Shown here piece after piece: positions 1-64,000 of a stretch of 64,000 nucleotides of DNA; position 1 is the stretch's first letter, and every line of letters starts with the position of its first letter. A program made the position numbers and the translations under genes. The notes beneath the pieces were generated by a model. The model worked only from the letters and a program-made list of their open reading frames with translations, was not told the origin of the DNA and did no database searches. The stretch is from Desulfosudaceae bacterium. Lineage in GTDB: Bacteria > Desulfobacterota > Desulfobacteria > Desulfobacterales > Desulfosudaceae. The DNA lies in assembly GCA_963674745.2 (NCBI GenBank), contig CAXXDV010000001.1:1600001-1664000 (forward strand). Reading direction: 5' to 3'.

Positions 1-2
1 GT

Positions 3-443
3 GAGCAGCATCCGGTTGCCGACAACAGCACCAGAGAAGGTCGGCGCCTGAACCGGCGGGCGGAATTGAATTATCTGGTTCCTGTGGCCACACCTCCGGA
101 GGTCGGTTTTGACATCCGGTTCGGGTTTGACAAAACGGACGTCAACCCGGCCCTGGCGGGCAGTTTTGAACAGGTGGCCGAATATCTGAATAATTATAAC
201 GAAATCGTATTGGGTATAGAAGGTAATACCGACGTCACCGGCCCCCAGTCATATAACCGCGAACTTTCCATGCGTCGGGCCTTGAGCGTCGGTAACTATC
301 TGTCCGCAAGCTTCAATATTCCGTATTCACGGATGCAGTTTGCCGGTTTCGGCGAAAGCAGCCCCACGGCTGATAATGCGACGTTGACAGGCCGGAGGGC
401 GAATCGCCGCGTTGATTTAAAGTGTTTTAAAGTGGCAGAATAG
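3..443 (+). CDS. OmpA-like peptidoglycan-binding protein, 3' part, with at least two tandem OmpA_C domains (5'-truncated by window)
   Basis: Frame is open from base 3: EQHPVADNSTREGRRLNRRAEL (end of one OmpA_C domain), then a full domain FGFDK..IEGNTD..YNRELSMRRA..GFGE..P.ADN..GR..NRRVD. Confidence 0.9.
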   Translation, partial: EQHPVADNSTREGRRLNRRAELNYLVPVATPPEVGFDIRFGFDKTDVNPALAGSFEQVAEYLNNYNEIVLGIEGNTDVTGPQSYNRELSMRRALSVGNYLSASFNIPYSRMQFAGFGESSPTADNATLTGRRANRRVDLKCFKVAE

Positions 444-471
444 TTTTCCTGCCGTTACATACGTTTAGCTG

Positions 472-510
472 AAAAAAGAGGGCGAACAAAAAGTTCGCCC
501 TCTTTTTTTT
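472..510. terminator. Intrinsic terminator, probably bidirectional
   Basis: AAAAAAGAGGGCGAAC-AAAAA-GTTCGCCCTCTTTTTTTT downstream of the OmpA gene. Confidence 0.85.
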
Positions 511-1019
511 GCCTCTATGGCATCCGGGCTGCCTTTGTGTTTAAATATCCTGTTATTCCGATATTTTATATTGGCATCGGCCTGCCAGATGCTTTTTGTG
601 TTTATGGTATCCCGGCTGGTCGTGACTTGAAATGTGATACGCTTGTAAAAAGTCAAAGGCTAATATTTTATTATTTAAAGAAAAAGGCGGATTAGGGAAT
701 AATTCTATTTTTTGGTAGGAATTAAGGGGGAAAGTACAAGGCATTAATTTGTCATTAAGTCGCGTCGTTTCTTGCTTTTTTTGACTTTTTCACTTGACTT
801 TTGAAGCTGTTTTTTGATAAAAAAATCACTTGTAAAAATGTTTTTGGGGAAGGAAAAGACTACCACAATATGCAAAAGGGCTTTTTTAGCGGGCGGAGCG
901 CATGCGCCCCGGGGCGTACTTAAGGCGTATTTCTGCTTTCGGTCGTTCTTTTACTGAAAAGCCTTGTTTGCGATTTGATTACAGGACCATCTTTATTGTC
1001 TGCCGGAAAAGGAGAAACT

Positions 1020-2282
1020 ATGAAAAAGATATTTCTTGTGGTTCTAATGGCTGGTGTGCTGTCGGTTTCCGTTGCGGGGGCGGAAGATTTGAATGATGCC
1101 GTAACAGGCATGCTGGCGTCACATGACCGGATGGCCGCGGCTGAAGCGGATGTCTTGGCGGCCGAGAATTCCGCCAGAGTGGCGCTGGGGGGATGGTTTC
1201 CAAACATATCCCTGACCGGGGAGTACGGCGCTTCCAGAAACCATTACGAAGATACGGATATCATGCATCTGGACCCGGCCCTGTTCGAGGCCAGGCTGAC
1301 CCAGCGTCTCTGGGACTTCGGCAAAACAAACGGCGAGGTTCGTAAAGCCAAAGCCGCATATGAGCGGGCACTGGCTGCAAGAGACAATACCCGGCAGGAA
1401 TTGATTTTAGAAGGCGTAACCGCCTACCTCAAGCTCAAGCAGGCTGAAGAGCTGTTAAAGTACTCCAGAAAATCTGTGGAAAATATCAAAGAACAAACCA
1501 GCATGGAAAGCACCCGGATTTCCGCCGGTCAGGGGTACTCAACCGACGTGTTGCAGGCCAAGGCCCAGCTTCTTGGCGCCGAGGCCAGATTGAGCCGGGT
1601 GGAAGGCATGCTCCAGGGCGCCAAAAACAGGGTGCTGAACGCTTTTAAACGACCGGCCGGAGAAATTTCCGCGCTCACCATGGGTGAGTCGGTTGTCAAG
1701 CTTCTGCCGGCAACCCTGGAGGAGGCCGAGGGTGTTGCCTTAAAAGCCAATCCCAGACTCAAAGTGGCTGACGCCATTGTCCAGGAAGCCGAAGAAAACG
1801 CCAATACCCGCACGGCCGGGGCTTACTATCCCACCATCAACGGTGTGCTGGACTATAACTACAAAGATGACTACGGCGCCATCGAAGGCTGGCGAAAAGA
1901 AGGGCTGGCCAAGGTCGAAGTGAGATATGATTTTGATCTGGGCTTTACATCCGTGAACGTCTCAAAAGCGGCTGATGAAACCTATAAAGCCGCTTTGAAA
2001 GGCCGGGAAGATGTGAAACAGCAGGTCCTTGAAAACGTCCGCAATGCCTGGCAGAATGTTCTGACGGCCGACAAGAACGCCAGGCTGTTAAGAGACCAGG
2101 CCGATATCGTGGCCCAGTTTCTGGAACTGGCCCGTAAAGAACGGAAGATGGGACGGCGTTCGCTGCTTGATGTGCTGAGCGCAGAAGTCTCCCTGATCAA
2201 TGCCCGCAGCGACGCGGCCGCGGCTGAGGCCGATGTGAATGTTTATGCCTATACCCTGATGCAGGCCATGGGCAAACTTTAA
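1020..2282 (+). CDS. TolC-family outer membrane channel of a type I secretion system
   Basis: GGAG RBS then ATG 1020; signal peptide MKKIFLVVLMAG; OEP motifs LTQRLWDFG, DVLQAKAQL, GRRSLLDVLSAE, MGKL end. Confidence 0.9.
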   Translation: MKKIFLVVLMAGVLSVSVAGAEDLNDAVTGMLASHDRMAAAEADVLAAENSARVALGGWFPNISLTGEYGASRNHYEDTDIMHLDPALFEARLTQRLWDFGKTNGEVRKAKAAYERALAARDNTRQELILEGVTAYLKLKQAEELLKYSRKSVENIKEQTSMESTRISAGQGYSTDVLQAKAQLLGAEARLSRVEGMLQGAKNRVLNAFKRPAGEISALTMGESVVKLLPATLEEAEGVALKANPRLKVADAIVQEAEENANTRTAGAYYPTINGVLDYNYKDDYGAIEGWRKEGLAKVEVRYDFDLGFTSVNVSKAADETYKAALKGREDVKQQVLENVRNAWQNVLTADKNARLLRDQADIVAQFLELARKERKMGRRSLLDVLSAEVSLINARSDAAAAEADVNVYAYTLMQAMGKL

Positions 2283-2349
2283 TTCGAAAAAAGTGTTTTG
2301 TTAAATATATGGTTTTTGTTTTTGTAGTTTAATTTCTTGGAGGTGCCAG

Positions 2350-5300
2350 ATGGCAGAGACCCAGACTGTATTGACCCAAACCATGACAGCCGCTAAAGCA
2401 GCCTTTCTATCGTCCATGGGGCAGAATGTGCCTTCCATGGATGCCGCTGAGGCCGGTTTTAACGCGATGGAAGCATCTTTTAAGGCGATGTTCGGAGATG
2501 CTCCGGCCGATTTCGCGGAACTGAAAGCCGCGGCCATGGCCCAGTTCAATCAGGCCTTGAGCGACGGCATGTCGGCAGAAAGCGCCTTTAACAGCGCTTT
2601 GGCCAATTTCTCCACCGCCATGGCCGAGACCGATTTTGGCGGACAGACAGAGGGCGGGTCAATCACTCTTGATGAGGTCATCAGCATTTCCAGAGATATT
2701 GACGGAATGCTCGATCTGGGCGATCTGGGGCTGGACGGTGAGTTTGGCGGGTCCGGAAATGGTTATGTCGGCCATGGCGAAGACAATTCCCTTTTCGCAG
2801 GTAAAATCGGCGCCTTCGGCGGCCATCAATATGGCGGAGGCAGCGGGCAGGAGTTTGATGATCCCACTGATTACATGCTACATGGTGGTGGAGACGGTCC
2901 GGGTCCGGGTCCGGGTCCGGGTCCTGGTCCGGGTCCTGGTCCGGGAACGCCGGCCTCTTTTGCCATCCAGGCCGATGTCGCTTCTGTCCTTGAAGGCGAT
3001 TCCGGCACTACGCTTTATACATTCACGGTTACCCGGGCCGGAGATACCGGCGGCACCCATCAGGTCGACTGGGATGTGTCCGGCAGCGGCACCAATCCGG
3101 CCGACAACGCGGATTTTTCCGGTTTGCTGATGCCGTCCGGCATGCTGACTTTTGCGCCCGGCGAGACCACCAAGACCATTACCGTGGAGATTGCCGGCGA
3201 TATGATGGTTGAGAACACGGAAACCTTTACCGTAAATCTTTCAAATCCCACCGGCACCGGATCCCAGATCACCACCGCCTCGGCCCAGGGCACCATCATT
3301 AATGATGATGCCGGTGATACTGGTGACGGAGCCCTGTTTACCATTGCCGCCGACAGTCCGGTGGACCAGAAAGAGATGGATACCGGTGAGACAACCTATT
3401 ATACCTTTAATGTCAACCGGTCCGGTAATACCGACGTTGAACACACCATTGACTGGAAGGTGATCGGCAGCGGAGACCATCCGGCTGATGCCATTGACTT
3501 CGGCGGTGTGATGCCGGGCGGTGTCCTGACCTTTGCCGCCGGTGAAACCACCAAAACCATTACCGTGGAAGTGGCTGGAGACCTGGACATTGAAGACCAC
3601 GAAACTTTTGAGGTTATCATTTTCAACGCTTCCGGCGGCGCCCAGATCGGCATGCCCTTTGTGCTGGCCACGATTGTAAACAATGACAGCCCGGTTGGGA
3701 CGGACCCCTGTGCCCCCTGCACCCTGCAGGCGGTTAACATGGCCACCGCGACGACGAATATCACCCTGACCGGTGATGATTTTTGTGACTACCTGCAAGT
3801 CAACCTGACCAATACAACCGGCGGTGTCAGCGGCTATAACATCAACCTGGACGGCATGGCCTGCGGAGACACGATCATTCCCAGATTGATCGGCAGCAAT
3901 GTCTCAAACAACAGTGTTAACATTCTGGGCGGGGACAGCAGCGATACCATCAGGGTCACCATGCAGGCGTCGGACGCTTCTTCCGGTTCCTGGGGATCGG
4001 CATCGGCCGATGTCAACGGCAATATCATCAACATTGATGCCGGGGCCTGCAATGATAACGTGTCGGTCCTTTTAGGGGCATATGCCCAGGCCAGCAATAC
4101 GGGTTCGACTTCGGCCGCTGTCAGTTCCGTTACGGCCTCTGTCTATTCCAATAACGTCGTCATGCTGGGCGGCACCGGCAACGACACCCTCTCTCTGACC
4201 CTGGAGGCCGAGGCCACAGCTTATGCCAGCGCCTCATCGCCGGCTTCTTCCGCGACCGCTTCTGCTTATTCTGCCAATGCTTCCATTTACAGCAATATCG
4301 TCACCATGTCCGGCCAGGATGGCAATGACACCCTGACCGCCATGCTCAGGGCGTCGGCAAGAAGTTCCGCCATTGCCCATGCCGGCGGAACCCATGATGC
4401 TCAAGCTTCGGCTGCCTACTACTCACCCGAGGCATCTGTATACAATAACACCATCAATATGCATGGCGGCACAGGCTATGATATGCTCAGCCTAACCCTT
4501 TCAGCCGATGTTGCCGTTTACGCTTTTGCCTCTGCGGCCTTAGGCTCCGCTTCAATCACCGAAGCCGTTGAAGAAAATGCCTATGCTTATGTGTACAGCA
4601 ACCATGTTTCCATGACCGGCGGTGATGGAAATGACACCCTGTCCGCCAGGCTGGCCGCGAATCTGCATGTAACCGCCTCCGCCATTGGTTACAGTGATGC
4701 TTTAGTCGACACAGTTGCGTCCGGTTATCTTACAGCCATTGTTTCCAGCAACACCGTCACCATGGACGGCGGGGCCGGCAACGACACCCTGAGCCTGAAT
4801 GCCACGGCTGATATGTCAATTTACGCACTCGCGTCAGCAGAAACAGGCTCTGCTGCCGTTTATTACGTCTGTTATTCATATGTTTATAACTCTGTTGATA
4901 GCAATACCTTCAACCTGCTCGGCGGTGATGGAGACGACTCACTCTCCGCCCTTTTGGCGGCTAACGGCAGGTTAACGGCATCGGCCATTGGCAGCACAAG
5001 CGCGTCGTTATATTCTATCGCTTATTATACCCTTTCCGCGTATGTCGGCAGCAACGATGTTTTCATGACCGGCGGTGATGGAAATGACACCCTGAGCCTG
5101 ACCGCCGCAGCTGACTGGTCGATATACGGACTTGCTTCGGCTGATTCTGGCAATGCCTACATTTATTATTTTCTTTACTATTCTGTCTTAGCCACTGTCG
5201 AGAGCAACGACTTTACCATGACCGGCGGCGCCGGAAACGACTCGCTGTCCGCTTTACTGGCGGCCGATATCCAGGTGACGGCATCGCTTCTTGCCGGTGA

Positions 5301-8300
5301 TGGATATGCGACCATGAGCTACGTCAATTATTCCTACGCCACCGCCTCCGTTCACAGCAACTATGTCAGTATGGACGGCGGCGCCGGCATGGACACTCTG
5401 ACGCTGGGTCTTATGGCCGAAAATAACATCTACGTATATGCCTCGGCACAGAGCGATTCAGCCGAAGCCAGTATATACTACTATGTCCAGGCTGACATCT
5501 CGGGAAATACCATTCACATGTTCGGCGGCGGTAGCCACGACGAACTGGATCTTCAGCTGATGGCCAATGCCCAGGCCCGGGCAACCGCGATCGCTAACGG
5601 CCCCGGTGGAACCAGCTACGGCGCGGATGCTGTCGCCTATACGGTTACCGCTTCCATAAACCATAACACCATCACCATGACCGGCGGGACCGATGCCGCC
5701 AACGACACCCTGACCGCCATGCTGGCAGCTTCTGCCAAAGCCACGGCTATTGCCGTCGGCGGAACCGGAACATCGGGTGCGAGTGCATCCGCATACTATG
5801 CCTACGCCTATGTTTCCTACAATGATATTAGCATGGACGCCGGCCCGGGCGATGACACCCTGTCCCTCACCCTTTTCGCCGATGCCCAGGTTTATGCCGA
5901 CGCCTCGGCGCCGTCAGGGGATGCGTCTGCTTATGGTTACGATGCGACTGCCTATGTCACAAACAACACCATTGACATGTACGGCGGCGCGGGCAATGAT
6001 TCACTCTCGGCCCTGCTGACCGCTTCTGCCAGAATCACGGCTTTTGCCGAAGCCGGAGATTCAGGGGATGCGACCGCTTCTGCCTATTCGGCTGAGGCCA
6101 ATATTACCGGCAATGACATTTTTATGGGTGGCGCCTCCGGTACCGACACCCTGTCCCTGGGCCTTTTGGCCCGGGCCGCGCTCTATGCATCGGCTGTGGC
6201 AACATCGTCCGGAGATGCCTTTGCCTCTAATTATGATGTCGACGCTTCAGTATATTCAAATACCATCACCATGGTTGGTGGCGGCGGGCATGACACCATC
6301 AATCTGACCATAACGGCTGATGTGTCCATGTACGCCCGTGCGGCTGCCACGTCTGGTCATGCCTCAATCGACTTAGCATCCTCCACGATCTATGCTTATG
6401 TCGCCAGCAACAATATTTCCATGCTCGGCAGCGGCGGTGACGATAATCTGTTCGCCCTGATGAGCGCCCATATTAACGGTACGGCCTCCGTTCTGGCCGG
6501 TGGTACCAGTGGTGTCAGCGGCTCGGCGACCATGAGCTATGACCCGTATTATTATATTTATGCCAGCAATGTCAGTAACACCGTTTTCATGGGCGGCGGG
6601 ACCGGTAACGACACCCTCGGCCTGACCATGGCGGCCCGCATGGAATTTGACTTCCTGGCTTCAGCAGCATCCTATTCCGCCAGCATCAATGAACCCTTTT
6701 ACTCCACGGCCAGCGCCAATGTCTCCAACAACACCGTTACCATGACCGGCGGATCCGGAAACGATACCCTGACGGCACGGTTGACCGCCAGCTTTGCGGC
6801 CGCTTTTACGGCCCGGGCCGGCGGCACCGGTTCAGCAAGCATTGATTCTGCCCCGTACTATTATATTTACGCTGATAATAACGATAACATTATTTTCATG
6901 TACGGTAGCGGCGGCGATGATACCCTGGGACTGACCATGGCGGCCAACATGACGTTCTCCTTCCTGGCTTCCGCAGAATCCAGTGATGCCACCATATCTT
7001 CCGCGCCTTACTCCACGGTCAGCGCCAATGTTTACAGCAACGATATATCCATGACCGGCGGCACGGGCGCGGACCATCTGACAGCCCGGCTGAGCGCGCA
7101 CGGCGAGTTTGACTATGCGGCCATTGCCGACAATGGCGGTGATGTCTACATTTATTATGCTCCCTACTCTTATGTCACGGCGTCGGTATACAGCAACGAT
7201 ATTTTTATGGGCGGGGGCACGGGAAATGATGTCCTTACCCTGACCATGGCGGCGGACATGGAACTTGACTATTTAGCTTCCGCACCGATGGGCACAGCCT
7301 CCATATACTCGGGCCTCTATTACACTGCCTACGCCAATGTGTTCAGCAATACCGTAGCCATGACCGGCGGCGACGGCGTTGACTCCATTAACGTTCTGCT
7401 GGCCGCTTCAATCAGGGTTGACGAGTCCGTCATTGCCGGTAACGACGCCAGTATATATTATGGTTGTTATTACGCGCCTTACGCGGAGGTTTACAGCAAT
7501 GATGTTGACATGTTCGGCAACGCCGGCAACGACTCCCTGAACCTGACGCTGGCGGCCCAGGCCACGGTCCATGTCTTTGCAAACGCAGGATCATCCGCCA
7601 TTGCTTCAAATTATTATGGCGGCTCCGCGCTGGTAAGCAGTAATACAATTTCCATGACAGGTGGGACCGGCAACGACAGCCTTCATGCTTTACTGACAGC
7701 CGTCGACAACATTACCGGCACAGCCTACGGCGATACATCCGCTAATGCATATGCTTATGATGGGCAAGCCTTTATCAGCAATAACACGCTTAATATGTTT
7801 GGCAGCAGTGGCCAAGATCTTTTGTCTGCCACGTTTGCGGCCTGGGGGTCAGCCGATGCCTTGGCCAGAGCAGTAACCGTTTCAGCCAGTGCCTATGCCT
7901 CGGCCTCGGTTTCTGCCACTATACAAAGCAACAACCTTCTCATGTCAGGCGGTTCGGGCAACGATACGCTTTCGGCTGCGTTTTCCGCAGGAGCCAATGC
8001 CTCGGCAACTGCGGTGGCACCGGGCTTCCTCGGCAGCGCCAGCGCTGATGCCTCTGCTTACGCCTATGTAAGCAACAATAGCATCACCATGATCGGCGGT
8101 AGTGGAACAGGCCACCTGTCCCTGACCTTGAAGGCGACGGCATCGGCCTTTGCATGGGCGAATTCCCCGGGTTCCGAAAGTGCAAGTGCTTCTGTCGATG
8201 CCAGAGTCAATAACAATGTCGTCGATATGAACGGCGGATCAGGCAGTGACACCCTGTCGTTGAACATGACCGCCTCGGCCTTTGCCTCAGCCTCGGCCTC

Positions 8301-8898
8301 TGTCACCTCCGTATCGGCAACGGCCAGTATTACCGGAAACACCGTGCGGATGTCCGGTGGCAGCGGCACAGACCACATGAGCCTGGCGGTTAATATCAGC
8401 GCCACACAGTCGGCATTTTCCGGAAACGTATTCACCCTGACCGGCGGGTCCGGTAACGACCACATCAACATTGCCTTTGACGTGGCCTCCGGTCCGACCC
8501 TCACCAACAATACCGCCGTGGTCTGGGGTGGGGTTGGCAGCGATACCATCTCCATCGCGGCCGATACTTCGGATGCCATGTTTATCTTCAAATATGCGGG
8601 TACGAATGAGCTCGGAGACAACATCAATGGATTGACGGCCGGCCACAGCATTGGCTTCTCGTTCAATAATACCGCATTTAACGGCACGGCTACAGTTATC
8701 CCGGGTGTCCTGAACACGGATTGTTTTGTCCTCGGCACCGCATCTGCAGCTGCTGATGCCAATGATTTCTGGATCTATAACTCGGCTACCAACGCCCTTT
8801 ATTATGACGCCGACGCCAATGGCGCCGGGGCGGCCGTCCAGGTGGCTCAGTTTGATGCCAATGTGGGCCTGACAGCAGGACATATATCGTTCTACTAA
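2350..8898 (+). CDS. Giant T1SS-secreted adhesin-like protein (2 Calx-beta domains, about 30 RTX-like ~50-aa repeats, C-terminal secretion region)
   Basis: GGAGG RBS; no signal peptide; two Calx-beta-like units (LTFAPGETTKTITVEIAGD..E..ETF.V); recurring GGxGNDTL; C-terminus FWIYNSATNALYYDADANGAG; flanked by TolC, ABC and HlyD genes. Confidence 0.9.
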   Translation: MAETQTVLTQTMTAAKAAFLSSMGQNVPSMDAAEAGFNAMEASFKAMFGDAPADFAELKAAAMAQFNQALSDGMSAESAFNSALANFSTAMAETDFGGQTEGGSITLDEVISISRDIDGMLDLGDLGLDGEFGGSGNGYVGHGEDNSLFAGKIGAFGGHQYGGGSGQEFDDPTDYMLHGGGDGPGPGPGPGPGPGPGPGTPASFAIQADVASVLEGDSGTTLYTFTVTRAGDTGGTHQVDWDVSGSGTNPADNADFSGLLMPSGMLTFAPGETTKTITVEIAGDMMVENTETFTVNLSNPTGTGSQITTASAQGTIINDDAGDTGDGALFTIAADSPVDQKEMDTGETTYYTFNVNRSGNTDVEHTIDWKVIGSGDHPADAIDFGGVMPGGVLTFAAGETTKTITVEVAGDLDIEDHETFEVIIFNASGGAQIGMPFVLATIVNNDSPVGTDPCAPCTLQAVNMATATTNITLTGDDFCDYLQVNLTNTTGGVSGYNINLDGMACGDTIIPRLIGSNVSNNSVNILGGDSSDTIRVTMQASDASSGSWGSASADVNGNIINIDAGACNDNVSVLLGAYAQASNTGSTSAAVSSVTASVYSNNVVMLGGTGNDTLSLTLEAEATAYASASSPASSATASAYSANASIYSNIVTMSGQDGNDTLTAMLRASARSSAIAHAGGTHDAQASAAYYSPEASVYNNTINMHGGTGYDMLSLTLSADVAVYAFASAALGSASITEAVEENAYAYVYSNHVSMTGGDGNDTLSARLAANLHVTASAIGYSDALVDTVASGYLTAIVSSNTVTMDGGAGNDTLSLNATADMSIYALASAETGSAAVYYVCYSYVYNSVDSNTFNLLGGDGDDSLSALLAANGRLTASAIGSTSASLYSIAYYTLSAYVGSNDVFMTGGDGNDTLSLTAAADWSIYGLASADSGNAYIYYFLYYSVLATVESNDFTMTGGAGNDSLSALLAADIQVTASLLAGDGYATMSYVNYSYATASVHSNYVSMDGGAGMDTLTLGLMAENNIYVYASAQSDSAEASIYYYVQADISGNTIHMFGGGSHDELDLQLMANAQARATAIANGPGGTSYGADAVAYTVTASINHNTITMTGGTDAANDTLTAMLAASAKATAIAVGGTGTSGASASAYYAYAYVSYNDISMDAGPGDDTLSLTLFADAQVYADASAPSGDASAYGYDATAYVTNNTIDMYGGAGNDSLSALLTASARITAFAEAGDSGDATASAYSAEANITGNDIFMGGASGTDTLSLGLLARAALYASAVATSSGDAFASNYDVDASVYSNTITMVGGGGHDTINLTITADVSMYARAAATSGHASIDLASSTIYAYVASNNISMLGSGGDDNLFALMSAHINGTASVLAGGTSGVSGSATMSYDPYYYIYASNVSNTVFMGGGTGNDTLGLTMAARMEFDFLASAASYSASINEPFYSTASANVSNNTVTMTGGSGNDTLTARLTASFAAAFTARAGGTGSASIDSAPYYYIYADNNDNIIFMYGSGGDDTLGLTMAANMTFSFLASAESSDATISSAPYSTVSANVYSNDISMTGGTGADHLTARLSAHGEFDYAAIADNGGDVYIYYAPYSYVTASVYSNDIFMGGGTGNDVLTLTMAADMELDYLASAPMGTASIYSGLYYTAYANVFSNTVAMTGGDGVDSINVLLAASIRVDESVIAGNDASIYYGCYYAPYAEVYSNDVDMFGNAGNDSLNLTLAAQATVHVFANAGSSAIASNYYGGSALVSSNTISMTGGTGNDSLHALLTAVDNITGTAYGDTSANAYAYDGQAFISNNTLNMFGSSGQDLLSATFAAWGSADALARAVTVSASAYASASVSATIQSNNLLMSGGSGNDTLSAAFSAGANASATAVAPGFLGSASADASAYAYVSNNSITMIGGSGTGHLSLTLKATASAFAWANSPGSESASASVDARVNNNVVDMNGGSGSDTLSLNMTASAFASASASVTSVSATASITGNTVRMSGGSGTDHMSLAVNISATQSAFSGNVFTLTGGSGNDHINIAFDVASGPTLTNNTAVVWGGVGSDTISIAADTSDAMFIFKYAGTNELGDNINGLTAGHSIGFSFNNTAFNGTATVIPGVLNTDCFVLGTASAAADANDFWIYNSATNALYYDADANGAGAAVQVAQFDANVGLTAGHISFY
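2896..2946 (+). repeat. Hexanucleotide tandem repeat (GGTCCK)8 encoding a Gly-Pro linker
   Basis: GGTCCG/GGTCCT x8, in frame, directly before the first Calx-beta domain. Confidence 0.95.
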
Positions 8899-8915
8899 AC
8901 AGCAACAGGGTTTAT

Positions 8916-8951
8916 AAAAAAAGGGAGCCGGAAGTCCGGTTCCCTTTTTTT
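8916..8951 (+). terminator. Intrinsic terminator after the giant protein gene
   Basis: AAAAAAAGGGAGCCGG-AAGT-CCGGTTCCCTTTTTTT. Confidence 0.85.
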
Positions 8952-9046
8952 GGTGATTAGAATAAGACTTGAATTTTACCATCGGAACGATTACATTAAA
9001 AAGTCTTTAAAAAACAGGTAAAAACAGAAATATAGCAGGAGTTACT

Positions 9047-10834
9047 ATGGCGACAATGGAACAGAATCTGGCACTGGCCATGCAGCACATCAATGTCAAC
9101 CGCTTAAAAGAAGCCGAAGATCTCTGCGGGCCGTTATTGCAAAGCCATCCTCTGGAGCCGCAGGTGCTTCACGCCGCCGGGTTGATCAAGTACAAAAAAA
9201 TGGATTACAAGGGGGCCATCGAGCAGTTGTCCAAGGCCGTCCAGATTGACAAGAAAAATCCGCTATACTTCGGCAACCTGGGCGAGGCCTATCGCCGCGA
9301 CCGGCAGTTTGACAAGGCACTGGAAGCGTTTGAAGAGGCCATTGCCATGATGCCGGAGTTTCTCATGGGTCACCTGGGCATCGCCAACACCCTGCGGGAC
9401 CAGAGTAAGTTCAAACAAGCAACCTCCCGGTTCCGGCTGGCCCTGGCCATCAACCCCACCTTCGCACCCGCCTATCATTACCTGGGCCTGACGTTCGTGG
9501 ACCAGGAGCGTTTAAAAGAAGCCATTCCCCTGCTGCGCAAGGCTATTGCCCTGCGGCCGGGATACATCGAGGCCCAGCTCAGCCTGGCCAACACCCTGGA
9601 ACGGGATGGTCAGTCCGAAGAGGCCCTGGAGAGGTACCGCAGCATTCTGGAAAAACTGCCCAATCATGTGGGGATTATTAATAATATTGGAAATATCCTG
9701 AAAAACATGGGGCACATCGATGAAGCCATTATCCACTTTGAAAAAGCCCTGGAACTTGATCCGGACCATGTCTCGGCTTATTACAACCTTTCCCGCGCCC
9801 GGGTGGGTTCCAACCCGGAAGAATTGGCGCGCATGGAGAAAATGGCCACCGATGATCGCCTCAACCAGGAACAGCAATGCAGCATGCATTTCTCTTTAGG
9901 CAAACTGTATGACGATCTGGGGAAATACGATAAGGCCTTTTTCCATTTCAAACGCGGTAATGAGATGGACACCCGGGAAAAACCGTTTGACCCCAAACTG
10001 CACAGCCTGGCCATAGACCGCATGATGGCCACGTTCAACAAGGAGTTTTTTTCGGGTCGCCGGGGGTTCGGCAGCGAATCCGACCTGCCGGTGTTTGTTC
10101 TGGGCATGCCCCGTTCCGGGACCACACTGGTAGAGCAGACCCTGGCCAGCCATCCGGAGGTTTACGGGGCCGGTGAATTGAATACGATCGGCCAGATTAT
10201 CGGCGCCCTGCCGAACCTTCAGGGCCGGCTGGCCGGATATCCTGAATGCGCCACCTTGATCGACGCTATCAGCGCCTGTCAGCTTGGTGAAGAATATGTG
10301 AATCATTTAAGGTCCGTCGGCGGTAATGCCAAACGGGTGACCGATAAGATGCCGGGAAATTTTATCAATTTGGGATTTATCTCTTTGCTCCTGCCCAACG
10401 CCAAAATCGTTCATTGTCACCGTGAGCCCCTGGACACCTGCCTGTCCTGCTTCTTTCAACATTTTGCCATGGTCATGCCCTTTTCCCGCGACCTGACCTT
10501 TCTCGGCAAGTATTACCATGATTACAAGCGCATCATGGATCACTGGCGCCAGGTACTGCCGCAGCAGATTTTTCATGTTCGCTATGAAGATATGGTTGCC
10601 GACCATGAGGGCATGAGCCGTAAACTGATCGAATTTATCGGCCTGGAATGGGATGAGTCCTGCCTGAATTTTCACAAGACAGAGCGGACGGTCAAAACCG
10701 CCAGTAACTGGCAGGTGAGGCAGCCGGTTTATAAAAGCTCCATGGCCCGCTGGAAAAATTACGACGAGTTTATCACTCCCTTGAGAGAGGCATTAGGCGA
10801 CGCCCAGTCGGAAGAGTCGTTAAAAAAAGATTAA
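9047..10834 (+). CDS. TPR-repeat protein with C-terminal PAPS-dependent sulfotransferase domain
   Basis: Multiple TPRs (GNLGEAY..A...F..AI...P); 5'-PSB loop VFVLGMPRSGTTL; TDKMP.NF; R.PLDTCLS; RYEDMV; V.TAS..QVRQPVY. Confidence 0.92.
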   Translation: MATMEQNLALAMQHINVNRLKEAEDLCGPLLQSHPLEPQVLHAAGLIKYKKMDYKGAIEQLSKAVQIDKKNPLYFGNLGEAYRRDRQFDKALEAFEEAIAMMPEFLMGHLGIANTLRDQSKFKQATSRFRLALAINPTFAPAYHYLGLTFVDQERLKEAIPLLRKAIALRPGYIEAQLSLANTLERDGQSEEALERYRSILEKLPNHVGIINNIGNILKNMGHIDEAIIHFEKALELDPDHVSAYYNLSRARVGSNPEELARMEKMATDDRLNQEQQCSMHFSLGKLYDDLGKYDKAFFHFKRGNEMDTREKPFDPKLHSLAIDRMMATFNKEFFSGRRGFGSESDLPVFVLGMPRSGTTLVEQTLASHPEVYGAGELNTIGQIIGALPNLQGRLAGYPECATLIDAISACQLGEEYVNHLRSVGGNAKRVTDKMPGNFINLGFISLLLPNAKIVHCHREPLDTCLSCFFQHFAMVMPFSRDLTFLGKYYHDYKRIMDHWRQVLPQQIFHVRYEDMVADHEGMSRKLIEFIGLEWDESCLNFHKTERTVKTASNWQVRQPVYKSSMARWKNYDEFITPLREALGDAQSEESLKKD

Positions 10835-10886
10835 ATCAACTCGTGAAATAGCCGGGTTATTATTTTTAGGATAGCGTTCTTATACG

Positions 10887-12569
10887 ATGCGTGAGTTAAT
10901 CAACCGCCTGAAATCAGCCCCGAGATTATCTCTGGAACTGCTGGTTTCTTCTTTTTTCATCAGCCTGCTGGCGCTTTCATCCCCCATGTTTGTCATGCTG
11001 GTGCTTAACCGTTATGTGATGCACGGTGTTGACAGTACCCTGTATACCTTGATAACAGGCGTTCTCATCGCGATCCTGATGGAGTTCGGGTTCCGGCAGG
11101 TCCGGTTAAAGCTGGCGATGGGGATCAGCATGGGCCCGGATGCCAGGATTGCGGGCGGGGCTTTTGCTTCTCTGACCAGTGCCCGCATGAGTGCCGTCGA
11201 AAAAATGCCACCAGGCTTGCGGCGGGAAGTGATGGGTGGGTTAACGGCCGTGCAACATGCCTACAGCCCGGAAAACATATCCACGGTTATGGATATGTTT
11301 TTTGCTTTTATGTATATTGTCGTGCTTTTCCTGATGGATCCGACCATCGGCGCAATTGTAACCGGTTTTATCTTCGTCATGTTTGTTTTCGCGCTGATCA
11401 GTCACAACCTGCTGGGTGGGCCCATGCAGGAACTCAACCAGGCGGCTGTTCGCAACAATGCCCTGGTGGGATCGGCTATCATGGCGACGGATTCAATTCG
11501 GAGTTTTAACGCGGCCAGGTTTCTCAAGGAACTGTGGGGAAAACAGCAGGCCCTGACCAATCGCCTGAGGAAGAAACTGACCACCCGGCAGGGACTTTCC
11601 CAGTCAATCACCATGAGCATCAACTCCCTGATGACAGTGGCTGTTATTGGCATGGGGGCGAAGCTTGTGGTCGCCGGCAACATGTCGGTCGGCGTTATGA
11701 TCGGCTTTAATATTCTGGCCGCCCGGGCATTGGCGCCCATCAGCCGTTTTGCCATGCTTGGCGCGGTGTTTACCAAGGCCCAGCAGGCGCTGGATCTTCT
11801 GGACGGGTTTTCCAACCTGCCTAGGGAATCAACCCGGGGCAGTGCCCTGCGAAATTACAGCGGCCGTCTGGAATTAAAGGATCTGGCTTTCTGGTTTCAG
11901 GGGTCGTCTGGTCCGCTGTTCGAATCTGTTTCCCTGACCCTTTCACCGGGCCAGGTCCTGTTGATTACCGGCGATAACGGCACCGGCAAAACGACCCTGG
12001 CCCGGGTGCTGCTGGGGCTTCTGGACTCGACCCGGGGGCAGGTGTTTGTGGACGGTCTCGATCTTCGCCAGGTCCTCCCGGAATGGTGGCGCCAACAGGT
12101 TATCTATCTTCCCCAGGAGCCGGTTTTTTTTGACGGTACCATTCGAGAAAATTTAGTTACCCTTAAACCGGATCTTGATGACCAAACACTGCAGCAGATC
12201 GTCAAACGGTCCGGTCTGACCCGTTTTCTGGATGAAAGTCCGGAGGGCCTTGCAACCAAGCTGGTTAACGGTGGGATGAATATCGCGGTCGGTATCCGTC
12301 GACGACTGGCCCTGGCCCGGGCGCTGGTATCCGACGGCATGCTGGTCGTGTTTGACGAACCGGTCGGCGGGCTGGACAATGATGGCATAATTGTTGTGTC
12401 AAATGTCATGCGGGAGCTTCTTCAGAACGGGCGGGCGCTGGTGGTGTGTTCTCATAACCCCAACATTCTTCAGGCCAACGGGTTTCGACTGGATTTAAAC
12501 AAAAAGCCGATTCCTGAAGTGAGCCGGTTTACAGCGGAAAAGCCCGCCATTCCGGAAAAGACGCCATGA
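10887..12569 (+). CDS. Type I secretion ABC transporter (permease plus ATPase, no C39 domain)
   Basis: N-terminal TM helices, Walker A GDNGTGKT, YLPQE, Walker B VVFDEP, H-loop CSH; signature degenerate (IAVGIRRR). Confidence 0.9.
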   Translation: MRELINRLKSAPRLSLELLVSSFFISLLALSSPMFVMLVLNRYVMHGVDSTLYTLITGVLIAILMEFGFRQVRLKLAMGISMGPDARIAGGAFASLTSARMSAVEKMPPGLRREVMGGLTAVQHAYSPENISTVMDMFFAFMYIVVLFLMDPTIGAIVTGFIFVMFVFALISHNLLGGPMQELNQAAVRNNALVGSAIMATDSIRSFNAARFLKELWGKQQALTNRLRKKLTTRQGLSQSITMSINSLMTVAVIGMGAKLVVAGNMSVGVMIGFNILAARALAPISRFAMLGAVFTKAQQALDLLDGFSNLPRESTRGSALRNYSGRLELKDLAFWFQGSSGPLFESVSLTLSPGQVLLITGDNGTGKTTLARVLLGLLDSTRGQVFVDGLDLRQVLPEWWRQQVIYLPQEPVFFDGTIRENLVTLKPDLDDQTLQQIVKRSGLTRFLDESPEGLATKLVNGGMNIAVGIRRRLALARALVSDGMLVVFDEPVGGLDNDGIIVVSNVMRELLQNGRALVVCSHNPNILQANGFRLDLNKKPIPEVSRFTAEKPAIPEKTP

Positions 12570-13963
12570 ACGAAGAGAAAACAGAACCTCGGGTGAACCA
12601 GGCCGAGGGTGATAATAACGTCGGCAAAGAGCTGGTCAAAACGGAAAACATTCCGGCCGAAGAATCGCGACCGGATTATGAATCTGTTGTTGAAGACGCT
12701 GTTGGCCAGTTCCCTCACTATTTTTTGGCCCTTTTTGTTTCAATGTGCCTGGCTTTTTTCTTCTGGGCAACGTTCAGCAAACTGGACATTTTCAGTATGG
12801 CCCAGGGAGAAGTGGTGCCTTCTTCCAAAGTAAAAAGCGTTCAGCACCTTGAGGGTGGAATTGTTCAGCGGATTCTTGTCCGGGAAGGGCAGCGGGTTAA
12901 AAAGGATGAAGCGCTGGTTGAGCTGCAGGCCACGGCCAGCGACGCTGATGTCCGGGAACTGAATGTGCGCATCACCTCCCTGAGAGTCGAAGGAGAACGG
13001 CTGGCGGCGGAGCTGGCCAACCGGGATGAGGTGAAGTTCAGTCCGGAGTTGGTGCAGGATCATCCGGATCTTGTCAGCCAGGCCCAGGAATTTTTTCATG
13101 CCCGTCGCCAGCGATTAAAATTGGATCAGGAGCGGCAAACCCAGCTGGTTAATCAGAGACGGCAGGAAATTAATGAAATTGAGGCCCGGTTGCGAAATCA
13201 CAAAAGCCGGCTGTTGCTGCTGGAAGAACAGATCGGCATCAGCGAAGAACTGCTCAAGGATGATTTGACCAACCGTTACACCCACCTGAATTTACTGAAA
13301 GAACAGAACGCCTTAAAAAGTGCCATTGAAGAAAACGAATCAGCCCTGAATCAGGCCGCGACCGCCTTGAAAGTGGAGCAGGTGCGATTGAACAGCATCC
13401 TTTCGGCTTACAATGAAGATGTTCAGAAGAGTCTGGATGAAAATCGCAGGAATTATGACGGTTACACTGAGCGCTTGCGAAAATTTAACGACAGCCTGGA
13501 TAGAACGGTCTTGCGGGCGCCGGTGGACGGGATTGTCAAAACACTTTACCTGGTGACCGAGGGCGGTGTCATTCGTCCCGGTGAAACTGTTCTGGATATC
13601 GTCCCGGAAGACGATCTGCTGATAGTCGAAGCACGGCTGCCGACCCAGGATATCGGCTATATTCATCTCGGCCAGAAAGCTCAGATTAAGTTGGCTTCAG
13701 CGGATGCCAGGCAATTCGGCACTATTCACGGTGAGGTGGTCAATATCAGTCCGGACACGCTGATTTCAGATAGGGGCCAACCTTATTACAAGGTCCGTAT
13801 CGCCACTGACCAGGCCTGTTTTGAGGGCAGAGGAGGGGCTGAATATTGCCTTTATCCGGGCATGATTCTGCAGGTGAGTATTCAGACCGGTAAGCGGACT
13901 GTACTGGACTACCTGATTGCGCCGTACTTTTCTTCCCTGGAAGATGCCTTTACCGAACGATAA
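12566..13963 (+). CDS. HlyD-family T1SS membrane fusion protein
   Basis: GEVVP..VQHLEGGIV..I.VREG..V; coiled coil; RAPVDGIV; LYPGM....I.TGKRTVLDY; ATGA overlap with the ABC gene. Confidence 0.93.
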   Translation: MNEEKTEPRVNQAEGDNNVGKELVKTENIPAEESRPDYESVVEDAVGQFPHYFLALFVSMCLAFFFWATFSKLDIFSMAQGEVVPSSKVKSVQHLEGGIVQRILVREGQRVKKDEALVELQATASDADVRELNVRITSLRVEGERLAAELANRDEVKFSPELVQDHPDLVSQAQEFFHARRQRLKLDQERQTQLVNQRRQEINEIEARLRNHKSRLLLLEEQIGISEELLKDDLTNRYTHLNLLKEQNALKSAIEENESALNQAATALKVEQVRLNSILSAYNEDVQKSLDENRRNYDGYTERLRKFNDSLDRTVLRAPVDGIVKTLYLVTEGGVIRPGETVLDIVPEDDLLIVEARLPTQDIGYIHLGQKAQIKLASADARQFGTIHGEVVNISPDTLISDRGQPYYKVRIATDQACFEGRGGAEYCLYPGMILQVSIQTGKRTVLDYLIAPYFSSLEDAFTER

Positions 13964-13968
13964 CTTGC

Positions 13969-15000
13969 TTAGACGATGTCCGGTTTTTCGGTGGAATCAG
14001 CCTGTTGCGGCCGTTCAGCTTTTCCCTGCCCCAGTTTTTTAAATTCATCCTTGAAGCTGCCGTCAATTTTATGTGCCCAGGCCGAGGCAAAGGGGGGGGC
14101 CAGGGCGGGGTTGAACACAAAATGGATAACATTCCAGGCCAGCCCGAATATGGTCTTTCTGCGGCCGCAGATCCTGAAGTTTCTAAAACCCATATCATAA
14201 ATGGTTTTCAGCTCCTGACGCCTTAAAACATTGGGGCGGACATGGGCCGGGTTTTTTTGGGAGGAAATAATGCCGAATTGGCCGGCACAATGTTTCTGCT
14301 TGATCTGTTTCAGCTCTTCCCCTAACTGCGGGGATCGCTGGATGTTAAACCGGGAGATGGCCATCAAATGACGTTTGCGAGTGGGGCACTTGTAAGCGCA
14401 TTCGTCATTAACAATAATCTCAACCTTGTCGCGGTCAAGCTGGTCAAGAAGCTCCAGATCAAACACATGATCAGGGTAAACAACCACCCGGTCAAAACGG
14501 TCCTGCATCTTTTTGTACCAGTTGACATCACCTTGAGGATTTTCAATGAGGGCTTTTTCATAGGAGCAGATTTGCTTTAAGCCCGGTTTTTTGTCCCTGA
14601 TGTAATTAGACAACAAATCGCTGGCAACAATTACACCGTTTAAGCCGCTGCTTTCATCCAGCTGCTCTAAAAGCGTGTTGGCTGTCGAATCGGCCAGATG
14701 CTGCTTTTCAAGAGCGATGTTGGTGAATGTCAGGTACACGGAGATATCATGCTTGTTCAAAACATCGGAAAAATTTTTTGCGTCCGTGTTGGGAACATTG
14801 GCATTCAGATAGCCGCCGTTCCAGGCCAGATCCGGACAGCCGTGAACAGCGCCGATAACAGGAAGAACATCATGGCTGTTCATGGTGTTGACGAAAATGC
14901 GCAGAAAAAGCCGGTAATTATATAACCCGGAGACGTTCCATTTTACTTCCGGCCAGTCCGGGTGAATTATACTCTCTTCACGTTCCGTTTTTAACAACAT
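13969..15000 (-). CDS. U32-peptidase-like (putative Fe-S, TIM-barrel) protein, paralogue 2
   Basis: WNGG, LTFTN, NGVIV..DL, NDECAYKCP.R..H, GFRNFRICGR; clearly homologous to 15005-16021. Confidence 0.55.
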   Translation of the reverse strand: MLLKTEREESIIHPDWPEVKWNVSGLYNYRLFLRIFVNTMNSHDVLPVIGAVHGCPDLAWNGGYLNANVPNTDAKNFSDVLNKHDISVYLTFTNIALEKQHLADSTANTLLEQLDESSGLNGVIVASDLLSNYIRDKKPGLKQICSYEKALIENPQGDVNWYKKMQDRFDRVVVYPDHVFDLELLDQLDRDKVEIIVNDECAYKCPTRKRHLMAISRFNIQRSPQLGEELKQIKQKHCAGQFGIISSQKNPAHVRPNVLRRQELKTIYDMGFRNFRICGRRKTIFGLAWNVIHFVFNPALAPPFASAWAHKIDGSFKDEFKKLGQGKAERPQQADSTEKPDIV

Positions 15001-15004
15001 AAAA

Positions 15005-16021
15005 TTATATTACCCCTTTTTCTTTGGCCAACCGGTTGTAATCGTTTTTTGTTTTTTGATCAATGCTGGAGTAGAGTATCCGCGCAAAAATGTAGGCCTG
15101 TTCCGGGTTGAATACCCAATTCAAAATATTCCAGGACATGCCGTATATTGTCTTGCGGCGGCCTGAAATTTTAAGGTGCCTGAAACCCATGTCATATATG
15201 GTCTTCACTTCGTCATGGTACAGATAACAGGACCTGAGCCATTTGGTGTTTTTTTCCTTGTTTAAGATGCCGCCACCGCCGGCGCATTTGTTCTGTCTGA
15301 TGGTGGTGATCTCTTCCATGGTTGCTTTGGCTTTTTCCTTATCTTCATACTGAGCGATATTGAAGACGGAATTAAGGGTTTGATGGGACGCGCGGTTGGG
15401 GCACTTGTAAATACATTCTTCGGTGATCAGAATTTCAGCCTTGTCGCGATCCAGCTTGTCGAGCAGGTCCAGGTCAAACATATGATCGGTATGAACAACT
15501 ACCCGGTCAAATTTTTCTTCCATTCTCCGGTACCAGTCAATATCGCCTTTGGGATTTTCAATAAACGATTTCACCACCGAAGCAACCAGCTTCACACCGG
15601 GTTTTTTCTTGCGAACATAATCGGCCATGAGGTCGTTTAATACGATTACCCCGTTAAGTCCGCACGACTCATCCAGACAATCCAGCAGTTGGTTGCCGGC
15701 CGGATCATCTAAATGCCGTTTTTCCAGAATAGCGTTGGTGAAGGTCAGGTAAACACCGATTCCCAGCTGATTAAGGGTTTTGAAGTAAGTGTCCACGTCC
15801 GTATAATTCGGCACCTGGGCATTGACGCGACCGCCGTTCCAGAGCAGGTCCGGTGCCCCGTGAAATGATTCCAGAACATGCGTTAATCCGTGGGGCCGCA
15901 TGGTCTTGACCAGGAAATTGATCAGGGGCCGATAATTGAACAGCCCGGAAATATTCCATTTGACTTCCGGCCAATCCGGATGAAGAAGATTGCCTTCCCG
16001 CTTCATGTTAAAAGTGGTCAT
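15005..16021 (-). CDS. U32-peptidase-like (putative Fe-S, TIM-barrel) protein, paralogue 1
   Basis: WNGGR, LTFTN, EECIYKCPNR..H, KCAG, RSCY, GFRHLKISGR (U32-like K.xGR end motif); GAGG RBS. Confidence 0.58.
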   Translation of the reverse strand: MTTFNMKREGNLLHPDWPEVKWNISGLFNYRPLINFLVKTMRPHGLTHVLESFHGAPDLLWNGGRVNAQVPNYTDVDTYFKTLNQLGIGVYLTFTNAILEKRHLDDPAGNQLLDCLDESCGLNGVIVLNDLMADYVRKKKPGVKLVASVVKSFIENPKGDIDWYRRMEEKFDRVVVHTDHMFDLDLLDKLDRDKAEILITEECIYKCPNRASHQTLNSVFNIAQYEDKEKAKATMEEITTIRQNKCAGGGGILNKEKNTKWLRSCYLYHDEVKTIYDMGFRHLKISGRRKTIYGMSWNILNWVFNPEQAYIFARILYSSIDQKTKNDYNRLAKEKGVI

Positions 16022-16238
16022 GATTTTTAACCTCTTAAAAATATTGCTGATAACAATTGTTATGCCTCCTGACCTAACCCGGGAGATAACTTTAAATAGA
16101 TATCATATGTTTGAATTGATTTACAGATTTTTTTGTCGATGATGGGATGCGTTTTACGACTATTTTCTGTGTTCGTCAAAAGCGGTGGTTTATGGTAAAA
16201 GATATTTGGAAGACAATCAAAACGTTGAAAGGTCTTAA

Positions 16239-17819
16239 ATGAAACGATTGTTTTTATTGTTAATTCTGTTTTTGACCGGGGCTTTCGGCCTGACCGTCGT
16301 TTTGCCGGCAAATGCCGAAACCTCAATGCCTGTATCGGAAAAAGCCTGGGTAATGCCGATTCTAAAAAATGGCAAAACCGGATGGCCCTGTCCGGTGGTG
16401 GTCTGGTTTGACCGGCAGTTTTTGGAAAACGGTGAGGCCTATCAGCAGAAGAAAATCGAATATTCCGGGCAGAAGCGGAGCGATCTGCGGCGCCGGGTGA
16501 CAGCGACCTTGAAGCAGTACAGTGATGATTCCTGGCGACAGGCCGCAGGCAAGATCGAGGCCCTGGAGCGGCAGAAAAAAATCGACCAGGTTGAACGGCA
16601 CTGGATCGTCAACGGTTTCAGCTGCCGGGTGAGCAGTGCCGGTGCCCTGGCCGATTTAGCCGCTGTTCCCGGGGTGGACAGGATTTTTGCCCGGGTGGAC
16701 GCGCTGCCGTTCCGGCCGAGCGCGGGACAGCCCCGATTTTATCCCGCGGCCGTCCTGGATGCGTTTAACCCGGGCGCGGTGGAGTGCCCCTGGTATATCA
16801 AGAAACTGGAGGCAGACCGGGTTTGGCGGGAGTTCGGTGTTTACGGCCAAAACACCCTTAATGTGATTCATGACAGCAATTTTACGATAACCCCCGGGCT
16901 GATTACCACGCTCTATCGTAATCCCGGTGAAATACCGGCCAACGGGAAAGATGACGATGGCAACGGCCGGGTTGATGATGTTCACGGCTTTAATTTTGAC
17001 AGTAACAATGCCGACCTGACGCCGATTCAGGATGCCGGCGGCAGAAAGGCCGCGGGGGTACGGCATGGCTCCTGGTGCGCCGCGATGGTGTGCGGGGCCG
17101 AACAGGGAAAGACGTCCTGGGTGCCGGGGCTGGCGCCCCGTGGCCGATGGGCCGGGATTATCGGCCATGGCCGGATAGAAGCCATGGTAGAGTGGGCGGT
17201 GGGAATTGGCGCCGATACATACAGTATGAGCTTTTCCCTGCCTGGTTTAGGTCAGTATCGCACCCATTGGCGTAAAGTCATGGAGCACGGCTCCCTGTGC
17301 GGACTGGTCTTTGTTTCAGGCGCCGGAAATTTCGCCCGCCGGGAAAAACGAAATTTTGCGCCGGTGCCCGTCCAGATGCGTGTTCCCGAGGATATCCCGG
17401 AAGCGGTTTTTTCTGCCGCCGGTGTGGGCCGGGACCTGGTCCGGCCGCCGTTTTCCAGCCAGGGGCCGGTTCAATGGATGACCGATTATTACCGGGACGG
17501 GCAGGTGCCCAAGCCGGATGTGTCAACCTTTAACGTCGCCATACCGGTATTGACGCCCGATGGCGAAATCAGCGGCCGCGGGGTTTCCGGCAACTCTTTT
17601 GCCGGGGCCATGCTCAGCGGCGCCGTTGCCCTGATCCTTTCGGCTGATCCGGAAACCCTGCCCTGGGACCTGCGCGACATCATGATCAAGACGGCCATGG
17701 ACGTCGATCCGGCCGGGTTTGACTACCAGACAGGCCATGGTTTGATTAACTGCTATCGCGCGGTTCAAGAGGTCCGGCGCCGGACGGGTCAATCACCCGG
17801 GACAAACAAGAAGGAATAA
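16239..17819 (+). CDS. Secreted subtilisin-like S8 serine peptidase
   Basis: Signal peptide; triad IHDSN / HGSWCA / SGNSFA; oxyanion GAGN; NPGEI..NG.DDDGNG.VDDVHG insert; FSSQGP, KPDV. Confidence 0.85.
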   Translation: MKRLFLLLILFLTGAFGLTVVLPANAETSMPVSEKAWVMPILKNGKTGWPCPVVVWFDRQFLENGEAYQQKKIEYSGQKRSDLRRRVTATLKQYSDDSWRQAAGKIEALERQKKIDQVERHWIVNGFSCRVSSAGALADLAAVPGVDRIFARVDALPFRPSAGQPRFYPAAVLDAFNPGAVECPWYIKKLEADRVWREFGVYGQNTLNVIHDSNFTITPGLITTLYRNPGEIPANGKDDDGNGRVDDVHGFNFDSNNADLTPIQDAGGRKAAGVRHGSWCAAMVCGAEQGKTSWVPGLAPRGRWAGIIGHGRIEAMVEWAVGIGADTYSMSFSLPGLGQYRTHWRKVMEHGSLCGLVFVSGAGNFARREKRNFAPVPVQMRVPEDIPEAVFSAAGVGRDLVRPPFSSQGPVQWMTDYYRDGQVPKPDVSTFNVAIPVLTPDGEISGRGVSGNSFAGAMLSGAVALILSADPETLPWDLRDIMIKTAMDVDPAGFDYQTGHGLINCYRAVQEVRRRTGQSPGTNKKE

Positions 17820-18668
17820 ATGGATAAGGAAAGTATCACAGCAGCGATTGACCTGGGCGCGGCCGAGGTTCTGAACGTGAGTGAGCGCGGTGACGGCCGT
17901 CAGCAGATACTCAAAGTTCCCTGCCATGACGGGTTTATCATTCTCAAATGCTATGGCCTGAAACGGACCCGTTTGCGGGCGTTGATCCGGCAATTCGGAT
18001 CCTTTTTCCTGATCAGAAAGTCCTCGGTTACCGTAAGCGGCCGGCGCGCGACTGAACTTGCCGTGATGTCGCTCTGGAAGCAGGAGGGGTTTGATGTGCC
18101 GGAAGTTTACGACCTGCCCGAGCTGCCTCAGGACTTCCCTTTATGCATTGCCATGGAATGGATTCCCGGCCCCACCCTGGTGCAGGTGTTGAAAGACGAA
18201 AGTTATTCTCCGGATCTGAAAAAAGAGCTCATCGCCCGCTACGCAAAGGCCTGGGGAAAACGTCACGTGCGGGCCCTTGAGCTCAACGAGCCGCGGCTGC
18301 TCCAGGAAAACCCCACCCTGTCTCATGTGTTTTATTCAAACGACCGGCTGGTGCACTTTGATTTTGAAATCGTGTTTACCTGGAAAAAAGATATTGAGCG
18401 GCTGGTTCGCAGGGAAATCGTGGGGGTTGTCCACGCCCTGGCCAAGGCGGGTGGAGAAAATTTTGAACCCCTGCTCGACACGCTTCTGGATAACTATCCC
18501 GACCTGTCGCATTTCCGGCAGGCCGTGGCCGAGCTGAACCGATACGGCACCGTGCCGGAGGTGGGCTGGTCGGCCGTGCTTCACCTGCTGACGCGAAAAA
18601 GAAAACGGTATTTGAAGCGGCAGTATTTTACCGACGTGCTCGACCGGGCGTTACAAAAAAGGGCCTAA
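17820..18668 (+). CDS. Protein-kinase-like fold protein (Kdo/LPS-kinase-like, atypical catalytic loop)
   Basis: ILKCY, E...SLW..GF.VP, MEWIPG, FDFE; adjacent to the S8 gene; paralogue of 20216-21058. Confidence 0.6.
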   Translation: MDKESITAAIDLGAAEVLNVSERGDGRQQILKVPCHDGFIILKCYGLKRTRLRALIRQFGSFFLIRKSSVTVSGRRATELAVMSLWKQEGFDVPEVYDLPELPQDFPLCIAMEWIPGPTLVQVLKDESYSPDLKKELIARYAKAWGKRHVRALELNEPRLLQENPTLSHVFYSNDRLVHFDFEIVFTWKKDIERLVRREIVGVVHALAKAGGENFEPLLDTLLDNYPDLSHFRQAVAELNRYGTVPEVGWSAVLHLLTRKRKRYLKRQYFTDVLDRALQKRA

Positions 18669-18820
18669 CCCGGATATTTCACGAGTTCTTCCCATATTGC
18701 ACGCTATCGGGCACGGCACGCCGTGCCCCTACGTAGATTTTCCCCGAGCGCCTATGTAGGGGCACGGCGTGCCGTGCCCGATTGTTGAGGCCCGTAGGGG
18801 CACGGCGTGCCGTGCCCGAT
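18666..18820. repeat. TA-ended inverted-repeat end followed by three GTAG-type REP hairpins
   Basis: TAACCCGGATATTTCACGAGTT at 18666; GTAGGGGCACGGCGTGCCGTGCCC at 18756 and 18794, inverted copy at 18709-18732. Confidence 0.85.
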
Positions 18821-18824
18821 ATGG

Positions 18825-20045
18825 TTAAAGCACCAGCCGTGCCCTGAGAATGTATGAGGAATCCCGGTTGGTTCCGCCCAGGGTGGTCAGCTCGTGATCG
18901 GCGATGGTTTTGACCCAGCCGGCCGCAATCTGAAGTCCGGGCCGGGGAGACCAGCTCAAGTTGACGGTGGCGGTGCGGACCTCCTGGGTCGAAGGATCAT
19001 AGGCCGTCATGCCGGTATCAAACAGGGCGCGGTCGATGTCGGCATTGGAATAGCGGAACGCCAGTTCCAGGCACCCCGGCAGGTTTAAAAATGTCTGTCC
19101 GCGGCCGCTTTGGCGGGAAGACGGTTGCCAGCCGCCCCGCTCCCAGCGCATGGTTTCCCCGGTGATATTCCAGGAGGCGTACGCGGACCAGGAGGTTATT
19201 TGGTCAAATTCCTCGATTTCACACCTGACCCGCTCGGCCCCTATCCTGAACGGCCCGTTGTACCAGCCGGCTTCAAAGTGCCGGGATCTGTAATCATCGC
19301 CGTGAAGATTTCGAGTGGTGAAAACCGTTGAGCGCAGGGGTGTTTGAACAAAAATATTGTCATCATAATCCGGGCCCCAGGACAGCCCCAGGCCCGCAAA
19401 CCAGTTGGCCAGAAAATTCAGGTCGATAAATTGCGCCGGAAAGACAACCGTACGCAGTGCTAACAGGGGATCGGACCGGCGATTACCGTCCAGGTCGAAG
19501 CCGGCCCCGGCCGTGACAGTTGCCTCATACCAGATGCAATTGTTCAGCAAGGCCCCGTCAACTTGAACACCAAGATCGTACCGGCCGTCCAGATATGAGC
19601 TGAAACCATAATCCAGGCAGGGGAAATTTTCCGGACGGGTGGCCAGTTCCGTGTTCAAGGCCACTTTTACCTGGCCGGCCCGGAGGTGCAGGTCCGGGGT
19701 GATCCGCCAGCCCGCCCAGGCCTCGAACAGATTGTTTTTCGTGTCTATGCCCAGCAGGTCCGGCTCGACAAAGAAATCAAACCGGTCGCCATAATTGCCG
19801 CTTATCAGCAGATTAAGCGTTTCCCATCGCAGACCGTCGTTTTTCCGGTTATCCCGGTCATAGCCGATGGCGTCCACGGCCACCTGACCGCCGAAATAAA
19901 AATCCCAGCCCTGCCATTGCCGTTCGATGCCCGTTACGGATTTCCATTGAAAACGGGACGATGTCTGATCATCGGCGGCATAAAGGGCGGAAAAGAAGCC
20001 CAGCCCGATCAACAGGCTGAGACATGTCAAAAGATATTTTTTCAT
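18825..20045 (-). CDS. Outer membrane porin, OprO/OprP-like
   Basis: Signal peptide; LFEAWAGW..LRAGQ.KV; YDLGVQ..G; ASWNITGE; LELAFRYS..D; alternating beta-strand C-terminus. Confidence 0.75.
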   Translation of the reverse strand: MKKYLLTCLSLLIGLGFFSALYAADDQTSSRFQWKSVTGIERQWQGWDFYFGGQVAVDAIGYDRDNRKNDGLRWETLNLLISGNYGDRFDFFVEPDLLGIDTKNNLFEAWAGWRITPDLHLRAGQVKVALNTELATRPENFPCLDYGFSSYLDGRYDLGVQVDGALLNNCIWYEATVTAGAGFDLDGNRRSDPLLALRTVVFPAQFIDLNFLANWFAGLGLSWGPDYDDNIFVQTPLRSTVFTTRNLHGDDYRSRHFEAGWYNGPFRIGAERVRCEIEEFDQITSWSAYASWNITGETMRWERGGWQPSSRQSGRGQTFLNLPGCLELAFRYSNADIDRALFDTGMTAYDPSTQEVRTATVNLSWSPRPGLQIAAGWVKTIADHELTTLGGTNRDSSYILRARLVL

Positions 20046-20215
20046 AATTATTTTTTTCTGACGGCCCGGCCCGGTTTAAAACACGCCTTTCGCGAACCGG
20101 GTGGGGCAAAGTCGGATTTATAGGGTTGATTTATGACTCATAATACCTTAAACAATAACAATTTCAAATAAAACCGGCCAACCGGCGGCCAAATTAAATA
20201 ATGTGGAGAGATTCA

Positions 20216-21058
20216 ATGCCTTCCAATCAAAAAGAGGTGCTTCGTTTTGACGATTTGAGCCCCTACCTTCTTTTAAAGAACGGAAACTACCTGTATAAAG
20301 TCCCCTTTCGGGACGGGTTTGCCGTGCTCAAGGTCTACTATGGCTCCAGAAATCTTCCTGAACATATTGCCAAAAGCCTGGGTAACGTGTTGATCAATCA
20401 GCAAACGTCTTTTATGCCACTGGCCCGCTGGAAAACGGAATACGAGGCCTTAAACCTCTGGCGCGAGGCGGGATTCCGGGTGTTCGATACCTACGACGAT
20501 GTGCTGGTGGCGGGGTGTGTGCCCGATAAGGGGTGGCGCCTGTTCGAATACGTGGATCGACCCAGGTTTGTCAATTACTTTGCGGACCAAGCGGTGCCGC
20601 TTGATGAACGGCTGGATATGTGGAAACGATTTCTGCCCGTCTGGTACCGTCGCCATCAACTTGCCCTGGAGCGTCGCGAGCCCAGGCTGATTCATGAAAA
20701 CGGAGACCTCAAGCACGTCATGATCATGGAAGACGGCCAGTTTCTTTTTTTTGATTTTGAAATGGTATACTGGTCCCGGCGACAGGTGAAAACACTGGTG
20801 GCGCGGGAAATACTGGCCTACCTGAAATCCCTGGGCAATACCGTGGGAACGGACCATTGGGACACGTTTATGAAACTTACGGTGGAGACCTATCCGGATC
20901 ACGATCTCCTGGAGCATGCCTACACCGTGGCGTTTAAAAATCCGAATCCGCTGGTCCGCGCCGGGCGGGCCCTGGATTGGAAATTCAGCGCCAAGGCCAA
21001 CAAGCCCTGTTCGAAGTACAACGCCGCGCTCAAACTTCACAAACTCCTGCAGTCGTAA
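20216..21058 (+). CDS. Protein-kinase-like fold protein (atypical), paralogue of 17820-18668
   Basis: GGAG RBS before ATG 20216; VLKVY, E...LW..GF.V, FEYV, EPRLIHENGDLKH, FDFE. Confidence 0.6.
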   Translation: MPSNQKEVLRFDDLSPYLLLKNGNYLYKVPFRDGFAVLKVYYGSRNLPEHIAKSLGNVLINQQTSFMPLARWKTEYEALNLWREAGFRVFDTYDDVLVAGCVPDKGWRLFEYVDRPRFVNYFADQAVPLDERLDMWKRFLPVWYRRHQLALERREPRLIHENGDLKHVMIMEDGQFLFFDFEMVYWSRRQVKTLVAREILAYLKSLGNTVGTDHWDTFMKLTVETYPDHDLLEHAYTVAFKNPNPLVRAGRALDWKFSAKANKPCSKYNAALKLHKLLQS

Positions 21059-21332
21059 AAAATGCAGGTGATTAAGTGATTATGTGTTTAAGTGTTTATG
21101 TGGTTAGTGCCGGCCCGTAATCAACCCGAAAAGTGAGACTGGAGACGGTTTTGGGTTTTTAAGTGTCAGGTGCTTAGGTGATTATAATAGCCGGGGGCAC
21201 CCGCGGCCGGGGCAATTAGAACTTACGGGGTTACTTGTACGGCCGGGGCGGCACTGACAACTTGTTGTCAGTGTGCAAAGCACAAGAGGATTGTATACGA
21301 GCTTTCATATAACAAATCATATCAATTTTATA

Positions 21333-21367
21333 CTGGATTCCGCTTCGCTCCATTGCCCGGAATGACA
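21333..21367. repeat. Degenerate REP-like palindromic element (CTGGATTCC...GGAATGACA)
   Basis: ctggattccgcttcgctccattgcccggaatgaca between convergent genes; another hairpin CACTGACAA-cttg-TTGTCAGTG at 21252-21273. Confidence 0.5.
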
Positions 21368-21396
21368 AGTTGTTGGGCAGACTGTAAGGCCCTCCA

Positions 21397-22428
21397 TTAC
21401 ATCAGCAAATATTTTTCTCTTAATATCGTCGATACTTCCCGGACAGCTTCAAAAGCCCGTTCCACGGTAAGTGCTTTATCCGGATTCACCAGGCAGCAGG
21501 TGGCCGGCGACAGCATGCCGCGGGTGAGCAGCAGCTCCCGGTCCACGCCCTTTGACCAGAGGAATTCCCATATCGCTTCCAGCCGCTGGATCAGGGTAGA
21601 GACATCCTCTCCGGCAAAAGCCTCGAAACCCGTGGGCACGATGCCCCAGACAATGACCCCGCCCCGCTCAAGAAAATTTTTAATGGATCGGGCATAGGAT
21701 GAAATAATTTCCGCGTTGGTGTAAACATCCAGCGAAAGCACGTCCAGGTCGAGATTCAAAAGAAAATCCCAGTCCGGGTTGCCGCACAAATGAATGCCCC
21801 GGGGACGGTCGATCTGGGCGAAAAACCGGTCCAGGTCACCTTTGGCCTTGATATCGTCATATCCGGACAGGGCCGAAAACAGGAACTGCATGCCGGGTTC
21901 ATCCACAAACATGAAGGCATTGGGGTTGCGTTTTTGGAGCCGGGCCAGCTGTACGTTTACCCGCCGGGCCATGAAGTCGAACATGAACGGCCGGACCGTA
22001 TCGTCAAACAGGATGGGCCGGTCATCCTGATCCACGATATTAAAACCGAAACTGACCGGCCCCTCCATCTGCCCGCGGACAGCCGGCCGGTCGGCCAGGT
22101 CAAGGGCCAGAAAACGGTGATACACCGCCGAGTAGGTTTCGCTGACGTCAAAATAAACCGGGTCATCAAAGTGGGACAGGGCTTCTTCCAGTTCTTCGAC
22201 GAATTTTTCCATGGAAAAACGTAATGTGCGTTTACCCATATCGAGCAGGATACCGGGAAAATGCTCGGCTGCCTGGACATACATGTCTTCATAATAGTTG
22301 TAGTTGGGCAGTTGCGGCCAGAACGGCACATCCAGCGACAGGGCTGTTTCCAGGGCGCGGTCCACGTCCGTATGGGGCATGACCGCCATGGCGGTGGTGA
22401 GGAGGTTGCCGGGAATGGGGTTGTTCAT
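21397..22428 (-). CDS. Core (cobalamin-independent-type) methionine-synthase-like protein, MetE catalytic-domain/URO-D fold
   Basis: PFWPQLP, GQMEGP.S, FVDEP, Zn-ligand-like GIHLCG, SLD, WGIVPT, SPATCCL. Confidence 0.65.
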   Translation of the reverse strand: MNNPIPGNLLTTAMAVMPHTDVDRALETALSLDVPFWPQLPNYNYYEDMYVQAAEHFPGILLDMGKRTLRFSMEKFVEELEEALSHFDDPVYFDVSETYSAVYHRFLALDLADRPAVRGQMEGPVSFGFNIVDQDDRPILFDDTVRPFMFDFMARRVNVQLARLQKRNPNAFMFVDEPGMQFLFSALSGYDDIKAKGDLDRFFAQIDRPRGIHLCGNPDWDFLLNLDLDVLSLDVYTNAEIISSYARSIKNFLERGGVIVWGIVPTGFEAFAGEDVSTLIQRLEAIWEFLWSKGVDRELLLTRGMLSPATCCLVNPDKALTVERAFEAVREVSTILREKYLLM

Positions 22429-22580
22429 AAGCGCATAGCCTGCAACAGGGGTTGTTTTGTAAACGTCATAACATATTTGTCAGAATATCTCAATTGACAG
22501 TTCCGGCCTGAATTGATATTTCTTATACCGGCAAGAGGGATCACACTTCTGAACACAAAAAAGCGGAGGGACCCGGCTTC

Positions 22581-23462
22581 ATGAAATATTTTTCCATTTT
22601 TTTCGCGTTGTTATTCGGCTTTGGCGCTTTTACGGGGTGCGCTCCCCGCTGGGTGCGGACCCCGGTTGTTGATCAGCGGGATATCACCGTCAGCCTGGAA
22701 CACAAAATCGTTAAAAAGCAGGTGGCTGATCAACAGTTTGATCATCCCTTCAGTGTTGATCAACAGGATCTGAGAACGTTGCTGTCGCAACTTGAATATA
22801 TGGCGGAACCCATGGTTTTTGGTGAACAGGAGCAGAAAACGGTCTTTCAGTCAGTGGAACTCGATCGGCTGGTGCCCGCCCTGGCAGATGCCCTGTCCAA
22901 AGCCGATCCAAATCAACGGGTGTGGTTTGTCTCTTATAACCGGGGTGGCGGGCTGCTGTTTAAAAAAAGACGCCAAACCACCGGCGTGGTTTTTGTCCGG
23001 GCAGGCAATCGCCTGAATCTGGCGTTTAAAGAAATCAATTTTGAAATACTGACCAATGAAATGGAAAATGTGCCGCAAAGGGATGAATATGCGGACCCCT
23101 TAAAGATCAAGTCGTCCTCCACGCCCATTGTCGCGCCGGATTATGTCGCGCATCCAAAAACGGAAAAAGGCAACCCCTTTCCCATGTGGATCGTGGTTGA
23201 AACAGATAAAGTACCGGCGCCTTCAAAACCCGATCCTGAGGCGCAAACCACAGCGTCGAAACCGGCAACACAAGAAAAAGCCGTAGTCGAATCACAGGCA
23301 CCGGTCGAGGGAATGCCTGCCCTGCAGAACGCTGATTCCTGGGAAACCCGCCGCCAGGAAAACACAGAAAAGCTGGAATACTTAAAAGAGCTTTTCGAAT
23401 CCGGGTTGATCGACGAACAAGAGTATAAGGCCCAGAAAGAAAAGCTGCTGGATCAACTGTGA
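22581..23462 (+). CDS. Lipoprotein with C-terminal SHOCT domain
   Basis: Lipobox FTGC; C-terminal LEYLKELFESGLIDEQEYKAQKEKLL; GGAGG RBS. Confidence 0.8.
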   Translation: MKYFSIFFALLFGFGAFTGCAPRWVRTPVVDQRDITVSLEHKIVKKQVADQQFDHPFSVDQQDLRTLLSQLEYMAEPMVFGEQEQKTVFQSVELDRLVPALADALSKADPNQRVWFVSYNRGGGLLFKKRRQTTGVVFVRAGNRLNLAFKEINFEILTNEMENVPQRDEYADPLKIKSSSTPIVAPDYVAHPKTEKGNPFPMWIVVETDKVPAPSKPDPEAQTTASKPATQEKAVVESQAPVEGMPALQNADSWETRRQENTEKLEYLKELFESGLIDEQEYKAQKEKLLDQL

Positions 23463-23508
23463 TGGCATTTTTTTGGGAGTACCCTAACATCTTGATGTTT
23501 CGTGATTT

Positions 23509-23700
23509 TAGCCCGAGCCATGAGCCCCTTCTGCAAGATACAGGATGCGACCTCATGTAGGGGCACCCCCCCGTGGGTGCCCTTCTATCGGGCGGCCACA
23601 GGGGGCCGCCCCTACAACATCGTCAGCGGCCTGAAGCGCAACAGGCGCGTTCAAGGAGACTCGTCCGGTCTGTTGGAAAATTTCATGAAACATTGGACTA
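23509..23700. repeat. Intergenic repeat element with internal GTAG REP doublet and TA-ended IR-like right end
   Basis: GTAGGGGCACCCCCCCGTGGGTGCCC..GGGCGGCCACAGGGGGCCGCCCCTAC (23557-23615); right end TTTCATGAAACATTGGACTA. Confidence 0.7.
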
Positions 23701-23718
23701 AACCGTCAGGAGGTAGCC

Positions 23719-25374
23719 ATGGCCCTTCATGAGTTGGCCGGCAAACCGGCGCCGGATTATTTGCTGGAAAACATTCCCCGACTGGTAACCGCTTATTATA
23801 CCCGTAAACCCGATGCCTCTGACCCGGGACAGCGGGTGGTCTTCGGCACTTCCGGGCACCGGGGCACGTCGGGCAACGGCAGTTTCAATGAAGACCATAT
23901 CCTGGCCATCTGCCAGGCGATTTGTGAATACCGCCAATCCAAAAGTATAACCGGCCCTTTGTTTCTGGGTATCGATACCCACGCCCTGTCTGAACCGGCC
24001 ATGGCTACTGCCCTGGAAGTCTTTGCCGCACAGGGGGTTGTCGTCATGATTGATGAAAACCTCCGCTATACCCCGACCCCGGTCATTTCCCACGCGATTT
24101 TAACCTGTAATAATCGTAAAGACCGTCGGGGATTGGCCGACGGAGTGGTGATAACACCGTCGCATAATCCGCCCGGAGACGGCGGTTTCAAGTACAATCC
24201 GCCCCATGGGGGGCCGGCCGACAGTGATACGACTTCGGCCATCGCCGCCCGGGCCAATGAAATCCTCGAAAGCGGCACCAATGCCGTCCGGCGTGTCCCT
24301 TACCAAAGGGCGCTCAAGGCGGAAACCACCATCTACTATGACTACATCACCCCGTATGTGACCGACCTGGCCAACGTGATCGATATGCCGGCCATTGCTT
24401 CCGCGGGGCTGAAAATCGGTGTCGACCCGTTGGGCGGTTCGGTGGTCGATTTCTGGGCGCCCATTGCTGAAAAATACGGGCTGTCCATGGAACTGGTCAG
24501 CACTCGCACGGACCCGGCCTTTTCCTTCATGACCCTGGACAAGGACGGCAAGATCCGGATGGACTGTTCGTCCGCCTATGCCATGCAGCGGCTGCTCGGG
24601 ATCAAAGACAGCTTTGATGTTGCCTTTGGCAACGATCCCGACGGTGACCGGCATGGGATTGTGACGAAAAGCGCCGGGCTGCTGAATCCCAATCACTACC
24701 TGTCGGTGGCCATCTGGTACCTGTTTCAGAACCGTCCCGGCTGGAAACCCGGGGCCGCGGTGGGCAAAACCCTGGTGTCCACCTCTATGATCGACCGGAT
24801 CGCCGGGCATCTCCAGCGGCCTTTACGGGAAGTGCCGGTGGGGTTCAAGTGGTTCGTGGACGGCCTGGTTGACGGTTCATTCGGCTTTGGCGGTGAAGAA
24901 AGCGCCGGCGCGTCTTTTTTGAGAAAAGACGGTACGGTCTGGACAACGGACAAGGACGGCATCATCATGAACCTTCTGTCCGCCGAAATTATGGCCAGAA
25001 CCGAAAAAGATCCGGGCGAGTTGTACCGGGACCTGGAGGAGCGGTTCGGCGCCTGTGTGTATGAGCGGATGGATGCGCCGGCCGACGCCCGCCAGAAAAA
25101 GATTTTAAAGAGCCTGTCCAGGGAGGCGATTGTTGATAACGAACTGGCCGGAGAGCCGATTAAAGAAATTCTGACCAGGACGCCATTTAATGACGCCCCT
25201 ATCGGCGGTCTCAAGGTGGTCGCAGAAAACGGGTGGTTTGCCGCCCGCCCGTCAGGTACTGAAGATATATACAAAATTTACGCGGAAAGTTTTAACGGCA
25301 AAGACCACTTGAAGCAGATTCAGCAGGAGGCCATGGATATTGTCGGCCGGGCTTTTGAATCAGGTGGCAGCTGA
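23719..25374 (+). CDS. pgm: Phosphoglucomutase (alpha-D-glucose-1,6-bisphosphate dependent)
   Basis: [46 protein letters not shown]. Confidence 0.97.
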
Positions 25375-25479
25375 ATTCAACTCGTTTAGTGATACCTGAA
25401 CCGTTAATCCGCTAAGGCCTTTCCGGCTGGCATAAAAAACCTGTTTTTTTGGGTGGATTGGGAAAACACTTGGGAAAAA

Positions 25480-25508
25480 TTGACATCTCATGCCTGATAA
25501 TGTATAAT
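25480..25508 (+). promoter_or_regulatory. Consensus sigma70 promoter
   Basis: TTGACA-17 nt-TATAAT upstream of 25585. Confidence 0.8.
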
Positions 25509-25584
25509 AAGTTTAAAAGTTATCATTGAATGTCGAAAGCCCCTGTCGCTTTTCGTTTTTCATCAGTTTAAGTGGAGACGCACC

Positions 25585-25989
25585 ATGCGTTTCAAATCAA
25601 TCATCACGATCATAACAATTGCCGCTTTTTTGCTGGCCGGGTGGGCTTTTGCCGGAAGCCTTTCCCCTCAGGCACCGCCTACCACAAACTTTACTTTTTA
25701 TAATGACAATGATTTTCCGGTAAAAATCAGGGCCTCGGTCTTTCTGCAAAGTAAAAACCCGTCTTTGCCGGCCAGGTTTCTGGATGTCGAGGCCAATGTC
25801 GCGCCTTACGGCACCTATACCAAAACCGAAGTCTACGAAGCCCACTACAGGGGGGTGGGGGCGTCCGGATCGGTCTGGTTTGAAGGCCGTACTCTTCGCC
25901 AGGATTGTACCTGCCAGGGTGTAAAAAACGTGTCCGTACGGGCGCTCAAACCGTTGAATGTCAGCACCAACTGCTCCGGCGGAAATTAA
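25585..25989 (+). CDS. Small secreted hypothetical protein
   Basis: GGAG RBS, signal peptide (..AGWAFA), beta-rich mature part with C-terminal Cys residues; consensus promoter upstream. Confidence 0.7.
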   Translation: MRFKSIITIITIAAFLLAGWAFAGSLSPQAPPTTNFTFYNDNDFPVKIRASVFLQSKNPSLPARFLDVEANVAPYGTYTKTEVYEAHYRGVGASGSVWFEGRTLRQDCTCQGVKNVSVRALKPLNVSTNCSGGN

Positions 25990-26063
25990 TTTCCTTCAGG
26001 AAAATACGATAAAAAATCCGAACCCCGCGGGTGACCTCCCCGAATTTTCACGAAAAATATCCG

Positions 26064-27284
26064 TCATTGCGGCAGATGAAAGGTCCGGGGCAGTTGCTCA
26101 AAAGCAGGCCCGGCAAACAGCAGGCCCTGGTAGAACCGGATGCCTTCCTGGCGCAGCCATTCAAATTCACCTGTCGTCTCAACGCCTTCGGCAATAATAT
26201 CAATACCGAGGTCGAGGCATGTCCGGGCAATGCCCCGGACAATCGCCTGGCGGGGGCCGTTGCCGTCGATACCGCGCATCAGGTGCATGTCCAGCTTGAT
26301 GAATTCAGGCTGAAATTCGGAAAGTAGGTTCAGGCCGGCATAACCGGCCCCGAAATCATCAATGGCAACCTTCATTCCGGAATCACGATGCCTGTTGATC
26401 GCCTTTTTGAACCCCTCATAATCGGTAATGATTTCCCGTTCCAGAATTTCCAGGATCAGTTGCCCGGGGTCGACCCGGCAACGGGCGGCAGCATTGAGCA
26501 TCGAAGAAATGACCGTTGGCGAGGTTTCCACGCTCAGGGGAAGAAAATTGAGGTTCAGGCAGGACGTCAACCCCATTTGAGCCGCCATGTTAATGGCCGT
26601 GTTCCGGCACTGCTCGTCAAAAGTATGCATGTCGGCCGGGTCAACCCGGGACAGAACCGTTCCGGCGGACTCATTGTTTCGGCCTCGAATCAGGGCTTCA
26701 TAAGAGAAAATGGTTGCATCGGAAATGTTGATGATGGGTTGGAACGCGAAAGAATAGTCGTCGTTCGGGGATTCCACGGATGCCGTCTTTTCCGGTGATT
26801 CAATCTCAACCGATATGTCCGGGCCGATCGATAAAGGGGTGCCGGTTTTGCTCAGTCTTGACCGCCAGCGCCCGTGCATAAAGGCGGCGAGCAGTTTTTT
26901 GGCCCTGCCGGGGCTTAACCGGGCAAAGCTCTCACCTTTGCTGAAGAAGTCATTGACACCCAGAATCGTGTCCGCCTCCCGGGGTGAAATATCGGCGTAC
27001 CCCATGGTCCAGTCACCAAAAGCGCGTCTGGCAATGGGTTCACGGATAATGACCGTTACTTTTTGATGCCGCTCATCACCGGTAATCCTGGAAAATAGAT
27101 TGTCAACCGTGTCCGGTTCGCCTTCCAGCACCTGGAAAAAACTGCCCTCAGAATAGAGCAGCATACCGCTTACATTTAATTCAATATTCCGGCGACGCGC
27201 CACAACAAGAAGGTCCGTCAGCTCTTTCCGGCTGAAAGAATAGGTGGCGGCACTGGTGTATATCAGGTGAATCAGTTTTGACAT
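26064..27284 (-). CDS. BLUF-EAL blue-light-regulated c-di-GMP phosphodiesterase (BlrP1/YcgF architecture)
   Basis: BLUF LIYTS..N...SG.LLY...FFQVLEG..D.RH..W.M; EAL FQPI, YEALIR, NLN, DDFGAGY, KLD, EGVET, QG. Confidence 0.93.
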   Translation of the reverse strand: MSKLIHLIYTSAATYSFSRKELTDLLVVARRRNIELNVSGMLLYSEGSFFQVLEGEPDTVDNLFSRITGDERHQKVTVIIREPIARRAFGDWTMGYADISPREADTILGVNDFFSKGESFARLSPGRAKKLLAAFMHGRWRSRLSKTGTPLSIGPDISVEIESPEKTASVESPNDDYSFAFQPIINISDATIFSYEALIRGRNNESAGTVLSRVDPADMHTFDEQCRNTAINMAAQMGLTSCLNLNFLPLSVETSPTVISSMLNAAARCRVDPGQLILEILEREIITDYEGFKKAINRHRDSGMKVAIDDFGAGYAGLNLLSEFQPEFIKLDMHLMRGIDGNGPRQAIVRGIARTCLDLGIDIIAEGVETTGEFEWLRQEGIRFYQGLLFAGPAFEQLPRTFHLPQ

Positions 27285-27311
27285 GGTTTGCCCCTTTCCA
27301 ACAAAAAAGCA

Positions 27312-27794
27312 TCATTCGTCTTTTTTCTTTTTCAAAGGGTATTCCAGAAAATCCTCATCATTGACCGTCCGGCTCAACAACTCATTTTTTTCCGCAGCCA
27401 GTTCAACCAGAAAGCCGACAGCATTTTCCGCATTCATGCCGAAGGGATCAAAATCCGGGCTGGCGGAATACTTGAAAAGCACGGATTGGTCGGCTTTTCG
27501 TGTTGAGACATAAGCCATCGACCATTTTTCAAAAGAGCGCCGGCCGATTTCCTGGTAATCCAGAATCGTGATGTTAAGATGCCGCGGGTCTTTGACGATG
27601 TCGGCATAAATGCGGTTGACAGCGTCACGGGGGCCTTCCAGCCATTGCATGAAATACTTCGGATCATAACAGAGCACACCGGTGACACCGGTCTTTTCAT
27701 TGTTTTGTCTGGCAACGCTGAGTATCTCTTTGAGACCGTCAACGTCCATCTTATCCGTCATTTGGCTGACATAGATCAAACGAACCAGGGGCAT
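27312..27794 (-). CDS. Stand-alone BLUF photoreceptor
   Basis: GGAGG RBS before ATG 27794; LIYVS, NN...TG.LCY...FMQWLEG, DPRH, WSM. Confidence 0.92.
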   Translation of the reverse strand: MPLVRLIYVSQMTDKMDVDGLKEILSVARQNNEKTGVTGVLCYDPKYFMQWLEGPRDAVNRIYADIVKDPRHLNITILDYQEIGRRSFEKWSMAYVSTRKADQSVLFKYSASPDFDPFGMNAENAVGFLVELAAEKNELLSRTVNDEDFLEYPLKKKKDE

Positions 27795-28205
27795 GGGGCG
27801 CCTCCTTTTTTGATGATTGGCAGGTGCTATTTTGATGCATGATGCAGATGTTAATGATATCAAATCAGTAAATAAATGTCGAGACGATTTTTCTCTGTTA
27901 GAAAAGGGCACGGCACGGTGTTTCCCTTCGTTGTTCAGGCGCTCACGCCGACCCTCTCCCGGAGGCGGGAGACCAGGGCCTTCATTTCTTGACTGAGGCC
28001 AATTCCCGACCCCCCAAAAGATTGACATTAGATACACGATACCATATGGCATAACAATTGAACTGTTCGTATGGTTTGCTGAAAAACGTCAGGCTATGGC
28101 AAAAAAGGGCTTTACATAAGCTTTCTGCGTTCTATCAAAACAAACACCACGGGCAGGGCGGGTCCATGGCCCCCAGGCCCCTAAAAGGAGAGGACAAAAA
28201 GCATC

Positions 28206-29603
28206 ATGAGAGACGTTTTTTTTAAAAGTGTTCGCCGTTGTTGGGTATGGCCCTTTTTTGCGGCCATCATTCTTTTTGCAATTGCCCCGCCGTATGTATC
28301 GGCGGCAAAGGCCGCTCAAAAAGAGGTTCAGGCGACGGTCGTAAAAAGCATGGAAGCCGTGTGGACCGGAGAAGCATTCGGACCTGATTTACTGCAAAAA
28401 CAGCAAAAACTGAAAACCATGCTTGACTCGGGCCTTGTAACCAGGGACGAACTTGAAGCGATTATAAAAAAGACGGTTCCCTCCTTGATGAATCATCACG
28501 CAACATCCAGATATTATTTGCAGAAAATGTCCGGGCGCATTGATGCGCTTTTTTCTTCTCACATAAACTGGGAAGAGATTAAAAAGATGGTCTGGAAAGA
28601 GATGGCGTCCGTGGTTAAGGATGGCGACCAGATGGTTTTCAAGGTCGGCACCCTTGCCCCAAAGGGTACGCCCTGGCTGAACGTGCCCGAAAAAATGCTG
28701 ATCCCTGATATGGAAAAACTAAGTGACGGAAAAATCACGCTGAAGCTGTATGGCGGGGGCGTCATGGGGGAAGATGAAGATATTCTGAGAAAAATCGATA
28801 TCGGCCAGCTTGATGTCTGTGGCGCCACAACGCTGGGCATGCTGGCCGCTTCCCCGGAAACCGCCGTGTTCATGCTGCCGGGACTTTTCAAAAACTATAA
28901 AGAAGTCGACTATATATATGAAAAATTCAGAAGACGTATAGACGCCGGCTTTGAAAAAAAAGGCTATATTCTGGCGGCCCTTATCGACACCGGATATTTT
29001 CACTGCTATTCAAAAAACCGGATAGGCAGCCTTGCGGATTTGAGAAGGCAAAAGGTCCTCTCCTGCTGGGGGACGGTTGAAGGCGCCCTGTTTAAGGAAC
29101 TCGGGATCAGCGCCATACCGGTGGCGGTGCCGGAGGTTATGTCGGCACTCAGCTCCGGGCTGGCCAACACCACCCTGGCGCCTGCGGCGTGGATGCTCGG
29201 CATGCAGGCATATCAATACGCCGGATACTATATCACCCCGCCGCTGCTCTATTCACCCGCTGTTGTTATCATGGGGCTCCAGGCGGTAAAAAGGATACAG
29301 CGGCAGTTCGAGTTATCGGATACCCTTACCTACAATATTCAGGAAGTGCTCGTGTTTGAAGTCGGCCTGTTTGAAGGCGCCTGGAGAGACCAGATCAGAA
29401 CTTACGAATCACGGGCCCTGCATGCCTTTGAAACCAGGACCGGCATGGAAGCCGTGACGCTTTCCGCCGAAGATCAGGAAGCGATCGCGCAGGCGGGCTT
29501 AAGGATCAGAAAAGAACTGGCCGGCAAAATTTTTTCCGAGGCGCTCATGAATGACGTGCTCAATGCGCTTGAATCATTCCGGAAGGTTCCGGCACAGCCA
29601 TGA
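28206..29603 (+). CDS. TRAP transporter substrate-binding protein (DctP family) with N-terminal extension
   Basis: Signal peptide; GTLAPKGTPW, YGGGVMG.DEDILRKI..GQLD, P.AVPEV.SAL..G. Confidence 0.85.
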   Translation: MRDVFFKSVRRCWVWPFFAAIILFAIAPPYVSAAKAAQKEVQATVVKSMEAVWTGEAFGPDLLQKQQKLKTMLDSGLVTRDELEAIIKKTVPSLMNHHATSRYYLQKMSGRIDALFSSHINWEEIKKMVWKEMASVVKDGDQMVFKVGTLAPKGTPWLNVPEKMLIPDMEKLSDGKITLKLYGGGVMGEDEDILRKIDIGQLDVCGATTLGMLAASPETAVFMLPGLFKNYKEVDYIYEKFRRRIDAGFEKKGYILAALIDTGYFHCYSKNRIGSLADLRRQKVLSCWGTVEGALFKELGISAIPVAVPEVMSALSSGLANTTLAPAAWMLGMQAYQYAGYYITPPLLYSPAVVIMGLQAVKRIQRQFELSDTLTYNIQEVLVFEVGLFEGAWRDQIRTYESRALHAFETRTGMEAVTLSAEDQEAIAQAGLRIRKELAGKIFSEALMNDVLNALESFRKVPAQP

Positions 29604-29700
29604 AGATCCCCACCCGCACGAACACTGGCATGGTGGCTATTTGAGGAACGTTTCGAAAAAGTGGGCAAGAGGTTGGAAATCAATTTTCCAACCAAATAAA

Positions 29701-29728
29701 AAGGGCTTACGATAACTCGTAAGCCCTT
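29701..29728 (-). terminator. Terminator hairpin downstream of tRNA-Asn
   Basis: AAGGGCTTACGA-taac-TCGTAAGCCCTT with an A-run on the left (U-tract on the minus strand). Confidence 0.75.
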
Positions 29729-29737
29729 GATATAATT

Positions 29738-29813
29738 TGGCTCCCCAGCGCGGACTCGAACCACGGACACGGTGGTTAACAGCCACCTGCTCTGCCGACT
29801 GAGCTACTGGGGA
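29738..29813 (-). tRNA. tRNA-Asn (GTT)
   Basis: Reverse complement TCCCCAGTAGCTCAGTCGGCAGAGCAGGTGGCT-GTT-AACCACCGTGTCCGTGGTTCGAGTCCGCGCTGGGGAGCCA; 76 nt cloverleaf with CCA. Confidence 0.97.
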
Positions 29814-29902
29814 TCAGTCAATTAACCAGAATTAAATATATAAATTTCACGGCAAAGTCAAGCCAAAACAAAAAATTTTTTATTACAGGCGGTCGGGGAC
29901 GG

Positions 29903-32730
<2,828 letters not shown>

Positions 32731-32734
<4 letters not shown>

Positions 32735-33753
32735 GTTTTTTTGACTCCAGCAACAGATTGATTTGATTGAAGAACCGCCATGCGAATCGCCGCTTTGAGG
32801 CTGGCGCAGCCGGCCCGGCCGGTGCCGGCGATATCATAGGCCGTACCGTGGTCCACGGAGGTGCGGATAATGGGAAGCCCCAGCGTCGTGTTAACACCGT
32901 CGTCAAAATGCAGCAGCTTAAGCGGGATTAATCCCTGATCATGATACATGCAGACCACCGCATCAAAGCGGCCTTCCGCCGCGGCCACAAATACCGTGTC
33001 CGGCGGAAAAGGGCCTTCAATGGCGGCTGAAGTGGCGTCGGCGGCCGCTTCCATGGCCGGTATGATCGTTTGCGTTTCTTCATCCCCGAACAGGCCGCTT
33101 TCACCGGCGTGGGGGTTTAGCCCGGCCACGGCAATACGGGGAGCGGGAATGCCGAATCGCGAAATGAGGCTTTCAGCGGTTATTTCCAGGGTGGTCCGGA
33201 CTTTTTCCCGGGTCAGCGCTTGGTGTACTTTTTTCAAGGGGATATGAATCGTCACCAGGACCACCCGCAGCCGGTCCCCGGCCAGCATCATGGCATAGCG
33301 GCTGCATCCGACCCGTTCGGCAATCAGTTCCGTGTGACCGGTATAACGGCTGCCGCCCATTCTCAGGGCTTCCTTGTTGATGGGCGCGGTCACCATGGCG
33401 GTGGTCTTTCCCGCTACGGCCAGATCAACGGCGGTGGTAATGTATGTTTCCATGTGACGGCCGGTCTCGGGCGTGGGTCGCCCCCAGTTTATCGGCTCGG
33501 AAAAAGGCCCGGCAGGATCGAGCACGTCAACGGAACCGGTAACGAACTTTCCCTGATCCGGATCGTCTACCGGATGAAAATCAGGTGACTGCCCAACGAT
33601 TGTTGCCGCTTTTTTTAAGATTTCCACGTTGCCGATGATCAGCGGTCGGCATTGGTCGTAAATAGGGTTGTCGGCCAGGGCCTTGACGATGATCTCGGGG
33701 CCGATGCCGACCGGGTCTCCCATGGTGATGCCGATCAAGGGGCGGGTTGTCAT
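32731..33753 (-). CDS. pdxA: 4-hydroxythreonine-4-phosphate dehydrogenase (PdxA family)
   Basis: [46 protein letters not shown]. Confidence 0.95.
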
Positions 33754-33797
33754 ATCCAGCTTCCAATATTGAGGATTAGGTTCAAATTTTTATTCTA

Positions 33798-34703
33798 CTA
33801 TCGGGAATCTTCTTTTTCAAACAGAAAAGACACGGCTTCCGGTCCGGAAAATTGAGCCCCTTCGATCAACGGGACCTTTCCCAGGACAAGGCGGCAGAGA
33901 TCGTCTAAGGCCGTAATCTTCTGAAATAATTTTGAAACATCAGCTGAAAGGCCGATGCGGCTGCCCTGCATCATCAACGTCTCCAGGTTGTTTTTGGCCA
34001 GCTGTTCCGTCAGCTTGAGACTGGTTTCAACCTGTTTCAGGCAGTGTTGCTTTTCCTGGAGAAAGGCATTGAAAATATCGTTCTCCCGGTTGTACCGGCA
34101 GGACAGGTCCAGTATGAAATCAAGATCAATAAACCATTTGTCTTTATCGATCCGGTCAAAAAAAGGAATAAATTGCAGCAGAAATACCGCCCACGCCCGG
34201 GACATGATCCGTCGTGAATGGCGGATTTTCGCCAGGGCCGTTAACCTGTCCTTTTCCCGGGGAAGAAGACGTTCGATCGCGATACGGATGTCCGCATCGA
34301 TTGGCCGCGTCAGGTTTAACTGGGATAAAAACCGTTGCCGGCAGGCAAATGGTACAACAAAGCGAACCGGTTTGGTGATACCCTCAATGCGGATGCAAGT
34401 GGGCATTTCATCCGGCAACAATGAACTTATCCGCGTTACGTCCGCCTGGCACAAGGCCATATGCGACAGGAGCGCCTCTATTTTCAAATATACGGTTAAA
34501 TCCGGTGAGAGGATCAGGTCGATCAGGCCTTCCCGGTCACAATTGTCGACATCGTTTAAAACGGCTTGCAATGCCTGATGGTCAGGATGATCAAGCGTGG
34601 AGTTGATAAAATGCAGGGTGGCCGTGTCTGCCTCAAACCCGGCTGAAAACAGGGCCTGTATGGTTTGCGCCAGTTCCCGGCAGGAATCATTTTTGCTGGT
34701 CAT
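33798..34703 (-). CDS. Hypothetical protein
   Basis: ~300-aa ORF co-oriented upstream of pdxA; no motif recognised; start uncertain. Confidence 0.7.
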   Translation of the reverse strand: MTSKNDSCRELAQTIQALFSAGFEADTATLHFINSTLDHPDHQALQAVLNDVDNCDREGLIDLILSPDLTVYLKIEALLSHMALCQADVTRISSLLPDEMPTCIRIEGITKPVRFVVPFACRQRFLSQLNLTRPIDADIRIAIERLLPREKDRLTALAKIRHSRRIMSRAWAVFLLQFIPFFDRIDKDKWFIDLDFILDLSCRYNRENDIFNAFLQEKQHCLKQVETSLKLTEQLAKNNLETLMMQGSRIGLSADVSKLFQKITALDDLCRLVLGKVPLIEGAQFSGPEAVSFLFEKEDSR

Positions 34704-34829
34704 AAAAGCCGCCTTTGCGGTAAACAAACTATAAAACACGGGGACACGGTCCGGTGTTTATGTTAGAATATTCGCCGTGATTGAGTCAATAACGGTTTGC
34801 AGAACCCCAGGATGAATGAAAGCAGCCTC

Positions 34830-35792
34830 ATGAATCAACGAAACGTGTTTCCGGGCCTGTGTATCGCCCTGATGATAATTTGTCTGTATCATATACCCCT
34901 CCGGTCCGTTGCCGCGGATACGGCAGAAAGTAAAACGATCTACACGCAAGCCGAACAGGTGGGGATGATCGTCACCCCGGAAATCAGCGAAGCATCCGGC
35001 CTGGCCTCGTCCGCACGTGATGCAAACCTTTTTTGGGTCATCAATGACAGCGGTAATTCCGCCACCCTGTTTGCGATTGCGGTCGAAGGGCAAATCAGGG
35101 CAAGATATACCATTGCCGATACACCCAATTATGATTGGGAAGACCTGGCCGGTTTTTCCCTGGACAATCAACCCTACCTGCTGATTGCCGATGTCGGTGA
35201 CAACCGGGCCGAACGGTCCGGTTGCAGCCTGTATATTGTCGAGGAGCCCGTGGTGCCTGATAAACCGTCAACAGAAACGGCCTTGCTGCCGGTAAAGTGG
35301 CGGATCAGCTTCCGGTATCCGGAAGGCCCCCGCGATTGTGAGGCCGTTGCGGTTGACGCCCGGCAAAAACGGGTTCTGCTGCTCAGTAAACGGGATACGC
35401 CTCCGGTTTTATATGAGGTTCCCCTGATGCCGGTTTCCGGGACGGTGATGGCCAAGCCCATCGGTCCGATGACGACCATACCCCCGCCCACGTTAGAGGA
35501 ACTCGATCAGCCCTACGGCTTTAGTTGGTCGCGTCCCACGGCCATGGATCTGACGAATGACGGCAACCGCCTGATCGTTCTGACATACAAGAATGCTTAT
35601 GCCTTTATCCGGCAGCCGGGCCAGTCCTGGCCAGCCGTGATAACGGCGCCGCCCGTGTCAATAGCCCTGCCCCATCCCACTACCGGGTTGTTGCCGATCC
35701 GCGAAGCGCTTTGCGTTCAGCCCAGGACAGGCACCCTGTTCATCACCGGAGAAAGGCCCCCGGCCCCGGTTTTTCGATTGATGCCGCTTTAA
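34830..35792 (+). CDS. Secreted beta-propeller-like protein
   Basis: Signal-like N-terminus; EASGLA.S, WVINDSG, DWEDLA, IADVGDN, DCEA; start uncertain (34812 or 34830). Confidence 0.7.
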   Translation: MNQRNVFPGLCIALMIICLYHIPLRSVAADTAESKTIYTQAEQVGMIVTPEISEASGLASSARDANLFWVINDSGNSATLFAIAVEGQIRARYTIADTPNYDWEDLAGFSLDNQPYLLIADVGDNRAERSGCSLYIVEEPVVPDKPSTETALLPVKWRISFRYPEGPRDCEAVAVDARQKRVLLLSKRDTPPVLYEVPLMPVSGTVMAKPIGPMTTIPPPTLEELDQPYGFSWSRPTAMDLTNDGNRLIVLTYKNAYAFIRQPGQSWPAVITAPPVSIALPHPTTGLLPIREALCVQPRTGTLFITGERPPAPVFRLMPL

Positions 35793-35821
35793 CCCGGATG
35801 TTTCATGAAATTTTCGGGTTA
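35790..35821. repeat. Minimal palindromic copy of the TA-ended IR element
   Basis: TAACCCGGATGTTTCATGAAATTTTCGGGTTA; its TAA is the stop codon of the upstream gene. Confidence 0.75.
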
Positions 35822-36149
35822 AAAGTCGGGTGGCACCAGATTAAACAGGTCTTTGTGCAGCAGCATACTTCTGTTCAAACGGCCTGAATCAAGCATGTCA
35901 AGGGCGATCCTTTGAGGACCGACATTTCAGGTTTTGATCCGTTTTTTTCAGACACAGGCCAACCAGGGTGTGGCATCCCCTGGCTTATTGCGGAAAGACT
36001 GTTGCAATAATTAGTTGTCTCGGATATTTTAAAAAAGTTGAAACATGGTGATAAAATAATTTTTGGTATGGTTGACTGACGGTTTTCTCGCCGAAAAAGT
36101 TCCAGGAAAAAAATCCGCCGACTATTTTCCATATAGAAAGGAGCGCCTG

Positions 36150-37040
36150 ATGCCTTTACGAAACTGTGTGTTGCTGCTGATAATCGTTTTATTGTTCCTT
36201 GGTAATCCGGTTGCCAGGGCCGATGTCACGCCGGGTACGTTTGTATTCAGTCCGTACACCGATGAAAACACTTATAACAACTGGGCGGAAGCCGGTTTCG
36301 TGCTCAAAAAAGTATATACGGACTATTACAACAATAAAACCATCGACATGGTTTATTATTATACGTTTGACGACGCCAACAAGCTGAAAAAGCTTGAAAT
36401 TGATTACGATAATGACAAGGTGATGGATTCTGTAGACCATTACACATACAACGATGCCGGAAAAATTTCCCGAATCGATATTGATGGTGATGTCGATGGC
36501 GGAATAGATGCGGTGGTATATTATTTTTTCAATGATGATAATACCATCAGCTATCAGGAGATTGATCTGGACAATGACGGCGTAAAGGATGAAAAAACAA
36601 CCTTTGTGCATGATCAAGGTGTACTTGTTCAGAAACAGTATGATGAAAACAATGACGGCGAAACCGACAGTGTGTCCAATTTTACGTATGCGGCTGGCTT
36701 CTGGGCAACCATGCAGGTCGACTCCGATAACGACGGCATCGGTGATTACAAGGAGGGGTATTTATACAATAATTCCTCCGGCAATATCAGCCTGATTGAA
36801 GTTGATGATGATTATGACGGTGTCGATGATTATGCCAGTGGATACTTCTACCGAGATGATGGATTCCTCGATACCCGCAAGACAGATTATGATAACGACG
36901 GCACGTTTGATGTTGTGGAAACATATGTCTGGGCCTCCGATGACCCCAACAATGATCCGGGCAACAACCAGGGTAACGGTGATGCTGATGACGGCTCCTC
37001 GTCCAGCGCATCCTGCTTTTTAGACTGTCTGATGCGATGA
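36150..37040 (+). CDS. Secreted Asp-rich repeat protein (22-aa DxDxDG repeats) with C-terminal SCF motif
   Basis: AAGGAG RBS; signal peptide ..VARA; about 7 periodic D-x-D-x-D-G-x-x-D units; ends DDGSSSSASCFLDCLMR. Confidence 0.85.
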   Translation: MPLRNCVLLLIIVLLFLGNPVARADVTPGTFVFSPYTDENTYNNWAEAGFVLKKVYTDYYNNKTIDMVYYYTFDDANKLKKLEIDYDNDKVMDSVDHYTYNDAGKISRIDIDGDVDGGIDAVVYYFFNDDNTISYQEIDLDNDGVKDEKTTFVHDQGVLVQKQYDENNDGETDSVSNFTYAAGFWATMQVDSDNDGIGDYKEGYLYNNSSGNISLIEVDDDYDGVDDYASGYFYRDDGFLDTRKTDYDNDGTFDVVETYVWASDDPNNDPGNNQGNGDADDGSSSSASCFLDCLMR

Positions 37041-37103
37041 CCGTTAAACTTGAAACAGGATAAAGCCGGTTGATTTTTCGTAAAACAGGCGGGTAGAACA
37101 TTC

Positions 37104-39227
37104 ATGATAAAGCCGTTGATTCGGTCGTTCTCCGCAATAACGCCGACGATGCTTGTTCTCGCCGTTGTCGGCTGGTTTTTGTATGCCCCCGCTTTCCATG
37201 CGCCGTTCGTATTTGACGATCTGCCCCAGATCATTGAAAACCCCCATATCCGAATAACCGGATATTCATCGGATATTCCGGCACGATTGATGAACTGCCG
37301 CAATCCCAACCGGTTTCTGGCCTATGCCACTTTTGCCCTGAACTATTATGTTCATCAATACGACGTAGCCGGATACCGTGTCGTCAACGTCGTTATCCAT
37401 ATCATTACGGCTTTCCTTGTTTTTCTGACCGCCAGACTGACCTTGGACCCGGGTGGCCGCAAGCGGTCCGTGTTATTGCCGCTTCTGGCCGCCGCCCTGT
37501 GGCTGGTCAACCCGGTTCATACCCAGTCGGTAACCTATATCGTTCAGCGCATGAACGCCATGGCCGCCATGTTTACCCTTCTGGCGCTCTGCTGCTTTGT
37601 CCGGGCAAGATTAATGCAGCGGTCCGGCAAGCACGGCCTCAAACCGATCCTGCTTTATGCCGGGGTCGGGTTTTCCGGTCTGTGCGGCCTGGCCGCCAAG
37701 GAAACTGCCGCCATCCTGCCGGTCGTGATGCTGCTTTACGAGTGGTATTTTTTCCAGGACCTGGATCACAACTGGATGAAAAAACAGCTGGCCTGGATAA
37801 GCGCCGTACTGGTATTGCTGGTCATCATCAGCCTGGTGTACATGGGCGGACATCCCGTTGACAAGCTGACAGGCATGTATGGATCTCAGGACTTCACCCC
37901 GGGCCAGCGCCTGCTGACCGAGCCGCGGGTGGTCCTGTACTACCTGACCCTGCTTTTTTTCCCTCATCCGACCCGGCTCAACCTGGATTATAACTTCCCC
38001 CTGTCCCTGTCCCTGCTCAATCCGGCCACGACCCTGCCGGCCATCCTGGCCCTGCTGGGCCTGGTCGTTGCCGCCGCCTACACGGCCAAAAAGCACCGGC
38101 TGTGTTCATTTGCCATTGCCTGGTTTCTGGTTACCCTGGTCATTGAATCATCGTTTATCGGGCTGGCCCTTGTTTTTGAGCACCGCACCTACCTGCCATC
38201 CGTGTTCCCGGTCATAGCCGTCACCTGTTTTCTCGTCCGCCGGGTCAAACCGCTCCCGGTGGGCGTCATGATCGTTATCGCGGCCATCATTTTATGCGGT
38301 TACAACACCTACCAGCGAAACCGTGTCTGGGATAATGCCCTGGCTTTCTGGCAGGACAATGTCAGAAAATCGCCAGACAAGGCGCTTTCCAATAATAACC
38401 TGGGGCTTGTTTACAAGGAGATTGGTGCACTTGACAAAGCCATGTTTTATTCAAAAAAGGCCCTGATGCTTAAAACAGCGGAATTCGGTGAAACTCATCC
38501 GGAAGTTGCCGACAGTTTGAGTAATGTCGGCCTGGTTTATTACCGGCAGGGGGAATATGACAAGGCCCTTTCCTGTCATTTGAAAGCATTGGCCATACAG
38601 AAAGCGGCTTTTGGACAGTATGACCACCGCCTTTTGGAGATATACAGCAATATCGGTATCGCCTATGACGGCAAAGGTGATTTTGACAAGGCCATTCACT
38701 ACTATCGACTGGCATTGGATTTGGAGCGCGGTCTTTCAGAAATGGAAAATCTGAGAAGCGCTTCAATTTACAACAACCTTGGCTCCGTCTGGTACAACAA
38801 GGGAAACCATGAAAAAGCAATCGCCGGTTTCAAACAGTCCCTGGCGATCCGGAAAAAAGTGCTGGGCGACCGCTGCCGGGAAGTTGCAGAAAGCTACAAC
38901 AACCTGGGCCTTGCCCATGCCGGCATGGGCGATTACAGGACTGCCCTCAGCTATTATCAACAGGCACTGGACATTGAACTGGAGGTGCTGGGGGTCCATC
39001 ATTACAGTACAACAACCACATTTTTTAATCTCGGCCTGACCTGTTATGCCCGGGAAGATTACGACAAGGCCGCCTTCTATATGCAGAAAGTCCTGGTCCT
39101 TTACCGTGAAACGCTGGGGCGGAACCACCCCTGGATTTTAACCGCTCAATCCATTTTGGATAAAGCGCTCATGAAAAGTAACCGGCAACCGTCTTCCGGT
39201 GGTCCAAGTGCTGAAACAGATGGGTGA
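37104..39227 (+). CDS. TMTC-like GT-C membrane glycosyltransferase with C-terminal TPR repeats
   Basis: FVFDD..I..N, NVVIH, NPVHTQSVTYIVQR, AKE.A, LNLDY, EHRTYLPS, RN.VW; 42-aa TPRs (A.S..N.G.VY...G.Y..A). Confidence 0.85.
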   Translation: MIKPLIRSFSAITPTMLVLAVVGWFLYAPAFHAPFVFDDLPQIIENPHIRITGYSSDIPARLMNCRNPNRFLAYATFALNYYVHQYDVAGYRVVNVVIHIITAFLVFLTARLTLDPGGRKRSVLLPLLAAALWLVNPVHTQSVTYIVQRMNAMAAMFTLLALCCFVRARLMQRSGKHGLKPILLYAGVGFSGLCGLAAKETAAILPVVMLLYEWYFFQDLDHNWMKKQLAWISAVLVLLVIISLVYMGGHPVDKLTGMYGSQDFTPGQRLLTEPRVVLYYLTLLFFPHPTRLNLDYNFPLSLSLLNPATTLPAILALLGLVVAAAYTAKKHRLCSFAIAWFLVTLVIESSFIGLALVFEHRTYLPSVFPVIAVTCFLVRRVKPLPVGVMIVIAAIILCGYNTYQRNRVWDNALAFWQDNVRKSPDKALSNNNLGLVYKEIGALDKAMFYSKKALMLKTAEFGETHPEVADSLSNVGLVYYRQGEYDKALSCHLKALAIQKAAFGQYDHRLLEIYSNIGIAYDGKGDFDKAIHYYRLALDLERGLSEMENLRSASIYNNLGSVWYNKGNHEKAIAGFKQSLAIRKKVLGDRCREVAESYNNLGLAHAGMGDYRTALSYYQQALDIELEVLGVHHYSTTTTFFNLGLTCYAREDYDKAAFYMQKVLVLYRETLGRNHPWILTAQSILDKALMKSNRQPSSGGPSAETDG

Positions 39228-39254
39228 AGAAACCGGGTAGCAAAAAAATCCTTT

Positions 39255-40685
39255 TTACCGGGTTTTGTCGGTCATCTTCGTTGCACCGCCACCCAGAACC
39301 GCGTAAAGGCGGACCTGGTTGGCCTGATTCGCCAGTTCAATGGCAATGAGCCCCTGCTGCGCGGCGTACAAAGATCGTTGCGCATCCAGAACGGTCAAGT
39401 AAATATCGGTTCCTTTTTCATATCTGATGCCCGATAGCCGGAAGGCTTCAGCGGCGGCTTCCACCAGCGATTGCTGCGCGGCCTTCTGATCCCCGAGCGT
39501 TCCTTTTTGGGCCAGTGTGTCGGCCACATCTCTGAAGGCGGCTTGAACCGTCCCTTCATATCGGGTCAGCGCGATTTCTCGTTCAACCTTGCGGACCTTC
39601 AGGGCCGACCATGTGCGCGGATCGAATATGGGCAGACTGATCTGCGGCGTAAACAACCAGGTCCGTGACCCGGACTCAAAAAGCCCGGACAGCTCAGCAC
39701 TGGCGGTGCCGTAGGCGGTTGTCAGTGTAATACGTGGAAACAACATGGCCCGGGCCGCGCCGATATTGGCATAAGCAGCCTTAAGCGCGTTCTCAGCCCC
39801 ACGGATATCCGGTCGCTGCAGGAGTACTTCCGACGGCGTTCCGACAAAAAAATTCTCCATGGGGGCGACGTTGGCCAGAGAATCAGGGTAAATATCCGCG
39901 GGCACCGTTTCCCCGGCCAGAAAATCAAGGGCGTTTTTGTCCCGGGCGACCTGCCCGGTAAACCGGGCGACCGCCACTCTGGCTGAATCCACGCTTGTTT
40001 GGGCCTGGCAGAGATCCAGTTTTGTTGCCAGGCCAACCTCATAACGACGTTGAATCAGGTTGTAGGCGGCCTGCTGGGTGGCCAGGGTTGATCGGGCCAG
40101 TTTAAGATTGTCAAAATCTGCAGCCAGTGCCAGCCAGGCATTGGCTATTTCGGAAATCAGCAGGATCTGCGTCCCCCGCCGTGCTTCGGTCGTGGCAAAA
40201 TAGTCTTCCAAAGCCCGTTGCTTGAGACTGCGGATCCGTCCGAAAAAATCCGGTTCCCAGGCGGCGATCCCCAGTTCCACCCGGTACTCTTCCGCGATGG
40301 TGGATTCACCGGAACTGGAAAGATCAGCCGGAATTCTCTGCTTGTAACTGCTTCCGGTTGCCCCTGCCGTGGGCAGAAGTTCACTGCGTTGAATGCGGTA
40401 CATGGCCCTGGCCCGTTCCACATTCAGGGCAGCGACCCGCAGGTCCCGGTTGTTTTCCAGGGCTGTCCGGATAAGCGCCTGAAGCCGCGGATCGGTAAAA
40501 AAAGATTGCCAGGCCATTTCCGGTGCCGGAACGGCTTCCGCGTTGCTCCCTGTCCCCTTGTAGGCCGGTTCATCCGGCCAGGCTTGAGGTGTCGGTGATT
40601 GGGGCCGGTTATATTCGGGGATCATGGTGCAGCCGGCAAAAAAGATGCTGGTTATAATCAGTAGAAAAAGTCTGTTTTTTATCAT
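39255..40685 (-). CDS. RND efflux outer membrane lipoprotein (OprM/NodT family)
   Basis: Lipobox FAGC, ALENNRDLR, RPDI..AE..L.AA.ANIGAARA, Y..LGGG. Confidence 0.95.
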   Translation of the reverse strand: MIKNRLFLLIITSIFFAGCTMIPEYNRPQSPTPQAWPDEPAYKGTGSNAEAVPAPEMAWQSFFTDPRLQALIRTALENNRDLRVAALNVERARAMYRIQRSELLPTAGATGSSYKQRIPADLSSSGESTIAEEYRVELGIAAWEPDFFGRIRSLKQRALEDYFATTEARRGTQILLISEIANAWLALAADFDNLKLARSTLATQQAAYNLIQRRYEVGLATKLDLCQAQTSVDSARVAVARFTGQVARDKNALDFLAGETVPADIYPDSLANVAPMENFFVGTPSEVLLQRPDIRGAENALKAAYANIGAARAMLFPRITLTTAYGTASAELSGLFESGSRTWLFTPQISLPIFDPRTWSALKVRKVEREIALTRYEGTVQAAFRDVADTLAQKGTLGDQKAAQQSLVEAAAEAFRLSGIRYEKGTDIYLTVLDAQRSLYAAQQGLIAIELANQANQVRLYAVLGGGATKMTDKTR

Positions 40686-40687
40686 AA

Positions 40688-43600
40688 CTACCGTGCCTCC
40701 GCAGAAATTCCGGCTTCCGGAACAGACATTTGAGTCGATTTCTTTTTTCCGAAAAGCTTCACCACCGTTACATAAAAAAGCGGGATAAAGAAAATCGCCA
40801 GAAAGGTTGCCGTCAGCATACCACCCAGAACACCGGTGCCGATGGCGGTTTGCGCGCCGGCACCGGCGCCGGTGGCCATCGCCAGCGGCAGGACACCGAA
40901 ACCAAAGGCCATGGATGTCATGACTATGGGCCGTAGTCTCAATCTGGCGCCTTCCAGTGTCGCTTCCACCAGCCCCATACCGGATTTGACCCGATGCATG
41001 GCGAACTGGACGATCAGGATGGCGTTTTTGGTGGTCAACCCCAGAACCGTCAGCATACCGATTTGAAAATAGACATCATTGGGAAAGCCCCTGATCATGG
41101 ATGCCGCTACCCCGCCGATGACCCCCAGCGGCAGGGCCAGCATGATGGAGATAGGGACGGTCCAGCTTTCATACAGGGCCGCCAGGCAGAGAAAAATGAC
41201 GATCATGGAAAAAGCGTACAGCAAACCGGTCTGGGACTTGGCCATACGCTCCTGGTAGGAAATACCGCTCCAGTCATAACCGATGTCTTTAGGCAGCCTG
41301 GAAACAAAGTCCTCCATAATGGCCATGGCCTCACCGGTGCTTCTGCCCGGGGCGGCTTCACCCTGGATGTTCATGGATGGAAAGGAGTTGAATCGTTCCA
41401 GTCGCGGGGAGCCGTAGCTCCAGGACCCGGATGCAAAGGCCGTAAACGGCGTCATCTCTCCGGCTGTATTGCGCACATAAAGACGGTCGATGTCCGAGGG
41501 CAGCATGCGTTTGGGGGCGTCGGCCTGGACAAAAACTTTTTTGACCCGGCCGCCCTGGATAAAATCATTGACATAAGATCCGCCAAAGGCGGCGGAAATG
41601 GTATGGTTTATGGCGTCGATGGGCACGCCCAGCACACCGGCCCGCTCCCAGTCCACGTTCACCCGGTATTCGGGTACATCGGCCATACCGTTGGGCCGGA
41701 CCCGCGTCAGCCGTTTGTCGGCCCATGCCATGCCCAGCAGCTGGTTGCGGGCGTTCATCAGGGCGGCATGACCCAGACCGCCGCGGTCTTGAAGCTGGAA
41801 ATCAAAGCCATTGGCCATGCCCAGTTCCACCACCGCCGGCGGGGCAAACGCAAAAATCCGGGCATTCCGGATTTGCGCAAAGCGGCCCATGGCCCGCTCA
41901 ACCAGGGCTTTGACTTTGAGTTCCGGGCGATCCCGCAAATCCCAGTCCTTTAACCGGATAAATCCCAGTCCCATGTTCTGGGCCACTCCTGCAAAACCTC
42001 GCCCCACCAGGGTAAGGGCAGAGTCTACGGCCTCTTTTTCATCCTCCATCAGGTAGGCGCGAATTTCGTCCATCACCTTTTCGGTCTGCTCCATCGTTGA
42101 ACCGGTGGGCAGTTCGGCCTGAATCATCATCATGCCCTGGTCCTCGTCCGGCAGGTAGGCCGTGGGCATTTTCCCGAACAGGTAAAACAGCCCGCCGACA
42201 ATCAGCAGATAAATGATGAAAAAACTGATTTTATGGTTCAGGATGCCGCCGACCATGTTCCGGTAACCATCCCGGATCCGGTTAAAATTCCGGTTAAACC
42301 ATCTGAAAAAGGGCTGGAACATCCGGAACCCGACATCCGAAACAGCATGCCCTTTGCCCACGGGTTTGAGCAGGGAGGCGCACAGCACCGGCGTCAGAAT
42401 CAGCGCCACCAGCACCGAAAGCAGCATGGCCGAAATCAGGGTAACGGAAAACTGGCGGTAGATCACACCGGTAGAACCCCCGAAAAACGCCATAGGACCG
42501 AATACCGCCGCCAGCACCAGTCCGATACCGATCAGGGCGCTGGTAATTTCTTCCATGGATTTTGCGGTGGCCTCTCGGGGGCCAAGCCCTTCGTCCTGCA
42601 TGACCCGCTCCACGTTTTCCACCACCACGATGGCGTCATCCACCAGCAGGCCGATGGCCAGTACCATGGCGAACATGGTCAGCATATTGATGGAGTAATT
42701 AAAAAGTCCCAGAACGGCAAAAGTGCCCAAAATAACCACCGGCACCGCCAGGGTGGGGATCAGGGTGGCCCGGAAATTCCCCAGGAAAAGAAACATCACC
42801 AGAAACACCAGGATGATGGCTTCAAAAAGGGTCTTGACCACTTCCTCGATGGCCACCCGCACAAAAGGGGTGGTGTCATAAGGATAGATAACCTTCATGC
42901 CGGGGGGAAAGTAATTGGACAGCTCAACCATTTTTTCCCGGACCGCGTCCGCTGTTTTTAAAGCATTGGCGCCGGCGGCCAGGCGAACGGCCATGGCTGC
43001 CGTGGGGTTTCCGTTATTTAACGCGTCGGTATCGTACCGCTCGGCCCCAAGCTCGGTCCATCCCACGTCTTTTACACGGATAATGGAACCGTCGGGGCGG
43101 ATGCGGATGGGAACTTCGGCAAATTCTTCAGGTGTTTCCAGCATATTCTGGACGATGATGGTGGTGTTCAGGCGCTGGCCCTCAACCGCGGGCAAACCGC
43201 CGAACTGGCCGGCCGAAACCTCGGCATTATAACGCTTCAGGCTGGAGATAACATCGGAGATCGTGAGTTGGTAATCGGTGAGTTTGTCCGGATCCAGCCA
43301 GATGCGCATGGCATACTGAGTACCGAAGCTGTTTACCTCTCCCACCCCGGGGACCCGGGCCAGAACTGTTTCCAGCTTGGACTGGGCGTAATCCCGCAGG
43401 TCGTCTCCGTTCATGCTGCCGTCTTCCGAGATCAGGCCCACGATCATCAGCCAGTTACGGGTGGACTTGCTTACTTTGACACCCTGGCGCTGGATCACAT
43501 CCGGCAGGCTGGACATGGCCAGATTCAGTTTGTTTTGCACCTCGGTCCAGGCTTGGTCCGGGTCGGTGCCCGGCGCAAAGGTGAGTTCCAGGCGCCCGGC

Positions 43601-43864
43601 ACCCGAAGAATCGCTGACGGCGGTCATATACAAAAGCTTGTCAAAACCCGTCATTTTTTGTTCGATGATCTGGACGACGCTGTTTTCTACCGTTTCCGCT
43701 GAAGCGCCGGGGTAAAAGGCGTCAATCGCAATGGTCGGCGGGGCGATCGGCGGGTACTGCGAGATCGGCAGGTTGTAAATGGCCAATGCCCCCACGATCA
43801 TCATGATAATGGCGATTACCCAGGCAAAAACCGGACGGTCGAGAAAAAATTTTGAAAGCATCAC
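40688..43864 (-). CDS. RND efflux permease (AcrB/MexB family)
   Basis: FLDRPVFAWVIAI, LPISQYP, GLLVDDAIVVVENVER, KNAILIV, RLRPIVMTS. Confidence 0.97.
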   Translation of the reverse strand: MMLSKFFLDRPVFAWVIAIIMMIVGALAIYNLPISQYPPIAPPTIAIDAFYPGASAETVENSVVQIIEQKMTGFDKLLYMTAVSDSSGAGRLELTFAPGTDPDQAWTEVQNKLNLAMSSLPDVIQRQGVKVSKSTRNWLMIVGLISEDGSMNGDDLRDYAQSKLETVLARVPGVGEVNSFGTQYAMRIWLDPDKLTDYQLTISDVISSLKRYNAEVSAGQFGGLPAVEGQRLNTTIIVQNMLETPEEFAEVPIRIRPDGSIIRVKDVGWTELGAERYDTDALNNGNPTAAMAVRLAAGANALKTADAVREKMVELSNYFPPGMKVIYPYDTTPFVRVAIEEVVKTLFEAIILVFLVMFLFLGNFRATLIPTLAVPVVILGTFAVLGLFNYSINMLTMFAMVLAIGLLVDDAIVVVENVERVMQDEGLGPREATAKSMEEITSALIGIGLVLAAVFGPMAFFGGSTGVIYRQFSVTLISAMLLSVLVALILTPVLCASLLKPVGKGHAVSDVGFRMFQPFFRWFNRNFNRIRDGYRNMVGGILNHKISFFIIYLLIVGGLFYLFGKMPTAYLPDEDQGMMMIQAELPTGSTMEQTEKVMDEIRAYLMEDEKEAVDSALTLVGRGFAGVAQNMGLGFIRLKDWDLRDRPELKVKALVERAMGRFAQIRNARIFAFAPPAVVELGMANGFDFQLQDRGGLGHAALMNARNQLLGMAWADKRLTRVRPNGMADVPEYRVNVDWERAGVLGVPIDAINHTISAAFGGSYVNDFIQGGRVKKVFVQADAPKRMLPSDIDRLYVRNTAGEMTPFTAFASGSWSYGSPRLERFNSFPSMNIQGEAAPGRSTGEAMAIMEDFVSRLPKDIGYDWSGISYQERMAKSQTGLLYAFSMIVIFLCLAALYESWTVPISIMLALPLGVIGGVAASMIRGFPNDVYFQIGMLTVLGLTTKNAILIVQFAMHRVKSGMGLVEATLEGARLRLRPIVMTSMAFGFGVLPLAMATGAGAGAQTAIGTGVLGGMLTATFLAIFFIPLFYVTVVKLFGKKKSTQMSVPEAGISAEAR

Positions 43865-45063
43865 TCGCCTCCGTCTTCGGCTTTTTCAGGTGCCGGCGCG
43901 GCGGACCCCATGGGAACGGCCTTGACCTGAGCCCCCGGTCTGAGATTCAGCCGGCCTTCCACAATGACCCGGTCTCCGGCGGACAGGCCATCCATGACCA
44001 GCCACCGGTCTCCCAGCGCCCGATCCAGTTTCAGGAGCCGTTGTTGAACCGTGCCGGTTTCATCCACCACCAGGGCGAATGCTTCGCCCTTGGGGTTGCG
44101 GCTGACGCCTTCCTGGGGCGCCAGAATGGCGTCGGTAAGAAGGCCTTCTGAGATCACCGCCCGGGCGTACATGCCGGGCAAAAGAAGTAAGTCCGGGTTC
44201 GGCACCACGATGCGCATGGTGTAGGAACCGGTGGCCGGGTCGACGGTCACATCCCGGAATTGCAGCTTGCCTTCAATCGGATAGGGGGTTCCGTCTTCCA
44301 GAATTATGGCTGCCTTTTTGGCGTCCTGGCTGTCCGGGCTGATGCGGCCGGTTTCCAGCCCCCGTTTTAGACGAAGCAGTTCGGCCGAAGACTGGGTGAC
44401 ATCCACATAAATCGGATCCAGCTGCTGGATGGTCGCCAGGGCCATGGGCTGATAAGCCGTTACCATTGCCCCGTCGGTCACGCTGGATTTGCCGATACGG
44501 CCGGAAATCGGTGCCGTGACCCGGGTGTACGCCAGGTTGATACGAGCGGTTTCCACCACCGCCTGCCAATACTGAATCTGGGCCAGCGCCTTGCTAACGG
44601 CCGCGGCCGCGTCATCATAGTCCTGCTGGCTGACAGCCTTGTCGTCAAGCAGTTCCCGGTATCGTTCGGCACGGGCCTTTGTAGACGGCAGGTTGGCTTC
44701 GGCTACGGCCAGAGACGCCAGGGCGGAATCCAGGGCCGCCTGAAACTGGGCCGGGTCGATCTGATAAAGTGGCTGGCCGGCTTTGACCTCCGAGCCTTCC
44801 CGGAACTGTCGTTTGAGTATGATTCCGCTTACCTGTGGTCTGACTTCCGCTATCAGGTAAGCGGATGTGCGGCCCGGCAGTTCACTGGTCAATTCAACCT
44901 TTTGCGAGGCGATGGTCTCGACACCCACTTCCGGAACACGTGCGGCCGCCATATCCTGTTTTTCGCTCTCTTTCTGGCAGCCGGTCAGCCCTGATAAAGC
45001 GGCCAGAATCACCAGAGGCCATATCCACTTGAAGGGTTTAAGGTCATTTTTATTAAAGCGCAT
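43861..45063 (-). CDS. RND efflux periplasmic adaptor (AcrA/MexA family)
   Basis: Lipobox LTGC, ELPGRT, EVRPQVSGII, APISGRIG; GGGAG RBS before ATG 45063. Confidence 0.95.
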   Translation of the reverse strand: MRFNKNDLKPFKWIWPLVILAALSGLTGCQKESEKQDMAAARVPEVGVETIASQKVELTSELPGRTSAYLIAEVRPQVSGIILKRQFREGSEVKAGQPLYQIDPAQFQAALDSALASLAVAEANLPSTKARAERYRELLDDKAVSQQDYDDAAAAVSKALAQIQYWQAVVETARINLAYTRVTAPISGRIGKSSVTDGAMVTAYQPMALATIQQLDPIYVDVTQSSAELLRLKRGLETGRISPDSQDAKKAAIILEDGTPYPIEGKLQFRDVTVDPATGSYTMRIVVPNPDLLLLPGMYARAVISEGLLTDAILAPQEGVSRNPKGEAFALVVDETGTVQQRLLKLDRALGDRWLVMDGLSAGDRVIVEGRLNLRPGAQVKAVPMGSAAPAPEKAEDGGE

Positions 45064-45114
45064 CAAAATCTCCCACATTACGATAATAAATGTTGTCCAT
45101 GTCAGTCGCATGAT

Positions 45115-45747
45115 TTATTGCGGGCTGAGCAGGGGGTTTAAAAATATATCCAGAATAACGTCCGGGTCCTCGGGAAAAGGGTTGCGTTCAGGTGACTCAA
45201 GCCAGCGCAGCAGAAAGCCGTCAATAACGCTGTCCAGGGCCACGGCCAGGGCATGCGGGTCGGCAATTTTTTGAAACAGACCGCTTTTTATCCCGTTTCC
45301 AAAAACAAGTGCCAATTGCTCCAGAAATGCGTCCATCCGCTTTCGTAAGGCGTCATCCAGACCGGCCTTGGAATTGTAGCTCGCCCCTTTGCTTTCGGCC
45401 AGAAAGAGGCGGACAAAGGGCAGATTGCTCCGGAACATATCGACGTGGAGACGAACAAAATTTCTTAGTTTTTCGATTTCGTCACCGGGCCCTTCCAAAG
45501 CATCCAGAAAAGCCGCTTCAAAACGGTCGCACTGCTCAATCACCAGGTCTCTATACAGACATTCCTTGTTCTGGAAAAACTTATACAGGGTGCCGATGGC
45601 AAATTCCGAAGCCTCGGCGATTTCCTGCATGGATACACTGTGGTATCCTTTTTCAGAAAAAAGACTCAGTGCGGCTTCGAGTATCTCCTGTCGCTGCCTC
45701 AGTTTTTCTCTTTCCCGTCTTGAAGGCTTTTCGGTTTTCGTTGTCAC
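45115..45747 (-). CDS. TetR/AcrR-family transcriptional regulator
   Basis: ILEAALSLFSEKGY..SMQEIA....GTLYKFF.NKE; probable GTG start 45747 after GGAGAGG. Confidence 0.92.
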   Translation of the reverse strand: MTTKTEKPSRREREKLRQRQEILEAALSLFSEKGYHSVSMQEIAEASEFAIGTLYKFFQNKECLYRDLVIEQCDRFEAAFLDALEGPGDEIEKLRNFVRLHVDMFRSNLPFVRLFLAESKGASYNSKAGLDDALRKRMDAFLEQLALVFGNGIKSGLFQKIADPHALAVALDSVIDGFLLRWLESPERNPFPEDPDVILDIFLNPLLSPQ

Positions 45748-45790
45748 AGGGCCTCTCCGGCCGGCGCCTTGGATGCTGTCCGGCTGGATG

Positions 45791-45853
45791 TGAATATTGG
45801 ATTCAAAAAATGAATAAAAATTCAAATTATAAAATCGTTCTTCATAAAGTCAA
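45791..45853 (-). promoter_or_regulatory. Sigma70 promoter with two TGAAT..ATTCA operator-like inverted repeats
   Basis: Minus strand TTGACT(45853-45848)-16 nt-TATAAT(45831-45826); IRs at 45791-45805 and 45811-45824. Confidence 0.65.
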
Positions 45854-46058
45854 GGAGAAACTATCCGGCCTTCTTTGCCGTTGCTTTTGAACCAAAACTT
45901 GCTCAACCCCTGTCGTTTCCTGTCGGATCTGGAAGCGCCTGTCGGAAGTGGCAATTATTAACGAATCATAATTTCCTATGGTTAGAGAAAAATAACGCTG
46001 TCGCAAGGGCATCGACCGGGGGCTGGCTGCTAAATTCTACTTATACACTATGGAAATC

Positions 46059-46087
46059 TTGACGATTGTTAAAGTTAAACGTATAAT
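46059..46087 (+). promoter_or_regulatory. Sigma70 promoter of the candidate selenoprotein gene
   Basis: TTGACG-17 nt-TATAAT; leader hairpin GATTACATA..TATGTAATC at 46126-46151. Confidence 0.7.
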
Positions 46088-46225
46088 ATAAAAATTTGTT
46101 GTTCCGGCTTTGGGCAGGCCTTCAGGATTACATAAATGTTTGTATGTAATCGGATGTTGACATCATGAGTGTAGCAAGGTTTAATCCTCGCCGGTGCCAA
46201 GTTACTTAACAGAGGAGGAAAATAC

Positions 46226-47245
46226 ATGTCTGTAAAACGTTTTCTGCAAACCCATCTGAAACATTTCGCCTGTTACACGATTCTGCTTCTGGCATGCGCC
46301 TTGTTGGTTATGCCGGACTCTGCAAAGGCTGCTTGAGGAAACCCTAGGCTGACCGTGAATGTCAGCCCGGCCGAAGGCGGTGATGTTACCTCACCGCAAT
46401 TCGATACTCCTGATGGATATCCGGTTAATTTTACTTGCAGTGTTGATTATGTCCTTACAGCAGAACCAGAGGCCGCTTACGTGTTTAAAAATTGGGTCAT
46501 TAATGGTATGACGTCAACCGTGAACCCCTTATCAATAACTGTTGCCGACGGTGAAAAATCCGTAACAGCGGTTTTCCGAATTCCGGGAACCGAAAATAAC
46601 CCGCCGACGGCGGATGCGGGGGCTGATCAAACCGTCATCGAAAAGCAAGAGGTAACACTGGATGGCTCTGGTTCTTTTGATCCGGATGGTAAAATTAGCA
46701 GCTATCTCTGGGAGCAGATCGGCGGCGCCATTGTTAGTTTGTCCAATGACAAAGCTGTTTCGCCGAAGTTTACAGCCATGGAAATCCTCTCTGATACAGA
46801 AACCGAGGTTCTGACATTTAGATTGACGGTTGAAGATTTTGACGGCGCAACCGATATTGATACGGTTACGATTACTGTCAGAGACTCCGGCAATGATCCG
46901 CCGGTGGCCGATGCCGGGGAGGACCAGACGGTTATTCAGCGATATGTCGTGACGCTGGATGGGTCCGGGTCGACAGACCCAAACGGAGTAGATGATATCG
47001 CCAGTTATTTTTGGGAGCAGACAGAAGGTATTGCCGTCGCCTTGTCCGATACGACTGCGGTCAAACCGACCTTTACGGCTCCGGATGTTTTTGATTCCGA
47101 CCAACCGGAAAAATTGGTGTTTATGCTGACAGTGGGGGATACCGCAGACGACACTTCGGAGGATTATGTTACCATAACCGTCGAGCGCGGTCCTATCGGC
47201 GGTGACAGCAGCAACGCCGGATGTTTCGTTGGAACCATGAGGTGA
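46226..47245 (+). CDS. Secreted InlB-B-repeat-like plus 2x PKD-like protein, candidate selenoprotein (in-frame TGA at codon 37)
   Basis: GAGGAGG RBS, ATG 46226, signal peptide ..MPDSAKAA, TGA 46334-46336, then GNPRLTVNVSP in frame with ORF 46355-47245; PTADAG.DQTV..LDGSGS.DPDG repeats; ends GCFVGTMR. Confidence 0.8.
46334..46370 (+). promoter_or_regulatory. Putative bacterial SECIS element
   Basis: TGA-GGAAACCCTA-GGCTGAC-CGTGAAT-GTCAGCC: perfect 7-bp stem beginning 11 nt after UGA, G at loop position 2. Confidence 0.65.
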
Positions 47246-47572
47246 GGATTTTATCTTTTTTTGCCGTTTATGGCCTGACTTCAGGGATATCTCCGGCCTG
47301 TGACGGGATCGTCACGGGCCGGTCAATCCTTGTGGCCTTTTTTCACAAACCGGTTTCGGCCGGGATGCCCTTCCTCGGTTTTTTTCGCGGTCTGATACGC
47401 GTCCATTATTTTTTTTCAAAAAAAACACAATGGTATTTGCAATCCTGGGTAACGTGCGATAGAATTTTTTGACACACATCTCCTGCCGGGCCGGTAATTT
47501 TTTGCCTGCCGCCAGAGGTGGAAAAAGGGGAGCGCAACACAACGAAAGACGTCGGCAAGAGGAGGGAAAGAT

Positions 47573-48592
47573 ATGGGCCATAAACCTTTTTTGATAAGCA
47601 GCCTGGGGTTTTTTCAATGCGTTTTTGTGCTTCTGGCCGGACTTGTTTTGATGCTGCCCGGCCATGCTGAAGCAGCTTGTCAATGTGAACTTCACGTCAG
47701 GGTCAACCCTGCAGGAAGCGGAAATATTACCTCCCCCCAGTTTCCGACCAACCCGACCAGATATCCGTCAGTTTTTGTCTCAAGTAACCAGTACAGGCTA
47801 ACAGCTGTTCCGCAGGAAGGGTATGTGTTCGTAAATTGGGAGGTGAATTACACGACCAACCCCAACAACCCGATTAATGTATCAATAGAAACTGAAGGGC
47901 AAAAAACCGTTACGGCTTTTTTTCAAAGAGCTGAGGAAATTCCGAACCTTCCTCCAACCGCTGACGCCGGTCAGGACCAATCCGTCATTGAAGGTGAGTT
48001 GGCAACACTGGACGGCTCCGGTTCTGTTGATCCGGATGACGGTATAAGCAGTTATTTCTGGCAGCAGATTGCAGGCGTTGACGTGACGCTTTCCGACCCA
48101 TCAGCCATAAACCCCGGGTTCACGGCTCCGCCGGTATCGTCGAATCCGTTAACATTAAAATTTCGCCTGACCGTTGAAGACAATAGCGGTGCGGTTGATA
48201 TTGATGATGTTACCGTTACCGCTTTAGAGGCAGACAATGTGCCGCCGACTGCTGATGCGGGTGACAATCAGACCGTTACCCAGAGAAGCATGGTAACATT
48301 GGATGCTTCCGGTTCTTTTGATGCCAATGGAAACGATGATATAAAAACGTATTTTTGGGAACAAACCATGGGCACCAGGGTGCCCCTGTCAGACAACACG
48401 GCCGTTAAGCCGACTTTCAGGGCGCCTGAAATATCCTTTGGGGACACCCTGTCACTGGAATTTCGGCTGACATTGGAGGATGCTCTCGGCACTAAGGCTC
48501 AAGACAGGGTCCAGGTCGTTGTCGTTCCAGACGCCGTCAGTGGCGGCAGTGGAGGCAGTTCGGGTTGTTTTATTTCCAGTGTCGTCCATTAA
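47573..48592 (+). CDS. Secreted InlB-B-repeat-like plus 2x PKD-like protein, Cys paralogue of 46226-47245
   Basis: GGAGG RBS; signal peptide ..HAEAA then CQC; LTAVPQEGYVFVNW; two PTADAG.DQ.V..LD.SGS.D units; ends GGSSGCFISSVVH; also 339 aa. Confidence 0.9.
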   Translation: MGHKPFLISSLGFFQCVFVLLAGLVLMLPGHAEAACQCELHVRVNPAGSGNITSPQFPTNPTRYPSVFVSSNQYRLTAVPQEGYVFVNWEVNYTTNPNNPINVSIETEGQKTVTAFFQRAEEIPNLPPTADAGQDQSVIEGELATLDGSGSVDPDDGISSYFWQQIAGVDVTLSDPSAINPGFTAPPVSSNPLTLKFRLTVEDNSGAVDIDDVTVTALEADNVPPTADAGDNQTVTQRSMVTLDASGSFDANGNDDIKTYFWEQTMGTRVPLSDNTAVKPTFRAPEISFGDTLSLEFRLTLEDALGTKAQDRVQVVVVPDAVSGGSGGSSGCFISSVVH

Positions 48593-48735
48593 GACAACGG
48601 GTTACCCCGTATCACCGGCTAATTAATGTCGACCTGTTTGTAAAATAGCCGCTCGATTTATCCCAAAAACGGAAGTAAAAGGGGACGGTTAATCAAAGCT
48701 GTCTGAATGGCTGTTTTTTCAAAAGATTTTTGTCC

Positions 48736-50085
48736 ATGAAAAAAACCGTAAAAACCCGCCCGGCCATAATAGCGCGCAGCAAAAGTTTTATTGAAACAGA
48801 GATCTGGAGACTCCGCCTCAAGGATATAGAGGGGAAAAAAGGGGCGTCGGTCAAAAGTTTAAGAATTCTGCTCATCGCGATAAAAGAGTTTATTGCTGAT
48901 CAATGCGCTTTGCGTGCGTCCGCACTGACGTTATATTCGCTTCTTTCCATTGTTCCGGTTATCGCTATGGCCTTTGCCATCGCCAAGGGCTTCGGGGTCC
49001 AGAATATGCTGGAAAAAGAACTGCTGGGGCAATTTGCCGGACAGGAGGAGGTGCTTAACAAAATAATCGAATATGCCCGCACGCTTCTGGAGCAGACCAA
49101 GGGCGGATTGTTGGCCGGCATCGGTGCCGCCACCCTGCTATGGTCGGTGCTCAAAGTAATGACCAATATCGAAAAATGTTTTAATGTGGTCTGGGCCAAC
49201 ACCACCCCCCGCGCGCTGGGAAAAAAGTTCAGTGACTATCTCTCCATTATTCTGGTAACCCCGCTGTTGCTGATTATGTCCGGCAGTGCCACGGTTCTGG
49301 TCGTCAGCGAAGTCACTACGATAACGGAAAAAATCGCGGTTTTGGGCTTTTTCAGCCCGATTATAATGTTGTTTTTAAAATTACTGCCTTACGTTGTTAT
49401 CTGGGTATTATTCACTTTTGTCTACGTGTTTATGCCCAACACCAAAGTTGCGGTCAAATCCGGCTTGATCGGTGGTATTATCGCCGGCACGGCCTTCAAA
49501 TTATTGCAATGGCTTTATATCTATTTTCAGGTCGGGGTGTCCCGCTACAATGCCATATACGGCAGTTTTGCCGCCCTGCCGCTGTTTTTGATCTGGTTGC
49601 AGCTGAGCTGGCTGATCGTCCTGTTCGGGGCCGAGCTGTCGTTCGCCCATCAGAATGTGGATGAATACGAACTGGAACCGGACAGCAGGAAAATCAGTGG
49701 CTTCCTAAGGAAGGTGATCAGTATGTCTGTTGCTCACCTTCTGGTTAAAACATTTCAGCAAGGCGAGAAACCGTTGAGCGGGGATCAGGTATCGGAAATC
49801 CTGGATATTCCGATCCGTCTGATAAAAGAGGTCCTTGATGCGCTTTCCGAAAGCGGCTTGATCACCCGAACAATTGATGAACAAGGAAAGGCCATCACCT
49901 GGCAACCGGCCAGGGACATCAACACGATCACCGTTGCCTCGGTTATTGAGACGCTGGAAAAGAGCGGCGTAAATGAGCTGCCGGTAGAACAAACACGGGA
50001 ATTCCGTCTTCTTTCTGATACCGTAACGGCCTGTTATGATGCCATTAGAACATCTCCGTCCAACATGGCGTTAAAAGACATCTGA
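48736..50085 (+). CDS. YihY/virulence factor BrkB family membrane protein with C-terminal winged-helix-like extension
   Basis: RASALTLYSLLSIVP, IE..FN.VW, Y.FMPN, YNAIYGSFAALP.FLIWL. Confidence 0.92.
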   Translation: MKKTVKTRPAIIARSKSFIETEIWRLRLKDIEGKKGASVKSLRILLIAIKEFIADQCALRASALTLYSLLSIVPVIAMAFAIAKGFGVQNMLEKELLGQFAGQEEVLNKIIEYARTLLEQTKGGLLAGIGAATLLWSVLKVMTNIEKCFNVVWANTTPRALGKKFSDYLSIILVTPLLLIMSGSATVLVVSEVTTITEKIAVLGFFSPIIMLFLKLLPYVVIWVLFTFVYVFMPNTKVAVKSGLIGGIIAGTAFKLLQWLYIYFQVGVSRYNAIYGSFAALPLFLIWLQLSWLIVLFGAELSFAHQNVDEYELEPDSRKISGFLRKVISMSVAHLLVKTFQQGEKPLSGDQVSEILDIPIRLIKEVLDALSESGLITRTIDEQGKAITWQPARDINTITVASVIETLEKSGVNELPVEQTREFRLLSDTVTACYDAIRTSPSNMALKDI

Positions 50086-50201
50086 AAAAACACTCCCCCC
50101 TCTTGACACCGTTTTCCTGATTATTATTATTTTTAATAAAGAAACCGGTGAACTTATAAGGCACCATTATAATAACTAAAAAGGAAAAAGGGGGTATTAC
50201 C

Positions 50202-50645
50202 ATGATTACTTTTCCGACTTTTGATCTGCGAAGTTCATTTGATGAACTTGACAGCGTGCGCCGGAGATTGGACACCCTTCTCGGCGCTGTTAAGCAGGGC
50301 GGCTACCGCCTTGCAGGAAGCGGCGTGTTTCCGTTAATCAATCTTACCGAAGATAAAGACAATTATTACTTAAGAGCGGAACTGCCCGGTGTTAAGGCGG
50401 ATGACCTGGATATTCATACCACACAGAATGATATCGTTCTTGCCGGTGAACGCAAACAGGCGGAACAGGGGGAAAACGTCCGCTTTCATCGGCGTGAACG
50501 GGATATGGGGCAGTTCTCCCGGGTTGTTAAACTGCCCGGTGAGATTGATAATGATAAAATTGAGGCCCAACTGGCTTTGGGTGTGTTGACCGTTACCATA
50601 CCCAAATCCGAGGTTGCCAAGCCCCGTCAGATTCAAATCAAATAA
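50202..50645 (+). CDS. Hsp20/alpha-crystallin small heat shock protein
   Basis: P.INL.E, AELPGV, GER, RRER..G.FSR...LP, GVLTVTIPK. Confidence 0.95.
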   Translation: MITFPTFDLRSSFDELDSVRRRLDTLLGAVKQGGYRLAGSGVFPLINLTEDKDNYYLRAELPGVKADDLDIHTTQNDIVLAGERKQAEQGENVRFHRRERDMGQFSRVVKLPGEIDNDKIEAQLALGVLTVTIPKSEVAKPRQIQIK

Positions 50646-50680
50646 ATTTTTGATTTTTAAAAGGAAAGGAGGCGGTTATC

Positions 50681-51088
50681 ATGTCAGTTGATAAAAGTAA
50701 GGAAATGCAGGTCAAGGAAAAGCAGGAAGTCGCTTCTCCGGAGCAGACAACACCGGGCCCTTACTACACGCCGACAGTGGATATTTTCGAAACCGATAGT
50801 GCCATAACCCTGCTGGCGGATTTACCCGGGGTAAAACCCGAGGGCCTGACAATTGATCTTCGGGATAACGTGTTGACCCTGACCGGGGAAATTGCGCCGT
50901 TTGAAAACGCGAATGAGGAAGACCTGATCATTGAATATGAGGTGGGCAAATATTTTCGCCAGTTTACGATATCCAATATCATTGATCAGGAGAAAATCCA
51001 GGCGAATCTGAATGACGGTGTTTTAAACCTGATGCTGCCCAAAGCGGATAAAGCCCAACCCAGAAAAATAGCTGTAAAAAGTGCATAA
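50681..51088 (+). CDS. Hsp20/alpha-crystallin small heat shock protein
   Basis: P.VDIFE, ADLPGV, YFRQF, DGVL.L.LPK. Confidence 0.95.
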   Translation: MSVDKSKEMQVKEKQEVASPEQTTPGPYYTPTVDIFETDSAITLLADLPGVKPEGLTIDLRDNVLTLTGEIAPFENANEEDLIIEYEVGKYFRQFTISNIIDQEKIQANLNDGVLNLMLPKADKAQPRKIAVKSA

Positions 51089-51100
51089 CAGGTGAAATAT

Positions 51101-51142
51101 AAAAACGGGCGCAGTCGGCAACGCTGTCTGCGCCCGTTTTTT
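51101..51142. terminator. Bidirectional terminator between convergent genes
   Basis: AAAAACGGGCGCAG..CTGCGCCCGTTTTTTT. Confidence 0.85.
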
Positions 51143-51186
51143 TGATCTGTTTAACAGGTTCGGATAAAGTGGTTTTCTCCGGCTGT

Positions 51187-51609
51187 TCAGTCTGTCAGGT
51201 GCCGGTACAGGATTTTATGGTCATCGCCGTAAATGTCCATAAACTCAACACCGATTTCATAAGCGCCTTCTTCATTGCCGGCTTTACACCAGACGACCTG
51301 AACATCGGCACGGACGGGAATCGAAGAGGCCATGAGGTACATGGGCGTGCGTCCGGCCTCGTCTTTAACCTCGGAAATTCGAATCGTGACGGTCAGGACC
51401 GTACCCGGCTCATAGGCAATATCGCTGTAAAAACACAATCCGCCCCGGCTGATGTCCTTGCCGGCCACTTCTTTTGACGTGTTGTCAGAGCCGGCACTTT
51501 CTTTTGCCCTTTTTGACACCCGGTGAGACCGGTTTTTGATATGAATTGAAAGTTGTTTGTTATACCGGGGGGCCTGCCTGCGGTCGCGGTCCTTTGAAAA
51601 GAGCCCCAT
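51187..51609 (-). CDS. PilZ-domain c-di-GMP receptor
   Basis: RRQAPR (RxxxR), DISRGG, VVWC, IGVEF; GGAG RBS before ATG 51609. Confidence 0.88.
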   Translation of the reverse strand: MGLFSKDRDRRQAPRYNKQLSIHIKNRSHRVSKRAKESAGSDNTSKEVAGKDISRGGLCFYSDIAYEPGTVLTVTIRISEVKDEAGRTPMYLMASSIPVRADVQVVWCKAGNEEGAYEIGVEFMDIYGDDHKILYRHLTD

Positions 51610-51990
51610 GGTCTGTCTCCTGCAGATTAATGCCTCAGGTAAAAGATATGTCCTGCCTGACATAACAGTAGGCCACAGGCGGTGTTTTGAGTCAAGTTTA
51701 TAACGGGCACCTCTAAAATGTGAAGGATTCTTTACCGGTAACAATTCATAAATGTTTGTCATGTTTTTTTAAGACGATAGTGTCTCATATTTTTTATAGA
51801 ACGGGATCATTTCGACGGGTCATCGTCCGTCCCTGGCGGTTATTTTATTGCAGGCAACTGATTTTAATGATAAAACAAAAACAATCGAAAAATATCCGCT
51901 TTTTTTTCAGACTGGTACGAATTTTGATTAGATTATTTAATTATCCGTTATTTTCCCCTGTAATAGACACTGCATAAGGAGGTGAATATT

Positions 51991-52623
51991 ATGAATTTCA
52001 AAGAGGTTATGGATGGACGGCGGGCAATTAATTTTTTTGATTCCGAAACCGATGTGCCGGACAACCTGATTCGGGAGATGGTTGGGCTTGCTTCTAAAAC
52101 CCCGTCGGGTTTCAATCTTCAGCCCTGGAGCTTGATGATTCTGCGCGACCAAGCCCAAAAAGAACGCTTGAAAGCCCATGCCTGGAATCAGGAAAAAATA
52201 ACCGATGCGCCGGTGACCATGATTGTTCTGGCGGATACGCAAGGGTGGACTTTTGAAAATTCTTTCGTGGAAAAAACGTTCAGCGAACTGGTAACATCCG
52301 GTGAAATGGCTGAATCGCAACGGGACTGGTTTGCCAATGCCGCCGCAACGTTATATGGCGCCAGTGAGACACGTAAAGTGGCCTTTGCCTGTAAAAATGC
52401 CGGATTTTTTGCCATGTCCCTGATGCTGGCTGCCAAAAGCCTGGGACTTGAAACACACCCCATGGACGGTTTTGATATTGACGGCGTCCGGAAAGAATTC
52501 AGCATTCCGGACAACTACTGGATCATGATGCTGCTGGCAGTGGGTTATTTAAAGCCCGGTGTCACCATCAACCCGCCCAAATGGCGCAAATCCTTTGATG
52601 AGATCGTGGTGGATTTTTCATAA
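51991..52623 (+). CDS. Nitroreductase family protein
   Basis: RRAINFF, TPSGFNLQPW, LMLAAKSLGLETHPMDGFD; AAGGAGG RBS. Confidence 0.93.
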   Translation: MNFKEVMDGRRAINFFDSETDVPDNLIREMVGLASKTPSGFNLQPWSLMILRDQAQKERLKAHAWNQEKITDAPVTMIVLADTQGWTFENSFVEKTFSELVTSGEMAESQRDWFANAAATLYGASETRKVAFACKNAGFFAMSLMLAAKSLGLETHPMDGFDIDGVRKEFSIPDNYWIMMLLAVGYLKPGVTINPPKWRKSFDEIVVDFS

Positions 52624-52641
52624 AATTTTGGAGGAGATATT

Positions 52642-53607
52642 ATGCTGGCATTAGGCCTCATGGGCAGCCCCCGGAAAAACGGCAACAGCAATTTTTTACT
52701 GAAAACCTTTATGGCGGAACTGGAGAAAAAGGGGGCCAGAATTACCCTGGTCAATGTGCCGGAGAAAGACATTAACCCCTGCCAGGGTTGTGTTTTCTGT
52801 GAGAAAAAAGGCTACTGCCGCCAACAGGATGATGACATGACCCGGGAGATATATCCGCTGCTGCGCCGGGCGGAAATTATCGTGCCTGCTTCACCCATGT
52901 ATTTTTACAGTGTGACCGCACAATTAAAAGCCCTGATCGACCGTTCACAAGCCCTGTGGTCCAGAAGATACCGGCTGAAGCTGACCGATCCCCTGGCCGG
53001 CACCCGGGCGGGCGTTATGCTGTCTGTGGGGGCCACCAGGGGTAAAAATTTATTTGAGGGCACGCATTTAACCGCCAAATATTTTTTTGATGCCCTGTCG
53101 GCGAATTTTGTTGGAGAAATGGGGTATCGGCGTGTGGAAAATCCCGGCGATATGGAGAAACTGCCGGACGTTTTAACGGAAGTCCGAACAGAAGCCGCCA
53201 AGCTGGACCCGCTTTTCAACCGGGAAAAGATTCTGTTCCTGTGTGTGGGAAATACCTGTCGCAGCAAAATGGCCGCCGCTTTTGCCCGGCAGCTGGCCGG
53301 TGACCGGGTTGAAGCTTCAAGTGCCGGAAGTGCGCCGGCAGCCGCCCCTAACCCGGTCATGATCGAAGCCATGGCGGAAAAAGGCCTGGACATGTTTCTG
53401 GACAATCCACAATCCATCGAGGCGGCCTTGACTGAAATCAAACCGGACAAAATTGTTACCATGGGTTGTGAAGAAAACTGCCCTGTCGTCCCGGGGGCGG
53501 AGATGATTTCCTGGGACATCGAAGATCCGGCCGGGCAGGGGCCTGACGTCATGCGGCAGATCCGGGATGAGATTGAACAGAAGGTGAGGGGGTTGGTCGG
53601 TGCCTAG
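52642..53607 (+). CDS. Iron-sulfur flavoprotein (FMN_red) fused to an ArsC/LMW-PTP domain
   Basis: GSPRKNGNS, CxxCxxCx5C, ASPMYF..KALIDR; C-terminal LFLCVGNTCRS, SAG, TMGC...CP, WDIEDP. Confidence 0.9.
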   Translation: MLALGLMGSPRKNGNSNFLLKTFMAELEKKGARITLVNVPEKDINPCQGCVFCEKKGYCRQQDDDMTREIYPLLRRAEIIVPASPMYFYSVTAQLKALIDRSQALWSRRYRLKLTDPLAGTRAGVMLSVGATRGKNLFEGTHLTAKYFFDALSANFVGEMGYRRVENPGDMEKLPDVLTEVRTEAAKLDPLFNREKILFLCVGNTCRSKMAAAFARQLAGDRVEASSAGSAPAAAPNPVMIEAMAEKGLDMFLDNPQSIEAALTEIKPDKIVTMGCEENCPVVPGAEMISWDIEDPAGQGPDVMRQIRDEIEQKVRGLVGA

Positions 53608-53699
53608 GGCGTTCTGTCTCTTCCCTTGACCCCTGTGAGCGTTTGTCCTTTTGAAAGACGATAACACGAACTTCATAGAAAGAAAAAAGGAGGCTCCAA

Positions 53700-54299
53700 A
53701 TGGCCCGTATTACACTCAAAGACAATCCTGTAAATACCTGCGGAAATTTGCCGGAGGTCGGCACAAAAGCCCCCGATTTTCTGCTGACCCGGGTGGACCT
53801 GAGCGATTTTTCCCTGGCCGATATGGCCGGTAAAATGGTGATCATGAATATTTTCCCCAGTATTGACACCTCCGTCTGCGCTTTGTCCGTTCGCACATTC
53901 AACAAACAAATTGTGGAATTTCCCAATACGGTCCTGCTGGCTGTCTCCCTGGATCTGCCGTTCGCGCATCAGCGATTCTGCGAAACGGCAGGGATTGAAA
54001 ATGTTGTGTCCGCTTCAGAGTTGAGAAACCGCAACTTCGGTGATGCTTACGGTTTGCGGATGATAGACGGGCCGTTGGCCGGTCTGTTGGCCAGGGCCGT
54101 GATTGTTCTGGATGAGACCGGAACGGTTCGTTACACCCAACTGGTGCCGGAGATTGCCCAGGAACCTGATTATAATGCGGTTTTTGGCGCTCTGAAAAAC
54201 GCCATGGCGGAAACGGATGCCTGCCTGCAAAGCGAAACCGCGGAACAGGCCCGGGCCGCATCAACGGATGAACCGTGTGATGACGGTCGTGCGGGTTGA
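53700..54299 (+). CDS. tpx: Thiol peroxidase (Tpx) with C-terminal two-Cys extension
   Basis: NIFPSIDT.VC, SLDLPFA..RFC, GPLAGLLARAV, EPDY. Confidence 0.93.
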   Translation: MARITLKDNPVNTCGNLPEVGTKAPDFLLTRVDLSDFSLADMAGKMVIMNIFPSIDTSVCALSVRTFNKQIVEFPNTVLLAVSLDLPFAHQRFCETAGIENVVSASELRNRNFGDAYGLRMIDGPLAGLLARAVIVLDETGTVRYTQLVPEIAQEPDYNAVFGALKNAMAETDACLQSETAEQARAASTDEPCDDGRAG

Positions 54300-54357
54300 T
54301 TTTCCGCCCGAAAAAGTCAGTGCAAAAAAGGTGTCTGTAATTATAATGGAGAGCAAT

Positions 54358-54564
54358 ATGTCCAAATGCCCGATATGCGGCTGTCAGTGTTTTTACATCA
54401 AAGACCCTGAAGATGAATATGAAACGTTCGAATTTTCCGTGAGCGATGGTAGGGTAACCTTCTCCGAGATCGGCAACAATAGCCAGCCGGTTGACGGACA
54501 AACCCGCATCCATTGCAATGACTGTTCCTGGAAAGGGTGTTTTGAGGATATTGCGGAGAACTAG
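54358..54564 (+). CDS. Small Zn-ribbon-like protein
   Basis: GGAG RBS; MSKCPICGC...HCNDCSW; 68 aa. Confidence 0.7.
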   Translation: MSKCPICGCQCFYIKDPEDEYETFEFSVSDGRVTFSEIGNNSQPVDGQTRIHCNDCSWKGCFEDIAEN

Positions 54565-54832
54565 CCCGGTTATTTCACGAGTCGAGTTTGCCGCAGATGC
54601 GAGGCGCAGCATGCGAAGCTGTAGTGAACTACTGCGAGTATGCTGCAACAAAGCAGGTGCGGTGAAATCGGCTCGCCCGGAGGGTGATATTTTTTGATAC
54701 AAATTGACCGGATTTCTTCAAAAAAACAATTACAGTTTGTATTTTGTCAAAACGGATAAAATATATCATAACAGATTGGAATGTAATCATAATAAATTCA
54801 ATATCAAAAAATTTCATGAAATATTCGGGTTA
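54562..54832. mobile_element. MITE-like element with imperfect TA-ended terminal inverted repeats
   Basis: Left TAGCCCGGTTATTTCACGA; right end reverse complement TAACCCGAATATTTCATGA; internal long hairpin GCAGCATGCG..GTAG..CTAC..CGAGTATGCTGC. Confidence 0.65.
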
Positions 54833-54838
54833 GGACTC

Positions 54839-55045
54839 ATGCCATTTGTAACGATCCCCGGTCTAAAAGGACAGCTTTACGTTCCGGAACAAAAGCCGGA
54901 CACAAAAAAAAAGCATCCTTGTCCGGACTGTTTTTCCTGTCAGCAGTGCAGTGAGTCCCGTTGTCACGTTTGTCGCAACCAGAAAAGGCGCGCTGGCAGA
55001 AAATCCATTCAGATTCAAGACGCGATGGAAAAAAATCATGAGTGA
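54839..55045 (+). CDS. Small Cys-rich protein
   Basis: [38 protein letters not shown]; overlaps the trxC start. Confidence 0.65.
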
Positions 55046-55490
55046 AAAACAGATGATCATCCCCTGTTCCCGGTGCCGTTCTAAAAACCGGGTTGCGCTG
55101 GACAGGGTGAATCAGAAGCCCAAATGCGGTAAATGCGGCGCGGCGCTTTCAATGCCGGTTTTTGATAAACCGGTGGCCATTACGGATGCAACCTTTGACC
55201 AGGAAGTCTTTGCGTCCCCCTTGCCGGTGCTGGTCGACTGCTGGGCGCCCTGGTGCGGTCCCTGCAAGATGATCGGTCCTGTCCTTGATGAATTGGCGCA
55301 GGCCTATCGGGGAAAGCTGAAAATCGTCAAGCTGAATGTGGATGAAAATCCGCAGACGGCATCGGCTTATAACATCAGGAGCATCCCGACCCTGTTGTTC
55401 GTCAAAAACGGGAAAATCGTGGATACCCAGGTGGGTGCCCCCTCAAAAAATGCACTGACACAGCGGATAGCGCAGCTGTTTGCCTTATGA
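55038..55490 (+). CDS. trxC: Thioredoxin 2 (Zn-finger thioredoxin)
   Basis: N-terminal CxxC..NR..Cxx[15 protein letters not shown]. Confidence 0.93.
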
Positions 55491-56561
55491 TGCAGGCGGT
55501 GTCGGCGTCTGAGCCGGTTCCTGTGACGGGGCCGGCGTAACCGTTTCTTCGCCCCTGTCCCACAGGTGTCGGGCGTATTTCAAATATCCCTGGACGTTAC
55601 GGAGCCGGACGTCCTCACCCGGGTCAGGCATGATGATCTGTCCGTTCAACAGCGGTTTCATGTATCCGGCCAGTTCTTTGCTGCCGCCACCGGTAATGAT
55701 CATGGCGTCCATATCCCAGTCATCCGCCCAGGCCTGGTTGACCTCGTTGGCAATGACTTCGGCTGTCTGCTTGTAAACCTGCTCCCTGGTTTTTTCCAGG
55801 TTGTATTCCTGGCCTTTTAACTTGATGGTGCCGACTTCCACCGGGTCGTACAGGCGGTAAAGTTCAATGCTGAGGCCGCTTTTCTGGCGGATTTTTTCCG
55901 CGATCTGGCGGAAACAGTCAGAAACCCCCAACTTGACGGTCTTTGACCCGCGGTTGATATAGTGGAGCTTGTCAAACAGGATGTAGTCGGTGGTATTAAA
56001 CCCGATGTCCACTACCCCGACTTTCTGCCTGGACAGATCCCGGTTGGCGACTTTCCCCCGATCGTTCAGGATAAGGTTGAGCATGCTGCCGAAAGGCTGG
56101 GGAATCAGTTGTACTTTACCGATGTTCAACCGCCGCTGTATTTCCGTCCCATCGGATTGATGGTAGGTGACTTCGTGATGCCCCTGCAGGACCTGTTTGA
56201 ATTTATCTCTGTATTCGCGGAAATACATTACCGGCAGACCGGACACGATTTGAAGGGGAACATATCTTTCGGTCAGCAAACCGATTGACGTCAAGGCCAG
56301 TACCTGCAGAAAATCCGTGATCAGTTTTTCCTGCTCAAGGGTGTAATGACGAACGGTACTTTGTTTTTCAGCGTAATCTCCGACAAAATAATCCTGGCCG
56401 TTTACCGTAACGTGCAGACTGTCCGTCGGCGACGACATGGCGAAATCCGACATGAACTGAATTTCTTCGGCATCACCGATCAGAGATTTAAACATCAGGC
56501 TTTCTTTGCCGTTGGTGGCCTTTGTAAATCCAAAACCGATATCCAGACCGAGAACTTCCAT
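55485..56561 (-). CDS. ParM/StbA-family actin-like ATPase
   Basis: [49 protein letters not shown] before ATG 56561. Confidence 0.88.
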
Positions 56562-56778
56562 TTTCACCTCCGCAGCACAGCGCAACTTTGAGTTTGCGTC
56601 CGGGACAGACCGGCCGCGTAATGTTTAAGACAGAACCCCCAAAAATCAAGTAATGACTTGCATTTATTGTTGTTATCTATAACAAGGGCGCAATTTTGTG
56701 TCAACGTTTTTTCTGGCGCATGTATTCACCTGAATCGGATACCTGCGGGTTGATTTAGACCCGGGTCGTGTGCACATT

Positions 56779-56929
56779 GTAGGGGCAGGCCCCCGTGCCT
56801 GCCCGGTTTAGGGCAACCACAGGGGGTTGCCCCTACGGTTCGAGGTGAGAGCTCATGCATAATGTAGGGGCAGGCCCCCGTGCCTGCCCGCTTATGGGGT
56901 TCCCCCTACATCATAAAACATTCGGGTTA
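56779..56929. repeat. GTAG REP doublets plus TA-ended IR end
   Basis: GTAGGGGCAGGCCCCCGTGCCTGCCC at 56779 and 56864; GGGCAACCACAGGGGGTTGCCCCTAC; TCATAAAACATTCGGGTTA overlapping the stop of the minus-strand gene. Confidence 0.85.
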
Positions 56930-57631
56930 AACAAGGGACATGACCGAGCGCCAGCGGTCGAGTTCAGTTTCAACCGGCAGGCCGCGCGCTTTTAAAATCG
57001 CGATAAGCGGTTCGGTGTTGAAACGGAGGGTGGGGTTGATCTGATATTCCCGGGCCAGCGTGGAGCGGACCAGATCCGGTGAATAGGTTTTTAAGAAGTC
57101 ATCAATGGCCGGGTTGTCCGGCTCGATCTGCCGGGCGGTTTCCATGTATTCGAGGACATAATCATGCCCCCCGTAAATCATGGTGGTGTCCGGAAAGGCC
57201 ATGATCAGCTTGATGGACTCGAAATAACGATCCAGATCACCGGTAAAACACCGGCCGACTTTGCCGGTAAAGAGGGTGTCACCGGTTATCAGGTCCGATC
57301 CGACGCGAAGAATCACCGAATCCTGTGAATGCCCCGGGGTATGATAAACATCAATTCGTTCCCCCTCAAGGTTGATCATTGGGTTGCTGATCAGCGCGTT
57401 CATCTCGATTATCCCGGCGCCGGTCTTGCTCCCCATGGCGTCATTGCCGATGGTATGATCCGGATGAGTGTGGGTATTCACGATGGCTTGCAGCGTCAGG
57501 CCGTTCCCGGCAAGAAACGACACCATTTCTTCCACCGCCCCGGGATCAACGGCAATGGCCGATTTTTCGCCGTAAATCAAATAACCCAGGTTGTCATCCA
57601 CGTCGTACCGGAATTGTTTGATGTTCAGCAT
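56927..57631 (-). CDS. Hydroxyacylglutathione hydrolase-like metallo-beta-lactamase-fold protein
   Basis: VDPG, THTHPDH, TPGH, TGDTLF, GHDY, E...NP.LRF; GGAGG RBS before ATG 57631. Confidence 0.9.
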   Translation of the reverse strand: MLNIKQFRYDVDDNLGYLIYGEKSAIAVDPGAVEEMVSFLAGNGLTLQAIVNTHTHPDHTIGNDAMGSKTGAGIIEMNALISNPMINLEGERIDVYHTPGHSQDSVILRVGSDLITGDTLFTGKVGRCFTGDLDRYFESIKLIMAFPDTTMIYGGHDYVLEYMETARQIEPDNPAIDDFLKTYSPDLVRSTLAREYQINPTLRFNTEPLIAILKARGLPVETELDRWRSVMSLV

Positions 57632-57664
57632 GTCTTTGGCCTCCGGGCACATTTTCATTGTCGT

Positions 57665-57722
57665 GTAGGGGCAGGCCCCCGTGCCTGCCCGGTAAAGGGC
57701 AACCACTGGGGGTTGCCCCTAC
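57665..57722. repeat. GTAG REP doublet
   Basis: GTAGGGGCAGGCCCCCGTGCCTGCCC-ggtaaa-GGGCAACCACTGGGGGTTGCCCCTAC, near-identical to 56779-56836. Confidence 0.9.
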
Positions 57723-57753
57723 ATTATGCGTCAAAGAAAAGAACACATAAAAT

Positions 57754-59217
57754 CTACTCAAGGCACCCCTTGGAAACGCCCTCATCAACCGGGACCGGAT
57801 AACATCCGTCAAAACAGGCCTTGCAAAAGGTCTCCCGGTCATTCTGGTTGCCGCTGATGGTTGATTCAATCAGGCCTTCCAAGGATAGGTAGTGAAGAGA
57901 ATCCAGTCCGATATATTCCTGGAGTTCTTTTAACGACATGGAAGCGGCGATCAGCTCTCCCCGGGTGGAAAAATCAATGCCGTAAAAACAGGGGAAGCGG
58001 TGGGGCGGGCAACTGACACGCATATGGACTTTTTTAACGCCTAGTTCACGCAGGGCCTTGATCCGGGTGCGGGCGGTCGTCCCACGGATAATGGAGTCCT
58101 CGATGATGATAATTTCTTTTCCCCTGAGCAATTCCCGGACGGGATTCAGTTTGACCCGCACCCCGAAATCGCGCATGTTCTGGGTCGGCTGGATAAAGGT
58201 GCGGCCGATATAGTGGTTGCGGATCATGGCGATTTCAAATGGAAGGCCTGACTCTTCGCAATAACCCAGGGCGGCGTAATTGCCGGAGTCGGGAAAAGGC
58301 ATCACCAGGTCGGCGTCGACCGGTGCTTCCCGGGCCAGTTGACGGCCCTGGGCTTTACGGGTGAGATAAACATTATGCCCGTAAATGGTGCTGTCGGGCC
58401 GGGCAAAATAGATATACTCAAAGATGCAGAATGTCTGCTTCCGAGGTTGCGGACAGAACAGGCTGCGGATCCCTTTTTTGTCGATAATGACGATTTCGCC
58501 GGGTTCCAGTTCGCGGATAAAATCGGCCTGCAACAGGTCAAGGGCGCAGGATTCCGAGGCCAGGACGTAGTGACCGTTTAATTTTCCCAGGCACAAGGGC
58601 CTTAACCCGTTGGGGTCCTTGATGCCGACGACTTCGCCCTTTCCGGTAAGCAGCACAAAAGAGTAAGCGCCCTTGAGTTTTTCAACCATGTTGAGCAGGG
58701 CCGGTTCAAAACCGTGCTTGAGATTTTTAATGAAAATATGAAGGGCCAGTTCGCTGTCCATGGTGGTTTGAAAAATGGAGCCTTCCTGCTCCAGTTCCTG
58801 CTTCAGCACATGGGCGTTGACCAGGTTTCCGTTATGGGCCAGGGCATAGGAATAACCCATGTGATGCACGGCAAACGGTTGGGCGTTGACCAGTGTGGAA
58901 CTGCCGGTGGTGGAATAGCGCACATGACCGATGGCACTGCCGCCGTTTAATGTTTCTAAGTGCCGCATTTTGAACACGTCGGACACCAGGCCCATGCCGT
59001 TATGGGTGGTGATGCGCCGGTCCTTGGCAACGGCTATGCCGGCACTTTCCTGGCCCCGGTGCTGCAGGGCGTACAGGCCAAAATAGCTAATCTTGGCGGC
59101 TTCGGGGTGGTCATAAATACCGAACACGCCGCAGGCTTCGCGTGGCTTGTCCGGGGCATCCAGGTCTGAAAAACATAAGGAATCGGGTTCTGGTATCAAC
59201 AAGATATACTCCGCCAT
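57754..59217 (-). CDS. purF: Amidophosphoribosyltransferase
   Basis: Propeptide then CGVFG, LQHRGQESAG, GHVRYST, CIFEYIYFARPDS, IEDSIIRGTT, CFYGID, CKACF. Confidence 0.97.
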   Translation of the reverse strand: MAEYILLIPEPDSLCFSDLDAPDKPREACGVFGIYDHPEAAKISYFGLYALQHRGQESAGIAVAKDRRITTHNGMGLVSDVFKMRHLETLNGGSAIGHVRYSTTGSSTLVNAQPFAVHHMGYSYALAHNGNLVNAHVLKQELEQEGSIFQTTMDSELALHIFIKNLKHGFEPALLNMVEKLKGAYSFVLLTGKGEVVGIKDPNGLRPLCLGKLNGHYVLASESCALDLLQADFIRELEPGEIVIIDKKGIRSLFCPQPRKQTFCIFEYIYFARPDSTIYGHNVYLTRKAQGRQLAREAPVDADLVMPFPDSGNYAALGYCEESGLPFEIAMIRNHYIGRTFIQPTQNMRDFGVRVKLNPVRELLRGKEIIIIEDSIIRGTTARTRIKALRELGVKKVHMRVSCPPHRFPCFYGIDFSTRGELIAASMSLKELQEYIGLDSLHYLSLEGLIESTISGNQNDRETFCKACFDGCYPVPVDEGVSKGCLE

Positions 59218-59240
59218 TCAGGGATTATAGAAAAGATAAA

Positions 59241-61604
59241 TCAGTTATCAAAGGGGGTATTCTCCACAAGGTTCCAGATCCCGCAGGGACAGGCACCGGC
59301 ACAGAAACCACACCCGATACACAGATTATCGTCGACGACATATTCAAAACCGGTTTCGTCCGCTTTTTCCTTTCTGGCAATCGCTGCCCGGGGGCAAACG
59401 GCAATACAGATGCCGCAATCCCGGCAGGTGCCGCATGAGGCGCACTGGGAGCCGCACTGGTCGGTATCGACAAAGCTGGTCAGACGCGGATCAAAATAAG
59501 CCAGGTGGACCCGGCCTTTATCTATCACCGGCCGGTCATCAAACACCGGTATCTGCTGGTTGGACAAAAGCGCCCTGATGGCTTCCGCCGCACGTCGTCC
59601 GGCGCCGATGGCATCGGTCAGCAATCCCGGCTTGACAAGATCACCGATAGCGAAAATTTTTGGATCCGAAGTCTGGAAACAATGGTCGACCCTGACAAAG
59701 CCTCTGTCCAGATTGACTGAGTCAGGCAGAAAGCCGGTATCCGGCGCGTCACCGATGGATATGACCACGGTGTCAGCCGGCAGCAGTTCCCCGGAATCAA
59801 GGACCACACCTTTGGCGGTGACCTTTTTGGTAAAGCAGGGCCAGCGGAATTTAGCGCCAATGGCTTCGGCCTCTTCACGCTCCTTGCCGAACGAGGCCGG
59901 TTCCTGGACATCAATCAGGGTAATGTTCTTCGCGCCCAGTCGATGGGCTTCGGTGGCCACATCACAACCCACGTTCCCGGCACCGATGATAACAACGTTT
60001 TTACCGGGTTTGATATCGTCAATCTTGGCTTTGGCCAGAAAATCCAGGGCCATCACCAGCCGTTCATTGCCGGGAACCGGCAGCGAGCGCGGTTTCCAGG
60101 CGCCTGTTGCCAGTACCACGTAATTATATTCGTTTTTTATCTGTTCAATCTCTTTTTTCTTCAGCTTCTGCTGGAGATGAACCTGGGGGATGACCTTTTG
60201 AATCCGTTCCAGTTCGGCGGACAAGACTTCACGGGGGATACGGCTTTCCGGAATGACGGCCGCCATTTTCCCGCCCAGTGTTTTTTCCGTGTCATAAACA
60301 ACCGCCTCATGACCGTCGCGGGTCAACTGCCAGGCCACGGAAATACCGGCAGCCCCGCCGCCGATGACGGCGATTTTTCGGCCGCTTTTTTTAACCGGTT
60401 CAGGGGTCGGGGCGTTGATGCTGGCTCGCCCCAGCATGGATACATCCACCGGCTGCATTAAAGACCCTTTCCTGGTACATCCTTCCATGCACAGGTTGGG
60501 GCAGAGATAGCCGCATACCGAGGCGGGGAAAGGTGTGAAATCGAGCGCCATTTCCACGGCTTCGTCAACCAGGCCGTCGCGGATCAGCCGCCACCGTTCC
60601 TGGACCGGAATGCCGGCCGGGCATGACGCCTGGCAGGGGGCTTTATACTTTTTGTTTTCCCAGGCAGGCACAAATCGTCTCAGGTTACCGGTGGTAATCA
60701 GCGGTATGGGGCTGCGATCAAGGTCGGTCAGGTCACCGATCATACCGCCCTTACCCAGTTCCTGGTCCCAGGCACGGGCGCGGAAGGCGGCCATGGAGCG
60801 CCGCAGGGTTTTTCCTTTTTCATGGGGTGCGCGGGCCACCAGTAACTGCCACTCTTCGCGAACCGTTAATTTTGTTTCAAGCTCCGGAAAGCCGATGTGA
60901 GACAGGTAAGCGGGCATGTTTTCCCGAAGCCAGGCCCAGTCTTCATCCGTGATAGGCATCATTTTGGCATCGGTCGTGCTGTATCCCTGGTGGGGACCGC
61001 GAAAATAAACTTTTCCGCCGACCATGCCGACCAGGGGGCGGTATCCCAGCACGTTGTCGGGTGTCTGGGGATCAATGCCGCAGACAACGGCAATGCCGCC
61101 GGCCATGAATTCACCGAAATAATCTCCCACCGAACCCAGCACCCATAATTCCGGCGGCGCGAAACGGGGGTTAAACTTGGTCATGGTCATGCCGCGGGCG
61201 CCGATGTTGCCGTCCACGTAAATTTTGCCCTGGGCCATGGCGTTGGCTACGCCGTTGCCGGCATGGCCGTGAACCACGATGGTGGCACCGGCATTTAACC
61301 AGCCCACGTCATCCGATGCAGGCCCCATGATCTCAATAAAGGTGTTGGGAAAGCCCATGGAACCTGCCCGCTGACCGGCCTGGCCATTGATTTTGACAAA
61401 AACAGGCTTATCGCCGGCTTTCCATAACCGTCCGCCGATGCCATGCTGGCCAAAAGCGTCGACCTCAATATACCGATGGCCTTTTTCAACCGCTTTTTGC
61501 AGCCGTTCTTCCATAACCCGGGATTCAATGCGAATCCCGTTCTCTTTTCCCGCAATTTGATGAAAGGTCTGACCGTTCATTCGTTTCTCCACCATGTCAG
61601 CCAT
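59241..61604 (-). CDS. Glutamate synthase subunit: GXGXG domain plus GltD-like FAD/NAD(P)H oxidoreductase plus ferredoxin
   Basis: GQHGIGG, GEFMAGG, PC..CP, CGYLCP..C..C, GGGAAG, GAGNVG.D, CASCG.C..CG.C, CIGCGFCAG.CPC. Confidence 0.88.
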   Translation of the reverse strand: MADMVEKRMNGQTFHQIAGKENGIRIESRVMEERLQKAVEKGHRYIEVDAFGQHGIGGRLWKAGDKPVFVKINGQAGQRAGSMGFPNTFIEIMGPASDDVGWLNAGATIVVHGHAGNGVANAMAQGKIYVDGNIGARGMTMTKFNPRFAPPELWVLGSVGDYFGEFMAGGIAVVCGIDPQTPDNVLGYRPLVGMVGGKVYFRGPHQGYSTTDAKMMPITDEDWAWLRENMPAYLSHIGFPELETKLTVREEWQLLVARAPHEKGKTLRRSMAAFRARAWDQELGKGGMIGDLTDLDRSPIPLITTGNLRRFVPAWENKKYKAPCQASCPAGIPVQERWRLIRDGLVDEAVEMALDFTPFPASVCGYLCPNLCMEGCTRKGSLMQPVDVSMLGRASINAPTPEPVKKSGRKIAVIGGGAAGISVAWQLTRDGHEAVVYDTEKTLGGKMAAVIPESRIPREVLSAELERIQKVIPQVHLQQKLKKKEIEQIKNEYNYVVLATGAWKPRSLPVPGNERLVMALDFLAKAKIDDIKPGKNVVIIGAGNVGCDVATEAHRLGAKNITLIDVQEPASFGKEREEAEAIGAKFRWPCFTKKVTAKGVVLDSGELLPADTVVISIGDAPDTGFLPDSVNLDRGFVRVDHCFQTSDPKIFAIGDLVKPGLLTDAIGAGRRAAEAIRALLSNQQIPVFDDRPVIDKGRVHLAYFDPRLTSFVDTDQCGSQCASCGTCRDCGICIAVCPRAAIARKEKADETGFEYVVDDNLCIGCGFCAGACPCGIWNLVENTPFDN

Positions 61605-63239
61605 TTAAACAACGTATTTGATTTGTAAACGATCCGCGGCCGCCTTGTCGTCAATACCCAGGGCGTCGGACATGCCGATGGGCAGAGACGTTGATCGGCC
61701 CAGGGGCGCGAATATTTTTTTCAACTCAACATCAAAACTGACGAACATGTCGACGATGCGCTCGGCCACCTGCTCCTGATCCAGCCGACGGTAAAGCCGG
61801 GGGTCCTGGGAGGTGATGCCCTTGGGGCAGAGGCCCACGTTGCAGATATTGCAACGGTCGGACTCCGAGCCGAGACAGCCGGCGGCCGCCTGCATGACAT
61901 ATTTTCCGGTCTGAACGCCACTGGCACCCAGCATGATCAGGGCCGCGGCATTGGCCGCCAGGTTTCCGGACTTGCCGACACCGCCGCCCGCAAAAAGGGG
62001 CAGTTCGTTCTGCATGCCCAGCTTGACCAGGTTTTGGTAGCAGTCCCGGAGGTTGCTGGCAATGGGATGGCCCATGGTGTTTAACGAGACATTGTAAGCC
62101 GCGCCGGTTCCACCATCTTCACCGTCAATGGCCAGTCCGGCCGCATAGCTGTTTCGGGTCAGGTTGTTGAGTACCGCCAGAGAAGTTGAGGTGGCCGAAA
62201 TTTTCGGGTATACCGGCACCCGGAACCCCCAGGCCATGTACATGGACTGGATCATTTTGGCTACGGCCTCTTCAATGGAATACTTTGTCTGGTGTGTGGG
62301 CGGGCTGGGCAGGCTGACGCCCTCGGGCACACCCCGGATGGCGGCAATCAATTTGTTGACCTTGTTCCACATGAGCAGACCGCCGTCGCCCGGTTTGGCA
62401 CCCTGACCATACTTGATTTCTATCGCACAGGGATCGACTTTCATTTCCGGGATGGCGTGAATGATTTCGTCCCACCCGAAATAGCCACTGGCGATCTGCA
62501 GGATAACGTACTGCAGAAAACGGCTTCGCAGCAGTCGGGGCGGGCAGCCGCCCTCACCGGTACACATACGCACCGGCATGTTCAGCTCTTCGTTCAGGTA
62601 GGCCACACCCATTTGCAGGCCTTCCCACATGGGCGGTGAAAGTGCGCCGAACGACATACCGCCGATGATCAGGGGATAAATTTCCCGGACCGGCGGAATC
62701 CAGCCATTTTCTTTTAAATGCTGCAGGTTGTCTTCCGGTGACAGCACCCGTCCCAGCAATGTGCGAAACTCAAACTCATGACGTCCGGCATCCAGGGCAG
62801 GGTCGGTCAGCATGGAAATACGGATGAACTTGATGCGATCCAGAATGCCGCCCGGTACGTTGCGCCGCCCGCCGCGACGGCGGGGCGCGCCGCCCTGGTT
62901 GATGTGAAAAACCAGCTTGTCGGCCTCATCGTTGCGAACCGCCATAATGGCGTCATTGGGGCAGACCATGCTGCACATGCCGCAGCCGATGCAGGCGTTT
63001 TCCGGTATCATTTTCTGCCGGATGCCGTGATAGACACTGAAATTGCTGGTCGAGGACTGATTGATGTCGATATTGGCCGCAATGGTCCGTTTTTGAAAGA
63101 CACCCAGTTCCAGTGCCCGGACAGGGCAGACAGCCGTGCAGCTGCCGCACAGGGTGCATTTGTCCTTGTCCCATACAATCTGCCAGGGCAGATCCCTGAC
63201 GTTTAATTGAGAAACGGCAATTCGTCCGTCTGTCGCCAT
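61605..63239 (-). CDS. Glutamate synthase FMN-binding subunit with N-terminal 2[4Fe-4S] ferredoxin
   Basis: CTLCGSC..CP, MSFGALS, TGEGG, QIASGYFG, EIKYGQGAKPG.GG, DG..GGTGAA, C..G.CPKGITSQ. Confidence 0.92.
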   Translation of the reverse strand: MATDGRIAVSQLNVRDLPWQIVWDKDKCTLCGSCTAVCPVRALELGVFQKRTIAANIDINQSSTSNFSVYHGIRQKMIPENACIGCGMCSMVCPNDAIMAVRNDEADKLVFHINQGGAPRRRGGRRNVPGGILDRIKFIRISMLTDPALDAGRHEFEFRTLLGRVLSPEDNLQHLKENGWIPPVREIYPLIIGGMSFGALSPPMWEGLQMGVAYLNEELNMPVRMCTGEGGCPPRLLRSRFLQYVILQIASGYFGWDEIIHAIPEMKVDPCAIEIKYGQGAKPGDGGLLMWNKVNKLIAAIRGVPEGVSLPSPPTHQTKYSIEEAVAKMIQSMYMAWGFRVPVYPKISATSTSLAVLNNLTRNSYAAGLAIDGEDGGTGAAYNVSLNTMGHPIASNLRDCYQNLVKLGMQNELPLFAGGGVGKSGNLAANAAALIMLGASGVQTGKYVMQAAAGCLGSESDRCNICNVGLCPKGITSQDPRLYRRLDQEQVAERIVDMFVSFDVELKKIFAPLGRSTSLPIGMSDALGIDDKAAADRLQIKYVV

Positions 63240-64000
63240 ATCTGAATCTCCTTACGATCCGGTCCCACATAAGCGGTGTCCAGATGCATGGGTTGAATGT
63301 CCTTGGTTTTGTCCCGGTCCGGAATAACGGCATCCAGCCCGCAGATTTCAGAGGAAAAGGCGTATCTGCCGGGATGTCCGCCCACCACGCCCGGACGCAG
63401 TTTCTTTCTGTCCTGGGCCATGAACATGGAATGGTCCGGCAAACAGCCGATGGTGCAGTTGGGGCCGTCGATAATCAGCCGGCGGCAACTGTGCTTCAAA
63501 TGTTTCAACAGTTCGCCATTGGGATGTCCGGCAATGGCGTCGTCCTGGAGCGGGGTAATGATGTGTTTGTAGGCGGCGATGCCCAGGCCGAGTCTTTCCA
63601 TAGTATAATGAAGAATATGGGTAAACACTTCCGAGTCGGAATAAAACCCGGTGTATCCGTCAAATCCTCTTGATTTGAGGTATTCCATGATCGGGACAAA
63701 AGCGGTGTTTTCGCCGTTGGTCATGGTGGAAAAACCATGCAGGAAAAAAGGGTGACAGGCATAGAGGTTAATGGCGTAGTTGGTGTTCTGTCGTCCCTGG
63801 GCCATGATTACCCGGGCGTATAATTCATCCCGATCCAGGTCCAGGTATCGGGCCACCGTCAGGGGGTCGCCGATTTCCTTTAACATAATCACGTCCGGCC
63901 AGAAGGAAAAAACAACCATGTCGCCCTTTTCTTTACCCATTTCAATCAATTGCAGGCGGATTCGGGTCAACCGGCTTTTGCGTTCATCCCAGCTGAGCCC
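63203..64000 (-). CDS. Glutamate synthase class II glutamine amidotransferase subunit (5'-truncated by window)
   Basis: AQGRQNTN..HPF, NGE, DSEV, DGP, DRKKLRP, SSE; frame open to the window end. Confidence 0.88.
   Translation of the reverse strand, partial: GLSWDERKSRLTRIRLQLIEMGKEKGDMVVFSFWPDVIMLKEIGDPLTVARYLDLDRDELYARVIMAQGRQNTNYAINLYACHPFFLHGFSTMTNGENTAFVPIMEYLKSRGFDGYTGFYSDSEVFTHILHYTMERLGLGIAAYKHIITPLQDDAIAGHPNGELLKHLKHSCRRLIIDGPNCTIGCLPDHSMFMAQDRKKLRPGVVGGHPGRYAFSSEICGLDAVIPDRDKTKDIQPMHLDTAYVGPDRKEIQIWRQTDELPFLN

Follow-up and report, generated by a model that had tools for sequence, protein, structure and literature searches.

Within the window, the whole stretch of 64,000 nucleotides that was analysed, an ATG at 46226 opens a 36-codon frame that translates as MSVKRFLQTHLKHFACYTILLLACALLVMPDSAKAA and runs into a TGA (46334–46336), behind which the same frame continues as GNPRLTVNVSP... 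to a stop at 47243–47245 (Table 1). The ATG, the signal peptide and the TGA in frame with the protein body were all found where the initial annotation had placed them. Read through the TGA, the product comprises 339 residues, equal in length to the adjoining paralogue (47573–48592), and Cys36 of that paralogue aligns with codon 37, the TGA (AEAA-C vs. AKAA-U), as had been claimed. Of the expression signals noted earlier, the promoter was recovered as a consensus match only, and the ribosome-binding site was found as GAGGAGG ahead of the ATG; similar purine runs precede the ATG in paralogues and relatives. The start used in the existing gene call, GTG 46355, indeed lacks a Shine–Dalgarno sequence, and the body read from it lacks a signal peptide. 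This GTG is an invariant Val codon lying within the loop of the hairpin that follows the TGA, and it is therefore regarded as a spurious start.

The predicted cleavage site of the 46226 protein, AKA/A, fits the −1/−3 rule and would place the TGA-encoded residue, a candidate selenocysteine (Sec, U), at position +2 of a mature chain beginning (A)U-GNPRLTVNVSPAEGGDVTSPQFDTPDGYPVNFTCSVDY.... Across the family, the same rule predicts cleavage either immediately before U or one residue earlier in 56 of 57 members.

Table 1. Positions of the features at the locus, numbered from the first letter of the window
Feature	Position	Strand	Basis
Promoter-like TTGACG-17-TATAAT	46059..46087	+	Consensus scan, 11/12 positions
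Shine–Dalgarno-like GAGGAGG, 7 nt upstream of ATG	46212..46218	+	Read from sequence
Predicted signal peptide, 36 codons: n-region K/R, hydrophobic core, c-region PDSAKAA	46226..46333	+	Sequence, −1/−3 rule
UGA, candidate selenocysteine U37, mature residue +1 or +2	46334..46336	+	Conservation, aligned Cys, Sec machinery
SECIS-like hairpin encoding LTVNVS	46347..46367	+	Stem 46347–46353 with 46361–46367, loop CGUGAAU 46354–46360
N-terminal InlB-B-repeat-like domain, residues 43–118	46352..46579	+	Pfam PF18998
Cys71 (NFTCSV), sole N-domain Cys; putative selenylsulfide partner of U37	46436..46438	+	Cys counts
First PKD domain, residues 131–218	46616..46879	+	Pfam PF22352
Second PKD domain, about residues 224–318, approximate limits	46895..47179	+	PF22352, second stretch
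C-terminal tail GCFVGTMR with Cys333, conserved G-C-F-[IV] motif	47219..47242	+	Common to relatives
True stop TGA, no hairpin downstream	47243..47245	+	Sequence
Terminator-like hairpin and T run	47321..47345	+	Consensus scan
Adjoining Cys-form paralogue, 339 aa, no hairpin	47573..48592	+	C36-Q-C38 vs. U-G-N in Sec form

Conservation of the in-frame TGA

The TGA is not particular to this strain, being kept in four further paralogues, in a congener and in seven other families of the order. This genome contains five TGA genes and one Cys paralogue, and the congener carries an identical set of five plus one. Beyond the genus, 26 matches covered the signal-peptide end of the profile, of which 19 contained one TGA and came from 13 genomes in seven other families; among the matches without TGA that were read, no Cys or Sec was found at the aligned place. 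In one family of the order, the TGA was present in 36 of 40 matches. Protein-profile searches, which are blind to the hairpin, recovered 48 distinct TGA forms spread over eight families of the order, and these 48 form part of a total of 57 distinct Sec forms, whose carriers include outliers in Syntrophaceae and Dehalococcoidales. The members share a pattern of signal peptide, U and then LTVxVSP, with A or G directly ahead of U in 52 of the 57, and the reading frames are intact for up to 1,600 codons downstream of the TGA. Moreover, a metagenome contig of about 92% identity carried the TGA and the hairpin unchanged, together with a 3-nt in-frame insertion just upstream, and an RNA-library contig of a relative contained the TGA, 11 nt and the hairpin, which is contig evidence, neither proof of transcription nor informative on translation.

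A phylum-level sample of 401 genomes, searched at E ≤ 1e-8, yielded no Sec form besides this genome; given the strict threshold and the approximately 19 genomes that came from the order, this result speaks for rarity outside the order and not for absence. A protein homologue search with residues 1–125 returned a sole match, the window's own truncated 254-aa product, and the protein database entries for the family are truncated products only. Furthermore, a profile search of protein representatives gave 8,779 matches, mostly giant multi-repeat B-repeat proteins, and in the five of these that were read the signal peptide was followed by neither Cys nor Sec.

The genome is equipped for selenocysteine insertion, with selA, selB, selD and tRNA-Sec all present, which answers a doubt raised in the initial annotation. 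Its selD carries an in-frame TGA of its own, and each of its three fdhA homologues contains one TGA. In addition, selA was found in all 11 carrier genomes tested, including three Dehalococcoidales and two Syntrophaceae MAGs.

The hairpin behind the TGA and how the codon is read

The hairpin described earlier was reproduced, with a 7-bp stem (GGCTGAC/GTCAGCC) that begins at the 11th base past the TGA and a loop, CGTGAAT, with G at position 2. The folding energy by itself is only modestly unusual (z = −1.85). The hairpin nevertheless exceeds chance because of the comparative evidence: in the 5.5-Mb genome the motif occurs exactly five times, and each copy lies 15 nt after the in-frame TGA of a paralogue. 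The loop begins CGUG in 57 of 57 Sec forms, and the spacer measures 11, 14, 17 or 20 nt. The stem codons CTG, ACC, GTG and GTC are fixed (27/27) and AGC nearly so (26/27), with the following Pro codon free; in the homologous strands of non-Sec proteins (n = 21), the codons vary and the stem is formed in none. The hairpin is kept together with the TGA and is absent from the Cys forms and the non-Sec homologues. All the refuting conditions named in the initial annotation thus turned out in its favour. Part of the stem conservation acts at the protein level, conserved residues being encoded there, but the synonymous sites argue for a constraint on the RNA.

Compensatory stem variants were found in two lineages (UUUGAC/GUCAAA twice and ACUGAC/GUCAGU once), and one further lineage has a G·U wobble in the stem; four of the six core pairs are invariant, and the outer pair is mismatched in two members (U·U in L068 and G·G in L231). 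Both signs anticipated by the initial annotation, alternation of TGA with Cys and compensatory change, were thus seen, although Cys forms are rare and the covariation is thin. The family SECIS consensus, GCUGAC-CGUGNNN-GUCAGC, is nearly invariant, and a search of positions 46200–46500 against Rfam gave no match. The SECIS elements of this genome's fdhA genes likewise combine a 6-bp stem with a GU-containing loop and lie 12–15 nt past the UGA. The family accordingly resembles bacterial genes with a SECIS element inside the reading frame (prototype fdhF/FdhA; here also fdhA and selD) in its in-frame UGA followed by a hairpin 11–20 nt downstream, in the GU of the apical loop, in the presence of Sec machinery and in the Cys of some homologues. 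It differs from them in that its SECIS sequence is family-specific, its Sec forms far outnumber its Cys forms, and the protein is no oxidoreductase of a catalogued family.

Taken together, the comparison suggests that the TGA at 46334–46336 is almost certainly decoded as selenocysteine, and a single gene for an exported selenoprotein, spanning 46226–47245, is a highly probable reading and the best explanation of the whole. SelB and Sec-tRNA(Sec) would decode UGA37 under the direction of the downstream hairpin, a step backed by comparison, and the hairpin would at the same time encode the first beta-strand, LTVNVS.

Read-through of the UGA could also proceed without selenocysteine, for example if a near-cognate tRNA delivered Trp or Cys and the hairpin acted as stimulant. 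Hairpins in general can stimulate read-through, and the Sec reading is built on sequence comparison; nevertheless, we consider this explanation very unlikely, as the hairpin sits at the position of a bacterial SECIS element with GU in its loop, like those of the genome's own fdhA genes, selA accompanies the family in every carrier genome tested, and the paralogues without TGA have Cys, the usual replacement of Sec. It is scarcely credible that the locus consists of two cistrons, in which the 36-codon upstream frame would end at the TGA, the body would start from GTG 46355 and the hairpin would be regulatory, serving for instance translational coupling or attenuation around that GTG. Gene callers do choose this GTG in the hairpin loop, the database holds only the truncated products, and the normal stop of the gene is also UGA. 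Yet the upstream frame is always in frame with the body and has the full shape of a signal peptide with an AxA-type end (56/57), a shape that recurs in 22 of 22 metagenome copies; the GTG has no Shine–Dalgarno sequence, a body of extracytoplasmic type would be left without an export signal, two paralogues replace the stop by Cys and run through, and the 3-nt insertion in the metagenome contig keeps the frame. A pseudogene or sequencing error, that is, a nonsense mutation of a Cys codon in an ordinary surface protein, would need one base (TGT or TGC to TGA) beside an intact Cys paralogue, but is refuted by the conservation of the same TGA across many genera, where 57 distinct genes carry it ahead of long intact frames, and in independent metagenome contigs.

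Protein architecture and the probable selenocysteine domain

The N-terminal domain matched PF18998 with 33.8 bits, above the gathering cut-off of 23.6, and the rest of the body matched PF22352 in two stretches (124.9 bits, E = 1.3e-36), above the gathering score; the limits of the second PKD domain were taken from the internal repeat PPxADAGxDQTV...TITV. The AF2 model of the N-terminal domain is all-beta with a pLDDT of 91. A Foldseek search of this model against the PDB gave nothing at E ≤ 0.001, and the InlB B-repeat structure 2y5p appeared as a weak match at rank 20 (E = 0.26, TM 0.43/0.52). In common with ordinary InlB-B-repeat domains (PF18998/TIGR02543), the first strand reads L-T/S-V-x-V-x-P and the last ends in V-T-A-x-F. 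In contrast to the Sec form, ordinary copies contain a local C-x3-4-C pair and have neither UGA nor hairpin. The body domains are of an extracytoplasmic type, which would fit export of the 46226 protein.

In every case the Sec-form domain is the first domain following the signal peptide, and it fronts many different surface-protein bodies. A rhodanese domain lies beside the Sec module in six of ten scanned relatives, where Sec sits in the preceding domain and not in the active-site loop of the rhodanese. A Pfam scan of the window protein found no rhodanese domain. The GCF tail of the 46226 protein recurs at the C-terminus of the adjoining paralogue and of many relatives.

Only two Cys forms were found among about 60, the paralogue at 47573–48592 and its orthologue in genome G002. 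This scarcity is unusual for selenoprotein families, and there is little Sec/Cys alternation. Exactly one Cys besides U is present in 47 of 50 Sec-form N-domains, and two Cys are present in 52 of 68 non-Sec B-repeat domains. Where the usual partner Cys is absent, a Cys lies instead 1–3 residues from U (UC, UxC or UxxC), and every metagenome copy of sufficient length for counting contains just one Cys. Exceptions are the Sec form L153, which has no Cys, and the Cys form L019, which has no partner in the domain. One Cys per Sec domain vs. two in ordinary domains points to a Sec–Cys selenylsulfide pair in the Sec-form N-domain. The pairing of U37 with the Cys of NFTCSV, proposed in the initial annotation, thereby gains indirect support from the parity of Cys counts, and the bond as such stays a prediction.

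The earlier statement that no described selenoprotein family has this architecture is in line with a catalogue published in 2026, which lists 119 prokaryotic selenoprotein families but not the present one (PMC13188914). Comparison of the NCBIfam selenoprotein models with 12 N-terminal modules gave no match at E ≤ 1. In addition, hypothetical selenoprotein DG (NF049953, GUxG motif) had no match in this genome, which contains six copies of the family, and a Pfam scan of 18 family proteins found no match to PF07610, the DUF1573 selenoprotein with a UGC motif. These proteins therefore appear to form a family of exported bacterial proteins that is missing from the catalogue and has selenium at the tip of the mature chain. 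If this is true, the catalogue gains a selenoprotein family with five representatives in each genome here and dozens in the Desulfobacterales as a whole, and selenoproteome counts rise in that order and in the outlier groups Syntrophaceae and Dehalococcoidales. It would also correct a systematic annotation error, in which calls from the GTG in the SECIS loop drop both the signal peptide and Sec. Four traits would be unusual: Sec at the extreme N-terminus of a non-thioredoxin protein that is exported and adhesin-like; a great excess of Sec forms over Cys forms; a SECIS element fused to codons that specify a conserved beta-strand; and a module shuffled ahead of many surface-protein bodies, often beside rhodanese domains.

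Several known systems are comparable in part. Exported thioredoxin-fold selenoproteins (PF13098, DsbA/DsbG-like, UxxC; PMC13188914, Table 1) share predicted export and a Sec near the mature start with a partner Cys, and a few family members likewise have UC, UxC or UxxC. Unlike them, the family has a B-repeat beta domain, its Sec would stand at mature position +1 or +2, and its partner Cys is usually 30–75 residues away at a place that differs between members. Rhodanese-like selenoproteins (forms 1–5 in the same table) and periplasmic polysulfide-sulfur transferases likewise associate selenium or sulfur chemistry with rhodanese outside the cytoplasm, whereas the Sec of the present family lies outside the rhodanese domain, which the window protein lacks altogether. 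MccSep/ExtKL, reported as a multihaem selenoprotein of sulfur respiration (PMC13510729), is likewise an extracytoplasmic selenoprotein of anaerobes linked to insoluble or polymeric sulfur, a role that is only presumed here; the present family has no haem motifs and an unrelated fold.

Possible roles at the cell surface

For the 46226 protein, we infer export by the Sec pathway and a cut by signal peptidase I at AKA/A, which would leave selenocysteine at mature position +2 here and at +1 or +2 in the family as a whole. Cys71 and the selenol would then form a selenylsulfide in place of the Cys–Cys pair of ordinary B-repeat domains. The GCF tail may anchor the protein at the cell surface, and the Sec domain would therefore be the distal tip on a PKD stalk. 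Our best guess, a speculative one, is that such a reactive Se–S centre outside the cell takes up or passes on species of sulfur or selenium, such as polysulfide or S0, or, alternatively, that it is a cross-link withstanding sulfidic, reducing surroundings. Since rhodanese is lacking from the window protein, and no gene is common to the neighbourhoods of the three loci in this genome, which offer no operon clue, this functional reading rests on the fusions in other genera. An extracellular selenium "warhead", or else a reduction-proof structural selenylsulfide cross-link, on cell-surface stalk proteins is thus offered tentatively, as a possibility with less than even chances. In the first version, the N-terminal Sec, paired with one Cys, may open or carry polysulfide, elemental sulfur or selenium, and in many relatives it may stand in for the catalytic residue of adjacent rhodanese domains, whose own active-site Cys is replaced by Asp. 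Should the second version hold, this would be the first natural selenylsulfide serving as a reduction-proof structural cross-link, in millimolar sulfide. Either version, if true, would imply a non-enzymatic or trans-acting role of selenium on the surface of sulfate reducers and of neighbouring syntrophs. The family as such gives a testable handle on extracellular selenium function in sulfidic anaerobic habitats.

Granted that the N-terminal residue is Sec, it might instead, together with its free amine and the partner Cys, constitute a high-affinity site for soft metals (Ni, Zn, Cu, Hg or Cd), serving metal scavenging or binding in sulfidic water and not sulfur transfer or cross-linking. The placement of Sec at +1 or +2 beside the free amino terminus, the presence of exactly one Cys partner, and the several catalogued selenoproteins that are metal binders with CU/UxxC motifs (PMC13188914, Table 1) are consistent with such a site, as is, weakly, the location of one paralogue 0.2–6 kb from a znuABC-fur cluster. 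We nevertheless judge it rather unlikely, as no His/Asp/Cys-rich motifs lie nearby, the metal-transport neighbourhood is not common to the other loci, and the recurrent fusion partner is rhodanese and no metal-binding domain.

A lipoprotein-like anchor, with a lipidated Sec in place of the lipobox Cys, has very little probability. The lipobox consensus is [LVI][ASTVI][GAS]C before the first mature residue. The frequent A or G before U agrees with it, and a true lipobox, LLGC, is seen in L072, a homologue without Sec; however, K (as here), D and E are frequent at position −3, position −2 is often charged or aromatic, and the AxA-type site often lies one residue ahead of U. The reading was rejected for lack of a lipobox at U37. 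A formylglycine-type motif (CxPxR) was likewise rejected, as the residues following U are not conserved in that manner. A lipid anchor is further disfavoured by the conserved C-terminal tail, which is already anchor-like: in two relatives, a hydrophobic helix and then RR come after G-C-F, resembling a C-terminal sorting signal.

A read-through gene with probable selenocysteine near the mature N-terminus

The initial annotation had proposed 46226–47245 as the gene of a candidate exported selenoprotein; its UGA, at 46334–46336, would encode residue 37 (U37). This observation was confirmed: all claimed sequence features were found at their coordinates (see table), the selenoprotein reading is strongly supported, and Sec insertion at UGA 46334–46336 is highly probable. 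Read-through yields a product of 339 aa, as long as the adjoining paralogue (47573–48592), whose Cys36 aligns with U37. The annotated start, GTG 46355, is a Val codon within the loop of the hairpin that follows the TGA; as had been noted, it lacks a ribosome-binding site, and a protein begun there lacks a signal peptide. The neighbouring genes are ordinary, with an AcrB-type RND pump, a membrane-fusion protein and a TetR regulator on the minus strand (40688–45825) and, on the 3′ side, a BrkB/YihY-Rrf2 fusion-like ORF and two Hsp20 genes (48730–51088). Gene neighbourhoods gave no further functional clue.

Features of the read-through gene and its surroundings
Feature	Position	Strand	Remark
Promoter-like TTGACG-17-TATAAT	46059–46087		
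Start ATG	46226	+	GAGGAGG upstream
Signal-peptide-shaped stretch, 36 codons	from 46226	+	MSVKRFLQTHLKHFACYTILLLACALLVMPDSAKAA; read from sequence
Codon 37 TGA	46334–46336	+	frame goes on GNPRLTVNVSP...
7-bp stem, loop CGUGAAU	46347–46353 with 46361–46367		first stem base is 11th after TGA
Final stop	47243–47245	+	same frame as ATG 46226
Terminator-like hairpin	47321	+	sequence scan
Divergent InlB B-repeat domain PF18998	residues 43–118		Pfam
Two PKD domains PF22352	after residue 118		Pfam
C-terminal tail	47219–47242		
C-terminal tail	48566–48589		
C-terminal tail, relatives	C-termini of L195–L203, L192, L193		

Decoding is probably by the ordinary SelB/SECIS mechanism. The source genome (G000) contains selA, selB (369.8 bits, over the cut-off), selD and tRNA-Sec. 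Its selD (C1:326061–326981) has one in-frame TGA in the usual GAG-U-xxK context, and three fdhA homologues (C3:1453771–1456773, C3:2043432–2044169 and C2:53621–54403) carry one in-frame TGA each. Moreover, selA was present in all 11 carrier genomes tested, including three Dehalococcoidales and two Syntrophaceae MAGs.

Conservation of the TGA and its hairpin

The TGA proved to be conserved beyond one strain, occurring in paralogues, in a congener and in seven other families. Four further genes of the source genome encode a signal peptide, TGA and GGPxLTVxVSP with an identical hairpin. Contig 3 bears one of them, a full-length PKD paralogue; the other three (L024, L031 and L027) lie in tandem on contig 1 (C1:2630829–2634744) and have only the N-terminal module in common with the PKD forms, followed by DUF5719-like repeats. 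The hairpin motif occurs only five times in this 5.5-Mb genome, each time 15 nt after the TGA of one of the five genes. In a second species of the genus, the gene is present in five copies with TGA and one with Cys.

For a wider survey, 401 genomes of the Desulfobacterales were searched with a profile of the N-terminal module, with stops read through. Outside the genus, 26 matches extend to the signal-peptide end of the profile, and 19 of them, from 13 genomes in seven other families, contain one TGA; all 19 show, on inspection, a signal peptide, A or G, U, one to six residues and LTVxVSP. The inspected matches without TGA (L051, L061, L065, L073, L053 and L254) have neither Cys nor Sec at the U position, and another, L072, is a true lipoprotein (LLGC). 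In one family of 58 genomes, matches were found in 23, with a TGA in 36 of 40 matches. One TGA form without a preceding signal peptide, L245 (G833:C1:~298134–298517, minus strand), reads ...DCSCEMC-U-GDSYALTVKV instead. It may represent a B-repeat domain with Sec in an internal position, behind a Cys-rich linker that resembles the DCxCExC by which the rhodanese domains of L196 and L202 are followed.

When one genome per species was scanned for the hairpin pattern, at least 118 stretches matched. Among the matches listed, 26 are preceded by an in-frame TGA no more than 30 nt away, comprising 23 family members and three chance matches in high-GC genomes, and the carriers are Desulfobacteraceae, Desulfococcaceae, Desulfosalsimonadaceae, Desulfococcus, Syntrophaceae, Dehalococcoidales and delta/Proteobacteria MAGs. 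In metagenomes, a stricter pattern gave 22 stretches, all with an in-frame signal-peptide-like ORF upstream. Altogether, 57 distinct Sec forms were counted, 48 of them discovered independently of the hairpin.

The hairpin is conserved together with the TGA, as expected of a SECIS element: the loop begins with CGUG in all 57 Sec forms, none of 21 first strands from homologous B-repeat domains without Sec can form the stem, and the hairpin is absent from both Cys paralogues. UGA and the 6-bp stem are 11 nt apart in 38 forms, 14 in 11, 17 in seven and 20 in one. The strong argument for constraint on the RNA is the synonymous-site contrast between Sec and non-Sec strands. Among the members discovered by profile, 27 contain LTVxVSP; in these, codons CTG, ACC, GTG and GTC are invariant and AGC encodes Ser in 26, while loop codon x and the next Pro codon (CCG 10, CCA 4, CCC 6 and CCT 7) vary freely; the 21 non-Sec strands use mixed codons (CTG 7/21, ACC 2/9 Thr, GTG 7/21 and GTC 8/21). 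Among the 48 profile-found genes, 42 have the canonical stem GCUGAC/GUCAGC, two from one genus have UUUGAC/GUCAAA with two compensatory pairs, one has the compensatory ACUGAC/GUCAGU, one has a G.U wobble as outer pair, and two have a mismatched outer pair (U.U and G.G). Formal covariation is thin because four of the six core pairs are invariant and variant stems are few. Rfam has no model matching the hairpin region. The source genome's fdhA genes have a 6-bp stem 12–15 nt after the UGA with the SECIS loop GGUCU, which they share. Since these loops have GU at positions 2–3, GU there is already read by the resident SelB. E. coli SelB contacts these loop bases.

The Sec-bearing domain and its proposed role

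In 56 of 57 members, U at position +1 or +2 of the mature chain is consistent with the -1/-3 rule of signal peptidase I cleavage. A or G precedes U in 52 of the 57, and G follows it in 40. The lipoprotein reading was rejected, as the Sec forms lack a lipobox. From a 31-row alignment, AF2 gave a confident, all-beta model for the mature N-domain (pLDDT 91); Foldseek found no solved structure at E ≤ 0.001, and the InlB B-repeat structure 2y5p was at rank 20.

The most informative protein feature is the Cys count, compared between 50 distinct Sec-form N-domains and 68 distinct non-Sec B-repeat domains from the same searches. Besides U, exactly one Cys is present in 47 Sec-form domains, and none, two and three in one each; the non-Sec domains have two Cys in 52 cases, four in four, one in eight and none in four, the two forming a local C-x3-4-C loop. 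The lone Cys of Sec forms occupies varied sites ('TC[SF]', Cys71 here; an insertion; the residue before the last strand), and it lies directly beside U, as UC, UxC or UxxC, where the domain has no other Cys. Counted together, U and Cys give an even number for 48 of 50 Sec N-domains. We read this pattern as a putative selenylsulfide pair, in which U would bond to the single Cys.

The function of the family is inferred. In the preferred reading, the selenylsulfide would form an exposed Se–S centre on a surface stalk, reacting with sulfur or selenium species; the Sec domain would be the distal tip if the C-terminus is the anchor. Alternatively, the bond may be a cross-link stable towards reduction in sulfidic water; selenylsulfides have a lower redox potential than disulfides. 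Taken jointly, the sulfur/selenium and cross-link roles have roughly an even chance of being correct. Metal binding by the Sec protein is unlikely, and other functions take up the remaining probability.

The family appears to be new as a protein family, and both the position of Sec and the type of protein bearing it are unusual. In agreement with the initial annotation, which knew of no selenoprotein family with this architecture, none of the 119 prokaryotic families and subfamilies in a 2026 review is an exported one of PKD, B-repeat or Ig-like type (PMC13188914, Table 1). Of the families near by motif, NF049953 ('hypothetical protein DG', GUxG) had no match in the source genome, and PF07610 (DUF1573, UGC) was absent from Pfam scans of family proteins. 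No NCBIfam model matched 12 N-terminal modules at E ≤ 1 except for weak repeat matches. A full-text literature search found no description of a selenoprotein with a PKD domain, and the accessible portions of the deep-Sep paper, the Haft and Gwadz preprint and Kivenson et al. mention nothing similar. Nor does the accessible text of the BSepDB paper, whose family table lies outside this comparison and could bear on novelty.

Bodies behind the Sec module and C-terminal tails

The Sec module is the first domain in every case, followed by PKD arrays, fn3-like repeats, SdrD-B-like domains or DUF5719-like repeats. One to four rhodanese domains (PF00581) occur in six of ten relatives scanned, mostly directly behind the Sec module. 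Among the fused rhodaneses (of L194–L198, L202, L199 and L192), most have Asp or Gly at the presumed catalytic Cys, which we take to lie in the CxxGxR[ST] loop, and an added conserved Cys in GH[IM]xCAxN, in contrast to GHIPGA in ordinary rhodaneses. L199, the one with the standard GHIPG, retains the presumed catalytic CRSGNRS loop. The long Sec forms (L024, L031, L027, L200, L201 and L204) contain three to four uncharacterised beta-rich repeats (Y-[FY]-P-H-[IV]...W-[WQ]-T-[GE]-I...N-T), with a weak match to Pfam DUF5719, and terminate in ...GFQLNGSSD..LDGLPAL.

A conserved tail, (G/S)n-G-C-F-[IV]-x3-7-stop, closes the short PKD forms as well as many relatives. It matches no NCBIfam model and could be a C-terminal anchoring signal that is either undescribed or truncated. 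Two proteins of 1,600 aa have GGGCFV and, behind it, a hydrophobic helix and RR, an arrangement reminiscent of a C-terminal sorting signal. The G-C-F-[IV] tail is also similar to the beginning of the 'PCFIATAAYG' motif in P0098, a protein from the protein-representative search.
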